A stretch of DNA of 64,000 nt, from contig CAVXXK010000001.1 in NCBI GenBank assembly GCA_963765675.1, positions 352,001 through 416,000 on the forward strand, given 5' to 3'. A program made the position numbers and the translations under genes. This document shows positions 1-64,000 of this stretch, piece after piece. Position 1 is the first letter of the stretch; each line of letters starts with the position of its first letter. The notes under the pieces are model-generated. The model was not told the DNA's origin. It did not search any database and saw only the letters and a program-made list of their open reading frames with translations. The DNA comes from an uncultured delta proteobacterium (GTDB lineage: Bacteria > Desulfobacterota > Binatia > Binatales > Binataceae).

Positions 1-70
1 CGATCAAACTGACTTGCCATCAAAGCCGTGACGGTCGACACTGCCGCGCGAAATTTAGTAATCGATCGGC

Positions 71-919
71 ATGCGCGTTCAAGTTGGCGACGGCAGGTTG
101 TTCTTCGACGTCGAGGGCGCATCGCTGGTCCCCGACGGTCCGCGGATGCGCGAGCGTCCGACCCTCCTGATGCTCCACGGCGGTCCCGGCGCCGACCACT
201 CGGTCTTCAAGCCCGACTTCTCGCCGCTGGCCGATATTGCTCAGGTGATCTACCTGGATCATCGCAGCGCCGGCCGCAGCGACCGCACCGGTCGCGATCG
301 CTGGACGCTCGATCACTGGGGCGACGACGTTTACGCCTTCTGCGAGGCGCTAGAAATCAAGCGGCCAATCGTGATGGGCACGTCGTTCGGCGGGATGGTC
401 GCGATGGCCTATGCGACGCGCCATCCAGATCATCCCGCCAAGCTCATCCTGTGCAGCACGGCAGCGCGGGTCGATCTAGCGCGCGTCTTCGCCGCCTTCG
501 AGCGCCGGGGAGGACGCGAGGCGGCGGAGGCGGCTCTGCGATTCTTCCGGGATCCGTCGGTGAAAAATTCGCCCGACTATCTCCGGCTCTGCATGCCGCT
601 CTATAGCTACCATCCCGATCCGCACCTGATGGAGATGTTCGCGCGGATGGCCGGGAACATGGAGCTGAATGAGCATTACCTGCGCGTGATCGAGACCTCG
701 TTTAATCTCTTGCCGGATCTGCCACGCGTCAAATGCCCGACGCTGGTGCTGGCGGGCGACGAGGATCCCGTCACTCCGCCCGCCGACTCCGAGGATATCG
801 CCGCCACGCTGCCGCCCGAACTCGCGCGCCTGGTGCGCTTCGCCAGGGCGGGCCACGGAATCGTCACCGACGACCGCGCGCGCTTCATGAATACGCTACG
901 CGAATTCATTTTGTCATGA
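71..919 (+). CDS. Alpha/beta hydrolase (proline iminopeptidase-like)
   Basis: HGGPG oxyanion motif, GTSFGG nucleophile elbow, DPV acid and AGH catalytic His. Confidence 0.9.
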   Translation: MRVQVGDGRLFFDVEGASLVPDGPRMRERPTLLMLHGGPGADHSVFKPDFSPLADIAQVIYLDHRSAGRSDRTGRDRWTLDHWGDDVYAFCEALEIKRPIVMGTSFGGMVAMAYATRHPDHPAKLILCSTAARVDLARVFAAFERRGGREAAEAALRFFRDPSVKNSPDYLRLCMPLYSYHPDPHLMEMFARMAGNMELNEHYLRVIETSFNLLPDLPRVKCPTLVLAGDEDPVTPPADSEDIAATLPPELARLVRFARAGHGIVTDDRARFMNTLREFILS

Positions 920-1947
920 ACCCAAATCGAGCTCAGGTAATCGAGAGACTACTGAGTAGCGACGAGCCGTCGATTCGCTGGAAGGTGATGGTCGGCGTGC
1001 TCGGCGAACATCCTGAGTCGCGGAAAATCAGAGACCTCCGGCAGGAGATTCGCAACTCGCCGCGAGTGAAGGCATTGCTCGCCGGCCGCGACCAGAACTT
1101 CGTGCGCGAGGCTAAAGTATATTCCAAATATCAAGGGTCGCATTGGACGCTGGCAGCGCTGGCGGATATCGGATATCCGGAGGGCGATGAGTCGCTGCTG
1201 CCGATGCGGGATCAGGTCCTTAATCACTGGCTCGGCAAACCTTTCTACCTTGAGTTCGAGTCCAAGAGCAGCGTTCCGAAATCCAGAAGCGCCGAAGGCG
1301 TTCCAAAGATCCAGGGCCGCTATCGGCGATGCGCCTCCCAGCAAGGCAACGCGTTGCTTTCCGTTACCAGGCTGGGAATTGGCGACGGCCGAAGCGAGCG
1401 CCTGGCCGAGCGTCTGCTGCATTGGCAATGGCCTGACGGCGGATGGAACTGCGATCGGAATCCGTCCGCCGATACTTCGTCGTTCATGGAGAGCTTGCTC
1501 CCGATGCGCGCGCTCACGGCCTACGCGGACGCGAGCGGCGACGATGCGGCGCGCGCGGCGGCATTGAAAGCGTCCGAGGTTTTCCTGTCGCGGCGGCTGT
1601 TCAGAAGGCGCTCCGATGGAAAAATCATCCGCCCGAATTTTCTGATGCAGCATTACCCGTTGTTCTGGCATTACGAAGTCCTGGGTGCGCTCAAGGCGAT
1701 GGCGGAAATCGGACTCATCAATGATCCGCGCTGCGGAGAAGCGTTGGATATCCTCGAGCGAAAGGAGTTGCCCGCCGGCGGTTGGGCCGCCGAAGGACGG
1801 CATTACAAGGTGACGCCAAAGCTCGACACCAGCGAGGGGTTCGGATCCGACTCGCTGGTCGATTGGGGCGGTGTCGGAAAGCGCCGAATGAACGAATGGG
1901 TTACAGCCGACGCGCTTTACGTCCTGCACGCCGCCGGCCGCGTCTAG
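916..1947 (+). CDS. Uncharacterised prenyltransferase/squalene-cyclase-repeat (alpha/alpha toroid) protein
   Basis: ATG at 916 overlaps the upstream stop (ATGA). QW-like motifs QWPDGGWNC and ELPAGGW; C-terminal WVT-AL-VL typical of this family. Confidence 0.7.
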   Translation: MNPNRAQVIERLLSSDEPSIRWKVMVGVLGEHPESRKIRDLRQEIRNSPRVKALLAGRDQNFVREAKVYSKYQGSHWTLAALADIGYPEGDESLLPMRDQVLNHWLGKPFYLEFESKSSVPKSRSAEGVPKIQGRYRRCASQQGNALLSVTRLGIGDGRSERLAERLLHWQWPDGGWNCDRNPSADTSSFMESLLPMRALTAYADASGDDAARAAALKASEVFLSRRLFRRRSDGKIIRPNFLMQHYPLFWHYEVLGALKAMAEIGLINDPRCGEALDILERKELPAGGWAAEGRHYKVTPKLDTSEGFGSDSLVDWGGVGKRRMNEWVTADALYVLHAAGRV

Positions 1948-2042
1948 CCGCGTTTAGCAATGACCGTCGGGACGCTGGTCCTACTATTCAGCAGGGCAGA
2001 CGCACGGCAGGATGCTACAATCCCGCGCCGGAGGCCTTCATC

Positions 2043-3026
2043 ATGCGACCTGTGAAATTCAATTGCGGACTGCCGACCACCGACTTCGCGGCGATGACCG
2101 CGATGGCGCGCCGGGCCGAGGAGCTCGGTTTCTTCTCAGTCTCGATCGACGATCACTTCTTCATGCGCGGTCTGATGTCCGAGCCCAACGCTCCCCATCT
2201 CGAATGCTACACGGCGCTGGCCGCGGTCGCCGCCGTGACCAAAACCGTCAAGCTCGCGCCGATGGTCACCTCGATGTCGTACCGCAACCCGGCGCTGCTG
2301 GCGAAGATGATCGCGACGCTCGACAATATCTCGGGCGGCCGCTTTATCGCGGGCCTCGGGGCAGGATGGTTCAAAGAGGAATACATCGCCTACAACTATC
2401 CCTACCCGTCCAACGCCGAGCGGATCGAGCAGTTCGCCGACGGGATCAAGGTTCTGAAGTCGATGTGGACCGAGGACGAGCCGAGCTATCACGGCCGCTT
2501 TCATTCGGTCGAAAAGGCCTACTGCTTTCCACGCCCGATCCAGAAACCTTATCCGCCGATCATGATTGGCGGCGGCGGCAAGAAGATTCTCAAAATCGCC
2601 GCCGAAGAGGCTGACATCCTGAACCTCAATCCGCCCATCACCAAGGGCGTGGTCGATATCGGCGACGCGATGAAGTTCGATCGCGCCGAGGTTCAGCGCC
2701 GCATCGGTATCCTCGACGATTTCGCGCGCGCCGCGGGCCGCAAAGCCGACGCGATCGAGATGTCGGGGCAGACTTTCGTGCTGATCGCGAAAGAAAAGAG
2801 CGTCGCGGACGCGATGATCAAAGCGACCGCGCAAGCGATGGGTATCGCCGACCCGGAGCTCGCGCGAACCTCGCCGCAGGTGCTGGTCGGCACCGTGGAC
2901 GAAATCAAACGGGAACTGGATTTCCGGATAGAAAAATTCCGGATGACCTATTTCGTCTGCCAGTTCATGGCCCCGGAAGGCGCCGAACTATTCGCCAAAG
3001 AGGTAATGCCAAAGTATCGGCGATAA
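2043..3026 (+). CDS. LLM-class (luciferase-like) flavin/F420-dependent oxidoreductase
   Basis: SIDDHF, YRNPALLAKM, LGAGW and IMIGGGG motifs; GGAGG RBS before ATG 2043. Confidence 0.9.
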   Translation: MRPVKFNCGLPTTDFAAMTAMARRAEELGFFSVSIDDHFFMRGLMSEPNAPHLECYTALAAVAAVTKTVKLAPMVTSMSYRNPALLAKMIATLDNISGGRFIAGLGAGWFKEEYIAYNYPYPSNAERIEQFADGIKVLKSMWTEDEPSYHGRFHSVEKAYCFPRPIQKPYPPIMIGGGGKKILKIAAEEADILNLNPPITKGVVDIGDAMKFDRAEVQRRIGILDDFARAAGRKADAIEMSGQTFVLIAKEKSVADAMIKATAQAMGIADPELARTSPQVLVGTVDEIKRELDFRIEKFRMTYFVCQFMAPEGAELFAKEVMPKYRR

Positions 3027-3066
3027 GATCATCATTAGTATTCGGCTGAAGGATTCGTCTGAAATA

Positions 3067-3231
3067 CCCTCTCCCCCCGGAGAGGGCGGCGCAGCGCGAT
3101 GCTTGCGATTCTTTTTTCGCAAGCATCGTGACACGCGGGTGAGGGTGCTGCTCTGCGTCTTTATAATCGCGCGTCGCTTCGCGCCGCGCTGAATAATGTC
3201 CCTCACCTGACCGCTCCCTTTCAGGGCGAGG
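3067..3231. repeat. CCCTCTCC..GGAGAGGG-type REP-like palindromic element
   Basis: Hairpin ccctctcc-cccc-ggagaggg (3067-3086), 12-bp stem cgatgcttgcga/tcgcaagcatcg (3097-3128), gggtgaggg (3137) pairing with ccctcacc (3200); lies between convergent genes. Confidence 0.65.
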
Positions 3232-3258
3232 ACAGACGGCGGGCGAGGAAGCCGCATG

Positions 3259-3981
3259 CTATTCAGCGAGCATCGGATTGGGCTTTGGATAGCCTAGCTC
3301 CGCGAGCTTCGCGTCGATCACCTCGAGGTCTTTGCTCATCGTCGTGTCGCGCGAGGATGATGCGTGCTCCGCTACATTCTCGATGCTGCGGCGAATCTCG
3401 CGCAGCGCGGCGCTCTCGCCCGCCGTCATCTGCACAATCGCGATAAAGCATAGCCACGGAATAACCACCGCCGCGACAACGGTCACGATAATCATCGTGC
3501 GCGCGCGCGCCTCGGATCGATCGGCGATCGAGAGCATCGCGGCGTCGTCGGCGGAGATCAGGTCGGAGACCAAGCCCTGCAAGTCACGCAGACGCGGCTC
3601 GAAGCTGTCGTCACCCGACGGCGCGGCGCGCATCGCGTCGAAAATCGGATTCGCCGTCTCCGCGATCTTCTCGATCGCGTCGTGCTGCGCCTCGGTGCTC
3701 GCACGCGAGCGCGCCACCTCGACCCAACCGACGAATCCGCGCTGTTGATCCCGAACAATCTGCGATGCTTCGGGCTGCGTGCGCGCCCAATCCATCTTGT
3801 ACAGTGCGTTTTCCATCCCACGCGCGGCCTCGAGCGCCGTGTATTGGTTTTCGTGCATCAACGCCGGCATCGCGCCGAATCCATAGAAGCCCAGTGCCAG
3901 GATCGGAGTCGCGATGAGCAGGATTATCGGCGCGATTACCGCGACGAATCGGAGCTTGGTGATGATCGTAATTCGGGCCAT
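3259..3981 (-). CDS. Membrane protein with extracytoplasmic four-helix-bundle sensor-like domain
   Basis: MARITIITKLRF start, two hydrophobic segments flanking a helical region (ENQYTALEAARGMENAL), short C-terminal tail. Confidence 0.65.
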   Translation of the reverse strand: MARITIITKLRFVAVIAPIILLIATPILALGFYGFGAMPALMHENQYTALEAARGMENALYKMDWARTQPEASQIVRDQQRGFVGWVEVARSRASTEAQHDAIEKIAETANPIFDAMRAAPSGDDSFEPRLRDLQGLVSDLISADDAAMLSIADRSEARARTMIIVTVVAAVVIPWLCFIAIVQMTAGESAALREIRRSIENVAEHASSSRDTTMSKDLEVIDAKLAELGYPKPNPMLAE

Positions 3982-4097
3982 CGTCAGTACCGTTCTCAGA
4001 AGGTTGCGTGCAAACAAAGATGCGCGTGCGGCGCAGCCAAATGCAACGCCCGCCCGATATGATGCGTCCGGCGCGCGTTCGTGCAATGATCGCCGCG

Positions 4098-4967
4098 ATG
4101 AATTTCGCCGATCGCCTGGCCAACGCCGTGCGCCAGAAAAATTCCTGCGCGATCCTGGGCGTCGATCCACAGCTCGATACCAAAGACTCTTCCGGCGTGC
4201 CGAAATCGCACACGCTCGCGCGCTTCTGCTGCGAAATCGTCGAGGCCTGCGCATCGCATATCTGCGCGGTCAAGCCGCAACTCGCTTTCTATGAAGCGCG
4301 CGGGATCGACGGGATGCGCGCGTTCGTCGAGGTGGTGCGCACCGCGCGGCGGCTCGGCCTAATCGTGATCGCGGACGCCAAGCGCGGCGATATCGGATCG
4401 ACCTCGGCCGCATACGCGCAGGCGTTTCTGGGCGATGGCGATTTCGGATGCGACGCCGTCACCGTCAATCCTTATCAGGGCGCCGACTCGACGATGCCGT
4501 TTATCGCGAGAGTTCCGGCCGGCCGCGGCGTGTTCGTGCTGGTCAGGACTTCGAATCCGTCGTCGGGGGAATTTCAGGATATCGCCGCCGACGGCCGTGC
4601 GATGTGGGAGCACGTCGCCGCGCGGGTCCACGGATGGGGCAGCGACTATCTCGGCGAATCAGGATTGAGTCCGGTCGGCGCTGTTCTGGGCGCTACCTTT
4701 CCCGATGAAGCCCGCCGCGCGCGCAAGCTGATGCCCAACGCGTTCATCCTGGTCCCCGGCTACGGCGCGCAAGGCGCAAGCGCGACCGATGCGATCGCGG
4801 CCGCCCGCCCCGACGGCACCGGCATTATCGTGAACGCGAGCCGCAGCCTGATGTATGCGTTCAAAAAATCGGAAGGAAAATCCCCCGCCGAAGCCGCCTC
4901 CATCGCCGCCGCCGCGATGCGCGCGGACCTCAACGCCACCCTCGCAGCGACGCACGCCCGACTCTGA
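4098..4967 (+). CDS. pyrF: Orotidine-5'-phosphate decarboxylase (type 2)
   Basis: KPQLAFYE, DAKRGDIGST, RTSNP, PGYGAQG and NASRS motifs. Confidence 0.95.
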   Translation: MNFADRLANAVRQKNSCAILGVDPQLDTKDSSGVPKSHTLARFCCEIVEACASHICAVKPQLAFYEARGIDGMRAFVEVVRTARRLGLIVIADAKRGDIGSTSAAYAQAFLGDGDFGCDAVTVNPYQGADSTMPFIARVPAGRGVFVLVRTSNPSSGEFQDIAADGRAMWEHVAARVHGWGSDYLGESGLSPVGAVLGATFPDEARRARKLMPNAFILVPGYGAQGASATDAIAAARPDGTGIIVNASRSLMYAFKKSEGKSPAEAASIAAAAMRADLNATLAATHARL

Positions 4968-4968
4968 T

Positions 4969-4991
4969 CCCTCGCCCTGAAAGGGCGAGCG
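4969..4991. repeat. Short REP-like hairpin, inverted copy of 3212-3231
   Basis: cctcgccctgaaaggg matches the reverse complement of the ccctttcagggcgagg segment at 3216-3231; ctcgccct/agggcgag stem. Confidence 0.55.
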
Positions 4992-5028
4992 ATCAGATTA
5001 GTCTTGCCGCTGGGGTCTGAGTACGCCG

Positions 5029-5589
5029 TTACGAGCGCATCAGCTCTGCTTCGTCGGCGGCGAGAGTCGCGTAAACCTCGCGATCGATCTTGCGATAGCG
5101 ATCGAGCGAGGCGTCGGCCTGCTCTTCGGAGCCCTGCTCTTTCGCGATCTCGCGCATCTTCTTTTCGATCCACGACAGATGCCAGGTCTCGTCCTTGGTG
5201 ACCGCGGCCAGGACCTCGAGCGTCTCCGCGTCGACGTTGGGCAGCGCAGCATGCGCGTTGTAGCGGCTCTGCGCGCGCTCTTCGACCACTACAGTCAGGG
5301 CGAGCAGATCGATTATCGTCTTGGGGACGCCGGTGCGCAGACCGAGCCGCCGCTGATATCCATCATCGACCATCACCGGAGCGCCGCCCAAATCGGCAAT
5401 CCGCTTGGTCCACAGCCACGCGTGGCGAGTTTCGTCGGCCAGATGCGCCGACATCTTTAGCTGCGAATCGCCGTCTTTGAGATGAGTTATGAGATTGAAA
5501 AGGAGGCGGGCGCCTCGAAGTTCGGCATCGCGATAGAAGCTGAAGATAAGAATCTGCTTCTCGTTGGCCGACATGCTACTGAAATCCAT
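5029..5589 (-). CDS. Ferritin-like di-iron carboxylate protein
   Basis: E..DETRH..EE..DETWH ligand pattern; GGAG RBS before ATG 5589. Confidence 0.8.
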   Translation of the reverse strand: MDFSSMSANEKQILIFSFYRDAELRGARLLFNLITHLKDGDSQLKMSAHLADETRHAWLWTKRIADLGGAPVMVDDGYQRRLGLRTGVPKTIIDLLALTVVVEERAQSRYNAHAALPNVDAETLEVLAAVTKDETWHLSWIEKKMREIAKEQGSEEQADASLDRYRKIDREVYATLAADEAELMRS

Positions 5590-5863
5590 CAGTTCTCCTG
5601 CTCCTCCGCCCTTAAACAGCCACCGGGGATAAGAATATAGGGTTTGTCCGCGCCATAGATCGATCAAGTCGGCGCGCAAAGCGGTTGCGTGAACAGTATT
5701 TCAATCGGACCGGCTGGTCAAGAAATCGGCCACAGTTTCCCAATAGTTTCGATCATTTGGCGTTAAGCGCAGCTTATTGTAAAACTACCGCGACGCGCGA
5801 ATTTGTCGCGACGAATCTGGTTGAAAAGGGGGACACGGCTTTCGACGCCGCGGCACGACGACG

Positions 5864-7057
5864 ATGCCTGCTTCGATTGATTCATTGTGGCTCGCTCTCA
5901 GACGTGTGCCGGGGGTCGGACCGCGCACCGCGCATCTGCTGCTCGAGAAGTTTGGCGCACCCGAAAAAATCTTCGCGCTCAAGGCTGACGAAATCGCCGC
6001 CGCCGGAGTCCAAAACAAAGTCGCGCGCGCGGTCGCCGATTTTCGCGACTTCGAGCCGATCGAGCGCGAACTGTGCGAGCTCCCGCGAATCGGCGCGCAC
6101 CTGGTCAGGTGGACCGACGCGGATTATCCAGCAAGGTTGCGCGAGATCGCGGACCCGCCGCCCTATCTCTTTGTCCGCGGCCAGACTCCTCCTGCTGATA
6201 CCCGATGCGTCGCCGTGGTCGGAGCGCGTGCCGCTTCGGACGCCGGCCGCCGGATGGCGCGGCGCATCGGTTTCGAGCTCGCCGCCAAGGGTTTCACCGT
6301 GGTCAGCGGCCTCGCGCGCGGAATCGACGCCGAAGCGCATCAGGGCGCGCTCGACGCGGGCGGAAAGACCATCGCGATTTTAGGATGCGGCGTTGACGTC
6401 ATCTATCCTGCCGAGCATCGCCAACTCGCCGACGCGATTATCGCAAGCGCGGGCGCTATCTTCAGCGAGCTACCGGTCGGATCCCAGCCGCTGCCCGAGA
6501 ACTTCCCGACTCGCAACCGGATCATCTCGGGGCTGTCGCTCGGTGTCGTGATCGTTGAAGCGGCCGAGAAGAGCGGTTCGCTGATCACGGCCCGGATGGC
6601 GCTGGAGCAGAATCGGCAGGTGTTCGCGGTTCCCGGCAGCCCGCTGGGCGGGAAGGCAAGCGGCAGCAACCGGCTGATCAAGCAGGGAGCTGTGCTGGTC
6701 GATTGCGTCGAGGACGTGTTGGAGGAACTGGCGCCTCAACTTGTCGAGCGCGCGGCTTCGGCATCCAGCGATACTCGCAGAACGTCGGGAAGATCGGGGT
6801 CGACGGCGCAGAAATCAGCAAAAACTACAGTATCGACGGGCATAAAATCGGTCGAGCGCATCCTGGAATCGGGCGATACTACTGTAAAAGCAGCTAAAGC
6901 GATTATATTAGAGCTTAAAGATGATACGAAACTCCATATTGACGCGCTCATAGAAGCTTCCGGACTCGACGCCCAGACTGTGCTTAGATTGTTGCTTGAG
7001 CTCGAGCTAAAGGGCATAGTCGCGCAGCATCCGGGCAAGCTTTTCTCGCTAGCCTGA
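5864..7057 (+). CDS. dprA: DNA-processing protein DprA/Smf
   Basis: VVSGLARGID, FPTRNRIISGLS, SGSLITA motifs; C-terminal winged helix (LLELELKG); upstream of topA. Confidence 0.95.
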   Translation: MPASIDSLWLALRRVPGVGPRTAHLLLEKFGAPEKIFALKADEIAAAGVQNKVARAVADFRDFEPIERELCELPRIGAHLVRWTDADYPARLREIADPPPYLFVRGQTPPADTRCVAVVGARAASDAGRRMARRIGFELAAKGFTVVSGLARGIDAEAHQGALDAGGKTIAILGCGVDVIYPAEHRQLADAIIASAGAIFSELPVGSQPLPENFPTRNRIISGLSLGVVIVEAAEKSGSLITARMALEQNRQVFAVPGSPLGGKASGSNRLIKQGAVLVDCVEDVLEELAPQLVERAASASSDTRRTSGRSGSTAQKSAKTTVSTGIKSVERILESGDTTVKAAKAIILELKDDTKLHIDALIEASGLDAQTVLRLLLELELKGIVAQHPGKLFSLA

Positions 7058-7119
7058 GTCGTGCAGGATGATGCGGAGGCCCTAGCTGGGCCGCGGGTGG
7101 GTTGGGAGACAGCCGAATC

Positions 7120-9462
7120 GTGGCAAAAAACCTTGTTATCGTAGAATCTCCGGCCAAAGCCAAAACAATCAAGCGCTATTTGGGCTCGGCCTATGAAGTC
7201 ACATCGTCGGTGGGACACGTCGTCGATCTGCCCAAAAGCACCCTCGGCGTCGATTTGGAGCATGACTTCAAGCCCGAGTACCACGTGATTCCGGGCAAGG
7301 CCAAAGTTATCGAGGGAATCAAGAAATCCGCGCAAGGCAAGGAAAATATCTACCTGGCCTCGGACCCCGACCGCGAAGGGGAAGCGATCGCGTGGCATCT
7401 GAAGGAGCGGCTCGGCAAAGCGGCGGCGAGCAAGATTCATCGCGTGCTGTTGCATGAAATCACGTCCGACGCGGTCAAGGCCGCGATCGCGAACTGTGGC
7501 GACCTGGACGAAAACCTCTACGACGCGCAGCAGGCGCGCCGCGTGCTCGACCGTCTGGTCGGCTACCTGATAAGTCCGCTCCTGTGGGACAAGGTCAAAC
7601 GTGGAATCAGCGCGGGGCGGGTGCAGTCTCCAGCGCTCAGGATAATCGTCGAGCGCGAACGCGAGCGCGAGGCCTTTCGCGCCGAAGAATACTGGACCCT
7701 CGACGCGCGCCTGGCCGCGGCGAATCCGCCTCCATTCAAGGCGCGGCTCTATAGCTGGAAAGACCAGCGTATCGACAACAAAGCCTACAAGCTTCCAAAG
7801 GTTCAGGCTGACGAGATTATCGCGGCGGTCACCGACGCGCCGTTTATCATCCGCACGATCGAGCGCAAGGAGGTCCGCCGCAGTCCCGCTCCGCCGTTTA
7901 TCACCTCTCGCCTGCAGCAAGAGGCTTCGCGCAAGCTGTATTTCTCGCCCAAGCGGACGATGCAGATCGCGCAGCGTCTCTACGAAGGTATCGAGCTTGG
8001 CGCAGACGGCGCGATCGGGCTTATCACCTACATGCGTACCGATTCGGTGCGCGTCTCCGAAGTGGCGCTCGATTCCGTGCGCGGCCATATCGCGGGGCGT
8101 TACGGCAAGGAATATCTGCCCGACCGCGCGATTCATTATCGCACCAGCAAGGCCGCGCAGGACGCCCACGAGGCGATCCGCCCGACCGCGGTCGAGCGCG
8201 ATCCGGAGTCCGTGCGTCCGTACCTGGAGAAACCGGCCTACGATCTTTACAAGCTGATCTACGATCGCTTCGTTTCGAGCCAGATGAATCCCGCGGTTTA
8301 CGATCGCACCAGCGTCGATATCGACGCGGCCGCCGCCGTGTTCCGAGCTACAGGCCAGGTGATGAAGTTCGACGGCTTCATGCGCGTGTACCTCGAGGGC
8401 CAGGACGAACCCAGCGAGGACGATGAAGCCGCGGCGACTCTGCCCGCGATGACCGAGGGCGAGCGGCTGGCGCTCCAGGGCCTCGAGCCGGAGCAGCATT
8501 TCACGCAGCCTCCGCCGCGTTTCACCCAGGCGACTATCATCAAGGAGCTCGAAGAAAAGGGCATCGGGCGTCCGTCAACCTACGCGACGATCATGACCAG
8601 CCTGCTCAACCAGACCTACGTCGAAGAAGACGAGAGCAAGCGCCTTCGTCCGACCAGTCTCGGCCGCACGGTGGCTGACCTGCTGGTGGCGGCCTTCCCG
8701 GATATCATCGAGGTCGGATTCACGGCCGCGATGGAAGAAGACCTGGACAAGGTCGAAGAGGGCAAGGAGAACTGGGTCAAGACGCTCAAGCGGTTCTACG
8801 TCCCATTCAAAAAACGCCTGGGCGAAGCCAAAAAGACGATGCCCGAGGTCAAGCGCAAGGGTCTTCCGACCGGACTCAAGTGCGAGCTCGATGGCGGCGA
8901 CATGGTTATCAAATGGGGGCGCAACGGCGAGTTCCTTGCCTGCTCGAACTATCCAGCGTGCAAGAATACAAAAGAATTCTCGCGTGACGAACAGGGCGGA
9001 ATCCACGAGCGCGAATCAACGCCGCTGGCCGCGACCGACGAGGTCTGCGACAAGTGCGGCAAGCCGATGGTGCGCAAACGCTCGCGCTTCGGCGAGTTCC
9101 TGGGATGCAGCGGCTATCCGGACTGCGATGGAATCAAGCGGCTGCAATCGCCGCCGGTGAAAACCGGAGTCGCCTGCCCGGAATGCAAAGAAGGCGAGAT
9201 CCTGGAGCGCCGCAGCCGCCGCGGCAAGCTGTTCTTCGGATGCGGCCGCTATCCGAAGTGCAAGTTTGCGGCGTGGGATAAAGTCCTGCCTCATCCCTGC
9301 CCTTCATGCGGGGCGAACTACCTGGTCGAGAAGACCACCAAGCGCGAGGGCACGGTCTGGAAGTGCGCCAACGCAGAGTGCGGCTACAAAGCTCCCGCTC
9401 CGGCGGCATCGCCCGAGACGCCCAACGCCTCGCCGCCAGCATCCGCTCCGCACATCGCATAG
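7120..9462 (+). CDS. topA: DNA topoisomerase I with C-terminal zinc ribbons
   Basis: LVIVESPAKAKTI, DPDREGE, SAGRVQS, ITYMRTDS, GIGRPSTYA; repeated Cys ribbons; GTG start at 7120. Confidence 0.97.
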   Translation: MAKNLVIVESPAKAKTIKRYLGSAYEVTSSVGHVVDLPKSTLGVDLEHDFKPEYHVIPGKAKVIEGIKKSAQGKENIYLASDPDREGEAIAWHLKERLGKAAASKIHRVLLHEITSDAVKAAIANCGDLDENLYDAQQARRVLDRLVGYLISPLLWDKVKRGISAGRVQSPALRIIVEREREREAFRAEEYWTLDARLAAANPPPFKARLYSWKDQRIDNKAYKLPKVQADEIIAAVTDAPFIIRTIERKEVRRSPAPPFITSRLQQEASRKLYFSPKRTMQIAQRLYEGIELGADGAIGLITYMRTDSVRVSEVALDSVRGHIAGRYGKEYLPDRAIHYRTSKAAQDAHEAIRPTAVERDPESVRPYLEKPAYDLYKLIYDRFVSSQMNPAVYDRTSVDIDAAAAVFRATGQVMKFDGFMRVYLEGQDEPSEDDEAAATLPAMTEGERLALQGLEPEQHFTQPPPRFTQATIIKELEEKGIGRPSTYATIMTSLLNQTYVEEDESKRLRPTSLGRTVADLLVAAFPDIIEVGFTAAMEEDLDKVEEGKENWVKTLKRFYVPFKKRLGEAKKTMPEVKRKGLPTGLKCELDGGDMVIKWGRNGEFLACSNYPACKNTKEFSRDEQGGIHERESTPLAATDEVCDKCGKPMVRKRSRFGEFLGCSGYPDCDGIKRLQSPPVKTGVACPECKEGEILERRSRRGKLFFGCGRYPKCKFAAWDKVLPHPCPSCGANYLVEKTTKREGTVWKCANAECGYKAPAPAASPETPNASPPASAPHIA

Positions 9463-9666
9463 GTCCGGGCCGCCATCCCTCCCCTGGCTCCGAGTTCTCT
9501 ATTCAGCATGGCGCGCCAGCCACTCTAGCTACAGGATTTCGGCACCCATACCTGATGCCGCTCTTTTGACAGGGTGCGCGCCCGGAGCATTCAGATTTTT
9601 GTTGCGAGCAGTCATAATGCTCCGCGTCGGCGTGGCGGAAATGAATCCGCGCAGCGACGGGGGGTT

Positions 9667-10674
9667 ATGAACCAGGCAAGATATATCTCGCTATGGCTGA
9701 TGCTCATGTTGGCTGCGTTGATCTTTGCCAACGCTGGATGCGGCAGCGGATCGTCGTCGTCCGCGCCGTCGCCCTTAGCCAATCGGCGCTTCAAAACAGG
9801 CGGAATTTATCCAGAGGGAATCGGGATTGACGCCACCGACCACGTCTGGATCGCGAACCGATACAGCAACAATGTCGTCGAACTGAGCAGCGACGGCGAG
9901 ATCCTGAACACCGTAGCAGTCGGCGCTCGCCCGCACGGACTCAAAATCGATCGCGGCAACACCGAGAACATCTGGGTGCAGAATACCGCGAGCAACGATG
10001 TCACCGCGCTCACGCCGGACGGATCGGTGATCGGAACCTTCTCAACCGGGGGCACCGAACCGCAGCATGCCCAATTCGATCCCGGCGGAAATATCTGGGT
10101 GACCAACCAGGGTAGCAACACGGTCGCCGAGCTCGACGCGTCCGGCGCGATCGTCCAGCAGGTGAACGTCGGTCAGAACCCGCACGCAATCGCTCGCGAC
10201 TCGGACGGCAATTTCTGGATTGGCAACTACTCGAGCGGCAATATCACCGTGCTCGACGCGAGCGGAGGCGTCGTCACGACGATCGACGGAGTTGGTTATC
10301 AGCCGAGCGGCAACGCTATCGATCTGGACCAAAACCTGTGGCAATCCGTTCAAAGTGTCAACCAGGTGGTGCAGTTCGCCGCTGCGCCCGGGTTCAATCA
10401 GATTGCCAATCCGCCGGTCGGCATCGCCCCGCGCGGAGTTACGATCGACAACGTGGGCGACGTGTTTGTCGCCAATCAGCGAACCAACGATGTGTACAAG
10501 CTCGATAAGTCGGGCAGCCTGCTGGCGCGTTACAGAGTCGGCGCTTGTCCTGAAAACATGGCGATCGATTCCAAGGGCAATCTCTGGGTTACGGACGCGT
10601 GCGACAATACCGTTACGCGGCTGAGGCGGGTCGCCGTGCCGATCCCGTCCGGCGACGGCGACTCCAACGGCTGA
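9667..10674 (+). CDS. NHL/Vgb-like beta-propeller lipoprotein
   Basis: Hydrophobic signal ending NAG-C, then repeated P-GIAID--GN-WV-N blades. Confidence 0.75.
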   Translation: MNQARYISLWLMLMLAALIFANAGCGSGSSSSAPSPLANRRFKTGGIYPEGIGIDATDHVWIANRYSNNVVELSSDGEILNTVAVGARPHGLKIDRGNTENIWVQNTASNDVTALTPDGSVIGTFSTGGTEPQHAQFDPGGNIWVTNQGSNTVAELDASGAIVQQVNVGQNPHAIARDSDGNFWIGNYSSGNITVLDASGGVVTTIDGVGYQPSGNAIDLDQNLWQSVQSVNQVVQFAAAPGFNQIANPPVGIAPRGVTIDNVGDVFVANQRTNDVYKLDKSGSLLARYRVGACPENMAIDSKGNLWVTDACDNTVTRLRRVAVPIPSGDGDSNG

Positions 10675-10684
10675 TCCGTTCTCC

Positions 10685-11698
10685 ATGTCCGAATCCAACC
10701 GAGTCTTCATCCGTATTGCGCGCGCGATCGCTCGCGTATCGATTCTGCTCGGCACAGTGAGTATCGGTGCCGCACTGATATTCGCGCCGGCGCCTGCGCA
10801 CGGCCGGATACGCCACAAGCCACGTCCTACTGCGACGGCGCGGCCCACGGGTCCGGTGCTCGAATCCGAAACCCAGGTCCTTGCGTACGACGTGTCGATC
10901 TATCGCGACGAGCACGGATGCGGCGGTGCGTACTTCGAGATCAAGCGCGGATATCATCTCGAATACACCAGCCGTCCGCTGTGCGACGCAGCCCTGCGAG
11001 TGGGCGCGCTCGCGCCTGACGACCCCGATGAACGTTTCCTTGCGCCCGGGCACGACCTGACCGGCGACGGCCGTCCCGACCTGGTCGTCACGGGATACAC
11101 GCCGGGCGCAAGCTGCTGCCTGACGTTCTATATGTTCGAACTGGAACCGAAATTCCGCGCGCTGGGAAAAGTCCAGTTGCGTAACGACGACCCGCAAAGC
11201 CCGCACTTCGTGCGGCTGGGAAACGACGGCGTGCAGATCGTGTTGCACGACTGGACTTTTGGCGGATGGCACACCGACTTCGCCGCCTCTCCGGCGCCGC
11301 TCGTGATCCTCGGGTATCGTGACGGCAGATGGCGGGTCGCTGCCGACCTGATGCGCCAGCCCGCGCCAAGTGCGCCGCAGCTCGAGAGCAGCGCCAACAA
11401 CACGCGCGTCGACGCGATGGCGGCGAATTACAACGATCCGTTTCGGATCTGGCCCGATGCGAAAATCCCGAGCGAGCTATGGGGCCACATGCTGACCCTG
11501 ATCTATACGGGGCATCCGGATCTGGCATCGAAGTTTGCCGATCTGGCATGGCCGGCGCGGATTCACGGCGAGGATCGTTTTCTCGCGGAGTTTCGCGCGC
11601 AACTCGCGCGCAGTCCGTATTGGACGGGAATCAAGGCGATCGCCGCGACCCCCACTGCAACGCCCACAGCGACACCGACGCCTGCCCCCGCACTATAA
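10685..11698 (+). CDS. Exported hypothetical protein with Pro/Thr-rich tail
   Basis: N-terminal hydrophobic signal, DLTGDGRPD (FG-GAP-like) motif, C-terminal ATPTATPTATPTP. Confidence 0.6.
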   Translation: MSESNRVFIRIARAIARVSILLGTVSIGAALIFAPAPAHGRIRHKPRPTATARPTGPVLESETQVLAYDVSIYRDEHGCGGAYFEIKRGYHLEYTSRPLCDAALRVGALAPDDPDERFLAPGHDLTGDGRPDLVVTGYTPGASCCLTFYMFELEPKFRALGKVQLRNDDPQSPHFVRLGNDGVQIVLHDWTFGGWHTDFAASPAPLVILGYRDGRWRVAADLMRQPAPSAPQLESSANNTRVDAMAANYNDPFRIWPDAKIPSELWGHMLTLIYTGHPDLASKFADLAWPARIHGEDRFLAEFRAQLARSPYWTGIKAIAATPTATPTATPTPAPAL

Positions 11699-11726
11699 TT
11701 CGCGGGGTCGCGCGAAAATTGCGAAA

Positions 11727-11755
11727 CGGCCGCCGCGAAGTTTTCGCGGCGGCCG
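11727..11755. terminator. Perfect 13-bp hairpin between convergent genes
   Basis: cggccgccgcgaa-gtt-ttcgcggcggccg; no clear U tract. Confidence 0.55.
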
Positions 11756-11785
11756 CTCGCTTACGATCAATGATGCGTTAGCCGG

Positions 11786-12391
11786 CTATTTCATCGCGCT
11801 CGCTTTCTGAAAGGATGGCCGTGCAAGGCAGGTATCGAGCCACGCCTTGGCGGTCGAGGTGCTGGAAAGATCGTGCTGCGCAAACGCCGCCATGCTCAGC
11901 ACTGAAGCCGCATTAAGGTCGGCGATCGTGAAGTCATTGCCGAGCAGATACGCGTGGCGCTTCAGATGCGCGTCAAGCACGGCCATCGGCGCGCCGAGCG
12001 CACCCGCGGCGTCCGCGAGCGCTTTTGCGCTGCGCTGCTCGGCGGGCAGAAACAGCTTTTGCCCCAGGATCGTGATCAAAGGTGGTTCGAGCTCGGTCAT
12101 CGCCCAGAAGCTCCACTGGAAGGTGTGTCCGCGATCGGCAACCGACGCGGGCCAAAACGGCGTTTTTCCGTACTTCTCGGCGAGATAGAGATTTATTGCC
12201 ATCGATTCCCAGAAATAATGGCCGCCGTCCTCGAGGACGGGGATGTGGCCGTTGGGATTGCGCTTTAGATGTTCGGGGGTGCGGGTTTCCGGGACGGCGG
12301 TTGGGACGTGATCATATTTGACGCCGAGTTCTTCGAGCGCCCAAAGGGATCGCGGGGCACGCGATTGCGAAGTGCCATAGAGGGTGGTCAT
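11786..12391 (-). CDS. Glutathione S-transferase family protein
   Basis: NPNGHIPVL, ESMAINLYL and FTIADLN motifs; GGAGG RBS. Confidence 0.92.
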   Translation of the reverse strand: MTTLYGTSQSRAPRSLWALEELGVKYDHVPTAVPETRTPEHLKRNPNGHIPVLEDGGHYFWESMAINLYLAEKYGKTPFWPASVADRGHTFQWSFWAMTELEPPLITILGQKLFLPAEQRSAKALADAAGALGAPMAVLDAHLKRHAYLLGNDFTIADLNAASVLSMAAFAQHDLSSTSTAKAWLDTCLARPSFQKASAMK

Positions 12392-12479
12392 CGTGGGTAC
12401 CTCCAGAAGGTTGCGAATTGCAACTACTTCTATAGCGCGGACGCGCGGTGGCGACAAATGCATCGCGCGCGGCAGCGAA

Positions 12480-12737
12480 TCATCCGCCGGTCAGCGCGCC
12501 GACGATCTGCACTTCATCAGTCGGCGCCAGCGTGGTCGCGAGCGTGTTCACGGCCTCGCCGTTTACGAAAATCCGGATATGGCGTCGAACGCGATCCTGC
12601 TCGTCGATAATCCGAAAGCGGATTCCTGGAAATTGCGCGTCGAGGTTTTGCGTCAGCTCCTCGAGCGTGCGCCCCGCGCCCTCAACCTCCGCCGCGTGCG
12701 TGTAAGAGCGAAGCTGGCTTGGAATCAGCACGCGCAT
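12480..12737 (-). CDS. MoaD/ThiS-family ubiquitin-like protein
   Basis: 85 aa, IPSQLR..L..L...FPG...RI..FVNG, ends LTGG; start overlaps the upstream stop (TGATG). Confidence 0.85.
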   Translation of the reverse strand: MRVLIPSQLRSYTHAAEVEGAGRTLEELTQNLDAQFPGIRFRIIDEQDRVRRHIRIFVNGEAVNTLATTLAPTDEVQIVGALTGG

Positions 12738-13951
12738 CACGCAACCGTTGCGGCGGCAACGGAGTAGATCTCCGGCAGATGCGCCGCGAGCTGACGCCAT
12801 CGGCGGCCTTCGTCGATACTGGCCCATAGCTCGCCGCAGGTGGTTCCAAAGTAAAGCCCCAGAGGATCGCGATCGTCGGCGCAAAAGCCCTGCCGCTTCA
12901 CCGTCATCCATCCTTGCGCGCGCGGGAGCCCGCGGTCTTGTCGCTCCCAAGACTCACCCGCGTCGCGTGTGAGATAAACCGCCGGACGTCCTCCCGGGCT
13001 GGTGCGCGGCCATACGGTGGTGCCGTCCATCGGAAAAACCCACGCGCGTTCGGGATCGCGGGGATGCAGCACGATCGGGAATCCGATATCGCCGATCTCC
13101 TCCGGCATGTTGCGTCCGATCCGAACCCATTCGTCGCCCGGACGGTCGAGCCGGTAGATCCCGCAGTGGCTCTGTTGGTAGAGACGATCGGGCGCGAGCG
13201 GATGCATCTGCAGACAGTGAGTATCCTGCCCAAACTCGGGATTGGAGTTGGGCAGAAAGAGCGCCTCGACGTTTTTGTTGAGCGGACGCCACGACGCCGC
13301 ATGGTCGTGCGATTCAAACACTCCGCCCTCGGACGTGACGACATACATGTGCGCCGCGTCGCGCGGATCGATCGTGACCCATTGCAGGATCGATCCGTCG
13401 GGCGTGCCCGCGTCAGGATTGTTCCACTGCCAGTACATCGGATGCTCATTCCATCCTGCGATCGGCGTCCAGGTCACGCCCGCGTCTTCACTGCGGAACA
13501 GGCCCGGCGGGCAGGTGGTCGCGTACCATGCGTTGGGTTCGCTCGGATGCGCGGGCGCGAGCGAGAATGTGTAGTCCACCGCGAGCGCGCGGGCGCCCTC
13601 AGGCGCTTTGGGAAACGCGGGAGGGCGGGACGCCTCGGTCCAGGTTCGGCCCATATCGGTCGAGCGGAAAATCGTGGGGCCCAGATGCCCGGTCTTCGAC
13701 GCCATGAGCATCGTCGCGCCGTCCCTTGGATCGAGCATCAAATGATTAACGATATGACCCAGGAAATGCGGCCCGTCGATGGTCCATTTGCGCCGCTGCG
13801 GATCGGAATGAAAGAGCCACGCACCCTTGCGCGTGCCAACCATCAGAAGTGTCCTGCCGGCCGCCGCGCGATTCTTCGCACGCGCACGCACGCGTCGAGC
13901 ACGAGCAACTGGCGACTTTGTCGCGATGCGTCCAGCGGGCTTGCGCTTCAT
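12737..13951 (-). CDS. BNR/Asp-box beta-propeller protein (often annotated exo-alpha-sialidase or glycosyl hydrolase)
   Basis: Asp-boxes [40 protein letters not shown]; N-terminal VGTRKG; no signal peptide. True start may lie downstream of 13951. Confidence 0.85.
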
Positions 13952-14109
13952 CTCGATACCTCCTGCCCGGTCTCATCGGCGCAGCAAAGAATCATGCGAA
14001 AACGGATGCTAGTGTCCTCGCACATCAAGGGCAATGGCGACGGCGCAGTCCACCGCTGTGGCGATGGTTTACAGCCGCGCACAAACGGGGCACGATCGCG
14101 ATGCCTGCA

Positions 14110-15456
14110 ATGTCAGATCAAGTTGTAACCGTAATTGGCGCGGGGCTCGCCGGCAGCGAAGCCGCATGGCAACTCGCGCGGCGCGGATGCCGCGTGCGGC
14201 TGGTCGAGATGCGCCCGGTCAAGATGACCGAAGCGCATCAGACGGCAAACTTCGCCGAGCTGGTGTGCTCGAACTCATTGCGCAACGCGGGACTCGAGAC
14301 GGCGGTCGGGGTGCTCAAGGAAGAGATGCGCCGGCTCGGGTCGATCATTATCGCGGCGGCGGATCGGGCGCGCGTTCCCGCGGGATCGGCGCTGGCGGTC
14401 GACCGCGAAGATTTCTCGGGCTTCATCACCGCGACACTTTGCGCGCATCCGCTGATCGAGATCGTGCGCGCCGAGGCCGCGGCGATTCCGGCAGGACCCG
14501 CAATCGTCGCGAGCGGTCCTCTCACCAGCGACGCACTCGGCGACGCACTGAGCGCGATCATCGGGCCGCGCAATCTGTACTTTTACGACGCGATCGCGCC
14601 GATTGTCGCTGCCGATTCGATTGACATGAGTGTCGCGTTCCGCGCCTCTCGCTACGGACGCGGCGGCGACGATTACATCAACTGCCCCATGACCGAGAAC
14701 GAGTACCACGCGTTTATCGACGCGGTCGTCGCAGCGGAAAAGATTACGTTGCATCCGTTCGAGAAGCCGGTTTACTTCGAGGGCTGCATGCCGATCGAGG
14801 AGATGGCGCGGCGCGGGCCGATGACGCTGGCGTTCGGGCCGATGCGCCCGGTGGGACTTTCCGATCCTCGCACCGGAGCGCGGCCGTTCGCGGTGGTGCA
14901 ACTGCGCCAGGACGATCACGCGGGACGCATCTACAATATCGTAGGCTTTCAAACCAAGATGACCTACCCAGAGCAGCGCCGCGTATTGCGGATGATTCCG
15001 GGGCTCGCGCGCGCCGAGTTCGTGCGCCTGGGCTCGCTGCATCGCAACACCTTTATCGATTCGCCGCGCCTGCTGTATCCGACGCTGCAACTGCGCGCGC
15101 GCGGGGATTTGTTTCTTGCGGGACAGATGATCGGCGTCGAAGGCTACGTGGAATCCGCCGCGGCCGGACTTCTCGCCGCAATTAACGCGGCGCGGCTGGT
15201 CGCGAATCGTCCGCTCGTCGTGCCGCCGCGCGAGACCGCGCTCGGCTCGCTGGTCGCATACGTGACCGACGCTTCGCGCATCGATTTTCAGCCGATGAAC
15301 GCCAACTACGGACTGATGCCCGAGCTGAGTTTCCGCGCGCGCGCCCGCGAGAAAAAAATTGCGATGGGCGAGCGCGCGCTTACGGCAATCGACCAATGGA
15401 TCGCGGCGCACGCGCTGGAGCCACGCGACCATGAACCCGCGGCGAGTGTGCTATGA
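14110..15456 (+). CDS. trmFO: tRNA-(uracil-54) methyltransferase TrmFO (Gid)
   Basis: [51 protein letters not shown]. Confidence 0.96.
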
Positions 15457-16382
15457 AGCTCGGCGCATTCGACGTAGGCACCAATACGGTCTTGATGCTG
15501 GCGGTCGAGATCGACGGCTCGGCGCCGCCGCGAGCGCTCCTGGAGTGTTCGCGAATCACCCGGCTCGGCCGCGGGTTGGACAAGAGCGGCCATCTCGATC
15601 CCGCCTCCGCCGCGCTCACTTTGGCCGCGATCGAGGAATTCGCCGCGCGCGGACGTGCACTCGGCGTCGAGCGCTTTGTCGCCGCCGGCACCGCCTCTTT
15701 GCGCGACGCGACCGACGGTCCCGCGTTTATCGCGCGAGTGCGAGAGCGCGCGGGCGTCGAGCTCCAAACAATCTCCGGCCTTGAAGAAGCGAGCCTGTCG
15801 CATCTGGCGGTAACTCACGGGCTCGCGATCGATCCCGCGCTTCCGATCCTGATCGTCGACATCGGCGGCGGCTCGACCGAGTTGATTCGCGCCGAGCCCG
15901 GACATCCGCTCGAAATGGTGAGCCTGCAAATCGGCTCGGTCAGGATGACCGAACGCTACATCCACAGCGATCCGCCGTCCGCCGAGGATGTGCGCGCGCT
16001 CATCGGCGCGATCGACTCCGCGATCGACGCGGAGAAGTGGAATTTCCACCCGGCGAAGATGGTCGGGATCGCGGGCACCGTCACTACGATTTGCGCCGTC
16101 GCGCTCGCGATGAAGGAGTACGACGCAACAGTTGTGCATGGCCACGTGCTTGCGCGCGCCGAGGTCGAGCGCGTGGTCGAGTTGTTTCGATCGCGTCCGC
16201 TCGCCGAACGGCGCAAACTGCCGGGCCTGCTCGAGGGTCGCGCCGACGTGATTTACGCGGGCGCGATGATCTTGCTGCGCCTGATGAATCGCTTCGGCGC
16301 AAGCGAGGTAATCGTCAGCGACCAGGGCGTGCGCTGGGGTCTCGTCTGGCGGGAGGCCGAGCGGATACGCACGGGGGGCTGA
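15453..16382 (+). CDS. ppx: Ppx/GppA-family exopolyphosphatase (short form)
   Basis: [36 protein letters not shown]; ATGA overlap with trmFO. Confidence 0.88.
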
Positions 16383-16462
16383 GCGCTGCCCAGGTTTTGG
16401 CCGCACGCAATGTTTGCCCCTGGGCGGGTTCTGCCATAGTGATCACGCGGGAGGAACCGGCG

Positions 16463-16732
16463 ATGACCAAGGCGGAGTTGATCGATTCCGTGGCGCGGGT
16501 ATCGCGCCAGCCACGAAAATCCGTCGAGACGACGATCGACCTTGCGTTCGAGCAGATTGCGCGGTCGATCCGGCGCGATAAACGCTTCTGGGTGCCGGGC
16601 TTCGGCACCTTCACGGTTCGGCGTCATCGCTCGCGCACGGGATACAATCCGCGCACCAAATCCGCAATGACGATTCCCGCGATGCGCACGGTCGGTTTCC
16701 GCGCCGCACCACAACTGAAAAAAGGGCTCTGA
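16463..16732 (+). CDS. HU/IHF-family DNA-binding protein
   Basis: MTKAELI..GFGTF..RTGYNPRT..F.A...LK; GGAGG RBS. Confidence 0.92.
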   Translation: MTKAELIDSVARVSRQPRKSVETTIDLAFEQIARSIRRDKRFWVPGFGTFTVRRHRSRTGYNPRTKSAMTIPAMRTVGFRAAPQLKKGL

Positions 16733-16783
16733 CCAGATCGGCGAATCCGCCCGGACCGATTTGTTCGCGCTCAAATTCTTGAC

Positions 16784-18181
16784 ATGCCCAGGCTCTGGCT
16801 GGTGATTCTGATTCTCGCGCTGGCCGCAGGAGCGGTTTTGCGCTTCGCCAATCTGGGCGGCAACGAGATGTCCGCTGACGAGGCCGCGACTTGGGCGGCC
16901 GCGGCGGCACCGAGCGTGTCGCAAGTCATCGCGCTCGGCGAGCAGCTCAATCCTGGAAAGATCGCCGCGCACGAGGTTCTGTTGCATGGCTGGATCGCGA
17001 TGTTCGGCGACGGAATCGTCGCGTTGCGTGCGCTGTCCGCGCTTTTCGGCACTCTCGCGATCCTGCTGGTGTTCTGGGTTGCGCGCGAGTTGCTGATCGC
17101 ATCCCCTCTCCACAGCGCCGCACCCGGTTTGCCTGATGCCGAGGCATACCTGGCTGCGGCGATTGCCGCGCTGATATTCGCGGTCAGCCTGGTGATGCTC
17201 AAATATTCGCGGGAGCTGCGGATGTACTCGATGATGCTGGCGATCCTGCTCGCGCAATTGGGCTTCTTCATTCGCGCGTCGCGCCGGGGCGGGATCGGCA
17301 ACTATATCGGCGCTGGAGCCTTTGCCGGCGCGGCGGTGACCGTCAACTTTTTCGCGATCCTGATCCCTGCGTCCGAGGCGATTTGGCTCGTGTATCTGCT
17401 GGCGCGCTCTGGCTTCAGGCCTGTAGCCGCCGAGTCGCGGCGCGCGTGGGCAATCGCGATCGCGCTGGCGATCGCGGGCGGGGTCTTCGCGCCGCTGACG
17501 CTTTTGGAGTTGCGCAACGGTGGCGCGGCGGTAGATCGCGGGATGCTCCAATGGATCGGACGGCCTGCGTTGTGGGAGCCAATCTCGCTGTTCAACAAGG
17601 CCGCGGGCAGCTTCACGTTCCCACTCCTCGCCGTGCTGGCGGCCTACGGCGCGATTCGCGGATGGAGGACCGCGCGCGACGCCGTCGCCTTCGCGCTGGT
17701 GTGGATGTGGGCGCCTGTTGTCCTGATGATGATCGCGTCGTACGCCGTGGCCCCCGTGCTGGTTGAACGTTACGTGCTGTCGTGTTTCGTGCCGCTATTC
17801 TTTCTCGCTGCGATCGGCGTCTGTGAACTCCGCACCGGCGTCGCGCGCGGCGCCGTGATTGCCGCAGTAGTCGCGCTGTCGCTCGGACACGTCTGGAGCT
17901 ACGCGAGCAAGCCGCACGACATCCAGTGGCGCGAGGCAACCGCGATCGCGCTCAAGAGTCTCGCGCCTGGCGCCACGATAAGCGCGCGGCCCGCGTATGC
18001 GGTCGAGGTCGTGCGCTACTACCTGCCACCGTCAGAGCGCGAACGCGCACAGCGAAAAGGTAATCCCGCGGTCGTGCTGCTCGAGGATCGTTCTGGCAGC
18101 GCCAGGCAGCACTCGGGCTTGCGTCGGGATTTTCCCGTGACAATCGCACGACTGCGCGGTGTGATGGTCCTCAAGCAATGA
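16784..18181 (+). CDS. GT-C fold (PMT/ArnT-like, family 39) membrane glycosyltransferase
   Basis: LRF.NLG..MSADEA after TM1, LRALSAL, YSRELRMY, ERY; polytopic. Confidence 0.8.
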   Translation: MPRLWLVILILALAAGAVLRFANLGGNEMSADEAATWAAAAAPSVSQVIALGEQLNPGKIAAHEVLLHGWIAMFGDGIVALRALSALFGTLAILLVFWVARELLIASPLHSAAPGLPDAEAYLAAAIAALIFAVSLVMLKYSRELRMYSMMLAILLAQLGFFIRASRRGGIGNYIGAGAFAGAAVTVNFFAILIPASEAIWLVYLLARSGFRPVAAESRRAWAIAIALAIAGGVFAPLTLLELRNGGAAVDRGMLQWIGRPALWEPISLFNKAAGSFTFPLLAVLAAYGAIRGWRTARDAVAFALVWMWAPVVLMMIASYAVAPVLVERYVLSCFVPLFFLAAIGVCELRTGVARGAVIAAVVALSLGHVWSYASKPHDIQWREATAIALKSLAPGATISARPAYAVEVVRYYLPPSERERAQRKGNPAVVLLEDRSGSARQHSGLRRDFPVTIARLRGVMVLKQ

Positions 18182-18213
18182 TATAAATCGGACAGGCTCG
18201 AAGGAGTAACAAG

Positions 18214-19071
18214 ATGGCTGAATCCGCACCCAACCCGAATTCGCTCAAGCGCGACCAGCGAGTGATGTGGGACGACAGCGCCGCTGGATGGAACAAATGG
18301 TGGCCGACCTTCGAGCGCGCCGCGCAGAAAGTCAGCGACCGACTCGTCGCGCTGGCGGGCGTTCGCGCGGGTGCGCGCGTGCTTGATATCGCAACCGGCA
18401 ACGGCGAGCCAGCGGTGACGGCGGCGCGACTCGCAGGAGCGTCGGGCCATGTGACCGGGGTTGATCAATCGCCCGGGATGCTGGCGATTGCGCGCGAGCG
18501 CGCGAAGAGCCTCGGGCTCAAAAACCTTGAATTCGTCGAGTCAGACGCCGAGGCGATAGCGCTGCCCGCGGCGAGCTTCGACGCCTGCGTATGCCGATGG
18601 GGCCTGATGTTCATGCCAGATCTGTCCGCGGTGTTGCGGACTCTTCATCGCGCGCTGAAACCCGGCGCGGGTTTCGCAACCGCGGTGTGGAACTCGGGCG
18701 ACAAGGTGCCGATGATCACGCTCGCTGCCGACGCAGTGCGTCAGATCGCGGGACTGAAACCGCCATCGCCCGGCGCGCTCGAACCGACGCGGCTGGCCGA
18801 TACCTCGATTCTAAAAACCGCGCTCGAGCAGGCGGGGTTCAGCTCGATCGTGATCGAGCCGATGGCCGTGACCTTCGAATTCGTGACGATGGCCGAATTT
18901 ATTGGGTTTCGCAGCGAGGTCGGCCGCGCGCAAGCAATGATGGCAAGACTCGATCCTGCGACGCGCGCCCGCGTGCAGGCCGCGATCGGCGACGCGGCGA
19001 AAAAATTTCAGGGCTCCGACGGCCGCGTGCGCCTTTCCAACGAGACGATCTGTTTTTCCGCGCGCGCCTGA
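18214..19071 (+). CDS. Class I SAM-dependent methyltransferase (UbiE-like)
   Basis: VLDIATGNGEP, GVDQS, FDACVCRWGLMF, LKPG. Confidence 0.9.
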   Translation: MAESAPNPNSLKRDQRVMWDDSAAGWNKWWPTFERAAQKVSDRLVALAGVRAGARVLDIATGNGEPAVTAARLAGASGHVTGVDQSPGMLAIARERAKSLGLKNLEFVESDAEAIALPAASFDACVCRWGLMFMPDLSAVLRTLHRALKPGAGFATAVWNSGDKVPMITLAADAVRQIAGLKPPSPGALEPTRLADTSILKTALEQAGFSSIVIEPMAVTFEFVTMAEFIGFRSEVGRAQAMMARLDPATRARVQAAIGDAAKKFQGSDGRVRLSNETICFSARA

Positions 19072-19287
19072 TGAAGCCGCGTCCTCTACGCGGGACTCAC
19101 TCTCCTCGCGCAATCAGGCCGAGCGCGATGAACAACTCTCGTATCGCGACAGCGCCTTCGCTGCTTCGCTATTTGCCACCTACGATCGCGATTCTAGTCG
19201 TGATCGCATGCGGCACTAGCACCGCCCACATCGATCTCCAGGCGGCCGCACTGCGTTCGAGGTTTCCATAAGCCCGAGGGGGGGCAG

Positions 19288-20859
19288 TTGAATAACCATT
19301 TGCAAAATAGCGTCGGAGCTGGGCCCGCGCGATGGACCGAAGTGATGATTCGCTACTCTCCCGCGCTGGTGTTGATGGCCGTCATGATCGCCGACTCCGT
19401 CCGGGTCGCGGATCCGGACCTGTATGGGCATCTTCGCTTCGGCCAGCAGATTTTAGTTTCGGCGCACGTTCCACGCGTCGATACCTATTCGTATTCCGTC
19501 GTGCGTCTGCGATGGATCAGCCACGAATGGCTATCTGACGTACTGATCGCATGGTTCTATTTTCACCTGGGTGTGGTCGGACTGAAGCTGATGAAACTCG
19601 GATGTACCGCGGCAATCGTCGTGCTCCTGTTGGAGGCGATGCGCGAAACCGGAGCCTCAGCCGTGACGCAAATTTCCATCATGCTTCTGGCCAGTATCCG
19701 GCTCTCGGCGCAGATGCAGTTTCGGCCTCAGATGTTTACCTATTTGCTGTTGGCGACGATCCTGATGTTGCTGGCGCGCGACAATTTCCGTGGCTCGGCG
19801 AGATTGTGGATCACGGTGCCGATGTTTGCGTTGTGGGCAAACCTGCATGGCGGTTTCGTAATCGGGCTGGGAGTCATGGGATTGTACGCAGTTGTCCGTG
19901 GCGGACAGGAGATTGCAGCGGGCCGTGGATCAGCACGCTTCTTTCACCTGGCTGCCATAACCTCAGCGTGCATTGTGGCGACGCTGCTTACCCCGTTCGG
20001 CGCCGGAAGCTGGCTGAGCGTTTTGCATACGATCGGGAACCCGACGATGCTGGCCGCTATCAATGAATGGCAGCCCCTAATCAGCGCGACGATCGCGGAA
20101 TATCATGTCGCGCACGTGCCGCTTCTTTACGATCTCTCGGTATTCGGCATTTTTTTCGCGACTTTGAGCGCCGTCGCAGTCGCACCAAGTACCGATGATC
20201 TGCCGATGGTCGCGATTGCGGCCGTACTAATCGCATCGGCATTCGTCCAAGTGCGCAACGTCCCGCTCGGAATGATGGCTGCGATGATTCCGCTCGCGCG
20301 GCACGCGACAATCGCGCTGCGAGCGCGGCGCTCTTTCGATACTCCGGTATCACACCGGGAAATTAGCCTCGGAGGCGAGATCGTTATCGCGATCGCGGCG
20401 CTCGCGCTCGCGGCGGAGACCGGATTGTTTTCCAGCGCGCTTGGAGTGACGGAGCCCTACCCCGCGGGCGCGCTGGCGTTCATGCGCGCGCACGATCTTT
20501 CCGGCAATATGCTGTGCGATTACTCATGGAACGACTACGTAATCTTCCACGAATCGCCGCGGGACAAGGTATTTTTGGACAGCCGGTTCGAGATGATCTA
20601 CCCCAGACGAATCATTGAGGCCTACCTCGCCTTCGCGTCCAACCGCACTGGCGCGGCGCAGACGTTGGCCGACTTTCCGAACGATTTCGTCTTGATCAAT
20701 CCAAAAACCCTCGCGGCCGATGTAATGGCGGATGCCACACAATGGATTCCCATATACAGCGATGGCGATTCGACCCTCTATGCACGCCGAGGCTCGTACG
20801 CTGCCGGGATTGTTGGCGTTCCGATCCACGCTGCACCGTTGACGTCGGTCTTTCCTTAA
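19288..20859 (+). CDS. Polytopic GT-C-like membrane protein, paralog A
   Basis: ADPDLYGHL, HEWL, RPQMFT, LWANLHGGF, EWQP, FLDSR motifs. Confidence 0.7.
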   Translation: MNNHLQNSVGAGPARWTEVMIRYSPALVLMAVMIADSVRVADPDLYGHLRFGQQILVSAHVPRVDTYSYSVVRLRWISHEWLSDVLIAWFYFHLGVVGLKLMKLGCTAAIVVLLLEAMRETGASAVTQISIMLLASIRLSAQMQFRPQMFTYLLLATILMLLARDNFRGSARLWITVPMFALWANLHGGFVIGLGVMGLYAVVRGGQEIAAGRGSARFFHLAAITSACIVATLLTPFGAGSWLSVLHTIGNPTMLAAINEWQPLISATIAEYHVAHVPLLYDLSVFGIFFATLSAVAVAPSTDDLPMVAIAAVLIASAFVQVRNVPLGMMAAMIPLARHATIALRARRSFDTPVSHREISLGGEIVIAIAALALAAETGLFSSALGVTEPYPAGALAFMRAHDLSGNMLCDYSWNDYVIFHESPRDKVFLDSRFEMIYPRRIIEAYLAFASNRTGAAQTLADFPNDFVLINPKTLAADVMADATQWIPIYSDGDSTLYARRGSYAAGIVGVPIHAAPLTSVFP

Positions 20860-22443
20860 ATGGATTCTCAAGTATCCGCCGCCCGGGCGGGAGCCTATCA
20901 GCGCCCAGGCATCGTATCACTCATTCGCCAAATGCCAGGATTCGTTCTGATCGCGGTCGCGATCGCCGACTCCTTGCGCTTTGCAGATCCGGACCTATGG
21001 GGCCATATCATTTTTGGACGAGCGGTCCTTGAGCACGGACATCTGATTCTGCACGATCCCTATTCCTACTCGGCGGCCGGTCATCTGTGGCTCAATCATG
21101 AATGGCTATCCGAGTTACTCGACGCTCTGGCATTTGATTCGCTCGGAGTATTCGGTCTTAAGGCGATGAAGTTCTGTGCCGCGGCGATCACGATCGTATT
21201 CGTGGCGCTGGCCGAGAGTGAATCGGATGCGTCCGAGCTGGCGCAGTTGTCAGTGCTGGTTCTGAGTGCGGTGGCGATCGCACCGAGTATGCAGTTCCGA
21301 CCGCAGATATTCACCTTCGCGCTATTCGCGATCCTGATCTATATTCTCGCACGCGACACCTACTGCCGCAGTGGAGGGTTGTGGATCGCAATTCCCATGC
21401 TGGTTCTTTGGGCCAACCTGCACGGCGGATTTATCATGGGATTGGCGGCGCTAGGAACTTATGCCTGCGCCTCGGCCGCGTGTGACTGGATGCACGGCGA
21501 CGGAATCCGACGCGCAGCCGTACTCGGAGCGATCGCCGTCGCAGCGGCAGCGGCGACGTTGATAACACCCTACGGATTTGGAACGTGGATTGCCGTTGGT
21601 CACGCTCTGCACAATCCAGACACGCGAATTGCGATCGCGGACTGGCAACCGCTATTCCGCTCACTTGCCGCGGCTGGCCAGCAAAGTATCGCATTAGCGC
21701 TGTATGATGCTCTGCCGCTCGGCCTGATGACGGCACTGGCTATCGCAGTGGCTATTTCGCGCGACCTCGACGATCTACCGATGCTCGCGATTTCCGCTGT
21801 GATGGGTCTAGCGGCAATCCTTGCGATACGCAATGAACCGATCGCGATAATCGCGATCGCTAGCCCGCTCGCGCACCACGGCACAATCGCCATCGAACGG
21901 TTGACGAAGGCGGGACTACCGGAAGAGACAGCGTCGACATCGGCCGCGCGCTCAAGGAACCAGATCCTGCCGGTCCTGATTGCGCTCGCGATTCTTATAG
22001 AGACAGGATTTTTCTCGAATCGGCTAATCGCGCACGAGCACTATCCGGCGAGCGCTGTCGCGTTCATGCAATCTCATGACTTGCACGGAAATATACTCGA
22101 CAATTTCCTTTGGGGAGAATACCTAATCTGGCACACGGCACCTGGATCAAAGGTTTTCATCGACGGGCGCTATGATACTGTCTATCCGCAAAACGTCCTG
22201 CACGCATTCATGTTATTTCATTTCGACCGGCCCGGCGCAGACGCGATCCTGGCGCAATGGCCACATGACTATGTAATGCTGCCGCCGGACGATCTTGCTA
22301 ATCGAGTAATCGCGCGCAACCCGCAATGGAAGCTGATCTACCGAGACTGCGATGCTCTTCTCTACGCGCCTGCCGGCTCCGCCGCCACGAAGATTGCTGG
22401 TGAGCCAGTTGAAGGAGTTAATCCGCCGACCACGTTTCCTTGA
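20860..22443 (+). CDS. Polytopic GT-C-like membrane protein, paralog B
   Basis: ADPDLWGH, HEWL, RPQIFT, LWANLHGGF, DWQP, FIDGR; ATG immediately follows the paralog A stop. Confidence 0.7.
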   Translation: MDSQVSAARAGAYQRPGIVSLIRQMPGFVLIAVAIADSLRFADPDLWGHIIFGRAVLEHGHLILHDPYSYSAAGHLWLNHEWLSELLDALAFDSLGVFGLKAMKFCAAAITIVFVALAESESDASELAQLSVLVLSAVAIAPSMQFRPQIFTFALFAILIYILARDTYCRSGGLWIAIPMLVLWANLHGGFIMGLAALGTYACASAACDWMHGDGIRRAAVLGAIAVAAAAATLITPYGFGTWIAVGHALHNPDTRIAIADWQPLFRSLAAAGQQSIALALYDALPLGLMTALAIAVAISRDLDDLPMLAISAVMGLAAILAIRNEPIAIIAIASPLAHHGTIAIERLTKAGLPEETASTSAARSRNQILPVLIALAILIETGFFSNRLIAHEHYPASAVAFMQSHDLHGNILDNFLWGEYLIWHTAPGSKVFIDGRYDTVYPQNVLHAFMLFHFDRPGADAILAQWPHDYVMLPPDDLANRVIARNPQWKLIYRDCDALLYAPAGSAATKIAGEPVEGVNPPTTFP

Positions 22444-22473
22444 GCGGTCGTGGTGAACCTTAGCATCGATGTC

Positions 22474-23607
22474 CTATTGGTCCTGGTCCATCTCCTGCGG
22501 TGCCTCCTCGATAACGCTTCCGGCGCCATTGAGTGTCCGCAGGATCTGCATCCCGATGCGCCCCACGGAAACCTTACGATTGGCAAGGACTATCACGCCG
22601 GTGCCGGTTTGTTTGACAAAGCCGATGTAGCTGAAGAAGCCGGAGACGGCGCCGTTCTTCCAAATGACCGTATTGTTCGTGCCGCGGATCGGAACCATCT
22701 GCCAAGCCAGACCGGCCGCGGTTCCCCCGCGTCCGGCGCGATGCCATCGTTTCTGCAAGTCTGGGAGGAGCGTGTCGAGAGGCGTTTTCGTCTGGCCCAT
22801 GTTGTACGCGAGATAGCGCATCATATCGTCCATGGTCGAGCGCAGCGCGCCCGCGCCATTGAAAGCGGGCCAGGTCACGTTGTCGTGTGGCCGCGGAAAA
22901 CCTTCCGGACTGTAGCCCTGCGCCTGCCGCGCGACCTCCTGCGGTGTGAGATCGATGCGCGTGTCGACCATCGCGAGCGGTCCGCATATCTCGCGCTCGA
23001 CGAGGTTCTGATAGTCGTCGCCGGTTGCACGCATCAGTGCATGCGCCAACAGCGCGAACCCCCAGTTCGAGTACTCGAATTCCCGCCCCGGCGCGCGAGT
23101 GAGCTGATAGGCCTCTAGCCGCTGGTACATCGTGGCCGTATCCAGATGCCGAACGCCGCTTAGGTCCGGATCTTTCGGAAGTCCGGAGGTGTGTGTGGCG
23201 AGGTCGAGCAGAGTTATCGGGCGCCCGTGATAGCTCGGCACGGATACGCTGTCGGGCACATACTTCTGCAGCGGATCGTCGTACCGCACCACGCCGCGCT
23301 GAACATTCAGCGCCAGCAGCATCGCGGTGAACGTCTTGGTGATCGATCCGATCTCCCACTCGGTCGTGGCCGTCGGCCGCACGCCGGAGCCGAGCGCGGT
23401 CTCACCGAAGGAGCGGATCATTCGATCGTTGCCGGAGATGACGCCGAGCATGATCGCCGGTGCTTCACCATGGGCGACAGGCGCTGATGCGATCTCGTCG
23501 ATACGCGCGCGCGTCGCGGCGGCAATCTCGGCGCGCACCGGAGGTGCCGGCGCGCAAACGAGTGCAAGAGCGATCGTCGCCATCCCGATGAGCGAAATCC
23601 GGCGCAT
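22474..23607 (-). CDS. Exported serine hydrolase (class C beta-lactamase/AmpH-like)
   Basis: SITK, LATHTSG, YSN, KNG motifs; signal peptide from MRRISLIG. Start uncertain (ORF open to 23691). Confidence 0.85.
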   Translation of the reverse strand: MRRISLIGMATIALALVCAPAPPVRAEIAAATRARIDEIASAPVAHGEAPAIMLGVISGNDRMIRSFGETALGSGVRPTATTEWEIGSITKTFTAMLLALNVQRGVVRYDDPLQKYVPDSVSVPSYHGRPITLLDLATHTSGLPKDPDLSGVRHLDTATMYQRLEAYQLTRAPGREFEYSNWGFALLAHALMRATGDDYQNLVEREICGPLAMVDTRIDLTPQEVARQAQGYSPEGFPRPHDNVTWPAFNGAGALRSTMDDMMRYLAYNMGQTKTPLDTLLPDLQKRWHRAGRGGTAAGLAWQMVPIRGTNNTVIWKNGAVSGFFSYIGFVKQTGTGVIVLANRKVSVGRIGMQILRTLNGAGSVIEEAPQEMDQDQ

Positions 23608-23791
23608 ACCAAAGGCTAGCGGGCGCGTCATCGACGATGCAAAAGCGCGCGCGGTGCTGACTCCTTCGCGCCTGTGGAAAAGAGCCGTCAATGTGGTACT
23701 AAGAGGGTTCGAGGCGTGTTCCCCGCGCCCGATGCGTGGCGCAGGCCGCGCTGAATTTGCGGGTTAATTTGCAGAGATAAGGAGAGCCCGA

Positions 23792-24877
23792 ATGAAAGCC
23801 GCTGTGTTTCATGGCCCCAAACAACCGCTCAGTATCGAGGATATCGAGGTCGATAAGCCCCAGGACCGCGAAGTCAAGATTCGCACCGTCGCCAGCGGCG
23901 TGTGCCATAGCGATCTGCATTTCGTCGATGGTCTATACCCCTACGCGGCGCCCGCGGTGCTCGGACACGAAGCCGCCGGGATCGTCGAAGAGGTCGGCCG
24001 CCAGGTCACCTACGTCAAGCCCGGCGATCACGTGATCGCGTGCCTTAGCGTTTACTGCGGCGGCTGCGAGCAGTGCATGTCGGGCCATCCGAACCGATGC
24101 ACGAACAAGGCGGCGACGCAGCGCGATCCGAAAGACAAGCCGCGCCTGTCGCAGAAGGGCAAGCTAATCAACCAGTTCCTGGACGTATCGTCGTATTGCG
24201 AGCGGATGCTGTTGCACGAGAACGCGATCGTGAAGATCAGCGACGACATCCCGCTTGATCGAGCCGCGCTGGTCGGATGCGGCGTCACCACCGGCGTCGG
24301 CGCTGTGCTCAATACCGCCAAGGTCGAGCCGGGCTCGACGGTCGCGGTGTTCGGATGCGGCGGCGTGGGACTCGCGGCGATTCAGGGCGCGCGGATCGCC
24401 GGTGCACGCAAGATCATCGCGGTCGATATGTTCGAGGGCAAGCTCGCGATGGCAAAGCGGCTCGGCGCGACCGACACTGTCGACGCGTCGTCGAGCGATC
24501 CGATCGACGAGATCAAAAAGCTTACCGGCGGCGGCGTTGATTACGCCTTCGAGGCGATCGGACTCAAGAAGGCCGCCGAGCAGGCATTCAATGCGCTCAG
24601 GCCCGGCGGCACCGCGACCGTGATCGGAATGATCCCGGTCGGGCAGAAGGTCGAGCTCGACGGCTATATGTTCCTGACCGAGCGCAAACTGCAGGGCAGC
24701 AACATGGGCTCGAACCGCTTTCGGATCGACATGCCGCGCTATCTGGATTTCTATCTGCAGGGACGCCTCAAGCTCGACGAAATGATCAGCCGCCGCGGCA
24801 AGCTGGAGGATGTAAACGAAGCGTTCCGCGCGATGAAGGCCGGCGAAGTCGCGCGCACCGTCCTGATGTTCGAGTAA
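23792..24877 (+). CDS. Zn-dependent alcohol dehydrogenase, copy 1
   Basis: CHSD, GHEAAG, structural-Zn Cys cluster, GCGGVG. Confidence 0.93.
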   Translation: MKAAVFHGPKQPLSIEDIEVDKPQDREVKIRTVASGVCHSDLHFVDGLYPYAAPAVLGHEAAGIVEEVGRQVTYVKPGDHVIACLSVYCGGCEQCMSGHPNRCTNKAATQRDPKDKPRLSQKGKLINQFLDVSSYCERMLLHENAIVKISDDIPLDRAALVGCGVTTGVGAVLNTAKVEPGSTVAVFGCGGVGLAAIQGARIAGARKIIAVDMFEGKLAMAKRLGATDTVDASSSDPIDEIKKLTGGGVDYAFEAIGLKKAAEQAFNALRPGGTATVIGMIPVGQKVELDGYMFLTERKLQGSNMGSNRFRIDMPRYLDFYLQGRLKLDEMISRRGKLEDVNEAFRAMKAGEVARTVLMFE

Positions 24878-24914
24878 CGCGCGCGACGACTACGACACGA
24901 GGAGCACGATCAAA

Positions 24915-26000
24915 ATGAAAGCAGCGATATATCACGGTCCCGGCCAGGCGCTCACGATCGAGCAGGTCGATATCGACAATCCGAAGGAACGCGAAGTTCT
25001 GGTCCGCACCGTCGCCAGCGGCGTGTGCCACAGCGACCTGCACTTCGTCGATGGACTCTACATGTGGCCGACGCCGGCGATCCTCGGCCACGAGGCGGCA
25101 GGCGTAGTCGAAAAAGTCGGCTCGCAGGTCACCTATCTCGCGCCCGGCGATCACGTGATCGCGTGCCTGAGCGTCTTCTGCGGCTACTGCGAGGAATGCA
25201 TGTCGGGCCATCCCAACCTGTGCTCGAACAAGGCCGCAACCCAGCGCGGACAAAGCGACAAGCCGCGCCTGTCGCAGAAGGGCAAGCTGGTCAATCAGTT
25301 CGCCGATCTCTCGGGATACGCCGAGCAGATGCTGGTGCATGAGAACGCGCTGGTGAAGATCGACAACGACGTGCCGCTCGACCGCGCCGCGCTTATCGGA
25401 TGCGGCGTCATGACCGGAGTCGGCGCGGCGCTGCACACGGCGAAGGTCTCGCCGGGCTCGCAGGTCGCGGTGTTCGGCGCGGGCGGCGTCGGCCTCGCGA
25501 TCATCCAGGGCGCGCGCATCGCGGGCGCGCGGATGATCATTGCGGTGGATAAGTTCAAGACCAAGCTCGAACTGGCCAAGAAGCTCGGCGCGACGCACAT
25601 GGTCGATGCGTCGGCGGGCAATCCTGTCGAGCAGATTCGCGCGCTCACCGGCGACGGCGTCGATTACTCGTTCGAGGCGATCGGCCTCAAGGTCGCGGCC
25701 GAGCAGGCCTACGAATCGATCCGTCCCGGCGGAATCGCGACGATCGTCGGGATGGTGCCGCTCGGGCAGAAGGTCGACGTCGACGGCTTCTCGCTGCTGT
25801 ACGAGAAGCGCATCCAGGGATGCTTCATGGGCTCGAACCGCTTTCGGATCGACATGCCACGCATCATTGATCTCTATCGTCAGGGACGAATCGACCTCGA
25901 CGACATGATCACACGCCGCGGCAAGCTCGAGGACGTCAACGAGGCGTTCCGCGCGATGAAGGCGGGCGAAGTCGCGCGCACGGTGCTGATGTTCGAATAG
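24915..26000 (+). CDS. Zn-dependent alcohol dehydrogenase, copy 2
   Basis: Same motifs and same 361-aa length as copy 1; identical C-terminus. Confidence 0.93.
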   Translation: MKAAIYHGPGQALTIEQVDIDNPKEREVLVRTVASGVCHSDLHFVDGLYMWPTPAILGHEAAGVVEKVGSQVTYLAPGDHVIACLSVFCGYCEECMSGHPNLCSNKAATQRGQSDKPRLSQKGKLVNQFADLSGYAEQMLVHENALVKIDNDVPLDRAALIGCGVMTGVGAALHTAKVSPGSQVAVFGAGGVGLAIIQGARIAGARMIIAVDKFKTKLELAKKLGATHMVDASAGNPVEQIRALTGDGVDYSFEAIGLKVAAEQAYESIRPGGIATIVGMVPLGQKVDVDGFSLLYEKRIQGCFMGSNRFRIDMPRIIDLYRQGRIDLDDMITRRGKLEDVNEAFRAMKAGEVARTVLMFE

Positions 26001-26026
26001 CGCACCGCTCGAATCGACTGATTATC

Positions 26027-26056
26027 AAAAGCCGGCAGGGTTACCTGCCGGCTTTT
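26027..26056. terminator. Rho-independent terminator after the ADH pair
   Basis: aaaagccggcagg-gtta-cctgccggctttt. Confidence 0.85.
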
Positions 26057-26108
26057 CCTTCGCATGCGCCGACTTGACTGAGTGCGCGCGCGCGCTCAAT
26101 TTTCGCTT

Positions 26109-26474
26109 ATGAAGATCCGCGCAATCGACCACGTGCAGTTGGCGATGCCTATGGGACGCGAAGCCGAGGCACGCGCCTTCTACACCGGCTTGCTCGAAAT
26201 TCCCGAACAGCCCAAGCCTCCCCATCTGGCTGCGCGAGGCGGATGCTGGTTCGAGCGCGGCGCGCTCAAAATCCATCTCGGCGTCGAAAAGGAATTCGCA
26301 CCGGCGCGCAAAGCGCATCCCGCCCTTATCGTCGAGGGTCTACCCGCGCTCGCGGACGCGCTCAGTCGCGCGGGATGCCGCGTCGTCGACGACGAGCCGC
26401 TCGAAGGCTACGACAGGATCTATGTCGATGATCCCTTCGGCAATCGGATCGAGCTGATGGAGCCGCGCGGCTAG
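26109..26474 (+). CDS. VOC/glyoxalase-family protein
   Basis: IDHVQLA, FY..LL, HPAL, DPFGNRIELM. Confidence 0.88.
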   Translation: MKIRAIDHVQLAMPMGREAEARAFYTGLLEIPEQPKPPHLAARGGCWFERGALKIHLGVEKEFAPARKAHPALIVEGLPALADALSRAGCRVVDDEPLEGYDRIYVDDPFGNRIELMEPRG

Positions 26475-27343
26475 ACGAGCCTCAGCTCTTTCATCGCCGC
26501 CTTCAGTTTCTCACTCGCCGACGCGGTCATCGGAACCAGCGGCAAACGAAGTTCATTCGCGCATTTCCCCATCAGCGCGAGCGCACACTTTAGCGGAATA
26601 GGATTGGTCTCGATGAATAGCGCACGGAGTAGCGGCAGCATCCGATAGTGCGCCACGCGGGCCTGCTGAAAATCGCCGCTGAGCGCCGCGGCCGCAAGCG
26701 CATGCATTTCGCGAGGCATCACGTTCGAGGCCGTCGAGATCACGCCCTTTCCGCCAAGCGCCATGATCGGCAGCGTTAGCGCGTCGTCGCCCGAGAGGAC
26801 CGCCAGACGGTCGCCGCAGAGCCGAAGGATGTCCGAGACTTGGTCCATCGAGCCGGAGGCTTCTTTAACACCGACTATATTTTTGATCTCTGACAGCCGC
26901 GCGAATGTCTCGGGCGCGATATTCGATGCGGTGCGGCCCGGAATATTGTAAACCACCAGCGGCAAATCGACGCTCGCCGCGATCAGTTTGTAATGCTTGA
27001 ATATCCCTTCCTGGGTGGGCTTGTTGTAATAGGGCGAGATCAGGAGCGCGCCGTCTGCTCCCATCGCACGCGCCGACGCGGTCAGGCGAATCGCCTCCGC
27101 GGTCGCGTTCGAGCCGGTCCCTGCGATGACCGGAACGCGCTTGCGCGCCTGCTCGATCGTAATCTTGACCACGCGCTCATGCTCTTCGTGCGTCAGCGTC
27201 GCCGACTCTCCGGTCGAGCCGCACGGCACCAATCCGTCGATGCCGCTTTGAATCTGCCATTCGATCAGATCACGCAGCGCGGGTTCGTCCACCGCGCCGT
27301 CGCGAAACGGAGTGATGAGTGCGCTGAGCGCTCCGTTGAACAT
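26471..27343 (-). CDS. dapA: 4-hydroxy-tetrahydrodipicolinate synthase
   Basis: GSTGE, PYYNKP, YNIPGRT, GVKEASG, SGDD, ETNPIP. Confidence 0.97.
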   Translation of the reverse strand: MFNGALSALITPFRDGAVDEPALRDLIEWQIQSGIDGLVPCGSTGESATLTHEEHERVVKITIEQARKRVPVIAGTGSNATAEAIRLTASARAMGADGALLISPYYNKPTQEGIFKHYKLIAASVDLPLVVYNIPGRTASNIAPETFARLSEIKNIVGVKEASGSMDQVSDILRLCGDRLAVLSGDDALTLPIMALGGKGVISTASNVMPREMHALAAAALSGDFQQARVAHYRMLPLLRALFIETNPIPLKCALALMGKCANELRLPLVPMTASASEKLKAAMKELRLV

Positions 27344-27361
27344 CTGCCAATCCCTCCGCGG

Positions 27362-28255
27362 CTAATACTTGGCCGGTACCATCTCGGCGGACCCGAGTTC
27401 GATCTCACCTCTGAAAACCTCGACCGCGTTGCCGGTCATGAAGACGTGATTCGCTCCGGCACCCTTTTCGCCCCACTCGATCTCGAGGTTACCACCGCGC
27501 ACCTCGACCATCGCTTTGCGCTCGGCGCGCCCAGTCAGCACGGCGGCGACCATTGCAGCACACGCACCCGTGCCGCACGCGAGAGTCTCGCCCGAACCGC
27601 GCTCCCATACGCGCATTTTCAGATGCGTGCGCGAGACCGGCAGGATAAATTCCGTATTGACGCGCCGCGGAAAAAATGGATGCGTCTCGAACTGACGTCC
27701 GAGCCGCGCAAACTCCCACACGTCCATTTTGTGGATCGCGTCGTTGTTCACGAAGAGCACGCAGTGCGGATTTCCCATCGAGACAGCGGTGATCGCCTCG
27801 CGCCGGCCGGCGACTTCGAGCGGATAGTCGATGATTCTGCCGTCGGCAGCGACGGGAATCTCACGTCCTTCGAGAATCGGCTCGCCCATGTCCACGGTCG
27901 CACCTACGACGGCTCCGGCCTCGAACCGCAGTTCAATCGTCTTCAGCCCCGAATCGGTCTCGACGACCATCGGATTTTTGCGAGCGATACCGCGTTCATA
28001 AGCAAGCCGCGCAACGCAGCGAATTCCGTTGCCGCACATGTCGCCGCGGCTGCCGTCGGCGTTGTACATCTCCATCCGCACGTCGGCGCTTCGCGACGGC
28101 GCAAGCATGATCAGGCCGTCGCCGCCGATTCCAAAATGCCGGTCCGCAACGCGCACCGCGAGCGCCGCCGGATCCGCGGGGCGCGCGTTCAGCGCAACGA
28201 CGTAAATATAGTCGTTGCCGCATCCGTGCATCTTGGTAAATTCAAGCGTCGCCAT
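27362..28255 (-). CDS. dapF: Diaminopimelate epimerase
   Basis: KMHGCGND, MCGNGIRC, MGNPH, ERGSGETLACGTG. Confidence 0.97.
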   Translation of the reverse strand: MATLEFTKMHGCGNDYIYVVALNARPADPAALAVRVADRHFGIGGDGLIMLAPSRSADVRMEMYNADGSRGDMCGNGIRCVARLAYERGIARKNPMVVETDSGLKTIELRFEAGAVVGATVDMGEPILEGREIPVAADGRIIDYPLEVAGRREAITAVSMGNPHCVLFVNNDAIHKMDVWEFARLGRQFETHPFFPRRVNTEFILPVSRTHLKMRVWERGSGETLACGTGACAAMVAAVLTGRAERKAMVEVRGGNLEIEWGEKGAGANHVFMTGNAVEVFRGEIELGSAEMVPAKY

Positions 28256-28258
28256 CGC

Positions 28259-29515
28259 TTACGCCTTCAGTTCGACGATCTTCTCACCGCGAATGAGATC
28301 TTCATAACTCTCGCGTTCGCGAATCACGTGCGCCTGCGCTCCGTCGACCAGGATCTCGGGCGCGCGCGGACGGCTGTTGTAGTTCGACGCCATCACGAAT
28401 CCGTAAGCGCCCGCGCTCATCACCGCCAGAAGGTCGCCCGCGTTCGGCTGCGGCATCTCGCGTTCGCGCGCGAAGAAATCTCCGCTCTCGCATACCGGCC
28501 CAACCACGTCGGCGACGATCAGCTTGCCGACCTTGCGCCGATCGACCTGAATGATCGCATGATACGCCTCGTAAAGGACCGGACGAATCAGATCGTTCAT
28601 GGCGCCGTCCACAATCACGAAGCGCTTCACGTCGGTTTCCTTCATATACAATACGCGCGTGACCAGCACGCCCGCATTGCCCACCAGCACGCGTCCCGGC
28701 TCGCTGATTATTTTGAGCCCGAGTCCGCGGATGGGGCCGAGCATCGCGGCCGCATACTCCGAGGGCGGAGGAGGGTTTTCCTGGTACGGAATTCCTAGTC
28801 CACCGCCGATATCGAGATACTTGAGCTCTACGCCCGACGCGCGCAGGTCGGTCACGATGCTCTTGACCTTGCCGGCGGCTTCGGCGAACGGAGCGGTGTC
28901 GGTGATTTGCGATCCGATATGCGTGCTAAGCCCGACGATCTCGAGGTTCTTGAGTCCGCGCGCCTCCGCGTAGTACTCGCGCACTTGCGAAAGCGGCACG
29001 CCGAACTTGGAATCGCGATGCCCGGTCGAGATATGCGGATGCGTCCCGGGATCCAGATCGGGGTTGACGCGCAAACTGACCGGCGCTCGCCGCTGCATGC
29101 GTCCTGCCACCTCCGCAATGCGGTGCAGCTCGGGACGCGACTCGACATTGAGCATCAGGATGCCCGCGTCGAGCGCGGCAGCGATCTCCGCATCAGTCTT
29201 GCCGACTCCCGAGTACACGATCGTGCGAGGATCGGCGCCCGCGCGAATGCATCGCATCAACTCGCCCGCGGACACGATGTCGAACCCCGAACCCATCGAG
29301 GCGAAAAGCTTCAGGATGCTCAAGTTCGACAGCGCTTTCATCGCGTAGCAGATCAGATGATCGGTGCCGGAAAATGCTTCGTCGAAAACGCGGTAGTGCC
29401 GCCGCAGGGTCCGGGCACTGTAAACGTAAAATGGAGTTCCGACCCGCTTCGCCAGATCGGCAAGCGCAACCTCCTCGGCGAATAGTTGATCGTTTTTGTA
29501 TTCAAAGTAATTCAT
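28259..29515 (-). CDS. lysA: Diaminopimelate decarboxylase
   Basis: YAMKA, HIGSQI, DIGGG, EPGR, GPVCESGD, GAYG. Confidence 0.97.
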   Translation of the reverse strand: MNYFEYKNDQLFAEEVALADLAKRVGTPFYVYSARTLRRHYRVFDEAFSGTDHLICYAMKALSNLSILKLFASMGSGFDIVSAGELMRCIRAGADPRTIVYSGVGKTDAEIAAALDAGILMLNVESRPELHRIAEVAGRMQRRAPVSLRVNPDLDPGTHPHISTGHRDSKFGVPLSQVREYYAEARGLKNLEIVGLSTHIGSQITDTAPFAEAAGKVKSIVTDLRASGVELKYLDIGGGLGIPYQENPPPPSEYAAAMLGPIRGLGLKIISEPGRVLVGNAGVLVTRVLYMKETDVKRFVIVDGAMNDLIRPVLYEAYHAIIQVDRRKVGKLIVADVVGPVCESGDFFAREREMPQPNAGDLLAVMSAGAYGFVMASNYNSRPRAPEILVDGAQAHVIRERESYEDLIRGEKIVELKA

Positions 29516-29640
29516 GGTGTTGTACGGAAGTTGACGGCCGCGGCCGAAGCTATGACAGTGAAGGTCGGTTTTACCACAGCCGGACGCGGCGAATAAACGC
29601 CTGGCCGGGTGGCGCAGGCTGGCCTCCTAACCATGCACCA

Positions 29641-30138
29641 TCATGGAAGTGGCGCTGGAGTTGGAACGACAAAATTCTCCGGGTTCGGTGGCGGCGGCGG
29701 AATTGAGCGCACCAACGTGATCTCGTTCGACGGCTGGCTCTTGAAGCCTTTGCTCGTGATCGAAACGATCTCATAACTATAGCTCTGGCCAAGCTTCGTA
29801 TCGGAGTCGCGATAGGTGAACGTTTCCTGCTTCTGAAAACGCCCGTTGTCAGTCACTTCGACCCGCCCGATTTCCTTGTAAGCACTCTGGCCCTGGGTTC
29901 GCATAACCAGAAACGCCTCAAGATCGCGCATCGTGGCGCCGCCCGCATAGGTATCAGGTCGCCCCCAGGTAAGCTTGATTGCACCTTTTTCGGATTCCGC
30001 GCGGAGATCGAGAATTCTTTGCGGGCGCGCCATCTCGCGAGGGATCGGCGGCGACTTCACGCCACATCCTGCCCATCCTGCCGCCGCCGCGAATGCGACG
30101 ATGCTTACGATGATATACGCGCGCATCCGATTGCTCAT
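29641..30138 (-). CDS. Lipoprotein with LptM/YifL-like N-terminus and fibronectin-III-like domain
   Basis: Signal then AG-CGVKSPPIP; L.W...Y.D...G.SY.Y...S.PSN Fn3-like pattern; lies between argH and lysA. Confidence 0.65.
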   Translation of the reverse strand: MSNRMRAYIIVSIVAFAAAAGWAGCGVKSPPIPREMARPQRILDLRAESEKGAIKLTWGRPDTYAGGATMRDLEAFLVMRTQGQSAYKEIGRVEVTDNGRFQKQETFTYRDSDTKLGQSYSYEIVSITSKGFKSQPSNEITLVRSIPPPPPNPENFVVPTPAPLP

Positions 30139-31533
30139 CGTTTCAACTCTTTGAGCCGCCGCCTGACGGTGCTCGGCGCGGGTCCACCGGCAACCGAGCG
30201 CCGCGCCAGTGAATTTTCCGCGCGCAGGATTTCCGCGGCGTCAGCTTTGAAGGCCGGCGAGTAGCGCCGCAGATCGCTGTGCTTCAAATCCTCGAGGGTC
30301 GCGCCGGCCGCCGCGGTTTCGCGAACGATCCGGCCGACGATCTCGTGCGCCTCGCGAAACGCAACGCCCTTCTCGACCAGGTATTCCGCCAGGTCGGTCG
30401 CGAGCGCGAACCCTCCCGCCGCCGCGCGCATCGCGTCGCGGTCGAATCGCAGAGCCGGCCAAAGCTTCGCCATCAGCCGCGTGGCGGGCTTGATCGTATC
30501 GAGCGCATCGAAGACGCGCTCCTTGTCTTCCTGCAAGTCGGAATTGTACGCGAGCGGAAGTCCCTTCAGGATCGTGAGCATCGCGACCAGATCGCCGATC
30601 ACTCGGCCGGTCTTGCCGCGGATCAGCTCGGCCAGGTCAGGATTCTTTTTCTGCGGCATCATCGAGCTGCCGGTCGAGAACTCGTCGGGAATCGAGGCGA
30701 ATCCGAACTCGCTCGAGGTCCACAGGATCAGCTCCTCGCTCATCCGCGACAGATGCACCGCCAGCAGCGCGGCGGCGGACAGGAAATCGACCGCGAAGTC
30801 CCGATCCGAAACCGCGTCGATACTGTTGGCAGTGATCCGCGCCGAACCCGAGCTCGCGCGCGACCATCGCCCGGTCGATTGGCAGCGTGGTCGCGGCCAA
30901 CGCGCCCGCGCCCAGCGGCATCACGTCAGTGCGCGCGAGAGCCTGCGCAAAGCGCTCTCCGTCACGCGTCAGCATCTCGACGTAGGCTAGCAGATGATGC
31001 GCGAGCGAGACCGGCTGCGCGCGCTGCAAATGCGTGTAGCCCGGCATGACGGTTTCAACGTGGCGTCGCGCGAGGCGGATGAGCGCAGTGCGCAATTCGC
31101 CGACGATCGCGATCACCTGGCGCAATTCGTCGCGCAGATAAAGCCGGAAGTCGAGTGCCACCTGATCGTTGCGCGAGCGCGCGGTATGCAGCTTGCGCCC
31201 CGCGTCGCCGATCTTCGCGATCAGGCGCCGCTCGATCGCGAGATGAATATCCTCGTCGCCGATATCGAATCGAAAGCGTCCGGCATCGATCTCGCGCTCG
31301 ATTTCCTTCAGTCCGCGCTCGATCGCGCGCGCTTCTGAAGCGCGTATCAGGCGCACCTTTGCGAGCATCCGCGCGTGCGCGATCGATCCGCGAATATCGT
31401 GCCGGAAAAGCCGCCGATCAAACGGCAGCGACGCGGTGAACGCCTCGACCTCGGGCAACCGCCCGCGCGCAAACCTTCCGCGGATCAGATTGGACGCGGC
31501 GCGCGCCGGCGGCTTGATTCGGATTTTCTTCAC
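30135..31533 (-). CDS. argH: Argininosuccinate lyase (one +1 frameshift near 30842)
   Basis: HTARSRNDQ and MPGYTHLQRAQP in the 5' ORF, GSSMMPQKKNPD in the 3' ORF; removing one base near 30840-30845 restores ITANSIDAVSDRDF. Confidence 0.93.
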
Positions 31534-31756
31534 CGTCGCGAGGATGCCTTTGCGGCGAGGCGCTGCGCAAGCCGGATCATTCGGAACGGCGGGTGCGGCA
31601 TAAGCATCCGCGCGCCGAGCAGCTCATGGTGCCGTCGGGGTGAACGATATGAACGTCCATTTTGTGCAGGCATTTGGGGCAATGCCCCGAGCGGATTCGT
31701 GGCACCAACTTCGGCTGCGTCTTCGGCGGCCGGAACTGGATGACCTTGCCCAAATC

Positions 31757-32995
31757 TCACTTCTCCGCGCGGCCCTTTGCGCTCTCGCCGCGAACGCGCG
31801 CAAGTGCGCGCAACCGCGTGCCCGCGATCCGGATGAAGCCCTCGGCGTCGGATTGATTGTAACCGCCGGCTTCTTCAAAACTCGCGATCGCCGGATCGTA
31901 GAGCGAATTTTCCGATTTGCGCCCCGCAATTGTCGCCGCGCCTTTGTACAGCTTCACTCGCGCGACTCCGTTTACTTCGCGCTGCGTGGAATCGACGAGC
32001 GTCTGCAGCGCCTCGCGCTCGGGAGCAAACCAGTAGCCGTAGTACACCATCTCCGCGTAGCGCGAGACGAGCGAATCGCGCAGATGCATCACCTCGCGAT
32101 CGAGCGTCAACTGCTCGACGCCGCGATGCCCATGCGTAAGCATCGTGACGCCCGGGGTTTCGTACACGCCGCGCGATTTGATCCCGACGTAACGGTTCTC
32201 GACCAAATCGACGCGGCCGACGCCGTGGCGTCCGGCGATTTCGTTGGCGCGCTCGATTATTCTTGCGGGAGAAAGTTTATCGCCATTGATCGCGATCGGA
32301 TTTCCCGCCGCGTATTCGATCTCGACATACTCCGGCTGGTCGGGTGCATTCTCGGGCGCGACCGTTAGCCGGAACATGTCGTTGTAGGGCTCGCGCCACG
32401 GGTCTTCGAGGATCCCGCCCTCGTAGCTGATATGCACCAGGTTGCGATCCATCGAATAGGGCTTTTCGGCCGTGACCGAAATGGGAATCTTCTTTTCATT
32501 CGCGTAGGCGATCATGTCGGCGCGGCCCTTGAAGGTCCAGTCGGCGCGACGCCATGGAGCGATTATCTTGAGCTCCGGCGCAAGCCGCGCGATCGTCAGC
32601 TCGTAGCGAACCTGGTCGTTGCCCTTTCCGGTGGCGCCGTGGGCGACCGCGTCGGCGCCTTCGGCAAGCGCGATTTCGACTTGCCGCTTCGCGATGACAG
32701 GACGCGCGATCGACGTGCCGAGCAGATAGTAGCCCTCGTACACCGCGTTCGCGCGCATCATCGGAAACACAAAATCGCGCGCGAATTCCTCACGCAGGTC
32801 GGCGAGGATGAACTTGCTCGCGCCGGTAGCTAGCGCTTTTTTCTCGAGCCCTTCAGTTTCCTCGGCCTGTCCGACGTCGGCGCAGTATGCGATCACCTCG
32901 CATCCGAATTGATCCTTAATCCAGCGAAGGATCACTGACGTATCGAGCCCGCCAGAGTACGCGAGCACCAGCTTTCTGATTTTTTCCGTGGCCAT
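31757..32995 (-). CDS. argG: Argininosuccinate synthase
   Basis: [39 protein letters not shown]. Confidence 0.98.
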
Positions 32996-33013
32996 CTTTT
33001 CTATTCGATTAAA

Positions 33014-34012
33014 TCACGCATCGCGTACGGACGCCGCATGCGCCAGAACCTCCGGACGCAGCAGCCAAACCATCACGGCCTTCTGCGCGTGGAGCCGATT
33101 CTCGGCCTGGTCGAGCACGACCGAGCGCGGGCCGTCGAGCACATCGTCGGTGATTTCCTCGCCGCGATGCGCCGGCAGGCAGTGCATCACCAATGCTTCC
33201 TTTGACGCGTGAGGAACCAGCGCGCCATTTACCTGGAAATCCTTGAAGTCGCGCCGGCGCTGCGGCGCTTCCTTCTCCCGGCCCATCGAAGTCCATGTGT
33301 CGGTATAGATCACGTCGGCGCCGGTCACAGCTTTGACCGGATCGTTGGTTACGACTCCGATCTCCTCGCGCCGCATCCGATCGAGGAAACTCTTTTCCGG
33401 CTCGTAGCCGCGAGGCACCGCCACGCGCAGCTCGAACTTCAATAGCGCGGCCGCTTCGATCCAGCTCTGCGCCATGTTGAATCCGTCGCCAACCCACGCG
33501 ATCTTGAGCTTCGAAATATCGCGGCCGAAATGCTCCTGCAGGGTTTGCAGGTCCGCCAGCACCTGGCACGGATGCAGCAAATCGCTAAGCCCATTGATGA
33601 CCGGCACCGACGCCTCGCGCGCGAGTTCGACGCAGTTCGAGTGCGCGAAAGTCCGAATCATAATCAGATCGACAACCCGCGAGAGATTGCGCGCCACGTC
33701 CTTGACCGTCTCGCGCTCGCCGATTCCGATATCGTTGGGCGCAAGATAGATCGCGTGACCGCCAAGCTGCGCCATCCCCGTCTCGAAGGTGATCCTCGTA
33801 CGCAGCGAGGGCTTCTGAAAAATCATCGCGAGAGTGCGCCCGCGCAGATAAGGATGCTCGATGCCTGACTTGAGCTCGGCCTTCAGCCGTGCCGCGAGGG
33901 CGAGCAGGCCATTCAGCTCATCCGTGGTCACCGACGACATGTCCAGAAAGTCGCGCTTGGCGCGAATCTCCGGCTGCGGCGCGATTCGTCCCTTCTGAAC
34001 CGCGGCACTCAC
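33014..34012 (-). CDS. argF: Ornithine carbamoyltransferase
   Basis: SLRTR, HPCQ, DTWTSMG, HCLP, QAENR. Confidence 0.96.
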   Translation of the reverse strand: MSAAVQKGRIAPQPEIRAKRDFLDMSSVTTDELNGLLALAARLKAELKSGIEHPYLRGRTLAMIFQKPSLRTRITFETGMAQLGGHAIYLAPNDIGIGERETVKDVARNLSRVVDLIMIRTFAHSNCVELAREASVPVINGLSDLLHPCQVLADLQTLQEHFGRDISKLKIAWVGDGFNMAQSWIEAAALLKFELRVAVPRGYEPEKSFLDRMRREEIGVVTNDPVKAVTGADVIYTDTWTSMGREKEAPQRRRDFKDFQVNGALVPHASKEALVMHCLPAHRGEEITDDVLDGPRSVVLDQAENRLHAQKAVMVWLLRPEVLAHAASVRDA

Positions 34013-35208
34013 GGCGCCACCTGCGCGCTCTTGAGCGCCTTCTCGATTATCTTGAGCCCGATGTCCGCTTCCTCGCGAGTAAGGTTAAGCGGCGGGAGAA
34101 GGCGCAGGATGTGGCCCGCGGTCCCATTGACGAGGAGCTTTTCTTTCAGGCACGCATCGACGACCGGACGCGGATCGCCCTTCAGCACCACGCCGATGAT
34201 CATGCCGAGGCCGCGGACCTCGACCACGCCTTCGCAGCTCTTTCCGATCTCGCGCAGACGTTCGAGCATGTATGCGCCAACGGTGGTTGCGTTGTCGAGA
34301 ATTCCTTCCTGATCGATCGCGTCCAGAACCGCGAGGCCCGCGCTGCACGCGACCGGGTTTCCGCCGAAGGTGGTGCCGTGGCTGCTGGGCGTGAACGCGG
34401 ACGCAATTTCGTTTTTCGCGATCATCGCTCCGATCGGAATCCCGCCCGCCAGCGCCTTGGCCAGCGTCACGATGTCCGGCTTGATGCGCGCGTGCTCGAA
34501 GGCGAAAAATTTTCCCGTGCGGCCGACCCCGGTTTGAATTTCGTCGAGGATCATCAGGATGCCGCGGCGATCGCAGAAATCTCGCAGGCGGCTCAGGTAG
34601 TCGGGATGCGGCATGACGACGCCGCCCTCGCCCTGGATGGGCTCGACCATTACGCCGACGGTTTCGTCGTGAATCGCATGCTCGATCGCCGCGATATCGT
34701 CGAACGGAGCAAGTCGAAAGCCCGGCACCAGCGGCTGGAACCCCTGATGGTATTTCTCCTGGCCGGTCGCGCTGAGCGTCGCGAGCGTGCGGCCGTGAAA
34801 CGAACCCAACGTCGCTATAATTTCGTAGCGTCCGCCGCCGTCCTTGTGACCCCATCGGCGCGCGAGCTTGATCGCCGCTTCATTGGCCTCTGCGCCCGAA
34901 TTTCCGAAGAATACTTTCGCGCCGCCGAATCGAGTAGCCAAGCGCTCGGCCAGCCGCGCGGTGGGTTCGGTATGAAATACGTTCGAGACGTGGGTTAGTT
35001 TTTCGGCCTGCTCCTTGATCGCGCGGACGACCCGCGGATGTCCATGGCCGAGGCTGGTTACTGCAAGCCCGCAGAAAAAATCGAGGTAGCGGTTTCCGTC
35101 CGCATCGAAGAGGTACGCGCCGTGTCCGCGTACGAACGCGATCGGCAGGCATCCGTAGATGTCCACCATGTTGCGATGCGCCAGTTCGACGATTTCCGCA
35201 TTGTTCAT
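34009..35208 (-). CDS. argD: Acetylornithine aminotransferase
   Basis: NSGAEANE, FHGRT, EPIQGEGG, DEIQTG, LAKALAGG, HGTTFGGNP; position in arg operon. Confidence 0.94.
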   Translation of the reverse strand: MNNAEIVELAHRNMVDIYGCLPIAFVRGHGAYLFDADGNRYLDFFCGLAVTSLGHGHPRVVRAIKEQAEKLTHVSNVFHTEPTARLAERLATRFGGAKVFFGNSGAEANEAAIKLARRWGHKDGGGRYEIIATLGSFHGRTLATLSATGQEKYHQGFQPLVPGFRLAPFDDIAAIEHAIHDETVGVMVEPIQGEGGVVMPHPDYLSRLRDFCDRRGILMILDEIQTGVGRTGKFFAFEHARIKPDIVTLAKALAGGIPIGAMIAKNEIASAFTPSSHGTTFGGNPVACSAGLAVLDAIDQEGILDNATTVGAYMLERLREIGKSCEGVVEVRGLGMIIGVVLKGDPRPVVDACLKEKLLVNGTAGHILRLLPPLNLTREEADIGLKIIEKALKSAQVAP

Positions 35209-35230
35209 CGTGATGTAGCCATCCGAGTCC

Positions 35231-36157
35231 TCAGGCGTTCTTCTTCGCGCTGCGCGCAAGGTCCGCGACCCGGGCGCGCCGCTGCACCACTTCGGTGCCG
35301 ACTCCCATGCGTGTGAAAATTTCGAGCAGCACGGCGTGGCGGACCCGCCCGTCGAGGATGTGGGTCTTGCCGACGCCCTTGCCCAGAGCGTCGATACAGC
35401 ATTCGACCTTGGGTATCATCCCTTCCTGGATCACTCCGCGTGCGATCATGCGGCGCGCCTCGGCCGCGTCGAGCGTCGAAATGAGTTTGCCGTCGCGATC
35501 CTTCACGCCCTCGACGTCGCTCAGCAAAATCAGCTTCTCAGCTTTGAGCGCGGCGGCAATCTCGCCCGCCGCCACGTCGGCGTTGATATTGTAAGTCTGA
35601 CCGTCGCGGCCCACTCCGGTTGGCGCGATCACAGGGATAAAATTCGCCGCGTCCAGCGTTCTGATAATTTCGGGGTTAATCTGATCGACTTCACCCACAA
35701 GTCCGATATCAACCTCGCTCTTGCGCCCGGCCTCATCCTTGACGACCATCTGCATCTTGCGCGAGACGATCAGATCGCCGTCCTTGCCGGACAGTCCGAC
35801 CGCGCGGCCGCCGTGGCGCGAGAGCATCGCGACGATATCCTTGTTGATCCTCTGCAAGACCATCTCAGCCGCTTCCATCGTGGCCGCGTCGGTCACGCGC
35901 ATCCCACGCACGAAATGAGACTTGAGCCCAAGCTTTCCGATAAGCTCGCTTATCTGCGGACCGCCGCCGTGCACCACGACCGGGTTGATGCCGACCAGAT
36001 CGAGCAGCACCACGTCCTCGGCGAAGCCCGAGCGCAGTTCGTCGGATTGCATCGCATGGCCGCCGTACTTGATTACAAACGTCTGCCCACGAAAGCGCCG
36101 GATAAAGGGCAGCGCCTCGATCAGAACTTCGGCTCGCGCGATGAGATCTTTGTTCAC
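35231..36157 (-). CDS. argB: Acetylglutamate kinase
   Basis: VIKYGGHAM, VHGGGPQI, GMRVTD, YNINAD, GMIPK; GTG start with GGAG RBS. Confidence 0.96.
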   Translation of the reverse strand: MNKDLIARAEVLIEALPFIRRFRGQTFVIKYGGHAMQSDELRSGFAEDVVLLDLVGINPVVVHGGGPQISELIGKLGLKSHFVRGMRVTDAATMEAAEMVLQRINKDIVAMLSRHGGRAVGLSGKDGDLIVSRKMQMVVKDEAGRKSEVDIGLVGEVDQINPEIIRTLDAANFIPVIAPTGVGRDGQTYNINADVAAGEIAAALKAEKLILLSDVEGVKDRDGKLISTLDAAEARRMIARGVIQEGMIPKVECCIDALGKGVGKTHILDGRVRHAVLLEIFTRMGVGTEVVQRRARVADLARSAKKNA

Positions 36158-36317
36158 GTAGTCTCCGCCCACTCCATCCGGTCACGGCGATAACCGCGCC
36201 CTGAGTCGCAATCAAAACAGGCTTGCGGGCGCGGCGCAATTGCCAGCCCATCGCCCTGACCGACTTCCCGCTGAGCCACGGCCCGAACGCGCGCCGGGCA
36301 GCTATAGCGCTTCGACA

Positions 36318-37691
36318 TTACAGGATGTAGCGCGAGAGGTCCTCGTCCTTGAGGATCGGGTCCAGGTGGGCGTGGACGTAGCCCGCGTCGATAGTCAGAT
36401 CGCGATCGCCCAGCTCGGGCGCGTTGAAGGAGATCTCTTCGAGCAGCCGCTCGAGGACGGTGTGCAGGCGCCGTGCGCCGATATTTTCAGTCCGGTCGTT
36501 GACCTGTGCGGCGATCTCCGCCAGCGCGGCCACCGAATCATCGGTGAAAGTGAGCCGCAGCCCCTCGGTCGCCATCAGCGCCACGTATTGCCGTGTCAGC
36601 GAATTTTCAGGCTCGGTCAGGATGCGGATAAAGTCCTCGCGCGCGAGCGCCTTCAGCTCAACGCGAATCGGAAAGCGACCCTGGAACTCGGGAATCAGGT
36701 CGGAGGGCTTACTGGTATGAAACGCGCCCGACGCGACGAACAGGATATGGTCGGTGCGAATCGCGCCGTACTTGGTGTTGACGGTCGAACCCTCGACGAT
36801 CGGCAGCAGGTCGCGTTGCACGCCCTCGCGCGAAACGTCGGGTCCGCGGCCCGCCTCGCGTCCCGCGATTTTGTCGATCTCGTCGATAAATACAATGCCC
36901 GACTGCTCGGCGCGATTGATCGCCTCGTGCGCGACCGCCTCCATATCTACGAGCCGCGCGGCTTCTTCCTGGGTCAGAATCTCGAGCGCTTCGGGAATTT
37001 TCACCTTCCGATGATGCGTCTTCTTGGGCATGATCTGGCTCATCAGGTCCTTCATGTTGAAGCCCATCTCTTCCATGCCCTGCGGTGTAAACACCTCGAC
37101 CATCGGAGTCGCGTTGGCCGAGACCTCGATCTCGACCTCGCGTTCATTGAGATGCCCCTGCGCGAGCAGCTTGCGCAACTTCTCGCGCGTGTCGCGATGC
37201 GAATCGCTTTCGGCCGCTTCGAGATGGCCGTCGGGAGTGATACTTGCCGGGCGGCGCGCTTTCGTCGGCGGCGGAAACAGCAGGTCGAGCAGCCGTTCTT
37301 CAGCATTCTCGCGCGCCTTCACTTTGACGCGGCTGCGCTCTTCCTCCCGCACCATCTTGACCGAGATTTCCGCGAGGTCGCGGATCATCGACTCGACATC
37401 GCGTCCGACGTACCCGACTTCGGTGTAACGCGAGGCTTCCACCTTGACGAACGGCGCCTGCGCGAGCTTTGCCAGGCGGCGCGCGATCTCCGTCTTGCCG
37501 ACGCCGGTCGGGCCAATCATCAGGATGTTCTTGGGAGCGATTTCGTCGCGCAGATCGGGCGCGACGTTCTGCCGCCGCCATCGGTTGCGCAGCGCGATCG
37601 CGACCGCGCGTTTGGCGTCATGCTGACCGACGATATACCGATCGAGTTCGGAGACAATCTCGCGCGGGGTCATTACCTGTGGAACTGCCAT
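36318..37691 (-). CDS. hslU: HslUV protease ATPase subunit
   Basis: [37 protein letters not shown]-terminal DLSRYIL. Confidence 0.98.
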
Positions 37692-37770
37692 CGTATGGTT
37701 TGCGAATAAATCCGCGTGGGCGGCCTTTGCGCTCCGCGCCTTAAAGACTAATCGCGATTTGGCCGCGTGC

Positions 37771-38304
37771 CTATAACTCTTCGATAATAAATTGGTCGTT
37801 GGTGTAGACGCAGAGTTCGGACGCGATCTTGAGCGACGCTTCCGCGATCTGCCGGGCCGACAGGCCCGTGTTGTGCCGCAAAAGCGCGCGCGCCGCCGAA
37901 AGCGCGAAGTTCCCGCCCGATCCGATCGCCAAAATGCCGTCGTCGGGCTCGATCACGTCACCCACCCCCGACAGGAGTAGCGAGCTTTCGGCGTCGGCAA
38001 CGATCAGCATCGCCTCGAGCCGACGTAGAACCCTATCGGTGCGCCAATCCTTGGCCAGCTCGACCGCGGCGCGCCTCAGCACGCCGTTGTACTCCTGGAG
38101 CTTGCTCTCGAATTTATCGAACAGCGTAAGTCCATCAGCGGTCGAGCCGGCGAAGCCCGCCAGCACGCGGTCTCCGTGAAGACGACGCACCTTGCGCGCC
38201 CCGCTCTTCATGATAGTCGGTCCGGCGCTGACTTGGCCGTCCCCGCCCATCACGACCTTGCCTTCGTGGCGGACGCTCAGAATCGTTGTGCTGCGGATTT
38301 TCAT
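37771..38304 (-). CDS. hslV: HslUV protease peptidase subunit
   Basis: [31 protein letters not shown]. Confidence 0.97.
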
Positions 38305-38333
38305 TTTTCCTTCAGGCGTCGCTCGCGCGTTTC

Positions 38334-39242
38334 TTATGCGCGCGGATGCGAGCTCCGGTAAACCTTCTTGAGATGGTTTATGCTGACATGCGTGTAGCGC
38401 TGCGTGGTCGCGAGACTCGCGTGCCCGAGCATCTCCTGGATCGAGCGCAGGTCGGCGCCATTACCCAGCATATGCGTTGCGAACGAATGACGCAGCCCGT
38501 GCGGGGTCAGCGCGATCGGTACGCCCGCGCGGGTGATTCGATCGCGCACGATATTTTCGACGCTGCGGGTCGTCAGCCGCGCGCCGCGCAAGTTTACGAT
38601 CACGGGACCATCCGCCTCCCACGCGATCGGCATCACGCGCCGCCACGCGATTAGCGCGTCGAGCGCGGGATCTCCGATCGGCACCACGCGATCCTTGTTG
38701 CCTTTGCCCGAACGCACCGTCAGCATCCCGATTTCTTCGTCGATATCACGCCAGTTGAGGCCTACCAGCTCGCTCACGCGGATCCCGGTCGAGTAGAGCG
38801 TCTCGATTATCGCGCGATCGCGAAGCGCGGCGGCCGTATGCAGGTCGGCGTCGAGGTCGATCAATTTCCCTACGTCTTCCTGCCCCAGGACCAGAGGTAG
38901 ATGCCGCTCCGAGCGCGGCGAGCGCATCGTGCGCGTGGGGTTGTCGGCAGCGCCGGCGTTCTCGCGGTAGCGGAAAAACGCCTTGGCAGCGCTGAGCCGC
39001 CGCTGCACCGTCGCGCGCTGATATTTCTTTGTATTGATCATATTCGACAGCCATGCGCGAATGTGGTCGGCCGTGATCGACGCGGGATCGACTTCATCTT
39101 CCTTTCGCCCGAGCACCGCCGCGCGCTCGAGCATGAAGCTGCGCAGCGCCATCAGGTCGCGCCGGTAATTATCAACGGTATGCGCCGAGGCGCGTGCCGC
39201 GTGCGCGAGCGCGGCGGCAAACGCCTCGATCGCGTCCAGCAT
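38334..39242 (-). CDS. xerC: Tyrosine recombinase XerC
   Basis: [40 protein letters not shown]; directly upstream of hslV. Confidence 0.88.
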
Positions 39243-39344
39243 TGTCTCGCGCGCGGGTGCCACAGCGGCTATGCTATCAGTGGCGAAGTGCTTGAAAAAG
39301 CGCGGTTTTCCGGACCGGGGCCGGGACGCATCGCGGGGCGCGCG

Positions 39345-39620
39345 ATGAACTGTTTCTTCTGTGGCGGTGAAATCGAGGTTCGCGAGCGCGTGAGCTTTCG
39401 CGAGGTCTGTCCCGGATGCGGCCGTGCACAGCATGCGTGCCGAAACTGCGGATTTTACGATCCGGCGTACAATAATCAGTGCCGGGAGCCGATGGCGGAT
39501 CGGGTGGTCGATAAGGAACGCTCGAACTTTTGCGAGTACTTCACTCCGACGAAAAACCGCGCCGTCGCGAAACCGGTCTCGACGCGCAAAGCACTGGACG
39601 AGTTGTTCAAGAAGAAATGA
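39345..39620 (+). CDS. Small Cys-rich putative zinc-binding protein
   Basis: CFFC, CPGC, HACRNC, C, FCEYF; ends LDELFKK. Confidence 0.75.
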   Translation: MNCFFCGGEIEVRERVSFREVCPGCGRAQHACRNCGFYDPAYNNQCREPMADRVVDKERSNFCEYFTPTKNRAVAKPVSTRKALDELFKKK

Positions 39621-40051
39621 TGCCACGGTCACGAGCTAAGAATCGCCGCGCAGGGTTGGGCTCTTTGATGCTCGCGCTTGCGGTCGTCGTTCTCGCCGCA
39701 TCCTCCTGCACCAAGTTCAACAGCCCGCGCGGCGTGGTCGATCGCTTCATCACCGCGCACTACATGGCGATCGATCTGAAAGCCGCCGAGCCGCTATGCA
39801 CCGGGCTGGCGCTCGACAAGCTGCATCAGGAAATGAAACTGACCCAGGGTCAGGCGATCGACGAAACCACGCGCAAGCCTGTCATCCACTACAAGCTCAA
39901 GGCGGAGCGCGACGCTCCCGACCATATCCAGTATGTGTTCCTCGCGACGATCGACGTACCCGAAGGCGGCTCGTTCAAGAAGAATTGGATGATCTCCGCG
40001 CGCAAGGAAGGCGAGACCTGGAAGGTCTCCGACTTCAACGAGTACGACTAG
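39617..40051 (+). CDS. Putative lipoprotein (NTF2-like by pattern)
   Basis: Basic N-terminus, hydrophobic stretch, SS-C; SP..VV..F and W.V..F pattern; ATGA overlap with upstream gene. Confidence 0.6.
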   Translation: MMPRSRAKNRRAGLGSLMLALAVVVLAASSCTKFNSPRGVVDRFITAHYMAIDLKAAEPLCTGLALDKLHQEMKLTQGQAIDETTRKPVIHYKLKAERDAPDHIQYVFLATIDVPEGGSFKKNWMISARKEGETWKVSDFNEYD

Positions 40052-40067
40052 CGAGTACGACTAATCG

Positions 40068-41537
40068 ATGGCGCAAGATTCGCGCATAGGGAAAGGCGGC
40101 CTCGCCGCGATCGTGCTCGCTGCCGGACTCGGCACCCGGATGCGCTCGGCGCGGGCCAAGGTTCTGCACGAGATCGGCGGCAGCGCGATGGTCACGCGAG
40201 TCATCCGCGCGCTCGAGGCGGCGGGCGCCGCGCCGATCGTCGCCGTCGCCGGCTATCAGGCGCGCGACGTTGAGGCCGCTGTGCGCAATGCCGCCGCTAG
40301 TGCGCAGATTGCAATCGCGATTCAGGCCGAGCCGCGCGGCACCGGCGACGCCGCGCGCTCAGGCATTGGCGCGACTCCGCCGGACTACGCCGGTGACGTA
40401 CTGATCGCATACGGCGACATGCCGATGCTGACCGCGGCGACGCTTTCTGCGTTCATCCGTGCGCATTACGAAAGCGGCGCGGCGCTGTCGTTCATCAGCG
40501 TGGTCCTCGATAACGGCGGCGCGTACGGGCGAGTGCTCCGCGACGCTGACGGAGCGGCGCTCGCGATCGTTGAGGCGCGCGACGCGTCGCCGGCGGAACT
40601 CGCGGTCCGTGAAATCAACACCGGAATCTATATTGCACACGCAGGCTTTCTGCGCGCGGCGCTTGCCGGCCTCCAACCAAAGAACGCGCAGCATGAATTT
40701 TATCTGACCGATATTGTCGCGTCGGCGCGCAAGCGCGGACTCGCGGTCCAGGCGTGGCGGGCGCGGGACGCGGCGGAATTCGCGGGCGTGAACACGCGCG
40801 AGGAGTTGGCATCGATGGAAACCGTACTTCGTGACCAGGTGAACCGGCGGCTGATGGCGGCGGGAGTGACGTTCGTCGATCCCGCTTCGGCGTATATTTC
40901 CGACCAGGCGGAGATCGCCGCCGACGTGATCATCGGACCCAATGTGCAGATTCTCGGGCGATGCCGCGTTGGCGCGGAGACCAGAATCGAGGGCACCGCG
41001 TGGCTGAAGGACGTCGAGATCGGCGAGCGATGCCATATCAAGCTGGGCGTTCGCGCCGAGGAGTGCCGGATCGGCGCGGACTCGGAGATCGGACCATTCG
41101 CGAATCTGCGCGCTGGGACTGACCTCGAGGGGCACAATCGCATCGGCAATTTCGTCGAAACCAAAAAGGCAAAAATCGGACACGGCACCAAGGCCAGCCA
41201 TCTGAGTTACCTGGGCGACGTGACGATCGGCCGCGACACCAACGTCGGATGCGGCGTGATCACCGTCAACTATGACGGCTACGAAAAGCACGCCACCCAG
41301 ATCGGCGACCGCTGCATGATCGGATGCGACACCCAGCTAGTCGCGCCAATCAAGGTCGGCAACGACGCGTACGTCGCCTCGGGCACGACAATTATCCGCG
41401 AGGTTTCCGATGGCGCGCTGGTGATGTCGAATCATCCGCAACGCGAAAAACCCGGCTGGACCGCAACCTGGCGCAAACGCCACGGCGACAACGGCACTGG
41501 CTCGACGAGTCACGCATCCAAGCCCTCCGGCAAATGA
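40068..41537 (+). CDS. glmU: Bifunctional GlcN-1-P acetyltransferase/UDP-GlcNAc pyrophosphorylase
   Basis: LAAGLGTRMRS, GTGDA, YGR, EINTG, EFYLTD, GNFVE.K, HLSYLGD, NYDG. Confidence 0.97.
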   Translation: MAQDSRIGKGGLAAIVLAAGLGTRMRSARAKVLHEIGGSAMVTRVIRALEAAGAAPIVAVAGYQARDVEAAVRNAAASAQIAIAIQAEPRGTGDAARSGIGATPPDYAGDVLIAYGDMPMLTAATLSAFIRAHYESGAALSFISVVLDNGGAYGRVLRDADGAALAIVEARDASPAELAVREINTGIYIAHAGFLRAALAGLQPKNAQHEFYLTDIVASARKRGLAVQAWRARDAAEFAGVNTREELASMETVLRDQVNRRLMAAGVTFVDPASAYISDQAEIAADVIIGPNVQILGRCRVGAETRIEGTAWLKDVEIGERCHIKLGVRAEECRIGADSEIGPFANLRAGTDLEGHNRIGNFVETKKAKIGHGTKASHLSYLGDVTIGRDTNVGCGVITVNYDGYEKHATQIGDRCMIGCDTQLVAPIKVGNDAYVASGTTIIREVSDGALVMSNHPQREKPGWTATWRKRHGDNGTGSTSHASKPSGK

Positions 41538-41564
41538 CGCAACGGAAAGTCGCGGGATGAACCG

Positions 41565-42443
41565 GTGCGGCAGATTTCTCGCCGAAAGCTGCTGATCGCC
41601 TCGTTGCTCGCCGGGCCGGCTCTGTTGAGTTTTCGGGCTGCTGCCGATGATCAGGACGCAGAGTTGCGACGCAGAGTTGCCGATCTCGAACGGAGGCACG
41701 GTGGCCGGCTTGGCGTCGCGGTTCTCGATACCGCGAGGATGAAGCTGATCGCACATCGTGGTGACGAGCGCTTTCCCATGTGCAGCACGTCCAAGTTTCC
41801 AACCGCCGCATTCGTCATGGCGCGGGTTGATCACAAGCAGGAGAGCCTGGGCCGCCGGATCGTCTATTCGAAGGATTACCTGGTTCCGTATTCCCCGGTC
41901 ACCGAGAAGCACGTCGGCGGCGACGGACTGACCGTCGGCGAAATCTGCGGAGCGGCACTGACCCTCAGCGACAACACGGCAGAGAACCTGCTCCTGGACA
42001 CCTTCGGCGGGCCGGCGGCATTGACGGCCTACCTCCGCTCGCTTGGAGACAGGGTCACTCGGCTCGACCGGCGTGAACCGGAGCTGAACACAGCCATCCC
42101 CGGCGATCCGCGCGACACCACTACTCCGATCGCGATGCTGGAAATCCTGCACAAGATCATCCTCGGTACCGCGCTATCGGCCTCCTCTCGCGAGCAACTG
42201 ACCGCGTGGATCGTCGCAAGTAAGACCGGCGACAAGCGCTTGCGCGCAGGCATGCCAAAAGGTTGGCGCGTCGGAGACAAGACCGGCTCCGGGCCGAACA
42301 ATGTAACGAACGACATCGCCGTCGCATGGCCGCCAGCGCGCGCACCAATAATCGTGACGGCCTACTATGCTGGCGCTCGCGCATCGGATGACGAGCGGAA
42401 TGCGATCCTGGCAGAGGTCGGCCAACTCGCGCTGACGGTTTGA
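41565..42443 (+). CDS. bla: Class A beta-lactamase with twin-arginine-like signal
   Basis: ERFPMCSTSK (S70xxK), SDN, DRREPELN (E166/N170), RDTTTP, DKTGSG; N-terminal SRRKLL. Confidence 0.92.
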   Translation: MRQISRRKLLIASLLAGPALLSFRAAADDQDAELRRRVADLERRHGGRLGVAVLDTARMKLIAHRGDERFPMCSTSKFPTAAFVMARVDHKQESLGRRIVYSKDYLVPYSPVTEKHVGGDGLTVGEICGAALTLSDNTAENLLLDTFGGPAALTAYLRSLGDRVTRLDRREPELNTAIPGDPRDTTTPIAMLEILHKIILGTALSASSREQLTAWIVASKTGDKRLRAGMPKGWRVGDKTGSGPNNVTNDIAVAWPPARAPIIVTAYYAGARASDDERNAILAEVGQLALTV

Positions 42444-42516
42444 GGCCATCTGTCACTCGGCGAGTTCTCGGCGCTCCTTGGATATAGTCCATCCAACGCC
42501 ACCCAAAATGCCGCGC

Positions 42517-42545
42517 TTGTACCATCCTGCGCGGGCGGGGATAAT
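42517..42545 (+). promoter_or_regulatory. Putative sigma70 promoter for the ribozyme-glmS transcript
   Basis: TTGTAC-17 bp-GATAAT about 75 bp upstream of the ribozyme. Confidence 0.55.
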
Positions 42546-42619
42546 CTTTGGTAAGGGAAACGAAGCCCGAATTTCTATCGAGGTGATGGTCGAGCTGATT
42601 CAACGCATAGGACGAGAGT

Positions 42620-42766
42620 AGCGCCAGGACTCGGATTGTATTCGCAATCCGAGTTGACGAGGTGGAAGCTTCATCGAAAGATTCGGCGGATGGCTTCCCG
42701 GTTCCACGGCCGAAAAAGGCGAACAAACCACGCGGGTGACCGCGTGACAAAAGCCGCCTTGAGTGG
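42620..42766 (+). ncRNA. glmS riboswitch-ribozyme (GlcN6P-activated self-cleaving RNA)
   Basis: A/GCGCCAGGACT cleavage site; P1 actcggattg/caatccgagt; TTGACGAGG; P2 ggaagc/gcttcc around ATCGAAAGATTCGGCGGAT; P3 cggtt/ggccg; P4 aaggcg/cgcctt with ACAAA bulges and a cacgcgg-GTGA-ccgcgtg hairpin; P3.1 ccac/gtgg; 5' of glmS. Confidence 0.93.
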
Positions 42767-42937
42767 CAGGGCAAGATGCCCTGACGAAGATTAAACTCTC
42801 CCGCTTTGATCATCCCCTTCGATTCCGGATCGCACGGACGCGACGAGCGCGGCTCGTGGCTCTCGTGATTCCCGAAACTGCCGCGCAAAAGTGCGGCGCA
42901 ACGCTATCTCTGCAACTGATGCGGAGGGGGAATCATT

Positions 42938-44771
42938 ATGTGTGGAATCATCGGATACGTCGGAGCGGATGAGGCCTATCCCATCCTGATTGAAGGGTTG
43001 GCTCGCCTCGAATACCGCGGCTACGACTCGGCCGGCGTCGCGACAATCGTGCAGAACGGCAAGCTCGAGATTCGCCGCGCGGCCGGCAAGCTGGCCAATC
43101 TGCGCACGCGTCTCGCCGACGCTCCGCTTGGCGGCCGGATCGGAATCGGACACACGCGCTGGGCCACCCACGGCCGCCCGTCCGAGGAGAATGCACATCC
43201 GCACAAGGCCGGCCCGGTCGCAGTGATTCACAACGGAATCGTCGAGAACTATCTTGAGCTGCGCGCCGCGCTGCTCGCGCGCGGCCATCAGCTTCGCTCG
43301 CAAACCGACACCGAGCTGATTTCTCATCTGATCGAGGAACGGATCAAGGCGGGACTCGGGCTGACTGAGGCGGTCAGACGCTCGGTCGGCGATCTGCGCG
43401 GCTCATTCTCGATCGTGGTCTTGTCGGAGACCGAGCCCGGCAAGCTGGTCGCGGCGAAGACCGCGACTCCGCTGGTTCTTGGACTTGGCGAGGGCGAGAA
43501 TTTCGTCGCGTCCGATATTCCCGCGATCCTGAACCACACGCGCAGGGCGATCGTGCTCGACGACGGCGAGCTGGCGGAAATCACCGCGCATAGTGTTCGA
43601 ATCATGAAGTTCGACGGCACGCCCGTCACGCGGACGCCGCGCCATATCGAATGGGACGCCGTCGCCGCAACCAAGGGCGGTTTCAAACACTACCTGCGCA
43701 AGGAGATAAGCGAGCAGCCGCAAGCATGGATCGACACGCTGGCCGATCGCGCGATCGCTGGATCATCAGAGGTCCGCTTCGACGAGGAGCTTCTGCCCGC
43801 CGGCGGCCCCGGACTCGATCGGGCGAATCGTGATGGTGAGCGAAGGGGCGTCGTGGATCACGGCGAATATCGGGAAATACATGATCGAGGAGCTGACCGG
43901 AATTCCGGTCGAGGCCGACTTCGCCTCGGAGTTCCGCTACCGCCGCGCGCCGATAGATTCGCGCACCATGATGATCGCGATCTCTCAGTCGGGCGAGACT
44001 GCCGACACTCTGGCCGCGATGGAGGAAGGCATCCGGCGTGGCGCGCACGTGATCGCGCTGACTAATACTCTCGATTCGTCGATCGCGCGGCGCGCGCACG
44101 CGCGGCTGTACACGCGATGCGGTCTCGAGATCAGCGTGACTACGACCAAGTGCTTCATCACCCAGGTCGAGGCTTTCTATCTGTTCGCGATTCATCTCGC
44201 TGCCCGGATGGGGCGCCTTAACGCCGCCGAGGCCGAGGCGCTGCTGGCACCGGCGTTCGCGATTCCCGCGCAGATGAAAGCGATCTTCGCGCTCGAGCCC
44301 GAGATCGAGCGGATCGCGCGCACCTACGCGTCCGCGCGCGATTTCATCTATATCGGCCGCGGGATCAATCATCCGGTCGCGCTCGAAGGCGCGCTCAAGC
44401 TGAAGGAGATCTCTTACATCCACGCCGAGGGCTTTCCCGCGGGTTTCATGAAGCACGGCCCGATCGCGCTGATCGACGAGTCGGTTCCGGTCGTGGTGCT
44501 GATTCCCAACGATGACCTGTTCGACAAGATGCTCTCGAACCTGCGCGAGGTTGAATCGCGCGGCGGAAAGATTATCGCCGTGACCGACCGCGCCACCGAC
44601 GAGCTGCGCTCAGTCGCAACCGAGGTACTCGAGCTTCCGGCGACCAACCGGATGCTCACGCCGGTGCTGATGACTATTCCGCTGCAACTGCTCGCCTACC
44701 ATGTGGCGGCGGAGCGCGGCACCGATATCGACCAGCCGCGCAACCTCGCGAAATCGGTGACGGTCGAGTAG
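42938..44771 (+). CDS. glmS: Glutamine-fructose-6-phosphate aminotransferase (one +1 frameshift near 43808; divergent isomerase motifs)
   Basis: MCGIIG, LEYRGYDSAG, HTRWATHG, SQSGETADT, LKLKEISY, PRNLAKSVTVE; an extra C in the cccc run at 43807-43810 joins the two ORFs. Confidence 0.93.
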
Positions 44772-44775
44772 CTGG

Positions 44776-44822
44776 AAAAGAAATCGGCGCGGAGCTTGTG
44801 GGCTCCGCGCCGATTTTTGTTT
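44776..44822. terminator. Bidirectional terminator between glmS and the DUF1329-type gene
   Basis: aaatcggcgcggagc-ttgtgg-gctccgcgccgattt with A tract before and T tract after. Confidence 0.85.
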
Positions 44823-44846
44823 ACCGATTGCGGTTTCAGGCCGTCA

Positions 44847-46146
44847 TTACGGCGCCGCGGCGACCATCGCCTTTACCGTGCAGAAGTCCTTGTCCACCGC
44901 GCCCATGTTGATGTACCAGCATTCGCGCTCGGGCGTGTTCTGGCCGGGCAGATAGCACATCGTCGAGATTCCGCCCTCCATGTCGACTCGGCTGGCGCCG
45001 ACTACGAACTCGCGCTTGAACGGATAGATCGCCACGCGAGCGTCCGGCACCGGCCGGTCGCGATAGGCCAGCCAATAGATATTCGAGCGCCAGAGTTGAC
45101 CCTGTCGATCGTAGGTATCGACCAAGGGATCAAACCACACTTCGCTGTCGATGTAGATGATCGAGTTCTTGTCCAGCGCGCCGCCCGCCTGGCCAAGATC
45201 GCGGCGCGGGGTCGCGTTGATGACGTAGACGTGGCGCATCTCCCAATCTTCCGGGCACGCCGAGGCGCCACCGTCGGTCGGGCAGGTGACCTCCGGAGAA
45301 TGCTTGGCATGCACGCTCATCAGCATCTCCTTGTCGCCCAGGAATTTGTAGTCATAGAACTCGGTCTTGGCGTTGAAGCCGGAATAGTGATCCGGATCAA
45401 ACTGCTGCGTCCCGGTCGCCGAGCTCAGGATCGCCTCGTTCAACCGGCGCACGCGCCGGGTGCCGGGGTTCCAGTCCCACGAGTCGTCGCCGCGCTTGGG
45501 ATCCATGTACCGATAACGGATTAGTCCCTCTCCGTACGCATCCGCCGGCGCGAGAATCGGATACAGCGCAAACAGCCACATCCGGCCCGTGATCTTGAAG
45601 TCCGGGTCCGTCGGCAGCGGCTCGACCTCGGTGCGTCCGACCAGCGAATAGCCCGCGTAATGGCCGACCCAGATGTCGTTGATGATATGCTGGGACTGGC
45701 CGGGGCGTACGTACTGAATCTGGCAATCGTAGAAGCGCAGATCGTAGTCGTCGGTCTGAATCGGACGGAACACGTTATTCCACATCACCTTGTTGGCGAC
45801 GTAAGGATCGTTCGAATCGATCAGCGGAAACGGCTGTCCCGCGACGTATCCGATGAGCGAACGATGGTCGCTGGTCAGGCGCACCTGCGCGGAATACTTT
45901 TCGGTCGCGTCCTTGTACGGCGGCGGCCAATCGATCCGCTGAGTCGGCACGATGTCCATCTGCATCCCGTGCGTGACCATGTAATAAACGCCGGGGCCGA
46001 CGACATCCTTGACCTGTGTCGCGTTCTGCGGGGTGATTACATCCCCCGGTTTGACTGTGGCTGACGCGAGCGGACGTAGCCGCGAAGACCGCGAGGATCG
46101 CGACCGCGCCAGCGAGCGAGACTCTGGCTAACACCCGCTTGAGCAT
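44847..46146 (-). CDS. DUF1329-type exported protein, copy 1 (frameshift near 46060-46100)
   Basis: Signal MLKRVLARV in one frame, body (VKPG.VIT, YVAGQPFP, PGTRRVRRL, YDRQGQLWR) in another; near-identical to copy 2. Confidence 0.75.
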
Positions 46147-46312
46147 CCAAGAAACCTCCTCGAGCAAAGAAAAATCATGCTTTCGGCAATCCTATCATGT
46201 GAAGCCCACAAGACTTACCCGCCGCACGTTAGAATGCGCACGAAAAATCTTCCTTACACGCATTAGGTACGATTGCCGAGGCGGATCGGATTGAATGTCA
46301 GGCGGAATCAGC

Positions 46313-46353
46313 AAAAAAGCAGGCGGCGCGGAGCCTTTTTTGCCCCGCGCCGC
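46313..46353 (-). terminator. Terminator after DUF1329-type copy 2
   Basis: gcggcgcggagc/gccccgcgccgc stem with an A6 tract on + (U tract on -). Confidence 0.65.
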
Positions 46354-46387
46354 TGGTGTGCGCACAAAACTGAAATCAGAATTTACT

Positions 46388-47686
46388 TCACGGCGCCGCG
46401 GAAACCATCGCCTTCACCGTGCAGAAGTCTTTATCGACCGCGCCCATATTGATGTACCAGCACTCGCGCTCCGGCGTGTTCTGGCCGGGCAAATAGCACA
46501 TCGTCGAGATTCCGCCCTCCATGTCCACCCGATCGGCGCCCACCACGAATTCGCGCTTGAACGGATAGATCGCCACGCGCGCGTCTGGCACCGGCCGGTC
46601 CCGATACGCCAGCCAGTAGATATTCGAGCGCCAGAGCTGTCCCTGCCGATCGTAGGTATCAACCATCGGGTCGAACCAGACTTCGCTGTCGATGTAGATG
46701 ATGGATTCCTTGTCCAACGCTCCGCCTGCTGCGCCCAGGTCGCGCCGCGGCGTCGCCTGGACCACGTACACGTGACGCATCTCCCAGTCTTCCGGACACG
46801 CCGACGCGCCGCCGTCAGTCGGACAAGTGACCTCGGGAGAATGCTTCGCGTGCACGCTCATCAGCATCTCCTTGTCGCCCAGAAATTTGTAGTCATAGAA
46901 CTCCGTCTTGGCGTTGAACCCAGAGTAGTGATCCGGATCGAACTGCTGCGTTCCGGTCGCCGAGCTCAGGATCGATTCGTTGAGCCGGCGCACGCGACGG
47001 GTTCCCGGAGTCCAGGTCCACGAGTCGTCGCCACGCTTGGGATCCTCGTAGCGGTAGCGAATCAGGCCGGTGCCATAAGCGTCCGCCGGAGCGAGAATCG
47101 GATATAAAGCGAACAGCCACATCCGGTTAGTGATCTTGAAGTCAGGATCAGTCGGCATCGGTTCGACCTCGGTACGTCCAACCTCCGAATAACCTGCGTA
47201 GTGCCCCACCCAGATCTCGTTGATGATGTTATGCGACTTGCCGGGGCGGATGTACTGAATCTGGCAGTCGAAGAAGCGCAGGTCATAGTCGTCGCTCTGG
47301 ATCGGACGGAACACGTTGTTCCACATCACCTTGCTCGCGACGAAAGGATCGTTCGCGTCGATGAGCGGAAATGGCTGCCCGGCCACGTATCCGATGAGCG
47401 ATCGATGGTCGGTGGTCAGGCGGACCTGCGATGAGTACTTCTCGGTCGCGTCTTTGTACGGTGGCGGCCAATCGATCCGTTGGGTCGGTACGATATCCAT
47501 CTGCATCCCGTGCGTGACCATGTAATAGACACCGGGAGTGACGACATCCTTGACCGATGTGGCGTTGGCGGGAGTGATTACTTCTCCCGGTTTCACAGCC
47601 GCCTGGGAGCATAGCGATCCGGCGACGATGAGAAACATCGCTAACGCTCCAGTAAGAATACCTCTGGTCAGCACCCGGTTGAGCAT
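46388..47686 (-). CDS. DUF1329-type exported protein, copy 2
   Basis: Signal peptide, G.PFP, RRVRR, YD..GQLWR motifs; GGAGG RBS. Confidence 0.78.
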   Translation of the reverse strand: MLNRVLTRGILTGALAMFLIVAGSLCSQAAVKPGEVITPANATSVKDVVTPGVYYMVTHGMQMDIVPTQRIDWPPPYKDATEKYSSQVRLTTDHRSLIGYVAGQPFPLIDANDPFVASKVMWNNVFRPIQSDDYDLRFFDCQIQYIRPGKSHNIINEIWVGHYAGYSEVGRTEVEPMPTDPDFKITNRMWLFALYPILAPADAYGTGLIRYRYEDPKRGDDSWTWTPGTRRVRRLNESILSSATGTQQFDPDHYSGFNAKTEFYDYKFLGDKEMLMSVHAKHSPEVTCPTDGGASACPEDWEMRHVYVVQATPRRDLGAAGGALDKESIIYIDSEVWFDPMVDTYDRQGQLWRSNIYWLAYRDRPVPDARVAIYPFKREFVVGADRVDMEGGISTMCYLPGQNTPERECWYINMGAVDKDFCTVKAMVSAAP

Positions 47687-47821
47687 CCGAGAAACCTCCA
47701 TAAGACAAAGTATCTGTTTAGATTAGTGTTGATCTATTGAGCCGTAATTGCTTCCGAAAAAATCTAATGCTCGGATTAGCGCAGGTTGTCCTCGCCGCAG
47801 CTGTTGCGTTGTTTTGCGCTC

Positions 47822-47862
47822 AAAAAGGAAACGGCGCGAAGGATTGTCTCCTCCGCGCCGTC
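47822..47862 (-). terminator. Terminator after DUF1329-type copy 3
   Basis: acggcgcgaagga/tcctccgcgccgt stem with A-rich tract on +. Confidence 0.6.
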
Positions 47863-47893
47863 GGTTATCAGCAATTTTACGATCAGGCTGTCG

Positions 47894-49192
47894 TCACGGA
47901 GCCGCCGCGACCATCGCCTTCACCGTGCAGAAATCCTTGGACACCGCACCCATGTTGATATACCAGCATTCGCGCTCCGGCGTATGCTGTCCCGGCAGAT
48001 AACACATCGTCGAGACGTTGCCCTGCACGTCGATCGACGCCGCTCCCACCACGAACTCGCGCTTGAACGGATAGACCGCCACGCGCGCGTCCGGCACCGG
48101 CCGATCGCGATAGGTCAGCCAGTAGATGTGCGCGCGCCACAGCTGCCCCTTCTGGTCGTAGGTGTCGATGTACGGCTCGAACCACGCTTCGGCGTCGAGG
48201 TAGATCACCGTGTCGCGATCCAGCGCGGTTGGCGCACCCTTGCGGTCGCGGCGAGGGATCGCGTCGACGATATACATCCGCCGCATCTCCCAGTCCTCCG
48301 GGCATGCCGTCCCGCCGCCGTCATAGGGGCAGGTCATTTCGGGCGAGTGTGCCGCATGAACGCTGGCCAGCAGCTCGCGCTGCCCGAGGAACCGGTAGGT
48401 GTACTGTTCGGTCTTCGGGTTGAAGCCGGAATAGTGATCCGGGTCATAGGTCTGCGTGCCGGTCGCCGAGCTCATCATCGCTTCGTTGAGACGGCGCACG
48501 CGGCGCGTTCCAGGCTGCCAATCCCAACTGTCGTCGCCCTTGTCGGGATCGGCATAGCGCCACCGGATGAGCCCCTGCCCGCGCGACTCTTCCGGCGAAA
48601 GAATCGGATAGAGCGCGAACAGCCACATCCGCCCCGTGGTCCGGTAGTCCGGATCGATCGGGAGCGGATCAACTTCCGTGCGCCCGACCAGATCGTAACC
48701 GGCGTAGTGCCCGATCTCGATATCGTCGATAATCCGCTGCTCCTGTCCCGGCTTGATGTACTCGGTCTGGCAATCATAGAAGCGCAGATCGTAGTCGTCG
48801 GTCGAGATTGGGCGAAACACGTTGTTCCACACGAGCTTGATCGCGATGTCGGGATCATTCGCGTCGATCAACGGAAACGGCTGCCCTGCCACGTAACCGA
48901 CCACCGTGCGATGGTCTTCGCTGAGCCGCACCTGGCCCGAGTATTTCTCGGTCGCCTCGCGGTATGGCGGCGGCCATTCGATCACGTCCGGCGCGACGAT
49001 ATTCATGCGCATCCCGTGCGTGACGGCGTAATAAACGCCGGGCGATACGAGCTGCCTGACCTGAGTTGCGTTTTGCGCCCCGATCACTTCCCCCGGCTTC
49101 ACCGCGGCCCGTGCCCCCGCCGACGCAATCATCAGTGAAGCGAGACAGGATGCGACCGTACAAAGCGTCTGTCCCCATCTACGCTTTAACAT
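47894..49192 (-). CDS. DUF1329-type exported protein, copy 3
   Basis: Same motifs and C-terminus (FCTVKAMVAAAP); more diverged than copies 1 and 2. Confidence 0.78.
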   Translation of the reverse strand: MLKRRWGQTLCTVASCLASLMIASAGARAAVKPGEVIGAQNATQVRQLVSPGVYYAVTHGMRMNIVAPDVIEWPPPYREATEKYSGQVRLSEDHRTVVGYVAGQPFPLIDANDPDIAIKLVWNNVFRPISTDDYDLRFYDCQTEYIKPGQEQRIIDDIEIGHYAGYDLVGRTEVDPLPIDPDYRTTGRMWLFALYPILSPEESRGQGLIRWRYADPDKGDDSWDWQPGTRRVRRLNEAMMSSATGTQTYDPDHYSGFNPKTEQYTYRFLGQRELLASVHAAHSPEMTCPYDGGGTACPEDWEMRRMYIVDAIPRRDRKGAPTALDRDTVIYLDAEAWFEPYIDTYDQKGQLWRAHIYWLTYRDRPVPDARVAVYPFKREFVVGAASIDVQGNVSTMCYLPGQHTPERECWYINMGAVSKDFCTVKAMVAAAP

Positions 49193-49557
49193 TTCATGAC
49201 CTCCCTGCCCTGCCCTGCCTTCGGAGAGATAGTTTGTTTTTCCCTCTTTGGCTCATTCAGACTAAATCCTACAAATTGACGTATCAATCTGCACAACTTG
49301 TATCAAGAGGGGGCAAGGAGAAAAAAAGACACCCGTAGCGCAGCAGGCCTGATGCCCACGATTGACATGTGCCACACCCGCTCTGCCGCGAGCCTCTGCC
49401 GCTCAAGGCAGACCCCGCGGGGTGGGCGATTTTGCAGCGCCCAAAGCCCCCAAAGCTCGCCGGCACGCTCTACCTTCAGCTCTCCACCTGTCGAAGATCG
49501 GCTGGCAATTCGATGGCGCTGCCCTTATTTTGGGATTCAAAAGTCGAGGTGACCCCG

Positions 49558-50568
49558 ATGCCCATCGCGAAAAAACTCCCTTCTCCGATGCCGATCGCGC
49601 GGGACATTTTGTGGGGCGGATGGAGCGCGCTAGCCGCCGGCGCGGCGGTGGAGCTCGATCTGTTCACGATAATCCATCGCGGCAAAACCACCGCGGCGGA
49701 GATCGCCGCCGAAGCCAACACCCACGAACCGTCTACCCGGCGGCTGCTCGACGCGATGGTCGCACTCAAGTATCTGACGCGCAACAAAGATCGCTACCGA
49801 CTGACGCCCGCGGCCGCGACCTTCCTGGTGAGGACCAGCGAGCTTTACATGGAAGGCGCAGGAAAGTTCGCAGGCGGGCATCTCATGGGATGGAACGACT
49901 TGGCCCAGGCCGTGAGGACGGGCGCACCGGTTGTCACGGACGAGCCGGCAGCCCGCGGGCAGTTTTTCTCGATGCTCGTGCGATGTATCTTCCCGCCGGG
50001 CTATGCGGCGGCGACTGCTGCGATGAATTCGCTCGATCGCGCTACGCGCGCACGAATCCGCAAGATCCTGGATATTGCGGGAGGCGCGGCCGCGTGGTCG
50101 ATTCCTTTCGTGCAGGCGATTGCAGGAGCGCGCGCCAAGGTGTTGGATTTGCCGCAAGTCACCCCAGTCGCTCGCGAATACGCCGCAAAATTCGGCGTCG
50201 CGGATCGATTCGAGTATATGGATGGCGACCTTCATCAGGTCGATCTTGGCGGCGGCTACGATCTGATCACGCTTGGTCACGTGATTCACACCGAAGGGCG
50301 CGAGGACGGAGTAAAATTGATTGCGCGATGCTTTCGCGCACTTGCGGAGCGCGGGATGCTGCTGATTGGGGAGTTCATTCCAAATGACGATCGTACCGGG
50401 CCGCCAATCGCGATGTTGTTCGGCCTCAACATGCTGTTGCATACGCCGGTTGGCGATGTGTTCACGATGAAGGATTATCGCGAATGGCTGAAACGCGCCG
50501 GCTTTCGAACAATCAAAACGATTCGCACACCATCGGCGGTGTCGCCGCTAATCCTCGCACGGAAGTAG
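49558..50568 (+). CDS. O-methyltransferase with dimerisation domain (ASMT/CrtF-like)
   Basis: ELDLF..RLLDAM N-terminal domain, LDIAGG, DLPQV, GD, HVIH, F...Y..W...AGF. Confidence 0.85.
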   Translation: MPIAKKLPSPMPIARDILWGGWSALAAGAAVELDLFTIIHRGKTTAAEIAAEANTHEPSTRRLLDAMVALKYLTRNKDRYRLTPAAATFLVRTSELYMEGAGKFAGGHLMGWNDLAQAVRTGAPVVTDEPAARGQFFSMLVRCIFPPGYAAATAAMNSLDRATRARIRKILDIAGGAAAWSIPFVQAIAGARAKVLDLPQVTPVAREYAAKFGVADRFEYMDGDLHQVDLGGGYDLITLGHVIHTEGREDGVKLIARCFRALAERGMLLIGEFIPNDDRTGPPIAMLFGLNMLLHTPVGDVFTMKDYREWLKRAGFRTIKTIRTPSAVSPLILARK

Positions 50569-50685
50569 CTCTGCGATAGCATTACCGGCGAAACTCAATC
50601 GCTGACACGTCCATTGTGCGAGCTGCCGTGGGGGCGTTGGCAATACGTGCGCGCGACACACCCAGATGCTAAAACCATCGCCGCT

Positions 50686-51258
50686 ATGGCCAAAAAAGAT
50701 ACGGATCGTGTCCGATGCGCGTGGGCGAAAGGCGACCTCGACATCCTCTACCACGACCGCGAATGGGGGGTTCCGGAGCATGACGACCGCAAGCTCTTCG
50801 AGTTCCTGATCCTCGAAGGCGCGCAGGCCGGTCTCAGTTGGGCAACAATTCTGCGCAAGCGCGAGAACTACCGCGCCGCGTTTGCCGCCTTCGATCCCGC
50901 AAAAGTCGCGCGGTTCGACCGCAAAAAACTCGCGCGCCTGATGCTCGATCCCGGAATCGTGCGCAATCGGCTCAAGATCGATGCGTCCGTCCGCAACGCG
51001 AAAGCATTCCTGAAAGTTCAGGAAGAGTTTGGGAGCTTCGACGCCTTCGTCTGGCGCTTCGTCGACGGCCGCCCGCGCCGCAACCCCGGAAAGAAGGCGC
51101 CCGCCAGCACTGCGGAATCAGACGCGATGAGCAAAGAGCTGAAGCGCCGCGGCTTCACCTTCGTCGGCTCAACGATCTGCTACGCCTTCATGCAGGCAGT
51201 AGGTATGGTCAACGACCACGCCCAAACCTGCTTCCGCCACTCGCAGATTCGCGGATAG
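50686..51258 (+). CDS. tag: DNA-3-methyladenine glycosylase I
   Basis: RCAW, YHDREWG, LEGAQAGLSW, IVRNRLKI, AFMQAVGMVNDH. Confidence 0.95.
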   Translation: MAKKDTDRVRCAWAKGDLDILYHDREWGVPEHDDRKLFEFLILEGAQAGLSWATILRKRENYRAAFAAFDPAKVARFDRKKLARLMLDPGIVRNRLKIDASVRNAKAFLKVQEEFGSFDAFVWRFVDGRPRRNPGKKAPASTAESDAMSKELKRRGFTFVGSTICYAFMQAVGMVNDHAQTCFRHSQIRG

Positions 51259-51421
51259 AGACGACGCTTCGCGTGGGCCGACGGGCCGTCGGCCGCCACT
51301 GGCAGAATTTTCCCTGCAGAAGGAACGCCATCGCGATCGCCTGGTTCGTCGCGGACGATTTCCTTCGCTCCCGTAGTGAGATTTCAGGTGGCACAGGCTT
51401 CAGCCTGTGATTCTTCACGCT

Positions 51422-53569
51422 CTATTCATACCGGAGCGCGTCGATTGGATGGAGCAGCGAGGCTTTGCGGGCTGGGTAGTAGCCGAAGAAGACGCCGACT
51501 GCCGCCGCGAAGATGAAGCCGCCGGCGATCGACGTGGGGGATACCAGCGTCGGCCATCCTGCCAGCGCTGAAATCAGTTTCGACGCCACGATCCCAAGGA
51601 TCGCGCCCGCGATTCCGCCGAGCGCGCTCAGCAGCACCGCTTCGACCAAAAATTGCAGCAGGATATGTATCCGCCGCGCGCCGATCGCCATCCGGATTCC
51701 GATCTCGCGCGTGCGCTCGGTCACCGAAACCAGCATGATATTCATGATTCCGATTCCGCCGACCAGCAGCGAAATCGACGCGACCGCGGCCAGCAGGATC
51801 GTCATCACGCCGCTCTGCTTTTCCGACGCCTGCGCGATTTCATTCAGGCTGCGCACCGTGAAATCGTCATCCTGGCCGGGCTGGATATGATGATGCCGAT
51901 GCAGCGATTTGCGTGATCTCGCTCATCGCTGCATCGACCTCGGCCGCGCTCTTGGCCTGCACATAGATCAGGTTGACGACCCCGGTGATTTTCGGCGGCG
52001 CTCCGAATGGGCTGACCTCGGCGGTGGCGAGCTGTAGATCGAATTGGCGGTCGGCAGGCCGTGTAAGGATTCTCGACCGTCGGGGTGGCGGTGGCGACCG
52101 CGACCGAAGTAGAGGGCGCCGACACTCCAAGCACTTTGCGCTCCGCAGTCTCGAACGGGATCAGCACGATATCGTCCTGATCCTGCCCCCATTGCGACTG
52201 GCCTTTGACCGAGAGCACGCCGATTACCCGCAGCGGAAAATTCTTGACCCGCACCATCGCCCCGACCGGATTTTGCTGTTCGCCAAAAAGATTGTTCGAC
52301 CACCGTCTGGCCGAGCAGCAGACCGGTGCGGCGGTCTGGTCGTCCTCATCGGTCATCGCGCGGCCCGAGGTCACCGGCCATTCACGGATATTCTGATATT
52401 CGGCGGTGATTCCTTCGATACTGGTACTCCAGTTCGGTTTCCGTTGACGATCTGCGCGATTTGCCGGTCCATATAGCTTACGCGTGAGGATCGCGCGCAC
52501 TTCCTTGCGGATCGCGAGCGCGTCGTCCGGTCGTTGAGGGTCGAAGTCGAGCCGAAGCCGCGCGCGGACGCCGTTGGAAGTCGTCGCGCCGGGCAGTACC
52601 ACGATCAAATTGGTGCCGAGGCTCTGGAGTTGCGCCTGCACCGAGGCGCGCGCCCCGTCTCCGACCGCGACCATCGCGATCACCGCCGCCACACCAATAA
52701 AGATGCCGAGCATCGTCAGCGCCGCGCGCATCTTGTTGCGGCGCAGCGCACGTGGCCGCCGCAGATCACCGCCATCGCGGCAAAGGTCAGCGCCTCATCG
52801 GCGGAAGAGGTGATGTTGCCGGGTGTCGTCCACGTGCGAGCGCCGGGCGCGGCTGTCCCGATGATCGGCATGCGGCGCGCCGGGTTTGCGCACGTCCGAG
52901 ACTACCTGCCCGTCGCGAAAGCTTATCGTGCGATCTGCGTATGCGCCGACATCGGGATCGTGCGTCACCAGGATTATCGTGATGCCCTGCTCGCGGTTGA
53001 GCCGCGTGATGATCTCCATGATTTCGGTGGAGCTGGTCGAATCGAGGTTTCCAGTCGGCTCGTCGGCCAGCACGATCGACGGCTGATTGATTAGCGCCCG
53101 CGCGATCGCGACCCGTTGCTGTTGTCCGCCCGAGAGCTGGTTGGGATGGTTCTGCGCGCGCCCGGTCAGCCCCACCAGCTTGAGCAGTTCTTCGGCGCGA
53201 TGCTCCCTGTGATGGTTCCATGCGGAATAGAACAGCGGCAGTTCGACGTTTTCGAGCGCACTGGTGCGTGCGAGCAGGTTGAAGCTCTGAAACACGAATC
53301 CGATTCTGCCGGCTCCGGATCGCCGCGAGATCTTCTTCGGCCAGGGCGGCCACGTCCTCACCTTCGAGCAGGTAGCGCCCTCGCGTGGGCCGATCCAGGC
53401 ATCCGAGGATATTCATCAGGGTCGATTTCCCCGACCCCGACGCACCCATCACCGCCACGAACTCGCCCCGATCGATAGTAAGCGACACTCCGCGCAGTGC
53501 GTTAACCTCGACCTCGCCCAGCACGTAGGTTTTCCAGAGATCAACCAATTCGATGACTGGCATCGTCAT
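51422..53569 (-). CDS. macB: MacB-like ABC exporter, probably fused ATPase plus permease, broken by several frameshifts
   Basis: [75 protein letters not shown] spread over at least five ORF fragments. Confidence 0.75.
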
Positions 53570-53582
53570 TGTTCCTGCGAGA

Positions 53583-54790
53583 CTAATGCGGGAAATGCAG
53601 GGCACGGTGCGCTTGGCGCTCTGGGCATCTGGATTCGTCGGTCACCACCAGATCGCCGGGCTTTCAGCGCTCCGCTCAGCACCTCGGCGTTTACGCCGTC
53701 GTCGAGGCCGACCGCTGACGGTGACCGGCTCGATCCCGCCGCCCGACGGAATCCATACCTGCGTGTTGCGGGTCGACGAGCGCGTCGTTGCCCGACACCG
53801 GATCGGCGGCGGACGCCACGATTTTTGCGAACCGCGCGGCTTGAAGCGCAAAGCGTCGAGCGGCAGCCGCACCACCTGGTCGCGCCGCGCGGTGGTGATC
53901 GTCACGTTGGCGGTCATCCCCGGCTTGAGCAGCAACTCGGGGTTATCGACATTCACGACCACGTCGTAAGTCACGACGTTCTGCACCGTGATCGGAGCCT
54001 GGCGCACCTGTCCGACGGTTCCCTGAAACATCCGATCCGGGAACGCATCCACTTTGAAGTCGGCCGGCTCGCCCTTCTTCACGTAGCCGATATCGGATTC
54101 ACTTACGCTCGCATCGACCTGCATCTTGGTCAGGTCCTGCGCGACCAGAAACAGCACCGGAGTCTGAAAGCTCGCCGCGACCGTCTGTCCGACATCGACG
54201 TTGCGCGCGACCACGGTGCCGTCCACCGGCGACCTGATATCAGTGTAGTTCAAGTTGAGCTGCGCCTGTTTGAGCGTGGCTTCCTGCTGCTGGATAGCGG
54301 CTTTGTCCAGCGCGATCTGCGCGACCGCCTGGTTGTAGGTGCTGAACTGGCTGTCGATCTGGTCCTGGGAATCGACTTCCTCCGCGAGCAGTTTCTTATC
54401 GCGCTCGTAGGTGACCTTCTGATAGGCGAGGTTCGCCTGGTCCTTCAAGAGCTGCGCCTTGGCGTTGGCAACCGCGGCGGTGGAAAGCGCGACCGTCGCG
54501 GCGTACGGACGCGGATCGATCTTGGCGATTATCTGCCCCTGTTTCACCGGCGAATTGAAGTCGGCAGAGATCTGCGTGATCGGTCCGGACACGTATGTGC
54601 CGACCTGCACCGTCGTGACCGGATTGACGGTTCCGGTCGCAGCTACCGAGCGGACGATCGAGCCCGAGGTCACCGGCGCCGTCACGAATCGGGTCCCGTC
54701 GCCCCTTCCGTGCATGAAATACCACGCGATCAGGATGACGACGACCGCGCCGAGGCTGATCCGCGCGATCCTTGATGAGAAGAGCTTCAT
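53583..54790 (-). CDS. macA: MacA-like efflux periplasmic adaptor (3' end frameshifted, end approximate)
   Basis: [44 protein letters not shown]. Confidence 0.8.
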
Positions 54791-54934
54791 GTTAAGTTGT
54801 CCATTATGACCCGGTGGTCATTCGCAATCCATCCAACCCCCGGCGTCCAGGCCGAGTGCGCACCTACCGATGGTTAGACGCGGCATCCACCTTAGGGTTT
54901 CAGCATCAGTCGTGCCGCTGCAGGAAAGGGGGAA

Positions 54935-56053
54935 TTACCGATCGTTAAGCGGCAGAGCGGCGATGAAGAGTCCTTGCAGATACGCGCGCAAATCGGTGCG
55001 GCCGAGGAGATTGGTGCTATCGGCAAATTGATCGATCCCGCCAATCGGTCCGGCGGCACCATGGATTCGCTTCATCTCCGGATCGATCATCGCGCCCGTG
55101 AGCGCGATCGCGAATCGCTCGGCGTCGAGCACGAGATATGGCCGGTCGTGAAAATGGCGGACGCTGGGATCGAGCGGCGCCGTGACTGCGAGATGATTGT
55201 GCATCCGCGCGATGGCTTCATACGCGGCGCTGAGGTGCGACTCGCGCTGCGAGAAGCTCGCGGCGTCCATCGCCGAGCGCAGGATAGGCGCGAGCTCGCT
55301 CGCACAATCGAGATGCGCGAATGCGGTCCCGAGCCACTTGCTGTAGGGCGCGTAGCGGCGCTCGATTAGAAAGCACAGGCGCATCAGATCGCGGACCATC
55401 CGTCCCGCTACGATCCGCGACCCAAGCTCGTCGCCTGCCTCCGCGCATCTGCCGATGAACGGCTCCTCCTGCGCAATCCGCATCCACTGCGACGCGAGCA
55501 GGTAGAGCCATACGTCGTGCGGATACCACGCGAGCTTCTCGCGAATCGGGATCAGCTCGCCCAGTCCGTCGTGGAAAACGCCTCCTGCAGTGACTTCGAG
55601 CAGCGCCTGCTGCGGCATCAGCAGCCAATCGGCGGCGCTAAGAGCTGGGCCGAGATCGATTCCGAGCATCGCGCGAATGAATTCGTGCAGCGTCGCGGTC
55701 TGCACGTCGTGATTGACGCGGCCGGGCTTCGCGGGTCGAAGTGTCCGCGTGCCGTGCCGGGCGGGATTATCGTAGCCGGTGGAATATCCGCGAAAGGTCG
55801 CGGGCAGATGCGTGGAGAGCTCAGAGATGATTCGCGCGCCGAGCCGATCGCGATCGCCGGCGGAGAGGAACAAAGTCACGCCGGGACCCCATCCGTGATC
55901 GGTCGAACGCTCCGAGTCGTAACCGAGCACGTCCGAGCCGGGGCCGATTCGCGCCGCCGAGTATCGCAGATCAGGAAAGGCGGAAATGAGAATCGGGGCG
56001 ACCGCCTCGCGAAAAAACATCTCGCACAGCAGCAACCCCGGAATGAAAGTCAT
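54935..56053 (-). CDS. DUF4037-type nucleotidyltransferase-fold protein
   Basis: GPGSDVLGYD..STDHGWGP, GGVFHD, YPHDVW, YAPYSKWLG. Confidence 0.7.
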   Translation of the reverse strand: MTFIPGLLLCEMFFREAVAPILISAFPDLRYSAARIGPGSDVLGYDSERSTDHGWGPGVTLFLSAGDRDRLGARIISELSTHLPATFRGYSTGYDNPARHGTRTLRPAKPGRVNHDVQTATLHEFIRAMLGIDLGPALSAADWLLMPQQALLEVTAGGVFHDGLGELIPIREKLAWYPHDVWLYLLASQWMRIAQEEPFIGRCAEAGDELGSRIVAGRMVRDLMRLCFLIERRYAPYSKWLGTAFAHLDCASELAPILRSAMDAASFSQRESHLSAAYEAIARMHNHLAVTAPLDPSVRHFHDRPYLVLDAERFAIALTGAMIDPEMKRIHGAAGPIGGIDQFADSTNLLGRTDLRAYLQGLFIAALPLNDR

Positions 56054-56087
56054 CGCCGCGAATCTTAAGACGCGGTCGTCTTCTCGC

Positions 56088-57878
<1,791 letters not shown>

Positions 57879-58197
57879 CCGTTCAGAGCGGGTGACGCGA
57901 CCCGGCCCATGCGCTTTCGCCGGCCTATTTTGTGAAGATTGGCCGGGGATGGAACTGACTCAATAGTACAGGCTAGCTCGATTAGGCAAGGCAAAGTTAC
58001 CGAATTAACTACCTTACGCGGCATCGGAAATCGAGTCAAATTTCGTCCTGAATCATCACGACTCGCGATCTTCCATGCGGAATCGCCGGGCGGCAGCCCT
58101 TCTGATTAATTATACGCATGATTCCCGCCCCGCGCTGCACCGCGATCCTCGCCGAAGCTTCGCCTTTTGCGGCCGGCCACGCGCGCATTCTACGGTT

Positions 58198-58308
58198 GTC
58201 ATTCCCGCGCGTGGCTGCCGCGCGAGACCGTACCGGGGGGAGACTGCATATGGTGTTGGCGTTGAGCATGGACGCCTCGGGATTTCTCGCCTTTGGCTCG
58301 AAAATGAC
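58198..58308 (+). repeat. GTCATT..AATGAC REP-like element, copy 1
   Basis: gtcattcccgcgcgtggctgccgcgcgag..actgca..gcatggacgcctcgggatttctc..gaaaatgac; matches 63047-63158. Confidence 0.8.
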
Positions 58309-58330
58309 GATTGAGGAGTCGGCTGGGATT

Positions 58331-58475
58331 ACGATACTCATGCGCCAAGCCCACATTCGTCATTCCGAGCCATAGGCGAGGAATCCCGGGACGTCCGTGC
58401 TCCGAGCTGTGTTCACGTGCAGTGGACCTCCGTTCGGGATTCCTCGCGCGCGGCAGCCAGGCGCGCGGGAATGAC
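58331..58475 (-). repeat. GTCATT..AATGAC REP-like element, copy 2 (inverted)
   Basis: Reverse complement reads gtcattcccgcgcgcctggctgccgcgcgcgagg..gggattcctcgcctatggctcggaatgac-gaatgtgggcttggcgcatgagtatcgt. Confidence 0.8.
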
Positions 58476-58579
58476 AATTCGGCGTCGGGCCTCATACAAT
58501 ACGCCAGCGACCGGAGTCTCGTTGCGAACGCCGGGACCAAAGAGCATTGAGCTTATAGCCGCTGGTTTCGAGGACCATC

Positions 58580-59509
58580 ATGAACGACGCGTTTCAACAG
58601 GCCTTCAAATCCGAAAATTTGGACGCGATCCGCAAGTGCCCCAAGAGCGATCTGCACAATCATGGATGGGCCGGTGCCGAGCCCGCCGCGGTCGCGGTGA
58701 TCCTCGGGAGGAAATGTGCTCCGCTGGATCATAAGCTCACCTCGATGGACCAGATGCACGCATGGGCTGGCGAGCATTTCGGAAATCCCGATCCGAAGCT
58801 CAGACCCGCGTTGTTCGAGGCGGCGTTTGTTCGAGCGGCTAAAGACGGGCTCGTGCGTTACGAACTCGGCGACGATGTTTGGGCGACCACGCTTGATGGT
58901 TCCGCGGAAAATGTGACCGGCATGCTCAAGCGCGCACACGAACGCGGCGCGCCCGGCGTCGAATGGATTCCGCAGCTCGGGATGTCGCGGCATTGTCGTA
59001 TCGAGGATATTCGCCGCTGGATGGAACCATTTCTGGCGCTTCGCTTCTACCGAACTCTCGACCTTTCTGGCGACGAGTTCGCGCAGCCGATCGAGAATTT
59101 CAAGCCGCTTTATCGGCTCGCGAAGAACAATGGGCTGCGTCTCAAGGCCCATGTCGGCGAGTGGGGTGACGCGGATTCGGTGTGGCGGGCGGTCGAAACG
59201 CTCGAGCTCGACGAAGTGCAGCATGGGATCGCGGCAGCCGGCTCTCCATCGGTGATGCGATTCCTCGCCGAGAATCACATCCGGCTCAACCTCTGCCCGA
59301 CTTCCAACCTGATGCTCGGCAGGATCGAGACGCTTGCCTCACATCCGATCCGAAAGCTCTTTGACGCGGGAGTCCGAGTGACCGTCAACACCGATGACAT
59401 GGCGATGTTCGGTCAGAGTGTCTCGCACGAGTTCCTGAACTTGTACAAAGCCGGATGCCTGAATGAGCAAGAACTCGATCGAATCCGCGAGAACGGCCTT
59501 TCGGATTAA
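58580..59509 (+). CDS. Adenosine/adenine deaminase-family amidohydrolase
   Basis: PKSDLHNH, AHVGE, QHG, CPTSN, VNTDD. Confidence 0.88.
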   Translation: MNDAFQQAFKSENLDAIRKCPKSDLHNHGWAGAEPAAVAVILGRKCAPLDHKLTSMDQMHAWAGEHFGNPDPKLRPALFEAAFVRAAKDGLVRYELGDDVWATTLDGSAENVTGMLKRAHERGAPGVEWIPQLGMSRHCRIEDIRRWMEPFLALRFYRTLDLSGDEFAQPIENFKPLYRLAKNNGLRLKAHVGEWGDADSVWRAVETLELDEVQHGIAAAGSPSVMRFLAENHIRLNLCPTSNLMLGRIETLASHPIRKLFDAGVRVTVNTDDMAMFGQSVSHEFLNLYKAGCLNEQELDRIRENGLSD

Positions 59510-59599
59510 CACCGACCTCAGCGTGATCCCCACATACGGTCGCCAAATCTCGCGCGGCGCTGGAAATGATCGGTTGTGCACCTTATTCTCGCTCCGCAA

Positions 59600-60619
59600 A
59601 TGGCTGGTCATGCGATAATCCTGGCGCTCAGCTTCGCGATCATCCTGCTTGGCTCGGAGCTCTTCACCAACGGCGTCGAATGGATGGGCAAGCGGCTCGA
59701 TATCGCAGAGGCCGCGGTCGGCAGCCTGCTCGCCGCCGTCGGCACCGCGCTGCCCGAGACGTTCATTCCTGCGGTCGCGCTGCTGACCGGCCGCAACTCG
59801 GCGGCTGCCCACGACGCGGTCGGAGTCGGCGCGATTATCGGCGCGCCGCTGATGCTCTCGACGGTCGCGCTGTTCGTGATGGGCTGCGCGGCGCTCGGAT
59901 TTAGGCGCCGGCGCGAACGAATCGCCCTGCGAGTCGCGCGCGAGGACGGACGCCGCGACCTGTCGTTTTTCTTTCCAGTTTTTTTTGCCGTAGTGATTCT
60001 GGGCACGCTGCATCTGGGTGTTATTGCGCGCCATTCGGCCGCCGCCGCCCTGCTGATCGTGTACGCGGGCTATTGCGTCGTGATGCTGCGGCTGACGCGC
60101 GCGGAGGGCGTGGAAATCGAGCATGGACTATATTTCGAATCGATCTTCCGCGGCGTCGGCGAGAATCCCCGTGGGTTCGTTATGGCGGTGCAGGTGCTGT
60201 TCGGCGTCGGAGCGATCCTGCTCGGCGCGGTTGAGTTCGTCGATCAGGTGATCCTGTTCTCGCAGCACGCGGGGATTAACCCCGGCGTGTTGTCGCTGAT
60301 CTTGAGTCCGCTCGCGACCGAGCTGCCCGAGAAATACAACTCGGTCGTCTGGATTCGCCAGGGCAAGGACCATCTGGCGCTCGCGAATATTACCGGTGCG
60401 ATGGTCTTTCAATCGTGCATCCCGGTCGCGCTCGGCCTCGCCTTCACGCCATGGATGCTGTCCGCGCCGGAGTTGCTGGCCGCGACGATCGCGCTCGCGT
60501 CGGTCGTGATCCTGTTCATCAACCTGCGCGACTCAGAACTCGGCACGCCAACGCTGATGATCGGCGGAGCGGCGTACGCGATCTTCCTGGGCGGGCTGGC
60601 ATGGCTCGGAGTGCTGTAG
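59600..60619 (+). CDS. Sodium:calcium antiporter-family protein
   Basis: Alpha-repeats GTALPE and ATELPE; about 10 hydrophobic segments. Confidence 0.85.
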   Translation: MAGHAIILALSFAIILLGSELFTNGVEWMGKRLDIAEAAVGSLLAAVGTALPETFIPAVALLTGRNSAAAHDAVGVGAIIGAPLMLSTVALFVMGCAALGFRRRRERIALRVAREDGRRDLSFFFPVFFAVVILGTLHLGVIARHSAAAALLIVYAGYCVVMLRLTRAEGVEIEHGLYFESIFRGVGENPRGFVMAVQVLFGVGAILLGAVEFVDQVILFSQHAGINPGVLSLILSPLATELPEKYNSVVWIRQGKDHLALANITGAMVFQSCIPVALGLAFTPWMLSAPELLAATIALASVVILFINLRDSELGTPTLMIGGAAYAIFLGGLAWLGVL

Positions 60620-60674
60620 CGGCCGAACCGCGCGATCTGTGTTAGCTTGATGCTGTCAGGACCTTTCCGCTGCG

Positions 60675-62991
60675 ATGAACCAATACCAGGAAATCTCGCG
60701 CCAGTTTTACGAGAACCGGCTTCTGTTCGGCGATCCCGCCGACGCCGGGATCGTCGCGCTCGAAATCGCGTCGCCGACTGAAATCGAAGTCTTCAAACGG
60801 ATCGGAGGCAAGATTGTCCAGGAGCGCCGCCCGCTCGAATTGTTTGTCCTGCTCGATGATCTCGCGCTTTTGAACGGCTTCAAACCCGCGGTCGATACGC
60901 GCGAGCTCGCCGGAGATTTCCGCTACCGGCATCTCGTGAGGTTCAACTCGGGCGACACGCTCGAAGCGTTGAAGTGGCATCTGCGCGATACCACCGGCAT
61001 CGCGGCGAACGCGCCCGGCGCGCCCTACCTGGTCTTCGCCGATCCGGTCGAACAGCATCTGATGCTCACCGGATCGACCTGCTTTATGGGGCTCGAGCTC
61101 GGCGACCTGGTGCGGATGCAGATCGATATCGAGACCTACATCTCGAAGGGCTTCGAGTTTCCCTCCGCCGCGCGCGAGGGCGACCGCGTCGTCGCAATCT
61201 CGATCTCCGACTCGACCGGCTTCGAGCGCCTGCTGCGCGGCAACGAGATGGACGAGCGCGCGATGCTCGAAGAGCTGGTGCGCGTCGTGGCCGAGCGCGA
61301 CCCCGACGTGATCGAGGGACACAACCTGTTCCGCTTCGACCTCGAATATCTCGAGACCCGCGCGCGGCGTCATCGCGTGAAGCTCGCGCTCGGGCGCGGC
61401 GGAGGTGTGTTGCGCGCGCGACCGTCGCGGCTCCAGATCGCGGAACGATCGATCGCGTACCGGCGCTACGACATCCCCGGCCGCAACATTATCGACACCT
61501 GGATCCTCGCGCAGCATTACGATATCGCCAGCCGCGAGCTCGAAGGCTTCGGACTTAAGCAGCTCGCGATTCATTTCGGTCTCGCGCGCAAGGAGCGGGT
61601 TTATCTCGACGCCTCGCGCGTCAGCGAGATTTTCGATCGCGATCCCGAGCGCCTGTTCGAGTACGCACTCGACGACGTGCGCGAGACTCGCGCGCTGGCC
61701 GAGGTGCTGTCGCCAAGCTACTTCGTGCAGGCCAAGATTTTTCCCTACTCGTACCAGAACGTCGTCCTGCGCGGGAACGCGACCCGAATCAACGCGCTTC
61801 TGATACGCTCGTATCTGGCCGCGGGCCACTCGATTCCCGAGCCGCAGAATTCCGCGGCCGTCGCCGGCGGATACACCGAGATGCGCCGATGCGGCGTCGC
61901 ACGCGGAGTTGCGCACTGCGACGTGACCTCGCTGTATCCCTCGCTGATGCTTCAAAATGGTCTCGCGCCCGGCTCGGACCGGCTGGGCGTGTTCCTGAAA
62001 CTGCTCGGCGACTTGCGCACGTTTCGGGTGAAGGCCAAGAGCCTCGCGCGCGAGCTCGAAGGCGCCGAGCGGCGCAACCTCGAGGCGCTGCAGCAGACCT
62101 TCAAGATTCTGATCAACTCGTTTTATGGATACCTCGGTTTCGGGCTCGGCCATTTCAACGACTTCGAGCAGGCGGGCAACGTCACCCGCCGCGGCCGCGA
62201 TCTAATCCAAAGCGCCGTCGCGCAGCTCGAAGCGCAGGGGGCGCAGGTGATCGAAGTCGATACCGACGGGATCTATTTCGTGCCGCCGGTATCGGCCGCG
62301 AGCGATAGCGAGGTTGAGGCGATAGTCGCGAACCTCGAGATTCCCGCAGGGATCAAGCTCGAAATCGACGGACGCTATGCCGCGATGTTCTCCTACAAGA
62401 TGAAGAACTACGTCTTGATGGACCACGCAGGCGCGATTACGGTGCGCGGCTCGGGACTCAAGTCGCGAGGGCTCGAACGCTTTCAGCGCCGCTTCATGGA
62501 AGAAGATTTTCGTGCTCCTGATGAGCGATCGGCGAGCGGAAATTCCGAAACTGTTCGAGGATTGGTACGGGCGCTTCGCACGTCACGAAGTCGGCATCGC
62601 GGATTTCATGAAGACCGAGACGCTGCAGGACTCGCTCGACAACTATCGCCAGAAGATTTCGGGGAGCCGCAGAAATCTTTCGGCCGCATACGAGCTCGCA
62701 CTCAAAGCCGAACGGCCCTATCAGAGCGGCGACCAGATTTCCTATTACGTTGTCGGCCGCACCGATCGGGTCAGGGTCGCAGAGGCCGCCAAGATGGCGT
62801 CGGAATACGACCCCGCCAATCCCGACGAAAACGTCGCCTACTATCAATCCAAACTCGCCGACCTGTACGAAAAATTTCGTCCGTTTATCGAACGGCCAGG
62901 CCTGTTCGTACCGGAACCGGAACAAGAATCCGGCCAGCAAGAACTCTTCGCGACGCCCGCCAAATCCCCCGATCAGGATTCCGTCGAGTAG
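60675..62991 (+). CDS. polB: Family B DNA polymerase with 3'-5' exonuclease (one +1 frameshift near 62503)
   Basis: ExoI DIET, ExoII HN..RFD, ExoIII YALDD, motif A DVTSLYPS, motif B KILINSFYG, motif C DTDG; continues in ORF 62512-62991. Confidence 0.88.
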
Positions 62992-63046
62992 CGAATCGCG
63001 CTTGCGGGTTAGTTCGAGATTTGACGGCTCTCGATGCTTAATGAGT

Positions 63047-63186
63047 GTCATTCGCGCGCGGGTGGCTGCTGCGCGCGAGGCCCGGACGAAGGGGCACTGC
63101 ATGACGCGCGGACGCTGCGCATGGACGCCTCGGGATTTCTCCCTTCGGTCGAAATGACGAATGTTGGCTTGGTGCATGACTATCGT
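63047..63186 (+). repeat. GTCATT..AATGAC REP-like element, copy 3
   Basis: gtcattcgcgcgcgggtggctgctgcgcgcgagg..gcatggacgcctcgggatttctc..gaaatgac-gaatgttggcttggtgcatgactatcgt. Confidence 0.8.
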
Positions 63187-63230
63187 TGCCTTATCCGGGC
63201 TCCCGATCGTTATTCCAAGCTCGATGACTA

Positions 63231-63260
63231 TTGACTGAATGAATCATTCAGTTATAGATT
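63231..63260 (+). promoter_or_regulatory. Promoter with overlapping palindromic operator, probably the TetR site
   Basis: TTGACT -35; perfect inverted repeat ACTGAATG-aat-CATTCAGT (63234-63252); TATAGA or TAGATT -10. Confidence 0.7.
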
Positions 63261-63278
63261 TGGCCGTGAGAAGAAAAC

Positions 63279-64000
63279 ATGGCCAGAACCAAACCCGCCG
63301 ATCGCATCCCGAGCCTCATCAACGCCGCGATCCGCGTGTTCGCGACGAAGGGCTTTAGGCGCGCGCAGATGGCCGACATCGCGCGCGCGATGGGCGTGTC
63401 CCCAGGTTTGCTCTACAACTACGTCGAGAGCAAAGAGGCGCTTTTCTACCTCGTTATCGATCGCGGTTTCAGCCGCCGGCCTTCCGGGGAGCCACCGACC
63501 TTTCCCGTGCGCACTCCTGCGCCCGGCGCGCTCGTCAAACTGATTGCCGAACGCTTCCGGCAAGAAGCCGGGGCTCCTACACTCTTGGCCGCGCTCAAGC
63601 GCATACGCGCCGAGAACCCATCTATCGAACTTGAAAGTATCGTGCGCGAGCTTTATTCGAACATGTATCGCACCGCGCATGTGACCGCGATGCTCGATCG
63701 TTCCGCGCTCGACCTGCCCGAACTCGCGGAGCTCTATTTTGGCAGGATGGTTGGCGGGGTCGTCGCCGCACTCACCCACCTTATCGAATCGCGCGTCGAG
63801 GCGGGTCAGTACCGGCCGGTTCCGCATCCCGCCGTCGCCGCACGGCTTGTTGTCGAGACTATTGCATGGTTCGCCCGAAACCGCCGCGGCGATCGCGCGT
63901 CGCACATCGACGATGAGGCCGCCGAAGAAACGACCGTTGATTTTATCGTGAACTCGCTGGTCGCAACACGCAGCCGGCCGAGTCTCGCGAGGCCCCCGAA
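63279..64000 (+). CDS. TetR/AcrR-family regulator (runs off the window; absent from ORF track)
   Basis: Manual translation MARTKPADRIPSLINAAIRVFATKGFRRAQMADIARAMGVSPGLLYNYVESKEALF shows a TetR helix-turn-helix. Confidence 0.88.
   Translation, partial: MARTKPADRIPSLINAAIRVFATKGFRRAQMADIARAMGVSPGLLYNYVESKEALFYLVIDRGFSRRPSGEPPTFPVRTPAPGALVKLIAERFRQEAGAPTLLAALKRIRAENPSIELESIVRELYSNMYRTAHVTAMLDRSALDLPELAELYFGRMVGGVVAALTHLIESRVEAGQYRPVPHPAVAARLVVETIAWFARNRRGDRASHIDDEAAEETTVDFIVNSLVATRSRPSLARPP

Follow-up and report, generated by a model that had tools for sequence, protein, structure and literature searches.

Introduction

To our knowledge, no natural ribozyme other than glmS employs a metabolite as its cofactor. 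The glmS ribozyme has been studied as an antibiotic target, and nearly all of that work was done on Firmicutes; members of the class have also been described from several diderm phyla. The Firmicutes ribozymes that have been studied require a single base 5' of the cut, and their strand 5' of the scissile bond is considered dispensable. Structural variants have been noted in Deinococcus-Thermus, where McCown et al. (2011) reportedly found a canonical core with extra stems.

In the accepted mechanism, cleavage of the glmS mRNA is followed by decay through RNase J1 (PMC10810187, PMC5473149). Enterobacteria follow the same logic, in which glucosamine-6-phosphate feeds back on glmS at the mRNA level (PMC4152352). 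Their GlmY/GlmZ/RapZ system uses trans-acting small RNAs and RNase E.

Here we describe the glmS leader in a 64 kb window (the whole stretch of DNA that was analysed) from a bacterium that the preliminary description had called Deltaproteobacteria-like and apparently diderm. Both parts of that description agree with the record: the NCBI label is "delta proteobacterium", the genome is a MAG of Candidatus Binataceae, and the nearby diderm-type genes encode three DUF1329/LolA-like proteins and a MacB-type transporter. The Binataceae are a widespread uncultured soil lineage. In the literature that we searched, "glmS ribozyme" was not found together with "Deltaproteobacteria", and "Binatota" was not found in the top-ranked literature for glmS, riboswitch and Binatota.

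Results

A glmS ribozyme with an ordinary core precedes glmS

The Rfam model RF00234 (glmS) matches positions 42609-42771 of the forward (+) strand, on which all features described here lie, with 92.9 bits against a gathering score of 37 (E = 2.9e-20). The match covers the full model (positions 1-167 of 167), and a whole-genome search gives the same result. This is the sole Rfam match both in the window and in the 4.52 Mb genome, and the single copy sits directly before the only true glmS of the genome. A control for the Rfam search also gives a match in Deinococcus.

The Rfam alignment places the predicted self-cleavage site between A42620 and G42621, after the first letter of an AGCGCC motif that runs through C42625. 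The core GACGAGG lies at 42656-42662. Among 90 related sequences, the letters of the cut-site motif and the core are mostly invariant, and the remainder are at least 90% conserved. RNAalifold recovered from these 90 sequences all of P1 (42629-42636/42647-42654), P2 (42664-42669/42693-42698), P2a (42674-42677/42683-42686), P3 (42699-42703/42708-42712), P4 (42716-42720/42756-42760) and P4.1 (42730-42735/42740-42745), and 18 of its 39 pairs show changes on both sides, with P1, P3, P4 and P4.1 represented among them. The P3.1 pseudoknot, CCAC at 42704-42707 with GUGG at 42763-42766, is paired in 98.9% of cells, and one of its four pairs has changed on both sides. The letters of what we take to be the P2.1 and P2.2 core pseudoknots, as defined by crystal structures, never vary in the related sequences. 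The helix positions also draw on the window's own minimum-energy fold.

The ribozyme is encoded on the same strand as glmS, inside its 5' UTR, and 166 nt separate the end of the model at 42771 from the ATG at 42938. An open glmS frame lies downstream of the ribozyme in 15 of 16 loci of relatives; spacing was measured in 12 of them. Judged by homology, pair counts and predicted folding, the glmS leader is a genuine glmS ribozyme with an ordinary core, and this RF00234 RNA is detectable by any Rfam scan. The Rfam search, which had been proposed as a check, and the pair counts uphold the complete glmS ribozyme of the preliminary description, together with its cleavage position, its compensatory pairing and its spacer of about 170 nt.

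The RNA shares with the canonical RF00234 ribozymes of Bacillus subtilis, B. anthracis and Thermoanaerobacter tengcongensis the cut-site motif, GACGAGG, helices P1-P4.1 and P3.1, as well as the location in the 5' UTR of glmS. It differs from them in its host, which belongs to the Binataceae rather than the Firmicutes, and in adding a hairpin (P5) and a closing helix (P0), the latter having been compared in Binataceae and Chloroflexota only.

A predicted helix between the flank before the cut and the tail

New here is the P0 helix between the cut flank and the tail. The 5' strand (42610-42619) consists of GAGAGU at 42614-42619, directly before A-1, and of GG at 42610-42611, which joins the helix across a 2-nt bulge. 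The 3' strand (42795-42802) consists of ACUCUC at 42795-42800 and CC at 42801-42802, and lies in a conserved block, AAACUCUCCCGC, about 25 nt past the ribozyme. P0 is included in the window's own minimum-energy fold. The GAGAGU/ACUCUC combination occurs in 79 of the 90 related sequences, and variants are found as AAGAGU/ACUCUU (L218) and GAAAGU/ACUUUC (L219), each with a G-U intermediate elsewhere in the set (L201 and L145). Because a longest-helix scan that allowed G-U pairs was confounded by a nearby GAUUUUC, pairs were counted in the alignment instead: 96.6% of cells are paired and three pairs have changed on both sides, the Binataceae support for P0 being two compensatory events only. This level was matched by 0-1 of 500 shuffles. 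The flank motif is missing in five of the 90 sequences (L130, L178, L180, L184 and L190), and two more (L138 and L210) are mis-anchored in the P0 alignment.

The closest relatives of GlmS outside Binatia are from Chloroflexota (Anaerolineae/Chloroflexia MAGs), with 46-52% identity, and the glmS ribozymes of this phylum have the same flank-to-tail helix written in other letters, as in GGGGAAGA/UCUUCCCC, GAGGAAAGA/UCUUUCCUC and CCAUGACG/CGUCAUGG. There the helix has 8-9 bp, lies 1-3 nt back from the cut, and has a mostly purine-rich 5' strand. Over 17 sequences, flanks and tails from the same leader pair with a mean energy of -12.7 kcal/mol, versus -10.6 kcal/mol for swapped partners, a difference reached by none of 20,000 permutations (p about 5e-5); in four of the 17 (L064, L074, L079 and L082, with ranks of 16-21 out of 24) the flank has no specific partner. 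In our reading, P0 closes the whole ribozyme domain and ties the flank before the cut to the tail. Its most likely role is to aid or insulate folding and to keep the strand 5' of the cut in position.

The letters of the P0 3' strand are also able to pair with the core GAGGU at 42659-42663 or with the ribosome-binding region, and each of these pairings leads to a different reading of the leader. Given the 90 sequences, RNAalifold passed over P0 in favour of a pairing between ACUCUC and the invariant core GAGGU, which is possible in 99.3% of cells. If this were the main partner of ACUCUC, the leader could adopt an inactive fold that delays or gates cleavage, and GAGAGU would be a decoy that frees the core. 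However, the core pairing has no both-sided changes and, the core being invariant, it cannot be told from chance complementarity. It also leaves the joint change of flank and element in L218 and L219 unexplained, and Chloroflexota helices such as CCAUGACG/CGUCAUGG do not fit the core letters. We therefore regard a core-directed role of ACUCUC as very improbable.

Could the flank instead operate a translational switch? The purine-rich flank would then mimic a ribosome-binding site and mask an anti-Shine-Dalgarno element, ACUCUCCCGC. The cut would detach this mask, the element would pair with the ribosome-binding site GCGGAGGGGG (42921-42930), and translation would stop with or without RNase J. 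Several observations fit. The pairings of the element with the flank and with the ribosome-binding site share letters and are thus mutually exclusive, the second has a predicted energy of -14.0 kcal/mol in the window, and a purine-rich sequence that resembles a Shine-Dalgarno sequence (GGGGAAG and similar) forms the flank in most of the 17 Chloroflexota leaders. The P0 3' strand, paired with its own ribosome-binding region, is in the top 10% of leader windows in 16 of 17 Binataceae and 12 of 17 Chloroflexota leaders. Yet any C/U-rich strand pairs with G/A-rich ribosome-binding sites, which makes the rank test weak, and the high rank is expected from base composition alone. The switch failed the other two of three tests. 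Specific covariation between the element and the ribosome-binding region is absent (own pairs -11.62 versus swapped pairs -11.53 kcal/mol, p = 0.34 for 63 sequences; p = 0.73 with one representative per element type). For the ribosome-binding site, just 16 of 34 leaders have a higher predicted accessibility in the uncut RNA (Wilcoxon p = 0.65), and scrambling the flank makes no difference (p = 0.93). Moreover, 357 and 429 nt separate the element from the start codon in L035 and L037, and the flanks of L086 and L097 are unlike a ribosome-binding site. Hence, a switch of this kind seems unlikely to us, and we favour P0 as a closing helix of the ribozyme domain.

Promoter, leader and spacer

Upstream of the ribozyme, a promoter-like element at 42518-42545 combines a -35 sequence TTGTAC (42518-42523), a 17-nt spacer and a -10 sequence GATAAT (42540-42545). 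In an alignment of 13 leaders from six genera, the spacing between TTG and ATAAT is constant in nearly all. A consensus promoter scanner did not list the element because only 8 of its 12 positions match. The putative promoter of the preliminary description is thus retained as a conserved promoter-like element, albeit one at some distance from the consensus. We infer a transcription start near 42552, in which case the 5' leader, later the 5' cleavage fragment, would span 42552-42620 (about 69 nt). This leader contains a GAGG (42580-42583) that is invariant across the six genera. An upstream ORF of 11 codons, from an ATG at 42586 to a TAG at 42619-42621 that spans the cut site, was rejected as a gene because an early TAG interrupts the reading frame in L105, L106 and L107.

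The P5 hairpin (42767-42783) directly follows P3.1 and pairs 42767-42772 with 42778-42783; in the 90 sequences, 85-87% of cells are paired and four of the six pairs have changed on both sides. It had been suggested that the role of the long spacer may differ in this lineage. That suggestion is borne out to the extent that the spacer has structure of its own: the covarying P5 and the 3' strand of P0 fall within its first 30 nt. At the other end of the spacer, a local hairpin (CUCUGCA at 42908-42914 with UGCGGAG at 42920-42926), read from the sequence and conserved within the genus, overlaps the Shine-Dalgarno sequence GGAGGGGG (42923-42930). Bases of the hairpin region (42908-42930) are predicted to be unpaired with a probability of only 0.04-0.12.

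The ribozyme was probably gained within Binataceae

A survey of related genomes, as the preliminary description had proposed, found the ribozyme in 68 of 151 Binataceae genomes, spread over 12 of 30 genera, and in none of 16 genomes from other Binatia families. All 10 other genomes of the same genus have it. Presence is nearly all-or-none per genus (32/33 in g45, 9/10 in g43, 0/17 in g42 and 0/13 in g15), and the glmS leaders of eight ribozyme-negative Binataceae genera and six genomes of other families gave no match at E values up to 1.

GlmS identity is 70-98% within Binataceae and 50-61% to other Binatia families. In a FastTree phylogeny of this one protein, with its root set by the outgroup, Binatia form one group (100, starred) in which the basal Binataceae have no ribozyme, and the ribozyme is carried by 17 of the 19 rows of one starred clade. 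With a single-protein tree, an outgroup root and an uncertain placement of L027, the pattern is compatible with one gain followed by losses as well as with two gains. Horizontal transfer of glmS from Chloroflexota was rejected because other Binatia families are closer and Binatia GlmS is one group. With glmS itself passed on vertically, the ribozyme was probably gained within Binataceae, in front of a resident gene. The Chloroflexota ribozymes have much lower Rfam scores (37.1-49.5 bits, with 10 of 18 reaching the threshold) and long insertions, such that the matches span 184-301 nt. The Binataceae ribozyme is nearer to the Rfam consensus, and hence the Chloroflexota studied are not obvious donors. 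A generic core pattern for Firmicutes-type ribozymes had no matches in viral contigs.

RNase J is present

The genome search for RNase J that had been proposed was run, and an orthologue was found at G000:C6:158320-159948 (TIGR00649, 450.7 bits against a cut-off of 400). RNase J exceeds the cut-off in 39 of 41 Binatia genomes, whether or not they bear the ribozyme, this genome included. An exception among the ribozyme carriers is G013 (93% complete), where no RNase J match was obtained. The proposal that the downstream decay route may differ in this lineage is therefore not sustained: with RNase J present, as it is in B. subtilis, a different route need not be invoked.

By analogy, we infer a Bacillus-type control of this glmS. 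Transcription would begin at the conserved promoter. When glucosamine-6-phosphate is plentiful, the RNA would, as a member of its family, cut itself at the predicted site, and the downstream piece with its 5'-hydroxyl would be degraded by the resident RNase J, as in B. subtilis. Decay of the cut mRNA would result in less GlmS. RNase J would have been present in the lineage before the ribozyme was gained.

The glmS reading frame is broken in this assembly

The glmS gene (glutamine--fructose-6-phosphate aminotransferase) spans 42938-44771, and its ORFs and Pfam domains (GATase_6/7, then two SIS domains) are split over two frames: the frame of 42938-43813 continues in that of 43830-44771, with one extra base at about 43813. 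A GlmU-like gene (40068-41537; nucleotidyl transferase and hexapeptide repeats by Pfam) lies upstream. The preliminary description had overlooked the frame break at 43813, as well as RNase J and the helix between cut flank and tail.

If the frameshift were real, the locus would be in decay, with glmS a pseudogene, the ribozyme a relic, and amino sugars obtained from outside. The frame is broken in the record, the extra base is outside any homopolymer, and the only other candidate in the genome is not a true glmS but a SIS paralogue with 27% identity. On the other hand, no other damage is seen in the ribozyme, the promoter or the two halves of GlmS, and their identity to close relatives is 96-98%. 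The extra base is absent from 12 of 12 aligned relatives and, in a further comparison, from five of five. A further gene is affected too: the MacB-type transporter gene, less than 10 kb away and whole in relatives, has at least two frame breaks and falls into three frames here. Over 21 kb, this genome has 14 private clusters of frame-breaking indels, versus one each in two many-contig relatives. The transporter breaks and private indel clusters point to assembly errors. A search for sequencing runs that contain this stretch yielded none from RNA. Contigs from four runs included no near-identical contig across 43813. The sole contig that crosses this position (X1 record 6) does so without the extra base, but at about 91% identity it comes from a relative, and so cannot decide whether the frameshift is real. 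Another contig (X3 record 17) matches 42514-42986 with two differences in 473 positions, and may share the source sample. With the break confined to this assembly and a nearby transporter gene broken as well, it is probably an assembly error; decay of the locus we consider unlikely. The broken frame is a caution about the assembly rather than about the biology.

Discussion

Taken as a whole, our reading is that a canonical glmS ribozyme with an added P0 helix was gained within Binataceae and acts through RNase J decay, and that the frame break is an artefact of assembly. We consider this combination reasonably probable.

Closing helices that include the strand 5' of the cut occur in other self-cleaving ribozymes. 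Within the glmS class, the structural variants involve inner stems or lengthened outer hairpins, whereas P0 appears to close the domain from outside and to include the 5' cleavage flank. P0 uses the strand 5' of the scissile bond and recurs in two phyla, and so would affect the design of minimal constructs and the release of the 5' product.

The translational switch that we disfavour would, if true, give the glmS ribozyme a second output that does not depend on RNase J. It would also be the first expression platform found in nature for this class, common to Chloroflexota and Binataceae. In engineered ribozyme switches, cleavage alters access to the ribosome-binding site and usually frees it, whereas the switch considered here would hide the site.

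The locus extends the glmS ribozyme class to the Binataceae. Here the ribozyme apparently came to lie before a glmS gene that was already resident, as was RNase J, which would make it a clean case of the spread of an RNA switch.

Identification of the ribozyme and its leader

Judged by its sequence, the RNA ahead of glmS is a real glmS ribozyme with a canonical core. The Rfam glmS model (RF00234) matches 42609-42771 (+) over its full length with 92.9 bits (E 2.9e-20), far above the gathering score of 37 bits. When 90 distinct related sequences are aligned, RNAalifold recovers P1, P2, P2a, P3, P4 and P4.1, with changes on both sides in 18 of 39 pairs, and the P3.1 pseudoknot (42704-42707/42763-42766) is paired in 98.9% of cells. 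These results bear out the preliminary description, which had read a complete ribozyme from the sequence alone: the motif AGCGCC, cut after its first base, places the predicted scissile bond between 42620 and 42621 as claimed, GACGAGG lies at 42656-42662, and the spacer to the glmS ATG (42938), put at about 170 nt, measures 166 nt from the model end. The 64-kb window has no other Rfam match, and no second glmS ribozyme was found in the 4.52 Mb genome.

The proposal that the ribozyme has its own sigma70 promoter is probably correct. The element (TTGTAC, 17 nt, GATAAT; 42518-42545, +) is too weak to be called by a consensus promoter scan, but an alignment of 13 leaders from six genera keeps the spacing of TTG and ATAAT in nearly all. 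Hence, we accept it as the likely promoter, with transcription starting, we infer, near 42552. A GAGG (42580-42583), ~40 nt 5' of the cut, is invariant in 13 leaders of six genera while its surroundings vary. An 11-codon frame from 42586, whose TAG spans the cut site, is interrupted in three close relatives.

The closest public records by GlmS (94-98% identity) are MAGs titled either Candidatus Binataceae or "uncultured delta proteobacterium"; the source genome has 16 contigs, with completeness of 95.6% and contamination of 4.3%. A GlmU-like gene (40068-41537), a class A beta-lactamase-family gene (41565-42443; Pfam Beta-lactamase2, 155.6 bits) and then the ribozyme and glmS follow one another on the + strand, which places a wall-related enzyme amid wall-precursor genes. 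The GlmU-like gene is preceded, at a distance of 430 nt, by a tyrosine integrase of the phage integrase family (38334-39632, minus). Opposite to glmS, on the minus strand, are three tandem DUF1329/LolA-like paralogues (44847-45980, 46388-47701 and 47894-49192) and a MacB-type ABC transporter (51918-53578; ABC_tran and MacB_PCD). The DUF1329/LolA-like and MacB-type genes are compatible with a diderm envelope and so fit the diderm, Deltaproteobacteria-like host first suggested. Many further DUF1329/LolA-like copies, with 65-77% DNA identity, are scattered through relatives' genomes.

The interrupted glmS frame

Because of a single extra base at about 43813, glmS (42938-44771) is split between two ORFs: one (42938-44065) encodes the glutamine amidotransferase domain, the other (43830-44771) two SIS domains. 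The window has CCCGGACTCGATCGG where 12 of 12 aligned relatives have CCCGG-CGCGATCGG or similar; the base is also missing in all five relatives of a second comparison, and there is no homopolymer run at the site. On this comparative evidence, an assembly error is the probable cause. We consider a pseudogene or a programmed shift unlikely: no relative has the extra base, the 20 kb around glmS contain 14 private frame-breaking indel clusters, and the MacB-type gene is also split. The same 20-kb comparison gave one cluster in each of two many-contig relatives and six in each of two few-contig relatives. The 557-aa transporter, whole in relatives (open frames of 557-840 aa), occupies three frames here and is broken near 53308 and near 52029; +/-1 indels are densely packed at 52027-52767. 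No same-strain contig across 43813 was found. The genome has no second true glmS; a SIS-domain paralogue (L003, G000:C1:1879546-1880436), which lies in a 457-aa open frame, shares 27% identity with the isomerase half of GlmS. In the first SIS domain (window 43830-43860), all Binataceae GlmS read G-A-S (e.g. VSEGASW), at a phosphate-binding loop position where E. coli GlmS presumably has C-G-T-S. Since it is conserved across the lineage, G-A-S is not decay.

A helix between the 5' flank and the tail

Directly after P3.1 is a hairpin, P5 (42767-42772/42778-42783), that is 85-87% paired, with both-side changes in four of six pairs. It is followed by a nearly invariant block, AAACUCUCCCGC, in which ACUCUC (42795-42800; the "element") is exactly complementary to the flank hexamer GAGAGU (42614-42619) that precedes A-1. 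We refer to the helix joining these strands as P0. For an unbiased test, Binataceae-type ribozymes were retrieved from metagenomes by a core-only pattern omitting both P0 strands, which gave 95 stretches, 80 of them retrieved with flanks; 90 distinct sequences were aligned. GAGAGU/ACUCUC occurs in 79 of the 90. Two sequences have compensatory variants (L218, AAGAGU/ACUCUU; L219, GAAAGU/ACUUUC), both G-U intermediates are present (L201 and L145), and L169 has one mismatch; the flank motif is absent from five (L130, L178, L180, L184 and L190), and L138 and L210 were mis-anchored. P0 is paired in 96.6% of cells, with both-side changes in three pairs; 0-1 of 500 shuffles match this, and slid registers all fall to 20-65% paired. 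Taken alone, the Binataceae covariation is thin, because it comprises only two events.

It is the Chloroflexota ribozymes that decide the question. Outside Binatia, the nearest GlmS sequences belong to Chloroflexota (46-52% identity), and an nhmmer profile found 18 ribozymes among Anaerolineae/Chloroflexia GlmS relatives, 10 of which reach the Rfam threshold (37.1-49.5 bits, with long insertions). Their flanks pair with a stretch shortly 3' of the ribozyme, using letters very unlike those above: GGGGAAGA/UCUUCCCC in L059, GAGGAAAGA/UCUUUCCUC in L068 and L070, AGGGAAAGA/UCUUUCCCU in L089, GGGAAAGGA/UCCUUUCCC in L090, GGGGAGAA/UUCUCCCC in L063, and CCAUGACG/CGUCAUGG in L086. Four Chloroflexota sequences (L064, L074, L079 and L082) lack a specific partner. 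We permuted flanks and downstream regions among 25 sequences (8 Binataceae and 17 of the 18 Chloroflexota; L098, whose cut site was not placed, was dropped). Mean energy was -12.7 kcal/mol for a flank with its own downstream region and -10.6 when swapped, and 0 of 20,000 permutations reached the former value. Because flank-tail pairing recurs in different letters, these comparisons appear to settle that P0 is real.

The unconstrained minimum-energy fold of 42608-42806 includes P0, extended by G42610-G42611/C42801-C42802. RNAalifold instead paired ACUCUC with GAGGU (42659-42663) in the core, and 99.3% of cells are compatible with this. However, this pairing carries no information, since the core never varies, and it leaves the joint change of flank and element unexplained. 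In two Binataceae MAGs (L035, 2078-2609; L037, 1956-2564), the ribozyme-glmS spacer is ~390-460 nt, as opposed to 166 nt in the window, and holds repeated "CAGGATGACAG"-like blocks; P0 and P5 are retained.

What is the function of P0? Our default reading is structural: P0 would close and insulate the ribozyme domain, holding the strand 5' of the cut. Most of the flanks are rich in purines and look like ribosome-binding sites, and their partner strand is rich in pyrimidines. This composition suggested a translational switch in which the flank masks an anti-Shine-Dalgarno element that the cut frees to shut the real ribosome-binding site. When all windows of a leader were ranked by how well they pair with that leader's ribosome-binding region, the P0 3' strand came in the top 10% in 16/17 Binataceae and 12/17 Chloroflexota leaders, a supportive outcome, but one that composition alone could produce. 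However, element and ribosome-binding region show no specific covariation (own -11.62, swapped -11.53 kcal/mol, p = 0.34, 63 sequences; p = 0.73 for 35 representatives). Removing the 5' fragment, as the cut would, lowers the predicted accessibility of the site in only 16 of 34 leaders (p = 0.65), and real and scrambled flanks do not differ (p = 0.93). In the window, a local hairpin (42908-42926) keeps most of the site paired in either state (predicted accessibility 0.04 and 0.12). On these folds, which leave out pseudoknots and kinetics, we consider the switch unlikely.

A literature search found no paper combining "glmS ribozyme" with "Deltaproteobacteria" and no published report of a glmS ribozyme in Binataceae. 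Papers with "glmS ribozyme" and "anti-Shine-Dalgarno" include none that is, by title and abstract, about a glmS expression platform. A 2025 preprint searched terminators 30-100 nt past the aptamer for glmS expression platforms; it found no covarying overlap and did not consider the 5' flank (PMC12667848). The flank-to-tail helix P0, with P5, common to Chloroflexota, may be the new point.

Distribution, origin and decay route

A survey of related genomes placed the ribozyme in all 10 other genomes of its own genus, in 5 of 14 other Binataceae genera (first sample), and in none of 16 genomes that represent ten further Binatia families. In a wider sample, which takes in the unpublished genomes G010, G108 and G157, 68 of 151 Binataceae genomes carry it, spread over 12 of the 30 genera. 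Presence is nearly all-or-none by genus (g45 32/33, g43 9/10, g36 5/6 and g14 3/3; g42 0/17, g15 0/13, g8 0/7 and g33 0/7). With E values up to 1 allowed, the glmS leaders of eight ribozyme-negative Binataceae genera and six other-family genomes still gave no match to glmS; hence, these are not missed variants.

All these genomes share one GlmS orthologue (70-98% identity within the family, 50-61% to other Binatia families). In a FastTree phylogeny of 91 GlmS sequences, Binatia form one group (100*) with Binataceae on a long stem inside. The other families and basal Binataceae lack the ribozyme, and the carriers cluster in one starred clade, where they make up 17 of 19 rows; one more, L027, sits in a fork of ambiguous order. 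With the other Binatia families as outgroup, the simplest reading would be either a gain inside Binataceae, ahead of the resident glmS, with one to three later losses, or two gains. Chloroflexota are not obvious donors, because the Binataceae RNA is much nearer the Rfam consensus than their glmS ribozymes.

The suggestion that this lineage might use a different decay route is not needed. The source genome has an RNase J orthologue (TIGR00649, 450.7 bits; cut-off 400), and the match passes that cut-off in 39 of 41 Binatia genomes, this one included, ribozyme-bearing or not. The exceptions are G013, a ribozyme carrier (93% complete) with no RNase J match, and G022, below the cut-off with a split gene. 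Both glmS and RNase J seem split in two in G022, which resembles another indel-prone assembly. Since RNase J is present with or without the ribozyme, the enzyme appears to have preceded the ribozyme's arrival. In B. subtilis, RNase J is described as acting on the 5'-OH cleavage product (PMC10810187, PMC5473149), and by analogy it would degrade that product in this host. Thus, the ribozyme, probably gained within Binataceae and kept in about 40% of the genera, seems to have entered a lineage already possessing RNase J; with that enzyme at hand, our best guess is a Bacillus-type mechanism, in which cleavage would be followed by RNase J decay.

Follow-up and report, generated by a model that had tools for sequence, protein, structure and literature searches.

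Glutamine--fructose-6-phosphate transaminase (GlmS) is an essential, highly conserved enzyme and a drug target, and the residues of its sugar site are usually taken as fixed. Published work has placed the loop of the ring-opening His504 across the dimer, so that it reaches into the site of the partner subunit. For the isomerase domain, one review names E488, H504 and K603 as the catalytic residues, with E501 not among the three, and Cys300 appears there in docking mentions as a pocket-lining residue (PMC9272926). A study of human GFAT-1 (hGFAT-1) is the source of the phosphate-ligand roles, through Ser377, Ser421, Gln422 and Thr426; it describes a hydrogen bond from Thr376, the counterpart of T302, to a sugar hydroxyl, and Thr376 and Ser474 are the counterparts of the sugar-hydroxyl ligands T302 and S401 (PMC7000685). 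Nothing on the role of E501 was found in the literature searched, and six residue names looked for in an IUBMB review were all absent from it (PMC10087520). The glmS ribozyme uses GlcN6P as a cofactor, and the class is described in a 2017 review as regulating glmS 'in many Gram-positive bacteria' (PMC5473149).

A glmS locus split between two reading frames

We analysed a 64,000-nucleotide stretch of DNA, referred to here as the window, from an uncultured member of the Binataceae. The features discussed below are as follows, with residues numbered by alignment to the E. coli GlmS chains 3ooj_A and 1moq_A and counted from Cys1.

40068..41537, + strand, glmU, whose product completes the UDP-GlcNAc pathway (TIGR01173 at 491.9 bits, cut-off 366.85)
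42609..42771, + strand, glmS ribozyme (RF00234 at 92.9 bits, gathering score 37, E 5.4e-21, model positions 1-167)
42938..43812, + strand, N-terminal part of glmS, Ntn glutaminase domain (MCGIIGY...) and linker, ending at the frameshift (NF001484, TIGR01135, GATase_6, GATase_7)
43811..43814, + strand, frameshift site, one surplus base against relatives (ACTC where they have CGC, AGC or CAC; DNA alignment with 10 genus genomes)
43815..44771, + strand, C-terminal part of glmS, isomerase domain with two SIS subdomains and C-tail, stop codon included (NF001484, TIGR01135, Pfam SIS twice)
43842..43853, + strand, E-G-A-S in place of C300-G301-T302-S303, codons GAA GGG GCG TCG
43860..43862, + strand, Thr aligned with E. 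coli position 306, replacing Ala at the level of the family
43878..43880, + strand, Tyr aligned with E. coli position 312, fixed in the E300/F501 clade as its third change (Phe in other Binataceae)
44136..44150, + strand, V-T-T-T-K in place of V399-A400-S401-T402-K403
44406..44408, + strand, catalytic Glu, kept (E. coli E488, in LKLKEIS)
44445..44447, + strand, Phe, codon TTC, where E. coli has E501, three residues ahead of His504
44454..44456, + strand, catalytic His, kept (E. coli H504)
44751..44753, + strand, catalytic Lys, kept (E. coli K603, in AKSVTVE)

Translation from MCGIIGY at 42938 stays in frame until about 43812, and the isomerase domain is read in the frame that starts at 43815. 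Scored separately, the N-terminal half reached 362.9 bits with NF001484 and 358.2 bits with TIGR01135 (profile positions 1-276), and the C-terminal half 404.7 and 392.7 bits (profile positions 286-607). Each half alone falls below the TIGR01135 cut-off of 418.05 because the gene is split; the intact orthologues in two genomes of the genus, G009 and G005, scored 752.3 and 757.9 bits with this model and 769 and 775 bits with NF001484. The product has the Cys1 nucleophile and a class-II (Ntn) glutaminase domain matched by GATase_6 and GATase_7. Its isomerase domain matched E. coli GlmS chains at E 2e-79, and the AF2 model of that domain (pLDDT 94.4) superposed in Foldseek on GlmS/GFAT isomerase domains with TM scores of 0.90-0.94. 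Like E. coli GlmS (1MOQ, 2VF5, 4AMV; TIGR01135/NF001484), the encoded protein thus combines an Ntn glutaminase starting at Cys1 with a double-SIS isomerase and a C-tail, the window copy differing in being split by one surplus base in this assembly. The SIS-only relatives (GlmD/NagB-II deaminases and the FrlB deglycase) share the isomerase-domain fold; in contrast to them, the window GlmS has a glutaminase domain and far higher scores with the GlmS models. We consider that the gene is probably the housekeeping GlmS of a Candidatus Binataceae soil bacterium, with a compensated sugar pocket.

The frameshift had been recognised in the first-pass annotation, and it is indeed present in the window sequence. 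Against 10 genus genomes there is one surplus base at about 43811-43814, which is unique to this assembly among the 11, and two contigs of relatives from metagenomic data read through the site with one base fewer at 43813, although at 90-95% likeness these contigs come from other strains. No sequencing run with the window's strain was found, the best run sharing 0.23 of words. A genuine frameshift would mean that glmS was recently inactivated in this strain, which would then need amino sugars from its surroundings or a copy within the 4% of the genome that is missing from the assembly. Consistent with this, the surplus base is in the assembly at a place outside any long homopolymer, the genome is 95.6% complete, and no same-strain reads were placed on the site. 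Nevertheless we consider it unlikely: neither half contains a stop codon or a further indel, the C-terminal part shows no relaxation against the nearest relative (dN/dS 0.042), the ribozyme is intact at 92.9 bits, and neither nagB nor a second glmS was found. The neighbourhood also looks as assembly indel errors would make it look: a DUF1329 gene 2.3 kb away is broken as well, its signal peptide lying in a different reading frame near 46070-46090, and G009, a relative with a low-contig assembly, shows a frameshift of its own in a third gene within these 20 kb. Most likely the surplus base at about 43813 is an indel introduced in this assembly, and therefore the organism probably has an intact GlmS of 610 residues.

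Sugar-pocket residues in Binataceae GlmS

The frame starting at 43815 contains ...RIVMVSEGASWITANIG..., ...EISVTTTKCF... and ...PAGFMKHGP... together with SQSGET, LKEIS and AKSVTVE, so that every variant and every retained motif quoted from the first inspection is present. Its numbering of C300/T302 and A400/S401 also proved right: in SEGAS the Glu corresponds to C300, the Ala to T302 and the Ser to S303, VTTTK covers V399-A400-S401-T402-K403, and in AGFMKHGP the Phe corresponds to E501 and the His of KHGP to H504. Compared with E. coli GlmS, the window GlmS retains E488, H504, K603, S303 and the SQSGET loop, and differs by C300E, T302A, A306T, A393C, A400T, S401T and E501F, all in the isomerase domain. 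The Glu replaced by Phe, which the first inspection had not identified by position, was at one point taken for the catalytic base E488, which would have made it a migrated catalytic base; this candidate was dropped, as the alignment to the E. coli chains gives E501.

We compared these positions with 150 diverse GlmS sequences, the nearest 50%-cluster representatives. The catalytic residues were found in all of them (E488 150/150, H504 150/150 and K603 149/149 with a residue there), and they are likewise kept in the window GlmS and in all relatives of the motif table. The phosphate-binding S303, S347, Q348, S349 and T352, which lie in the retained S303 and SQSGET loop, are preserved too. The sugar-hydroxyl ligands T302 and S401 fared differently: T302 is replaced by Ala, and the replacement of S401 by Thr keeps a hydroxyl. 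T302 is a binding residue and not one of the catalytic residues. Position 302 was Thr in 119, Ser in 21 and a gap in 10 of the 150, giving T/S in 140/140 with a residue. Position 300 was Cys in 136 and Met in 4, position 400 Ala in 141, position 401 Ser in 117, Ala in 25 and Thr in 7, and position 501 Glu in 147, Gln in 2 and Met in 1. Neither E300 nor F501 occurred among these 150 or in a set of 107 diverse GlmS, and A300, A302 and T306 were found in 0/107.

The variant residues are layered by taxonomy in a motif table of 29 relatives (6 class-level, 13 from other Binataceae genera and 10 from the same genus). Canonical ACGT(A/S), VASTKA and AGEMKHGP were present in 6/6 class-level relatives. 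The rows of other Binataceae genera carried AGAS (MGAS in one row), VTTTKC and AGE[ML]KHGP in 13/13 cases, and the 10/10 genus relatives as well as the window carried EGAS, VTTTKC and AGFMKHGP. The family-level set is thus A/E300, A302, T306 (in 94% of Binataceae rows), C393 and T400, with Thr401 in every row shown for the family. Within the genus the residues are identical in all 10 other genomes (9/9 when the unpublished G010/L015 is left aside), and for this reason they are not sequencing noise, as had been argued at the outset; the pocket changes are inherited and lineage-specific.

On this background exactly three further changes, A300E, F312Y and E501F, are fixed in the subclade to which the window's genus belongs, as determined by comparing 20 E300/F501 rows with 116 other Binataceae rows over 318 isomerase-domain positions. 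Two of the three sites are 97% conserved in the 107 diverse GlmS. E300 and F501 occur together in 11/11 genus genomes. The pattern A-G-F-[MLI]-K-H-G-P was found at 67 loci when 185,579 species genomes were scanned, 13 of them GlmS, all from Binataceae or from MAGs labelled 'uncultured delta proteobacterium', and E300 was present in 12/12 of the F501 GlmS that reach position 300. Among the best 120 90%-identity clusters, which belong to Binataceae, 14 had E300+F501 and about 103 had A300+E501, and no intermediate (E300+E501 or A300+F501) was seen. The co-occurrence of EGAS and GFMKH, proposed as a check on the first reading, is borne out.

The isomerase-domain tree unites all 13 E300/F501 rows (SH-aLRT 79), and for the N-terminal domain the AU test did not reject a single E300/F501 clade (p 0.125). 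A whole-protein FastTree set two members, P0169 and P0192, apart from the main clade; their N-terminal domain is nearest to P0232 (87-90%), and their isomerase domain groups with the other E300/F501 rows. Their glmS is possibly a recombinant gene, and two independent origins of the pair, a scenario that was considered, are not demonstrated by the domain-wise trees and the AU test. Judged from these trees, the pair may have arisen once. Because a single origin is possible, the perfect co-occurrence may record a single event on one branch.

Outside the family, E501 was lost (to Met or Gln) in 2/4 M300 representatives compared with 1/136 C300 representatives, a link with a Fisher p of 0.0018 uncorrected for relatedness. 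SAR202 (Chloroflexota) GlmS, with M300+Q501 in 12/12 full-length cluster members examined, is a second lineage in which E501 is replaced alongside a change at position 300. Unlike the Binataceae enzyme, however, it has a conservative replacement of Glu by Gln at 501, canonical T302 and A400, and no carboxylate at 300.

Function and evolution of the remodelled enzyme

Having located the changes, we considered what they may mean for the enzyme. A model in two steps would fit the distribution. In the whole family, C300A, T302A, A306T, A393C and A400T, with Thr at 401, would have removed the sugar-binding hydroxyl of T302 and supplied new hydroxyls at 306 and 400. In the subclade with the window's genus, A300E, F312Y and E501F, together with replacement of Y497 by Phe or Leu, would then have withdrawn a carboxylate from 501, beside the His504 loop, and brought one in at 300. 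The changes in the lining of the sugar site would compensate one another and leave the chemistry unchanged. The enzyme would make GlcN6P from Fru6P and glutamine and feed GlmM and GlmU, with the ribozyme providing product feedback.

The single gene copy, the pathway context and the ribozyme all suggest that GlcN6P synthesis is very probably retained. No second glmS was found in the genome (95.6% complete), where the first-pass annotation had asked for a canonical one; the sole related paralogue, a distant SIS-only gene at G000:C1:1879546-1880637, lies below every curated cut-off (76 bits against a NagB-II cut-off of 430). At least one glmS-like gene was present in each of 24 other family genomes searched. 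The genome encodes glmM (588 bits), glmU adjoins the glmS locus, and nagB was not detected above the cut-off (best 36.6 bits against 236.9). The gene is under strong purifying selection: 45 pairwise dN/dS values within the genus ranged from 0.042 to 0.197, at dS up to 1.14, the lowest value being also the one obtained when the C-terminal part from the window was compared with its nearest relative. Glu300 is encoded by GAA in some of the genus genomes and by GAG in others.

A changed substrate has nevertheless to be weighed, as the earlier inspection had suggested an amidotransferase acting on another ketose phosphate and, with it, a ribozyme in control of a non-canonical enzyme. Substrate binding could differ because T302 has become Ala throughout the family at a position that is T/S in 140/140 diverse GlmS and whose human counterpart contacts a sugar hydroxyl (PMC7000685); the A300, A302 and T306 seen in none of the 107 diverse GlmS, and the charged Glu that enters the pocket at 300 in the window's genus, point the same way. 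The pocket might then bind another ketose phosphate, show altered product inhibition or resist a natural inhibitor of the Fru6P site. We regard this as improbable, and no positive support emerged for the proposal of another ketose phosphate. Catalytic and phosphate-binding residues alike are intact, and the gene is the only glmS-like one in the genome. With glmM and glmU present and nagB absent, no other supplier of GlcN6P was found. The ribozyme, whose cofactor is GlcN6P according to the review (PMC5473149), precedes the gene in 11/11 genus genomes, and the family-level remodelling extends to the other Binataceae genera that gave no ribozyme match (9 of 14), which weakens the implied link between ribozyme and remodelling. 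Nothing here points to a new amino-sugar pathway.

The opposite view, that this is an ordinary GlmS whose residues are independent, near-neutral substitutions fixed on two long branches, with neither compensation nor functional effect, is also unlikely in our judgement. It draws on the possible single origin of E300/F501, which would make their co-occurrence one historical accident, and on the Q501 and M501 of other lineages, from which it follows that E501 is not indispensable. It has to accommodate, however, that just 3 of 318 isomerase positions became fixed in the subclade, two of them at 97%-conserved sites, that the family-level set clusters on the conserved pocket-loop positions 300, 302, 306, 393 and 400, and that loss of E501 is enriched with M300 outside the family (2/4 against 1/136). 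A compensated pocket in a GlcN6P-producing GlmS remains the better supported reading. The original proposal of this kind, C to E paired with E to F, stands in that E300 and F501 are always paired and account for two of the three fixed differences; its first half needs amending, as Ala had already taken the place of C300 in the family and the step was therefore A to E.

How the compensation would work is a separate matter. That positions 300, 312 and 501 physically compensate one another is, judged from their co-occurrence, an evenly balanced proposition. We are doubtful of the more specific idea that a conserved active-site carboxylate migrated from 501 to the opposite side of the pocket, at 300, while F312Y and Y497F/L adjusted the packing nearby. 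Should the dimer interface bring 300 and 501 face to face, a functional group would have hopped between chains in an essential, near-invariant enzyme. If true, carboxylate migration combined with the family-wide loss of T302 might alter sugar specificity, product inhibition or sensitivity to inhibitors of the Fru6P site. T302 and C300 are both missing throughout a soil lineage, and one subclade has exchanged E501 for Phe while gaining Glu300; Binataceae GlmS thus marks which pocket positions can change together and offers natural double and triple mutants for probing the His504 loop and the sugar site.

A glmS ribozyme in Binataceae

The leader of the window's glmS is a predicted GlcN6P-activated self-cleaving ribozyme. 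The RF00234 match covers the full model above the gathering threshold and is located on the same strand, 167 nt ahead of the glmS start codon at 42938, an arrangement that is the same in relatives. Matches were obtained in 11/11 genus genomes (52.6-93.5 bits) and in 15/24 other Binataceae genomes, with none in 9 of 14 other Binataceae genera. No match was detected in 16 genomes from other families of the class (0/16) or in 150 further genomes across the phylum (0/150). No paper on the glmS ribozyme in Binatota was found in the literature searched. As in the RF00234 ribozymes of Gram-positive bacteria and Deinococcus, the full-length match stands directly upstream of glmS, but the host lineage differs. 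Undetected in the 166 genomes searched elsewhere in the class and phylum, this patchy ribozyme in a lineage formerly classed with the Deltaproteobacteria widens the known host range of the class.

Reading frames of the glmS locus

The window carries, in this order, glmU, a class A beta-lactamase gene, the glmS ribozyme and glmS:

40068-41537, glmU (TIGR01173, 491.9 bits)
41565-42443 (+), class A beta-lactamase gene (NF033103, 335 bits; cut-off 200)
42609-42771 (+), glmS ribozyme (RF00234, full model, 92.9 bits; gathering score 37)
from 42938, glmS, in two reading frames

In this environmental bacterium a beta-lactamase gene separates glmU from the ribozyme-glmS unit; the nearest named families of the beta-lactamase are PAD and BKC/GPC, with scores under their cut-offs. 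By their matches to NF001484, the glmS frame opening at 42938 encodes the glutaminase domain (362.9 bits, profile positions 1-273) and the frame at 43815 the isomerase domain (404.7 bits, profile positions 286-601). The first-pass annotation had reported altered pocket motifs in this frameshifted gene. Every motif that it quoted was found, in the 43815 frame and 3' of the shift, so the motifs are not out-of-frame artefacts.

Compared with 10 genomes of the same genus, the window glmS contains one extra base at about 43811-43814, which is also absent from two metagenomic contigs of relatives (strains other than the window's); no sequencing run containing the window's strain was found. A second gene is broken within the 20 kb around glmS, a member of the DUF1329/LolA-like lipoprotein-sorting family at 44850-46167 (-): its signal peptide ORF (45775-46167) lies in another frame than the mature part (44847-45980), and the orthologue in the same-genus genome G009 is intact. 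An intact DUF1329 paralogue adjoins it at 46388-47701 (PF07044, 149.8 bits). G009 has a frameshift of its own (locus L105, G009:C3, about 5308-5332, equivalent to about 48046 of the window), close to the 3' end of a gene encoding about 450 residues, in which the window and a third genome of the genus, G005, agree. In low-contig MAGs, a frameshift every 10-20 kb or so points to assembly indel errors, and because of the second broken gene and the separate break in G009 we consider the glmS frameshift probably artefactual.

Pocket substitutions and their distribution

Residue numbers were fixed by aligning the window GlmS to E. coli GlmS chains, counting from Cys1.

Pocket changes in the window GlmS (window; E. 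coli; change)
S-E-G-A-S; A299-C300-G301-T302-S303; C300E, T302A
V-T-T-T-K; V399-A400-S401-T402-K403; A400T, S401T
F of AGFMKHGP; E501; E501F

By the alignment, the Glu replaced by Phe is not the catalytic base. The isomerase catalytic residues named in the review PMC9272926, E488, H504 and K603, are all kept (in LKLKEIS, KHGP and AKSVTVE). T302 and S401 correspond to Thr376 and Ser474 of human GFAT-1, which form hydrogen bonds to sugar hydroxyls, and the human equivalents of S303, S347, Q348 and T352 bind phosphate (PMC7000685). As judged from the alignment, the window GlmS has lost the sugar ligand T302, has a conservative S401T exchange and retains the phosphate clamp.

A GlmS match was present in every one of 40 related genomes, with reading frames open over about 610 residues in the relatives. 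Motifs were tabulated for 29 relatives; genome G010 (locus L015) is unpublished, and the counts are valid for the other 9 genus genomes.

Pocket motifs in the class (taxon; count; residues 300-303; 399-404; 499-506)
Other families of the class; 6/6; ACGTA; V(A/C)STKA; AGEMKHGP
Other genera of the family; 13/13; AGAS (one row MGAS); VTTTKC; AGE[ML]KHGP
Window's genus, plus window; 10/10; EGAS; VTTTKC; AGFMKHGP

The pattern A-G-F-[MLI]-K-H-G-P, scanned against 185,579 species genomes, gave 67 loci, 13 of them GlmS and 54 chance matches in unrelated frames. All true GlmS loci came from Candidatus Binataceae or 'uncultured delta proteobacterium' MAGs, and position 300 was Glu in the 12/12 long enough to cover it. 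In a protein search, in which close relatives bore names such as Candidatus Binatus soli, the best 120 clusters at 90% identity comprised 14 with E300 and F501, about 103 with A300 and E501, and none mixed; EGAS and GFMKH also occur together in 10/10 genus rows plus the window.

Residues in the 150 nearest 50%-cluster representatives among 1.84 billion proteins
300: C 136, M 4, gap 10
302: T 119, S 21, gap 10
400: A 141
501: E 147, Q 2, M 1
E488: 150/150
H504: 150/150
K603: 149/149 representatives with a residue there

On this distribution, the objection that the variant motifs might be common in GlmS fails. A column scan of 20 rows with E300 and F501 (EF rows), 116 other Binataceae and 107 diverse rows yielded a family-level signature of five positions, C300A, T302A, A306T, A393C and A400T, with A300, A302 and T306 in 0/107 diverse rows. 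Exactly three fixed positions, A300E, F312Y and E501F, separate the EF clade from other Binataceae; position 497 is F/L in the EF rows inspected and Y in 82/103 diverse rows.

Proposed compensation and physiological role

The sequence pattern looks like relocation of functional groups and not their loss. At the family level, the Thr hydroxyl has gone from 302, with new Thr at 400 and, one helical turn beyond 302, at 306; Cys has gone from 300, with new Cys at 393 and 404. The subclade has lost a carboxylate at 501 and gained one at 300, and has gained a hydroxyl at 312 and lost one at 497. Independent support for linkage of 300 and 501 comes from outside Binataceae: E501 is missing in 2/4 M300 proteins versus 1/136 C300 proteins of the diverse set (Fisher p 0.0018, kinship ignored). 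The M300 proteins are mutually 39-51% identical, and a SAR202 Chloroflexota cluster stably carries M300 with Q501 (12/12 full-length members read). His504 acts in the partner subunit's site (PMC7000685), and the AF2 model forms a helix over model residues 209-214; E501 might therefore lie on the same short-helix face as H504, facing position 300 of the partner subunit.

Counting against compensation, a single origin may account for the E300/F501 pair. The whole-protein tree split these proteins into two groups, the isomerase-domain tree without the two trait columns grouped all 13 EF rows (SH-aLRT 79), and an AU test on the N-terminal domain did not reject one EF clade (p 0.125). Two E300/F501 proteins, P0169 and P0192, have N-terminal domains 87-90% identical to that of P0232, an A300/E501 protein of 'Candidatus Binatus sp.', and isomerase domains that group with the other E300/F501 proteins; they may be recombinants between Binataceae glmS alleles.

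Purifying selection, single copy, pathway genes, model fold and a GlcN6P-dependent ribozyme conserved in 11/11 genus genomes point to an ordinary physiological role, with the window GlmS as the sole GlcN6P source. Within the genus, dN/dS ranged from 0.042 to 0.197 over 45 pairs (dS reaching 1.14), the codon for Glu300 alternates synonymously between GAA and GAG, and the C-terminal part of the window glmS gave 0.042 against its nearest relative. No second glmS was found in the window's genome (4.52 Mb, 16 contigs, 95.6% complete), where the check for another canonical copy returned only a distant SIS-only paralogue under every curated cut-off; nagB was likewise not found above cut-off there (best 36.6 bits versus 236.9), and glmM was (588 bits). 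Intact orthologues scored 752-758 bits on TIGR01135. The modelled isomerase domain (pLDDT 94.4) superposes on those of E. coli, Francisella, human and Candida with TM 0.88-0.94.

The observation behind the first-pass annotation is thus confirmed, and sharpened by numbering and distribution. Its interpretation is partly supported: of the two readings offered, the better one is a housekeeping GlmS in a lineage-specific, probably compensated form, of moderate interest to enzymologists, and nothing found speaks for a new amino-sugar system.

The SIS-only paralogue (G000:C1:1879546-1880637 (-), locus L002 1453-2718) scored 134-146 bits on GlmS models, 76 on NagB-II and 54 on GlmD, and lies next to two ORFs that may resemble nitrile hydratase subunits. 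In the same-genus genome G002 (completeness 79%, contamination 4%), a further GlmS match with 72% identity lies at G002:C217:20168-21121; it could be a contaminant from a different genus of Binataceae or a genuine second copy.

Ribozyme distribution

Genomes with the glmS ribozyme
Window's genus including window; 11/11
Other genera of the family, with a single genome per genus; 5/14
Other families of the class; 0/16
Further genomes sampled across the phylum, under stricter filters than the other rows; 0/150

Since the family-level pocket occurs both with and without the ribozyme, the two are not tied together in the sequences compared. By these counts the ribozyme is an island in Binataceae, which suggests gain within the family or many losses elsewhere; its patchy spread and unusual host lineage are side points of interest. 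The spacer 5' of the ribozyme varies in length within the genus: it measures about 50-66 nt in the window, whereas G005 and G009 have about 570-1220 nt.
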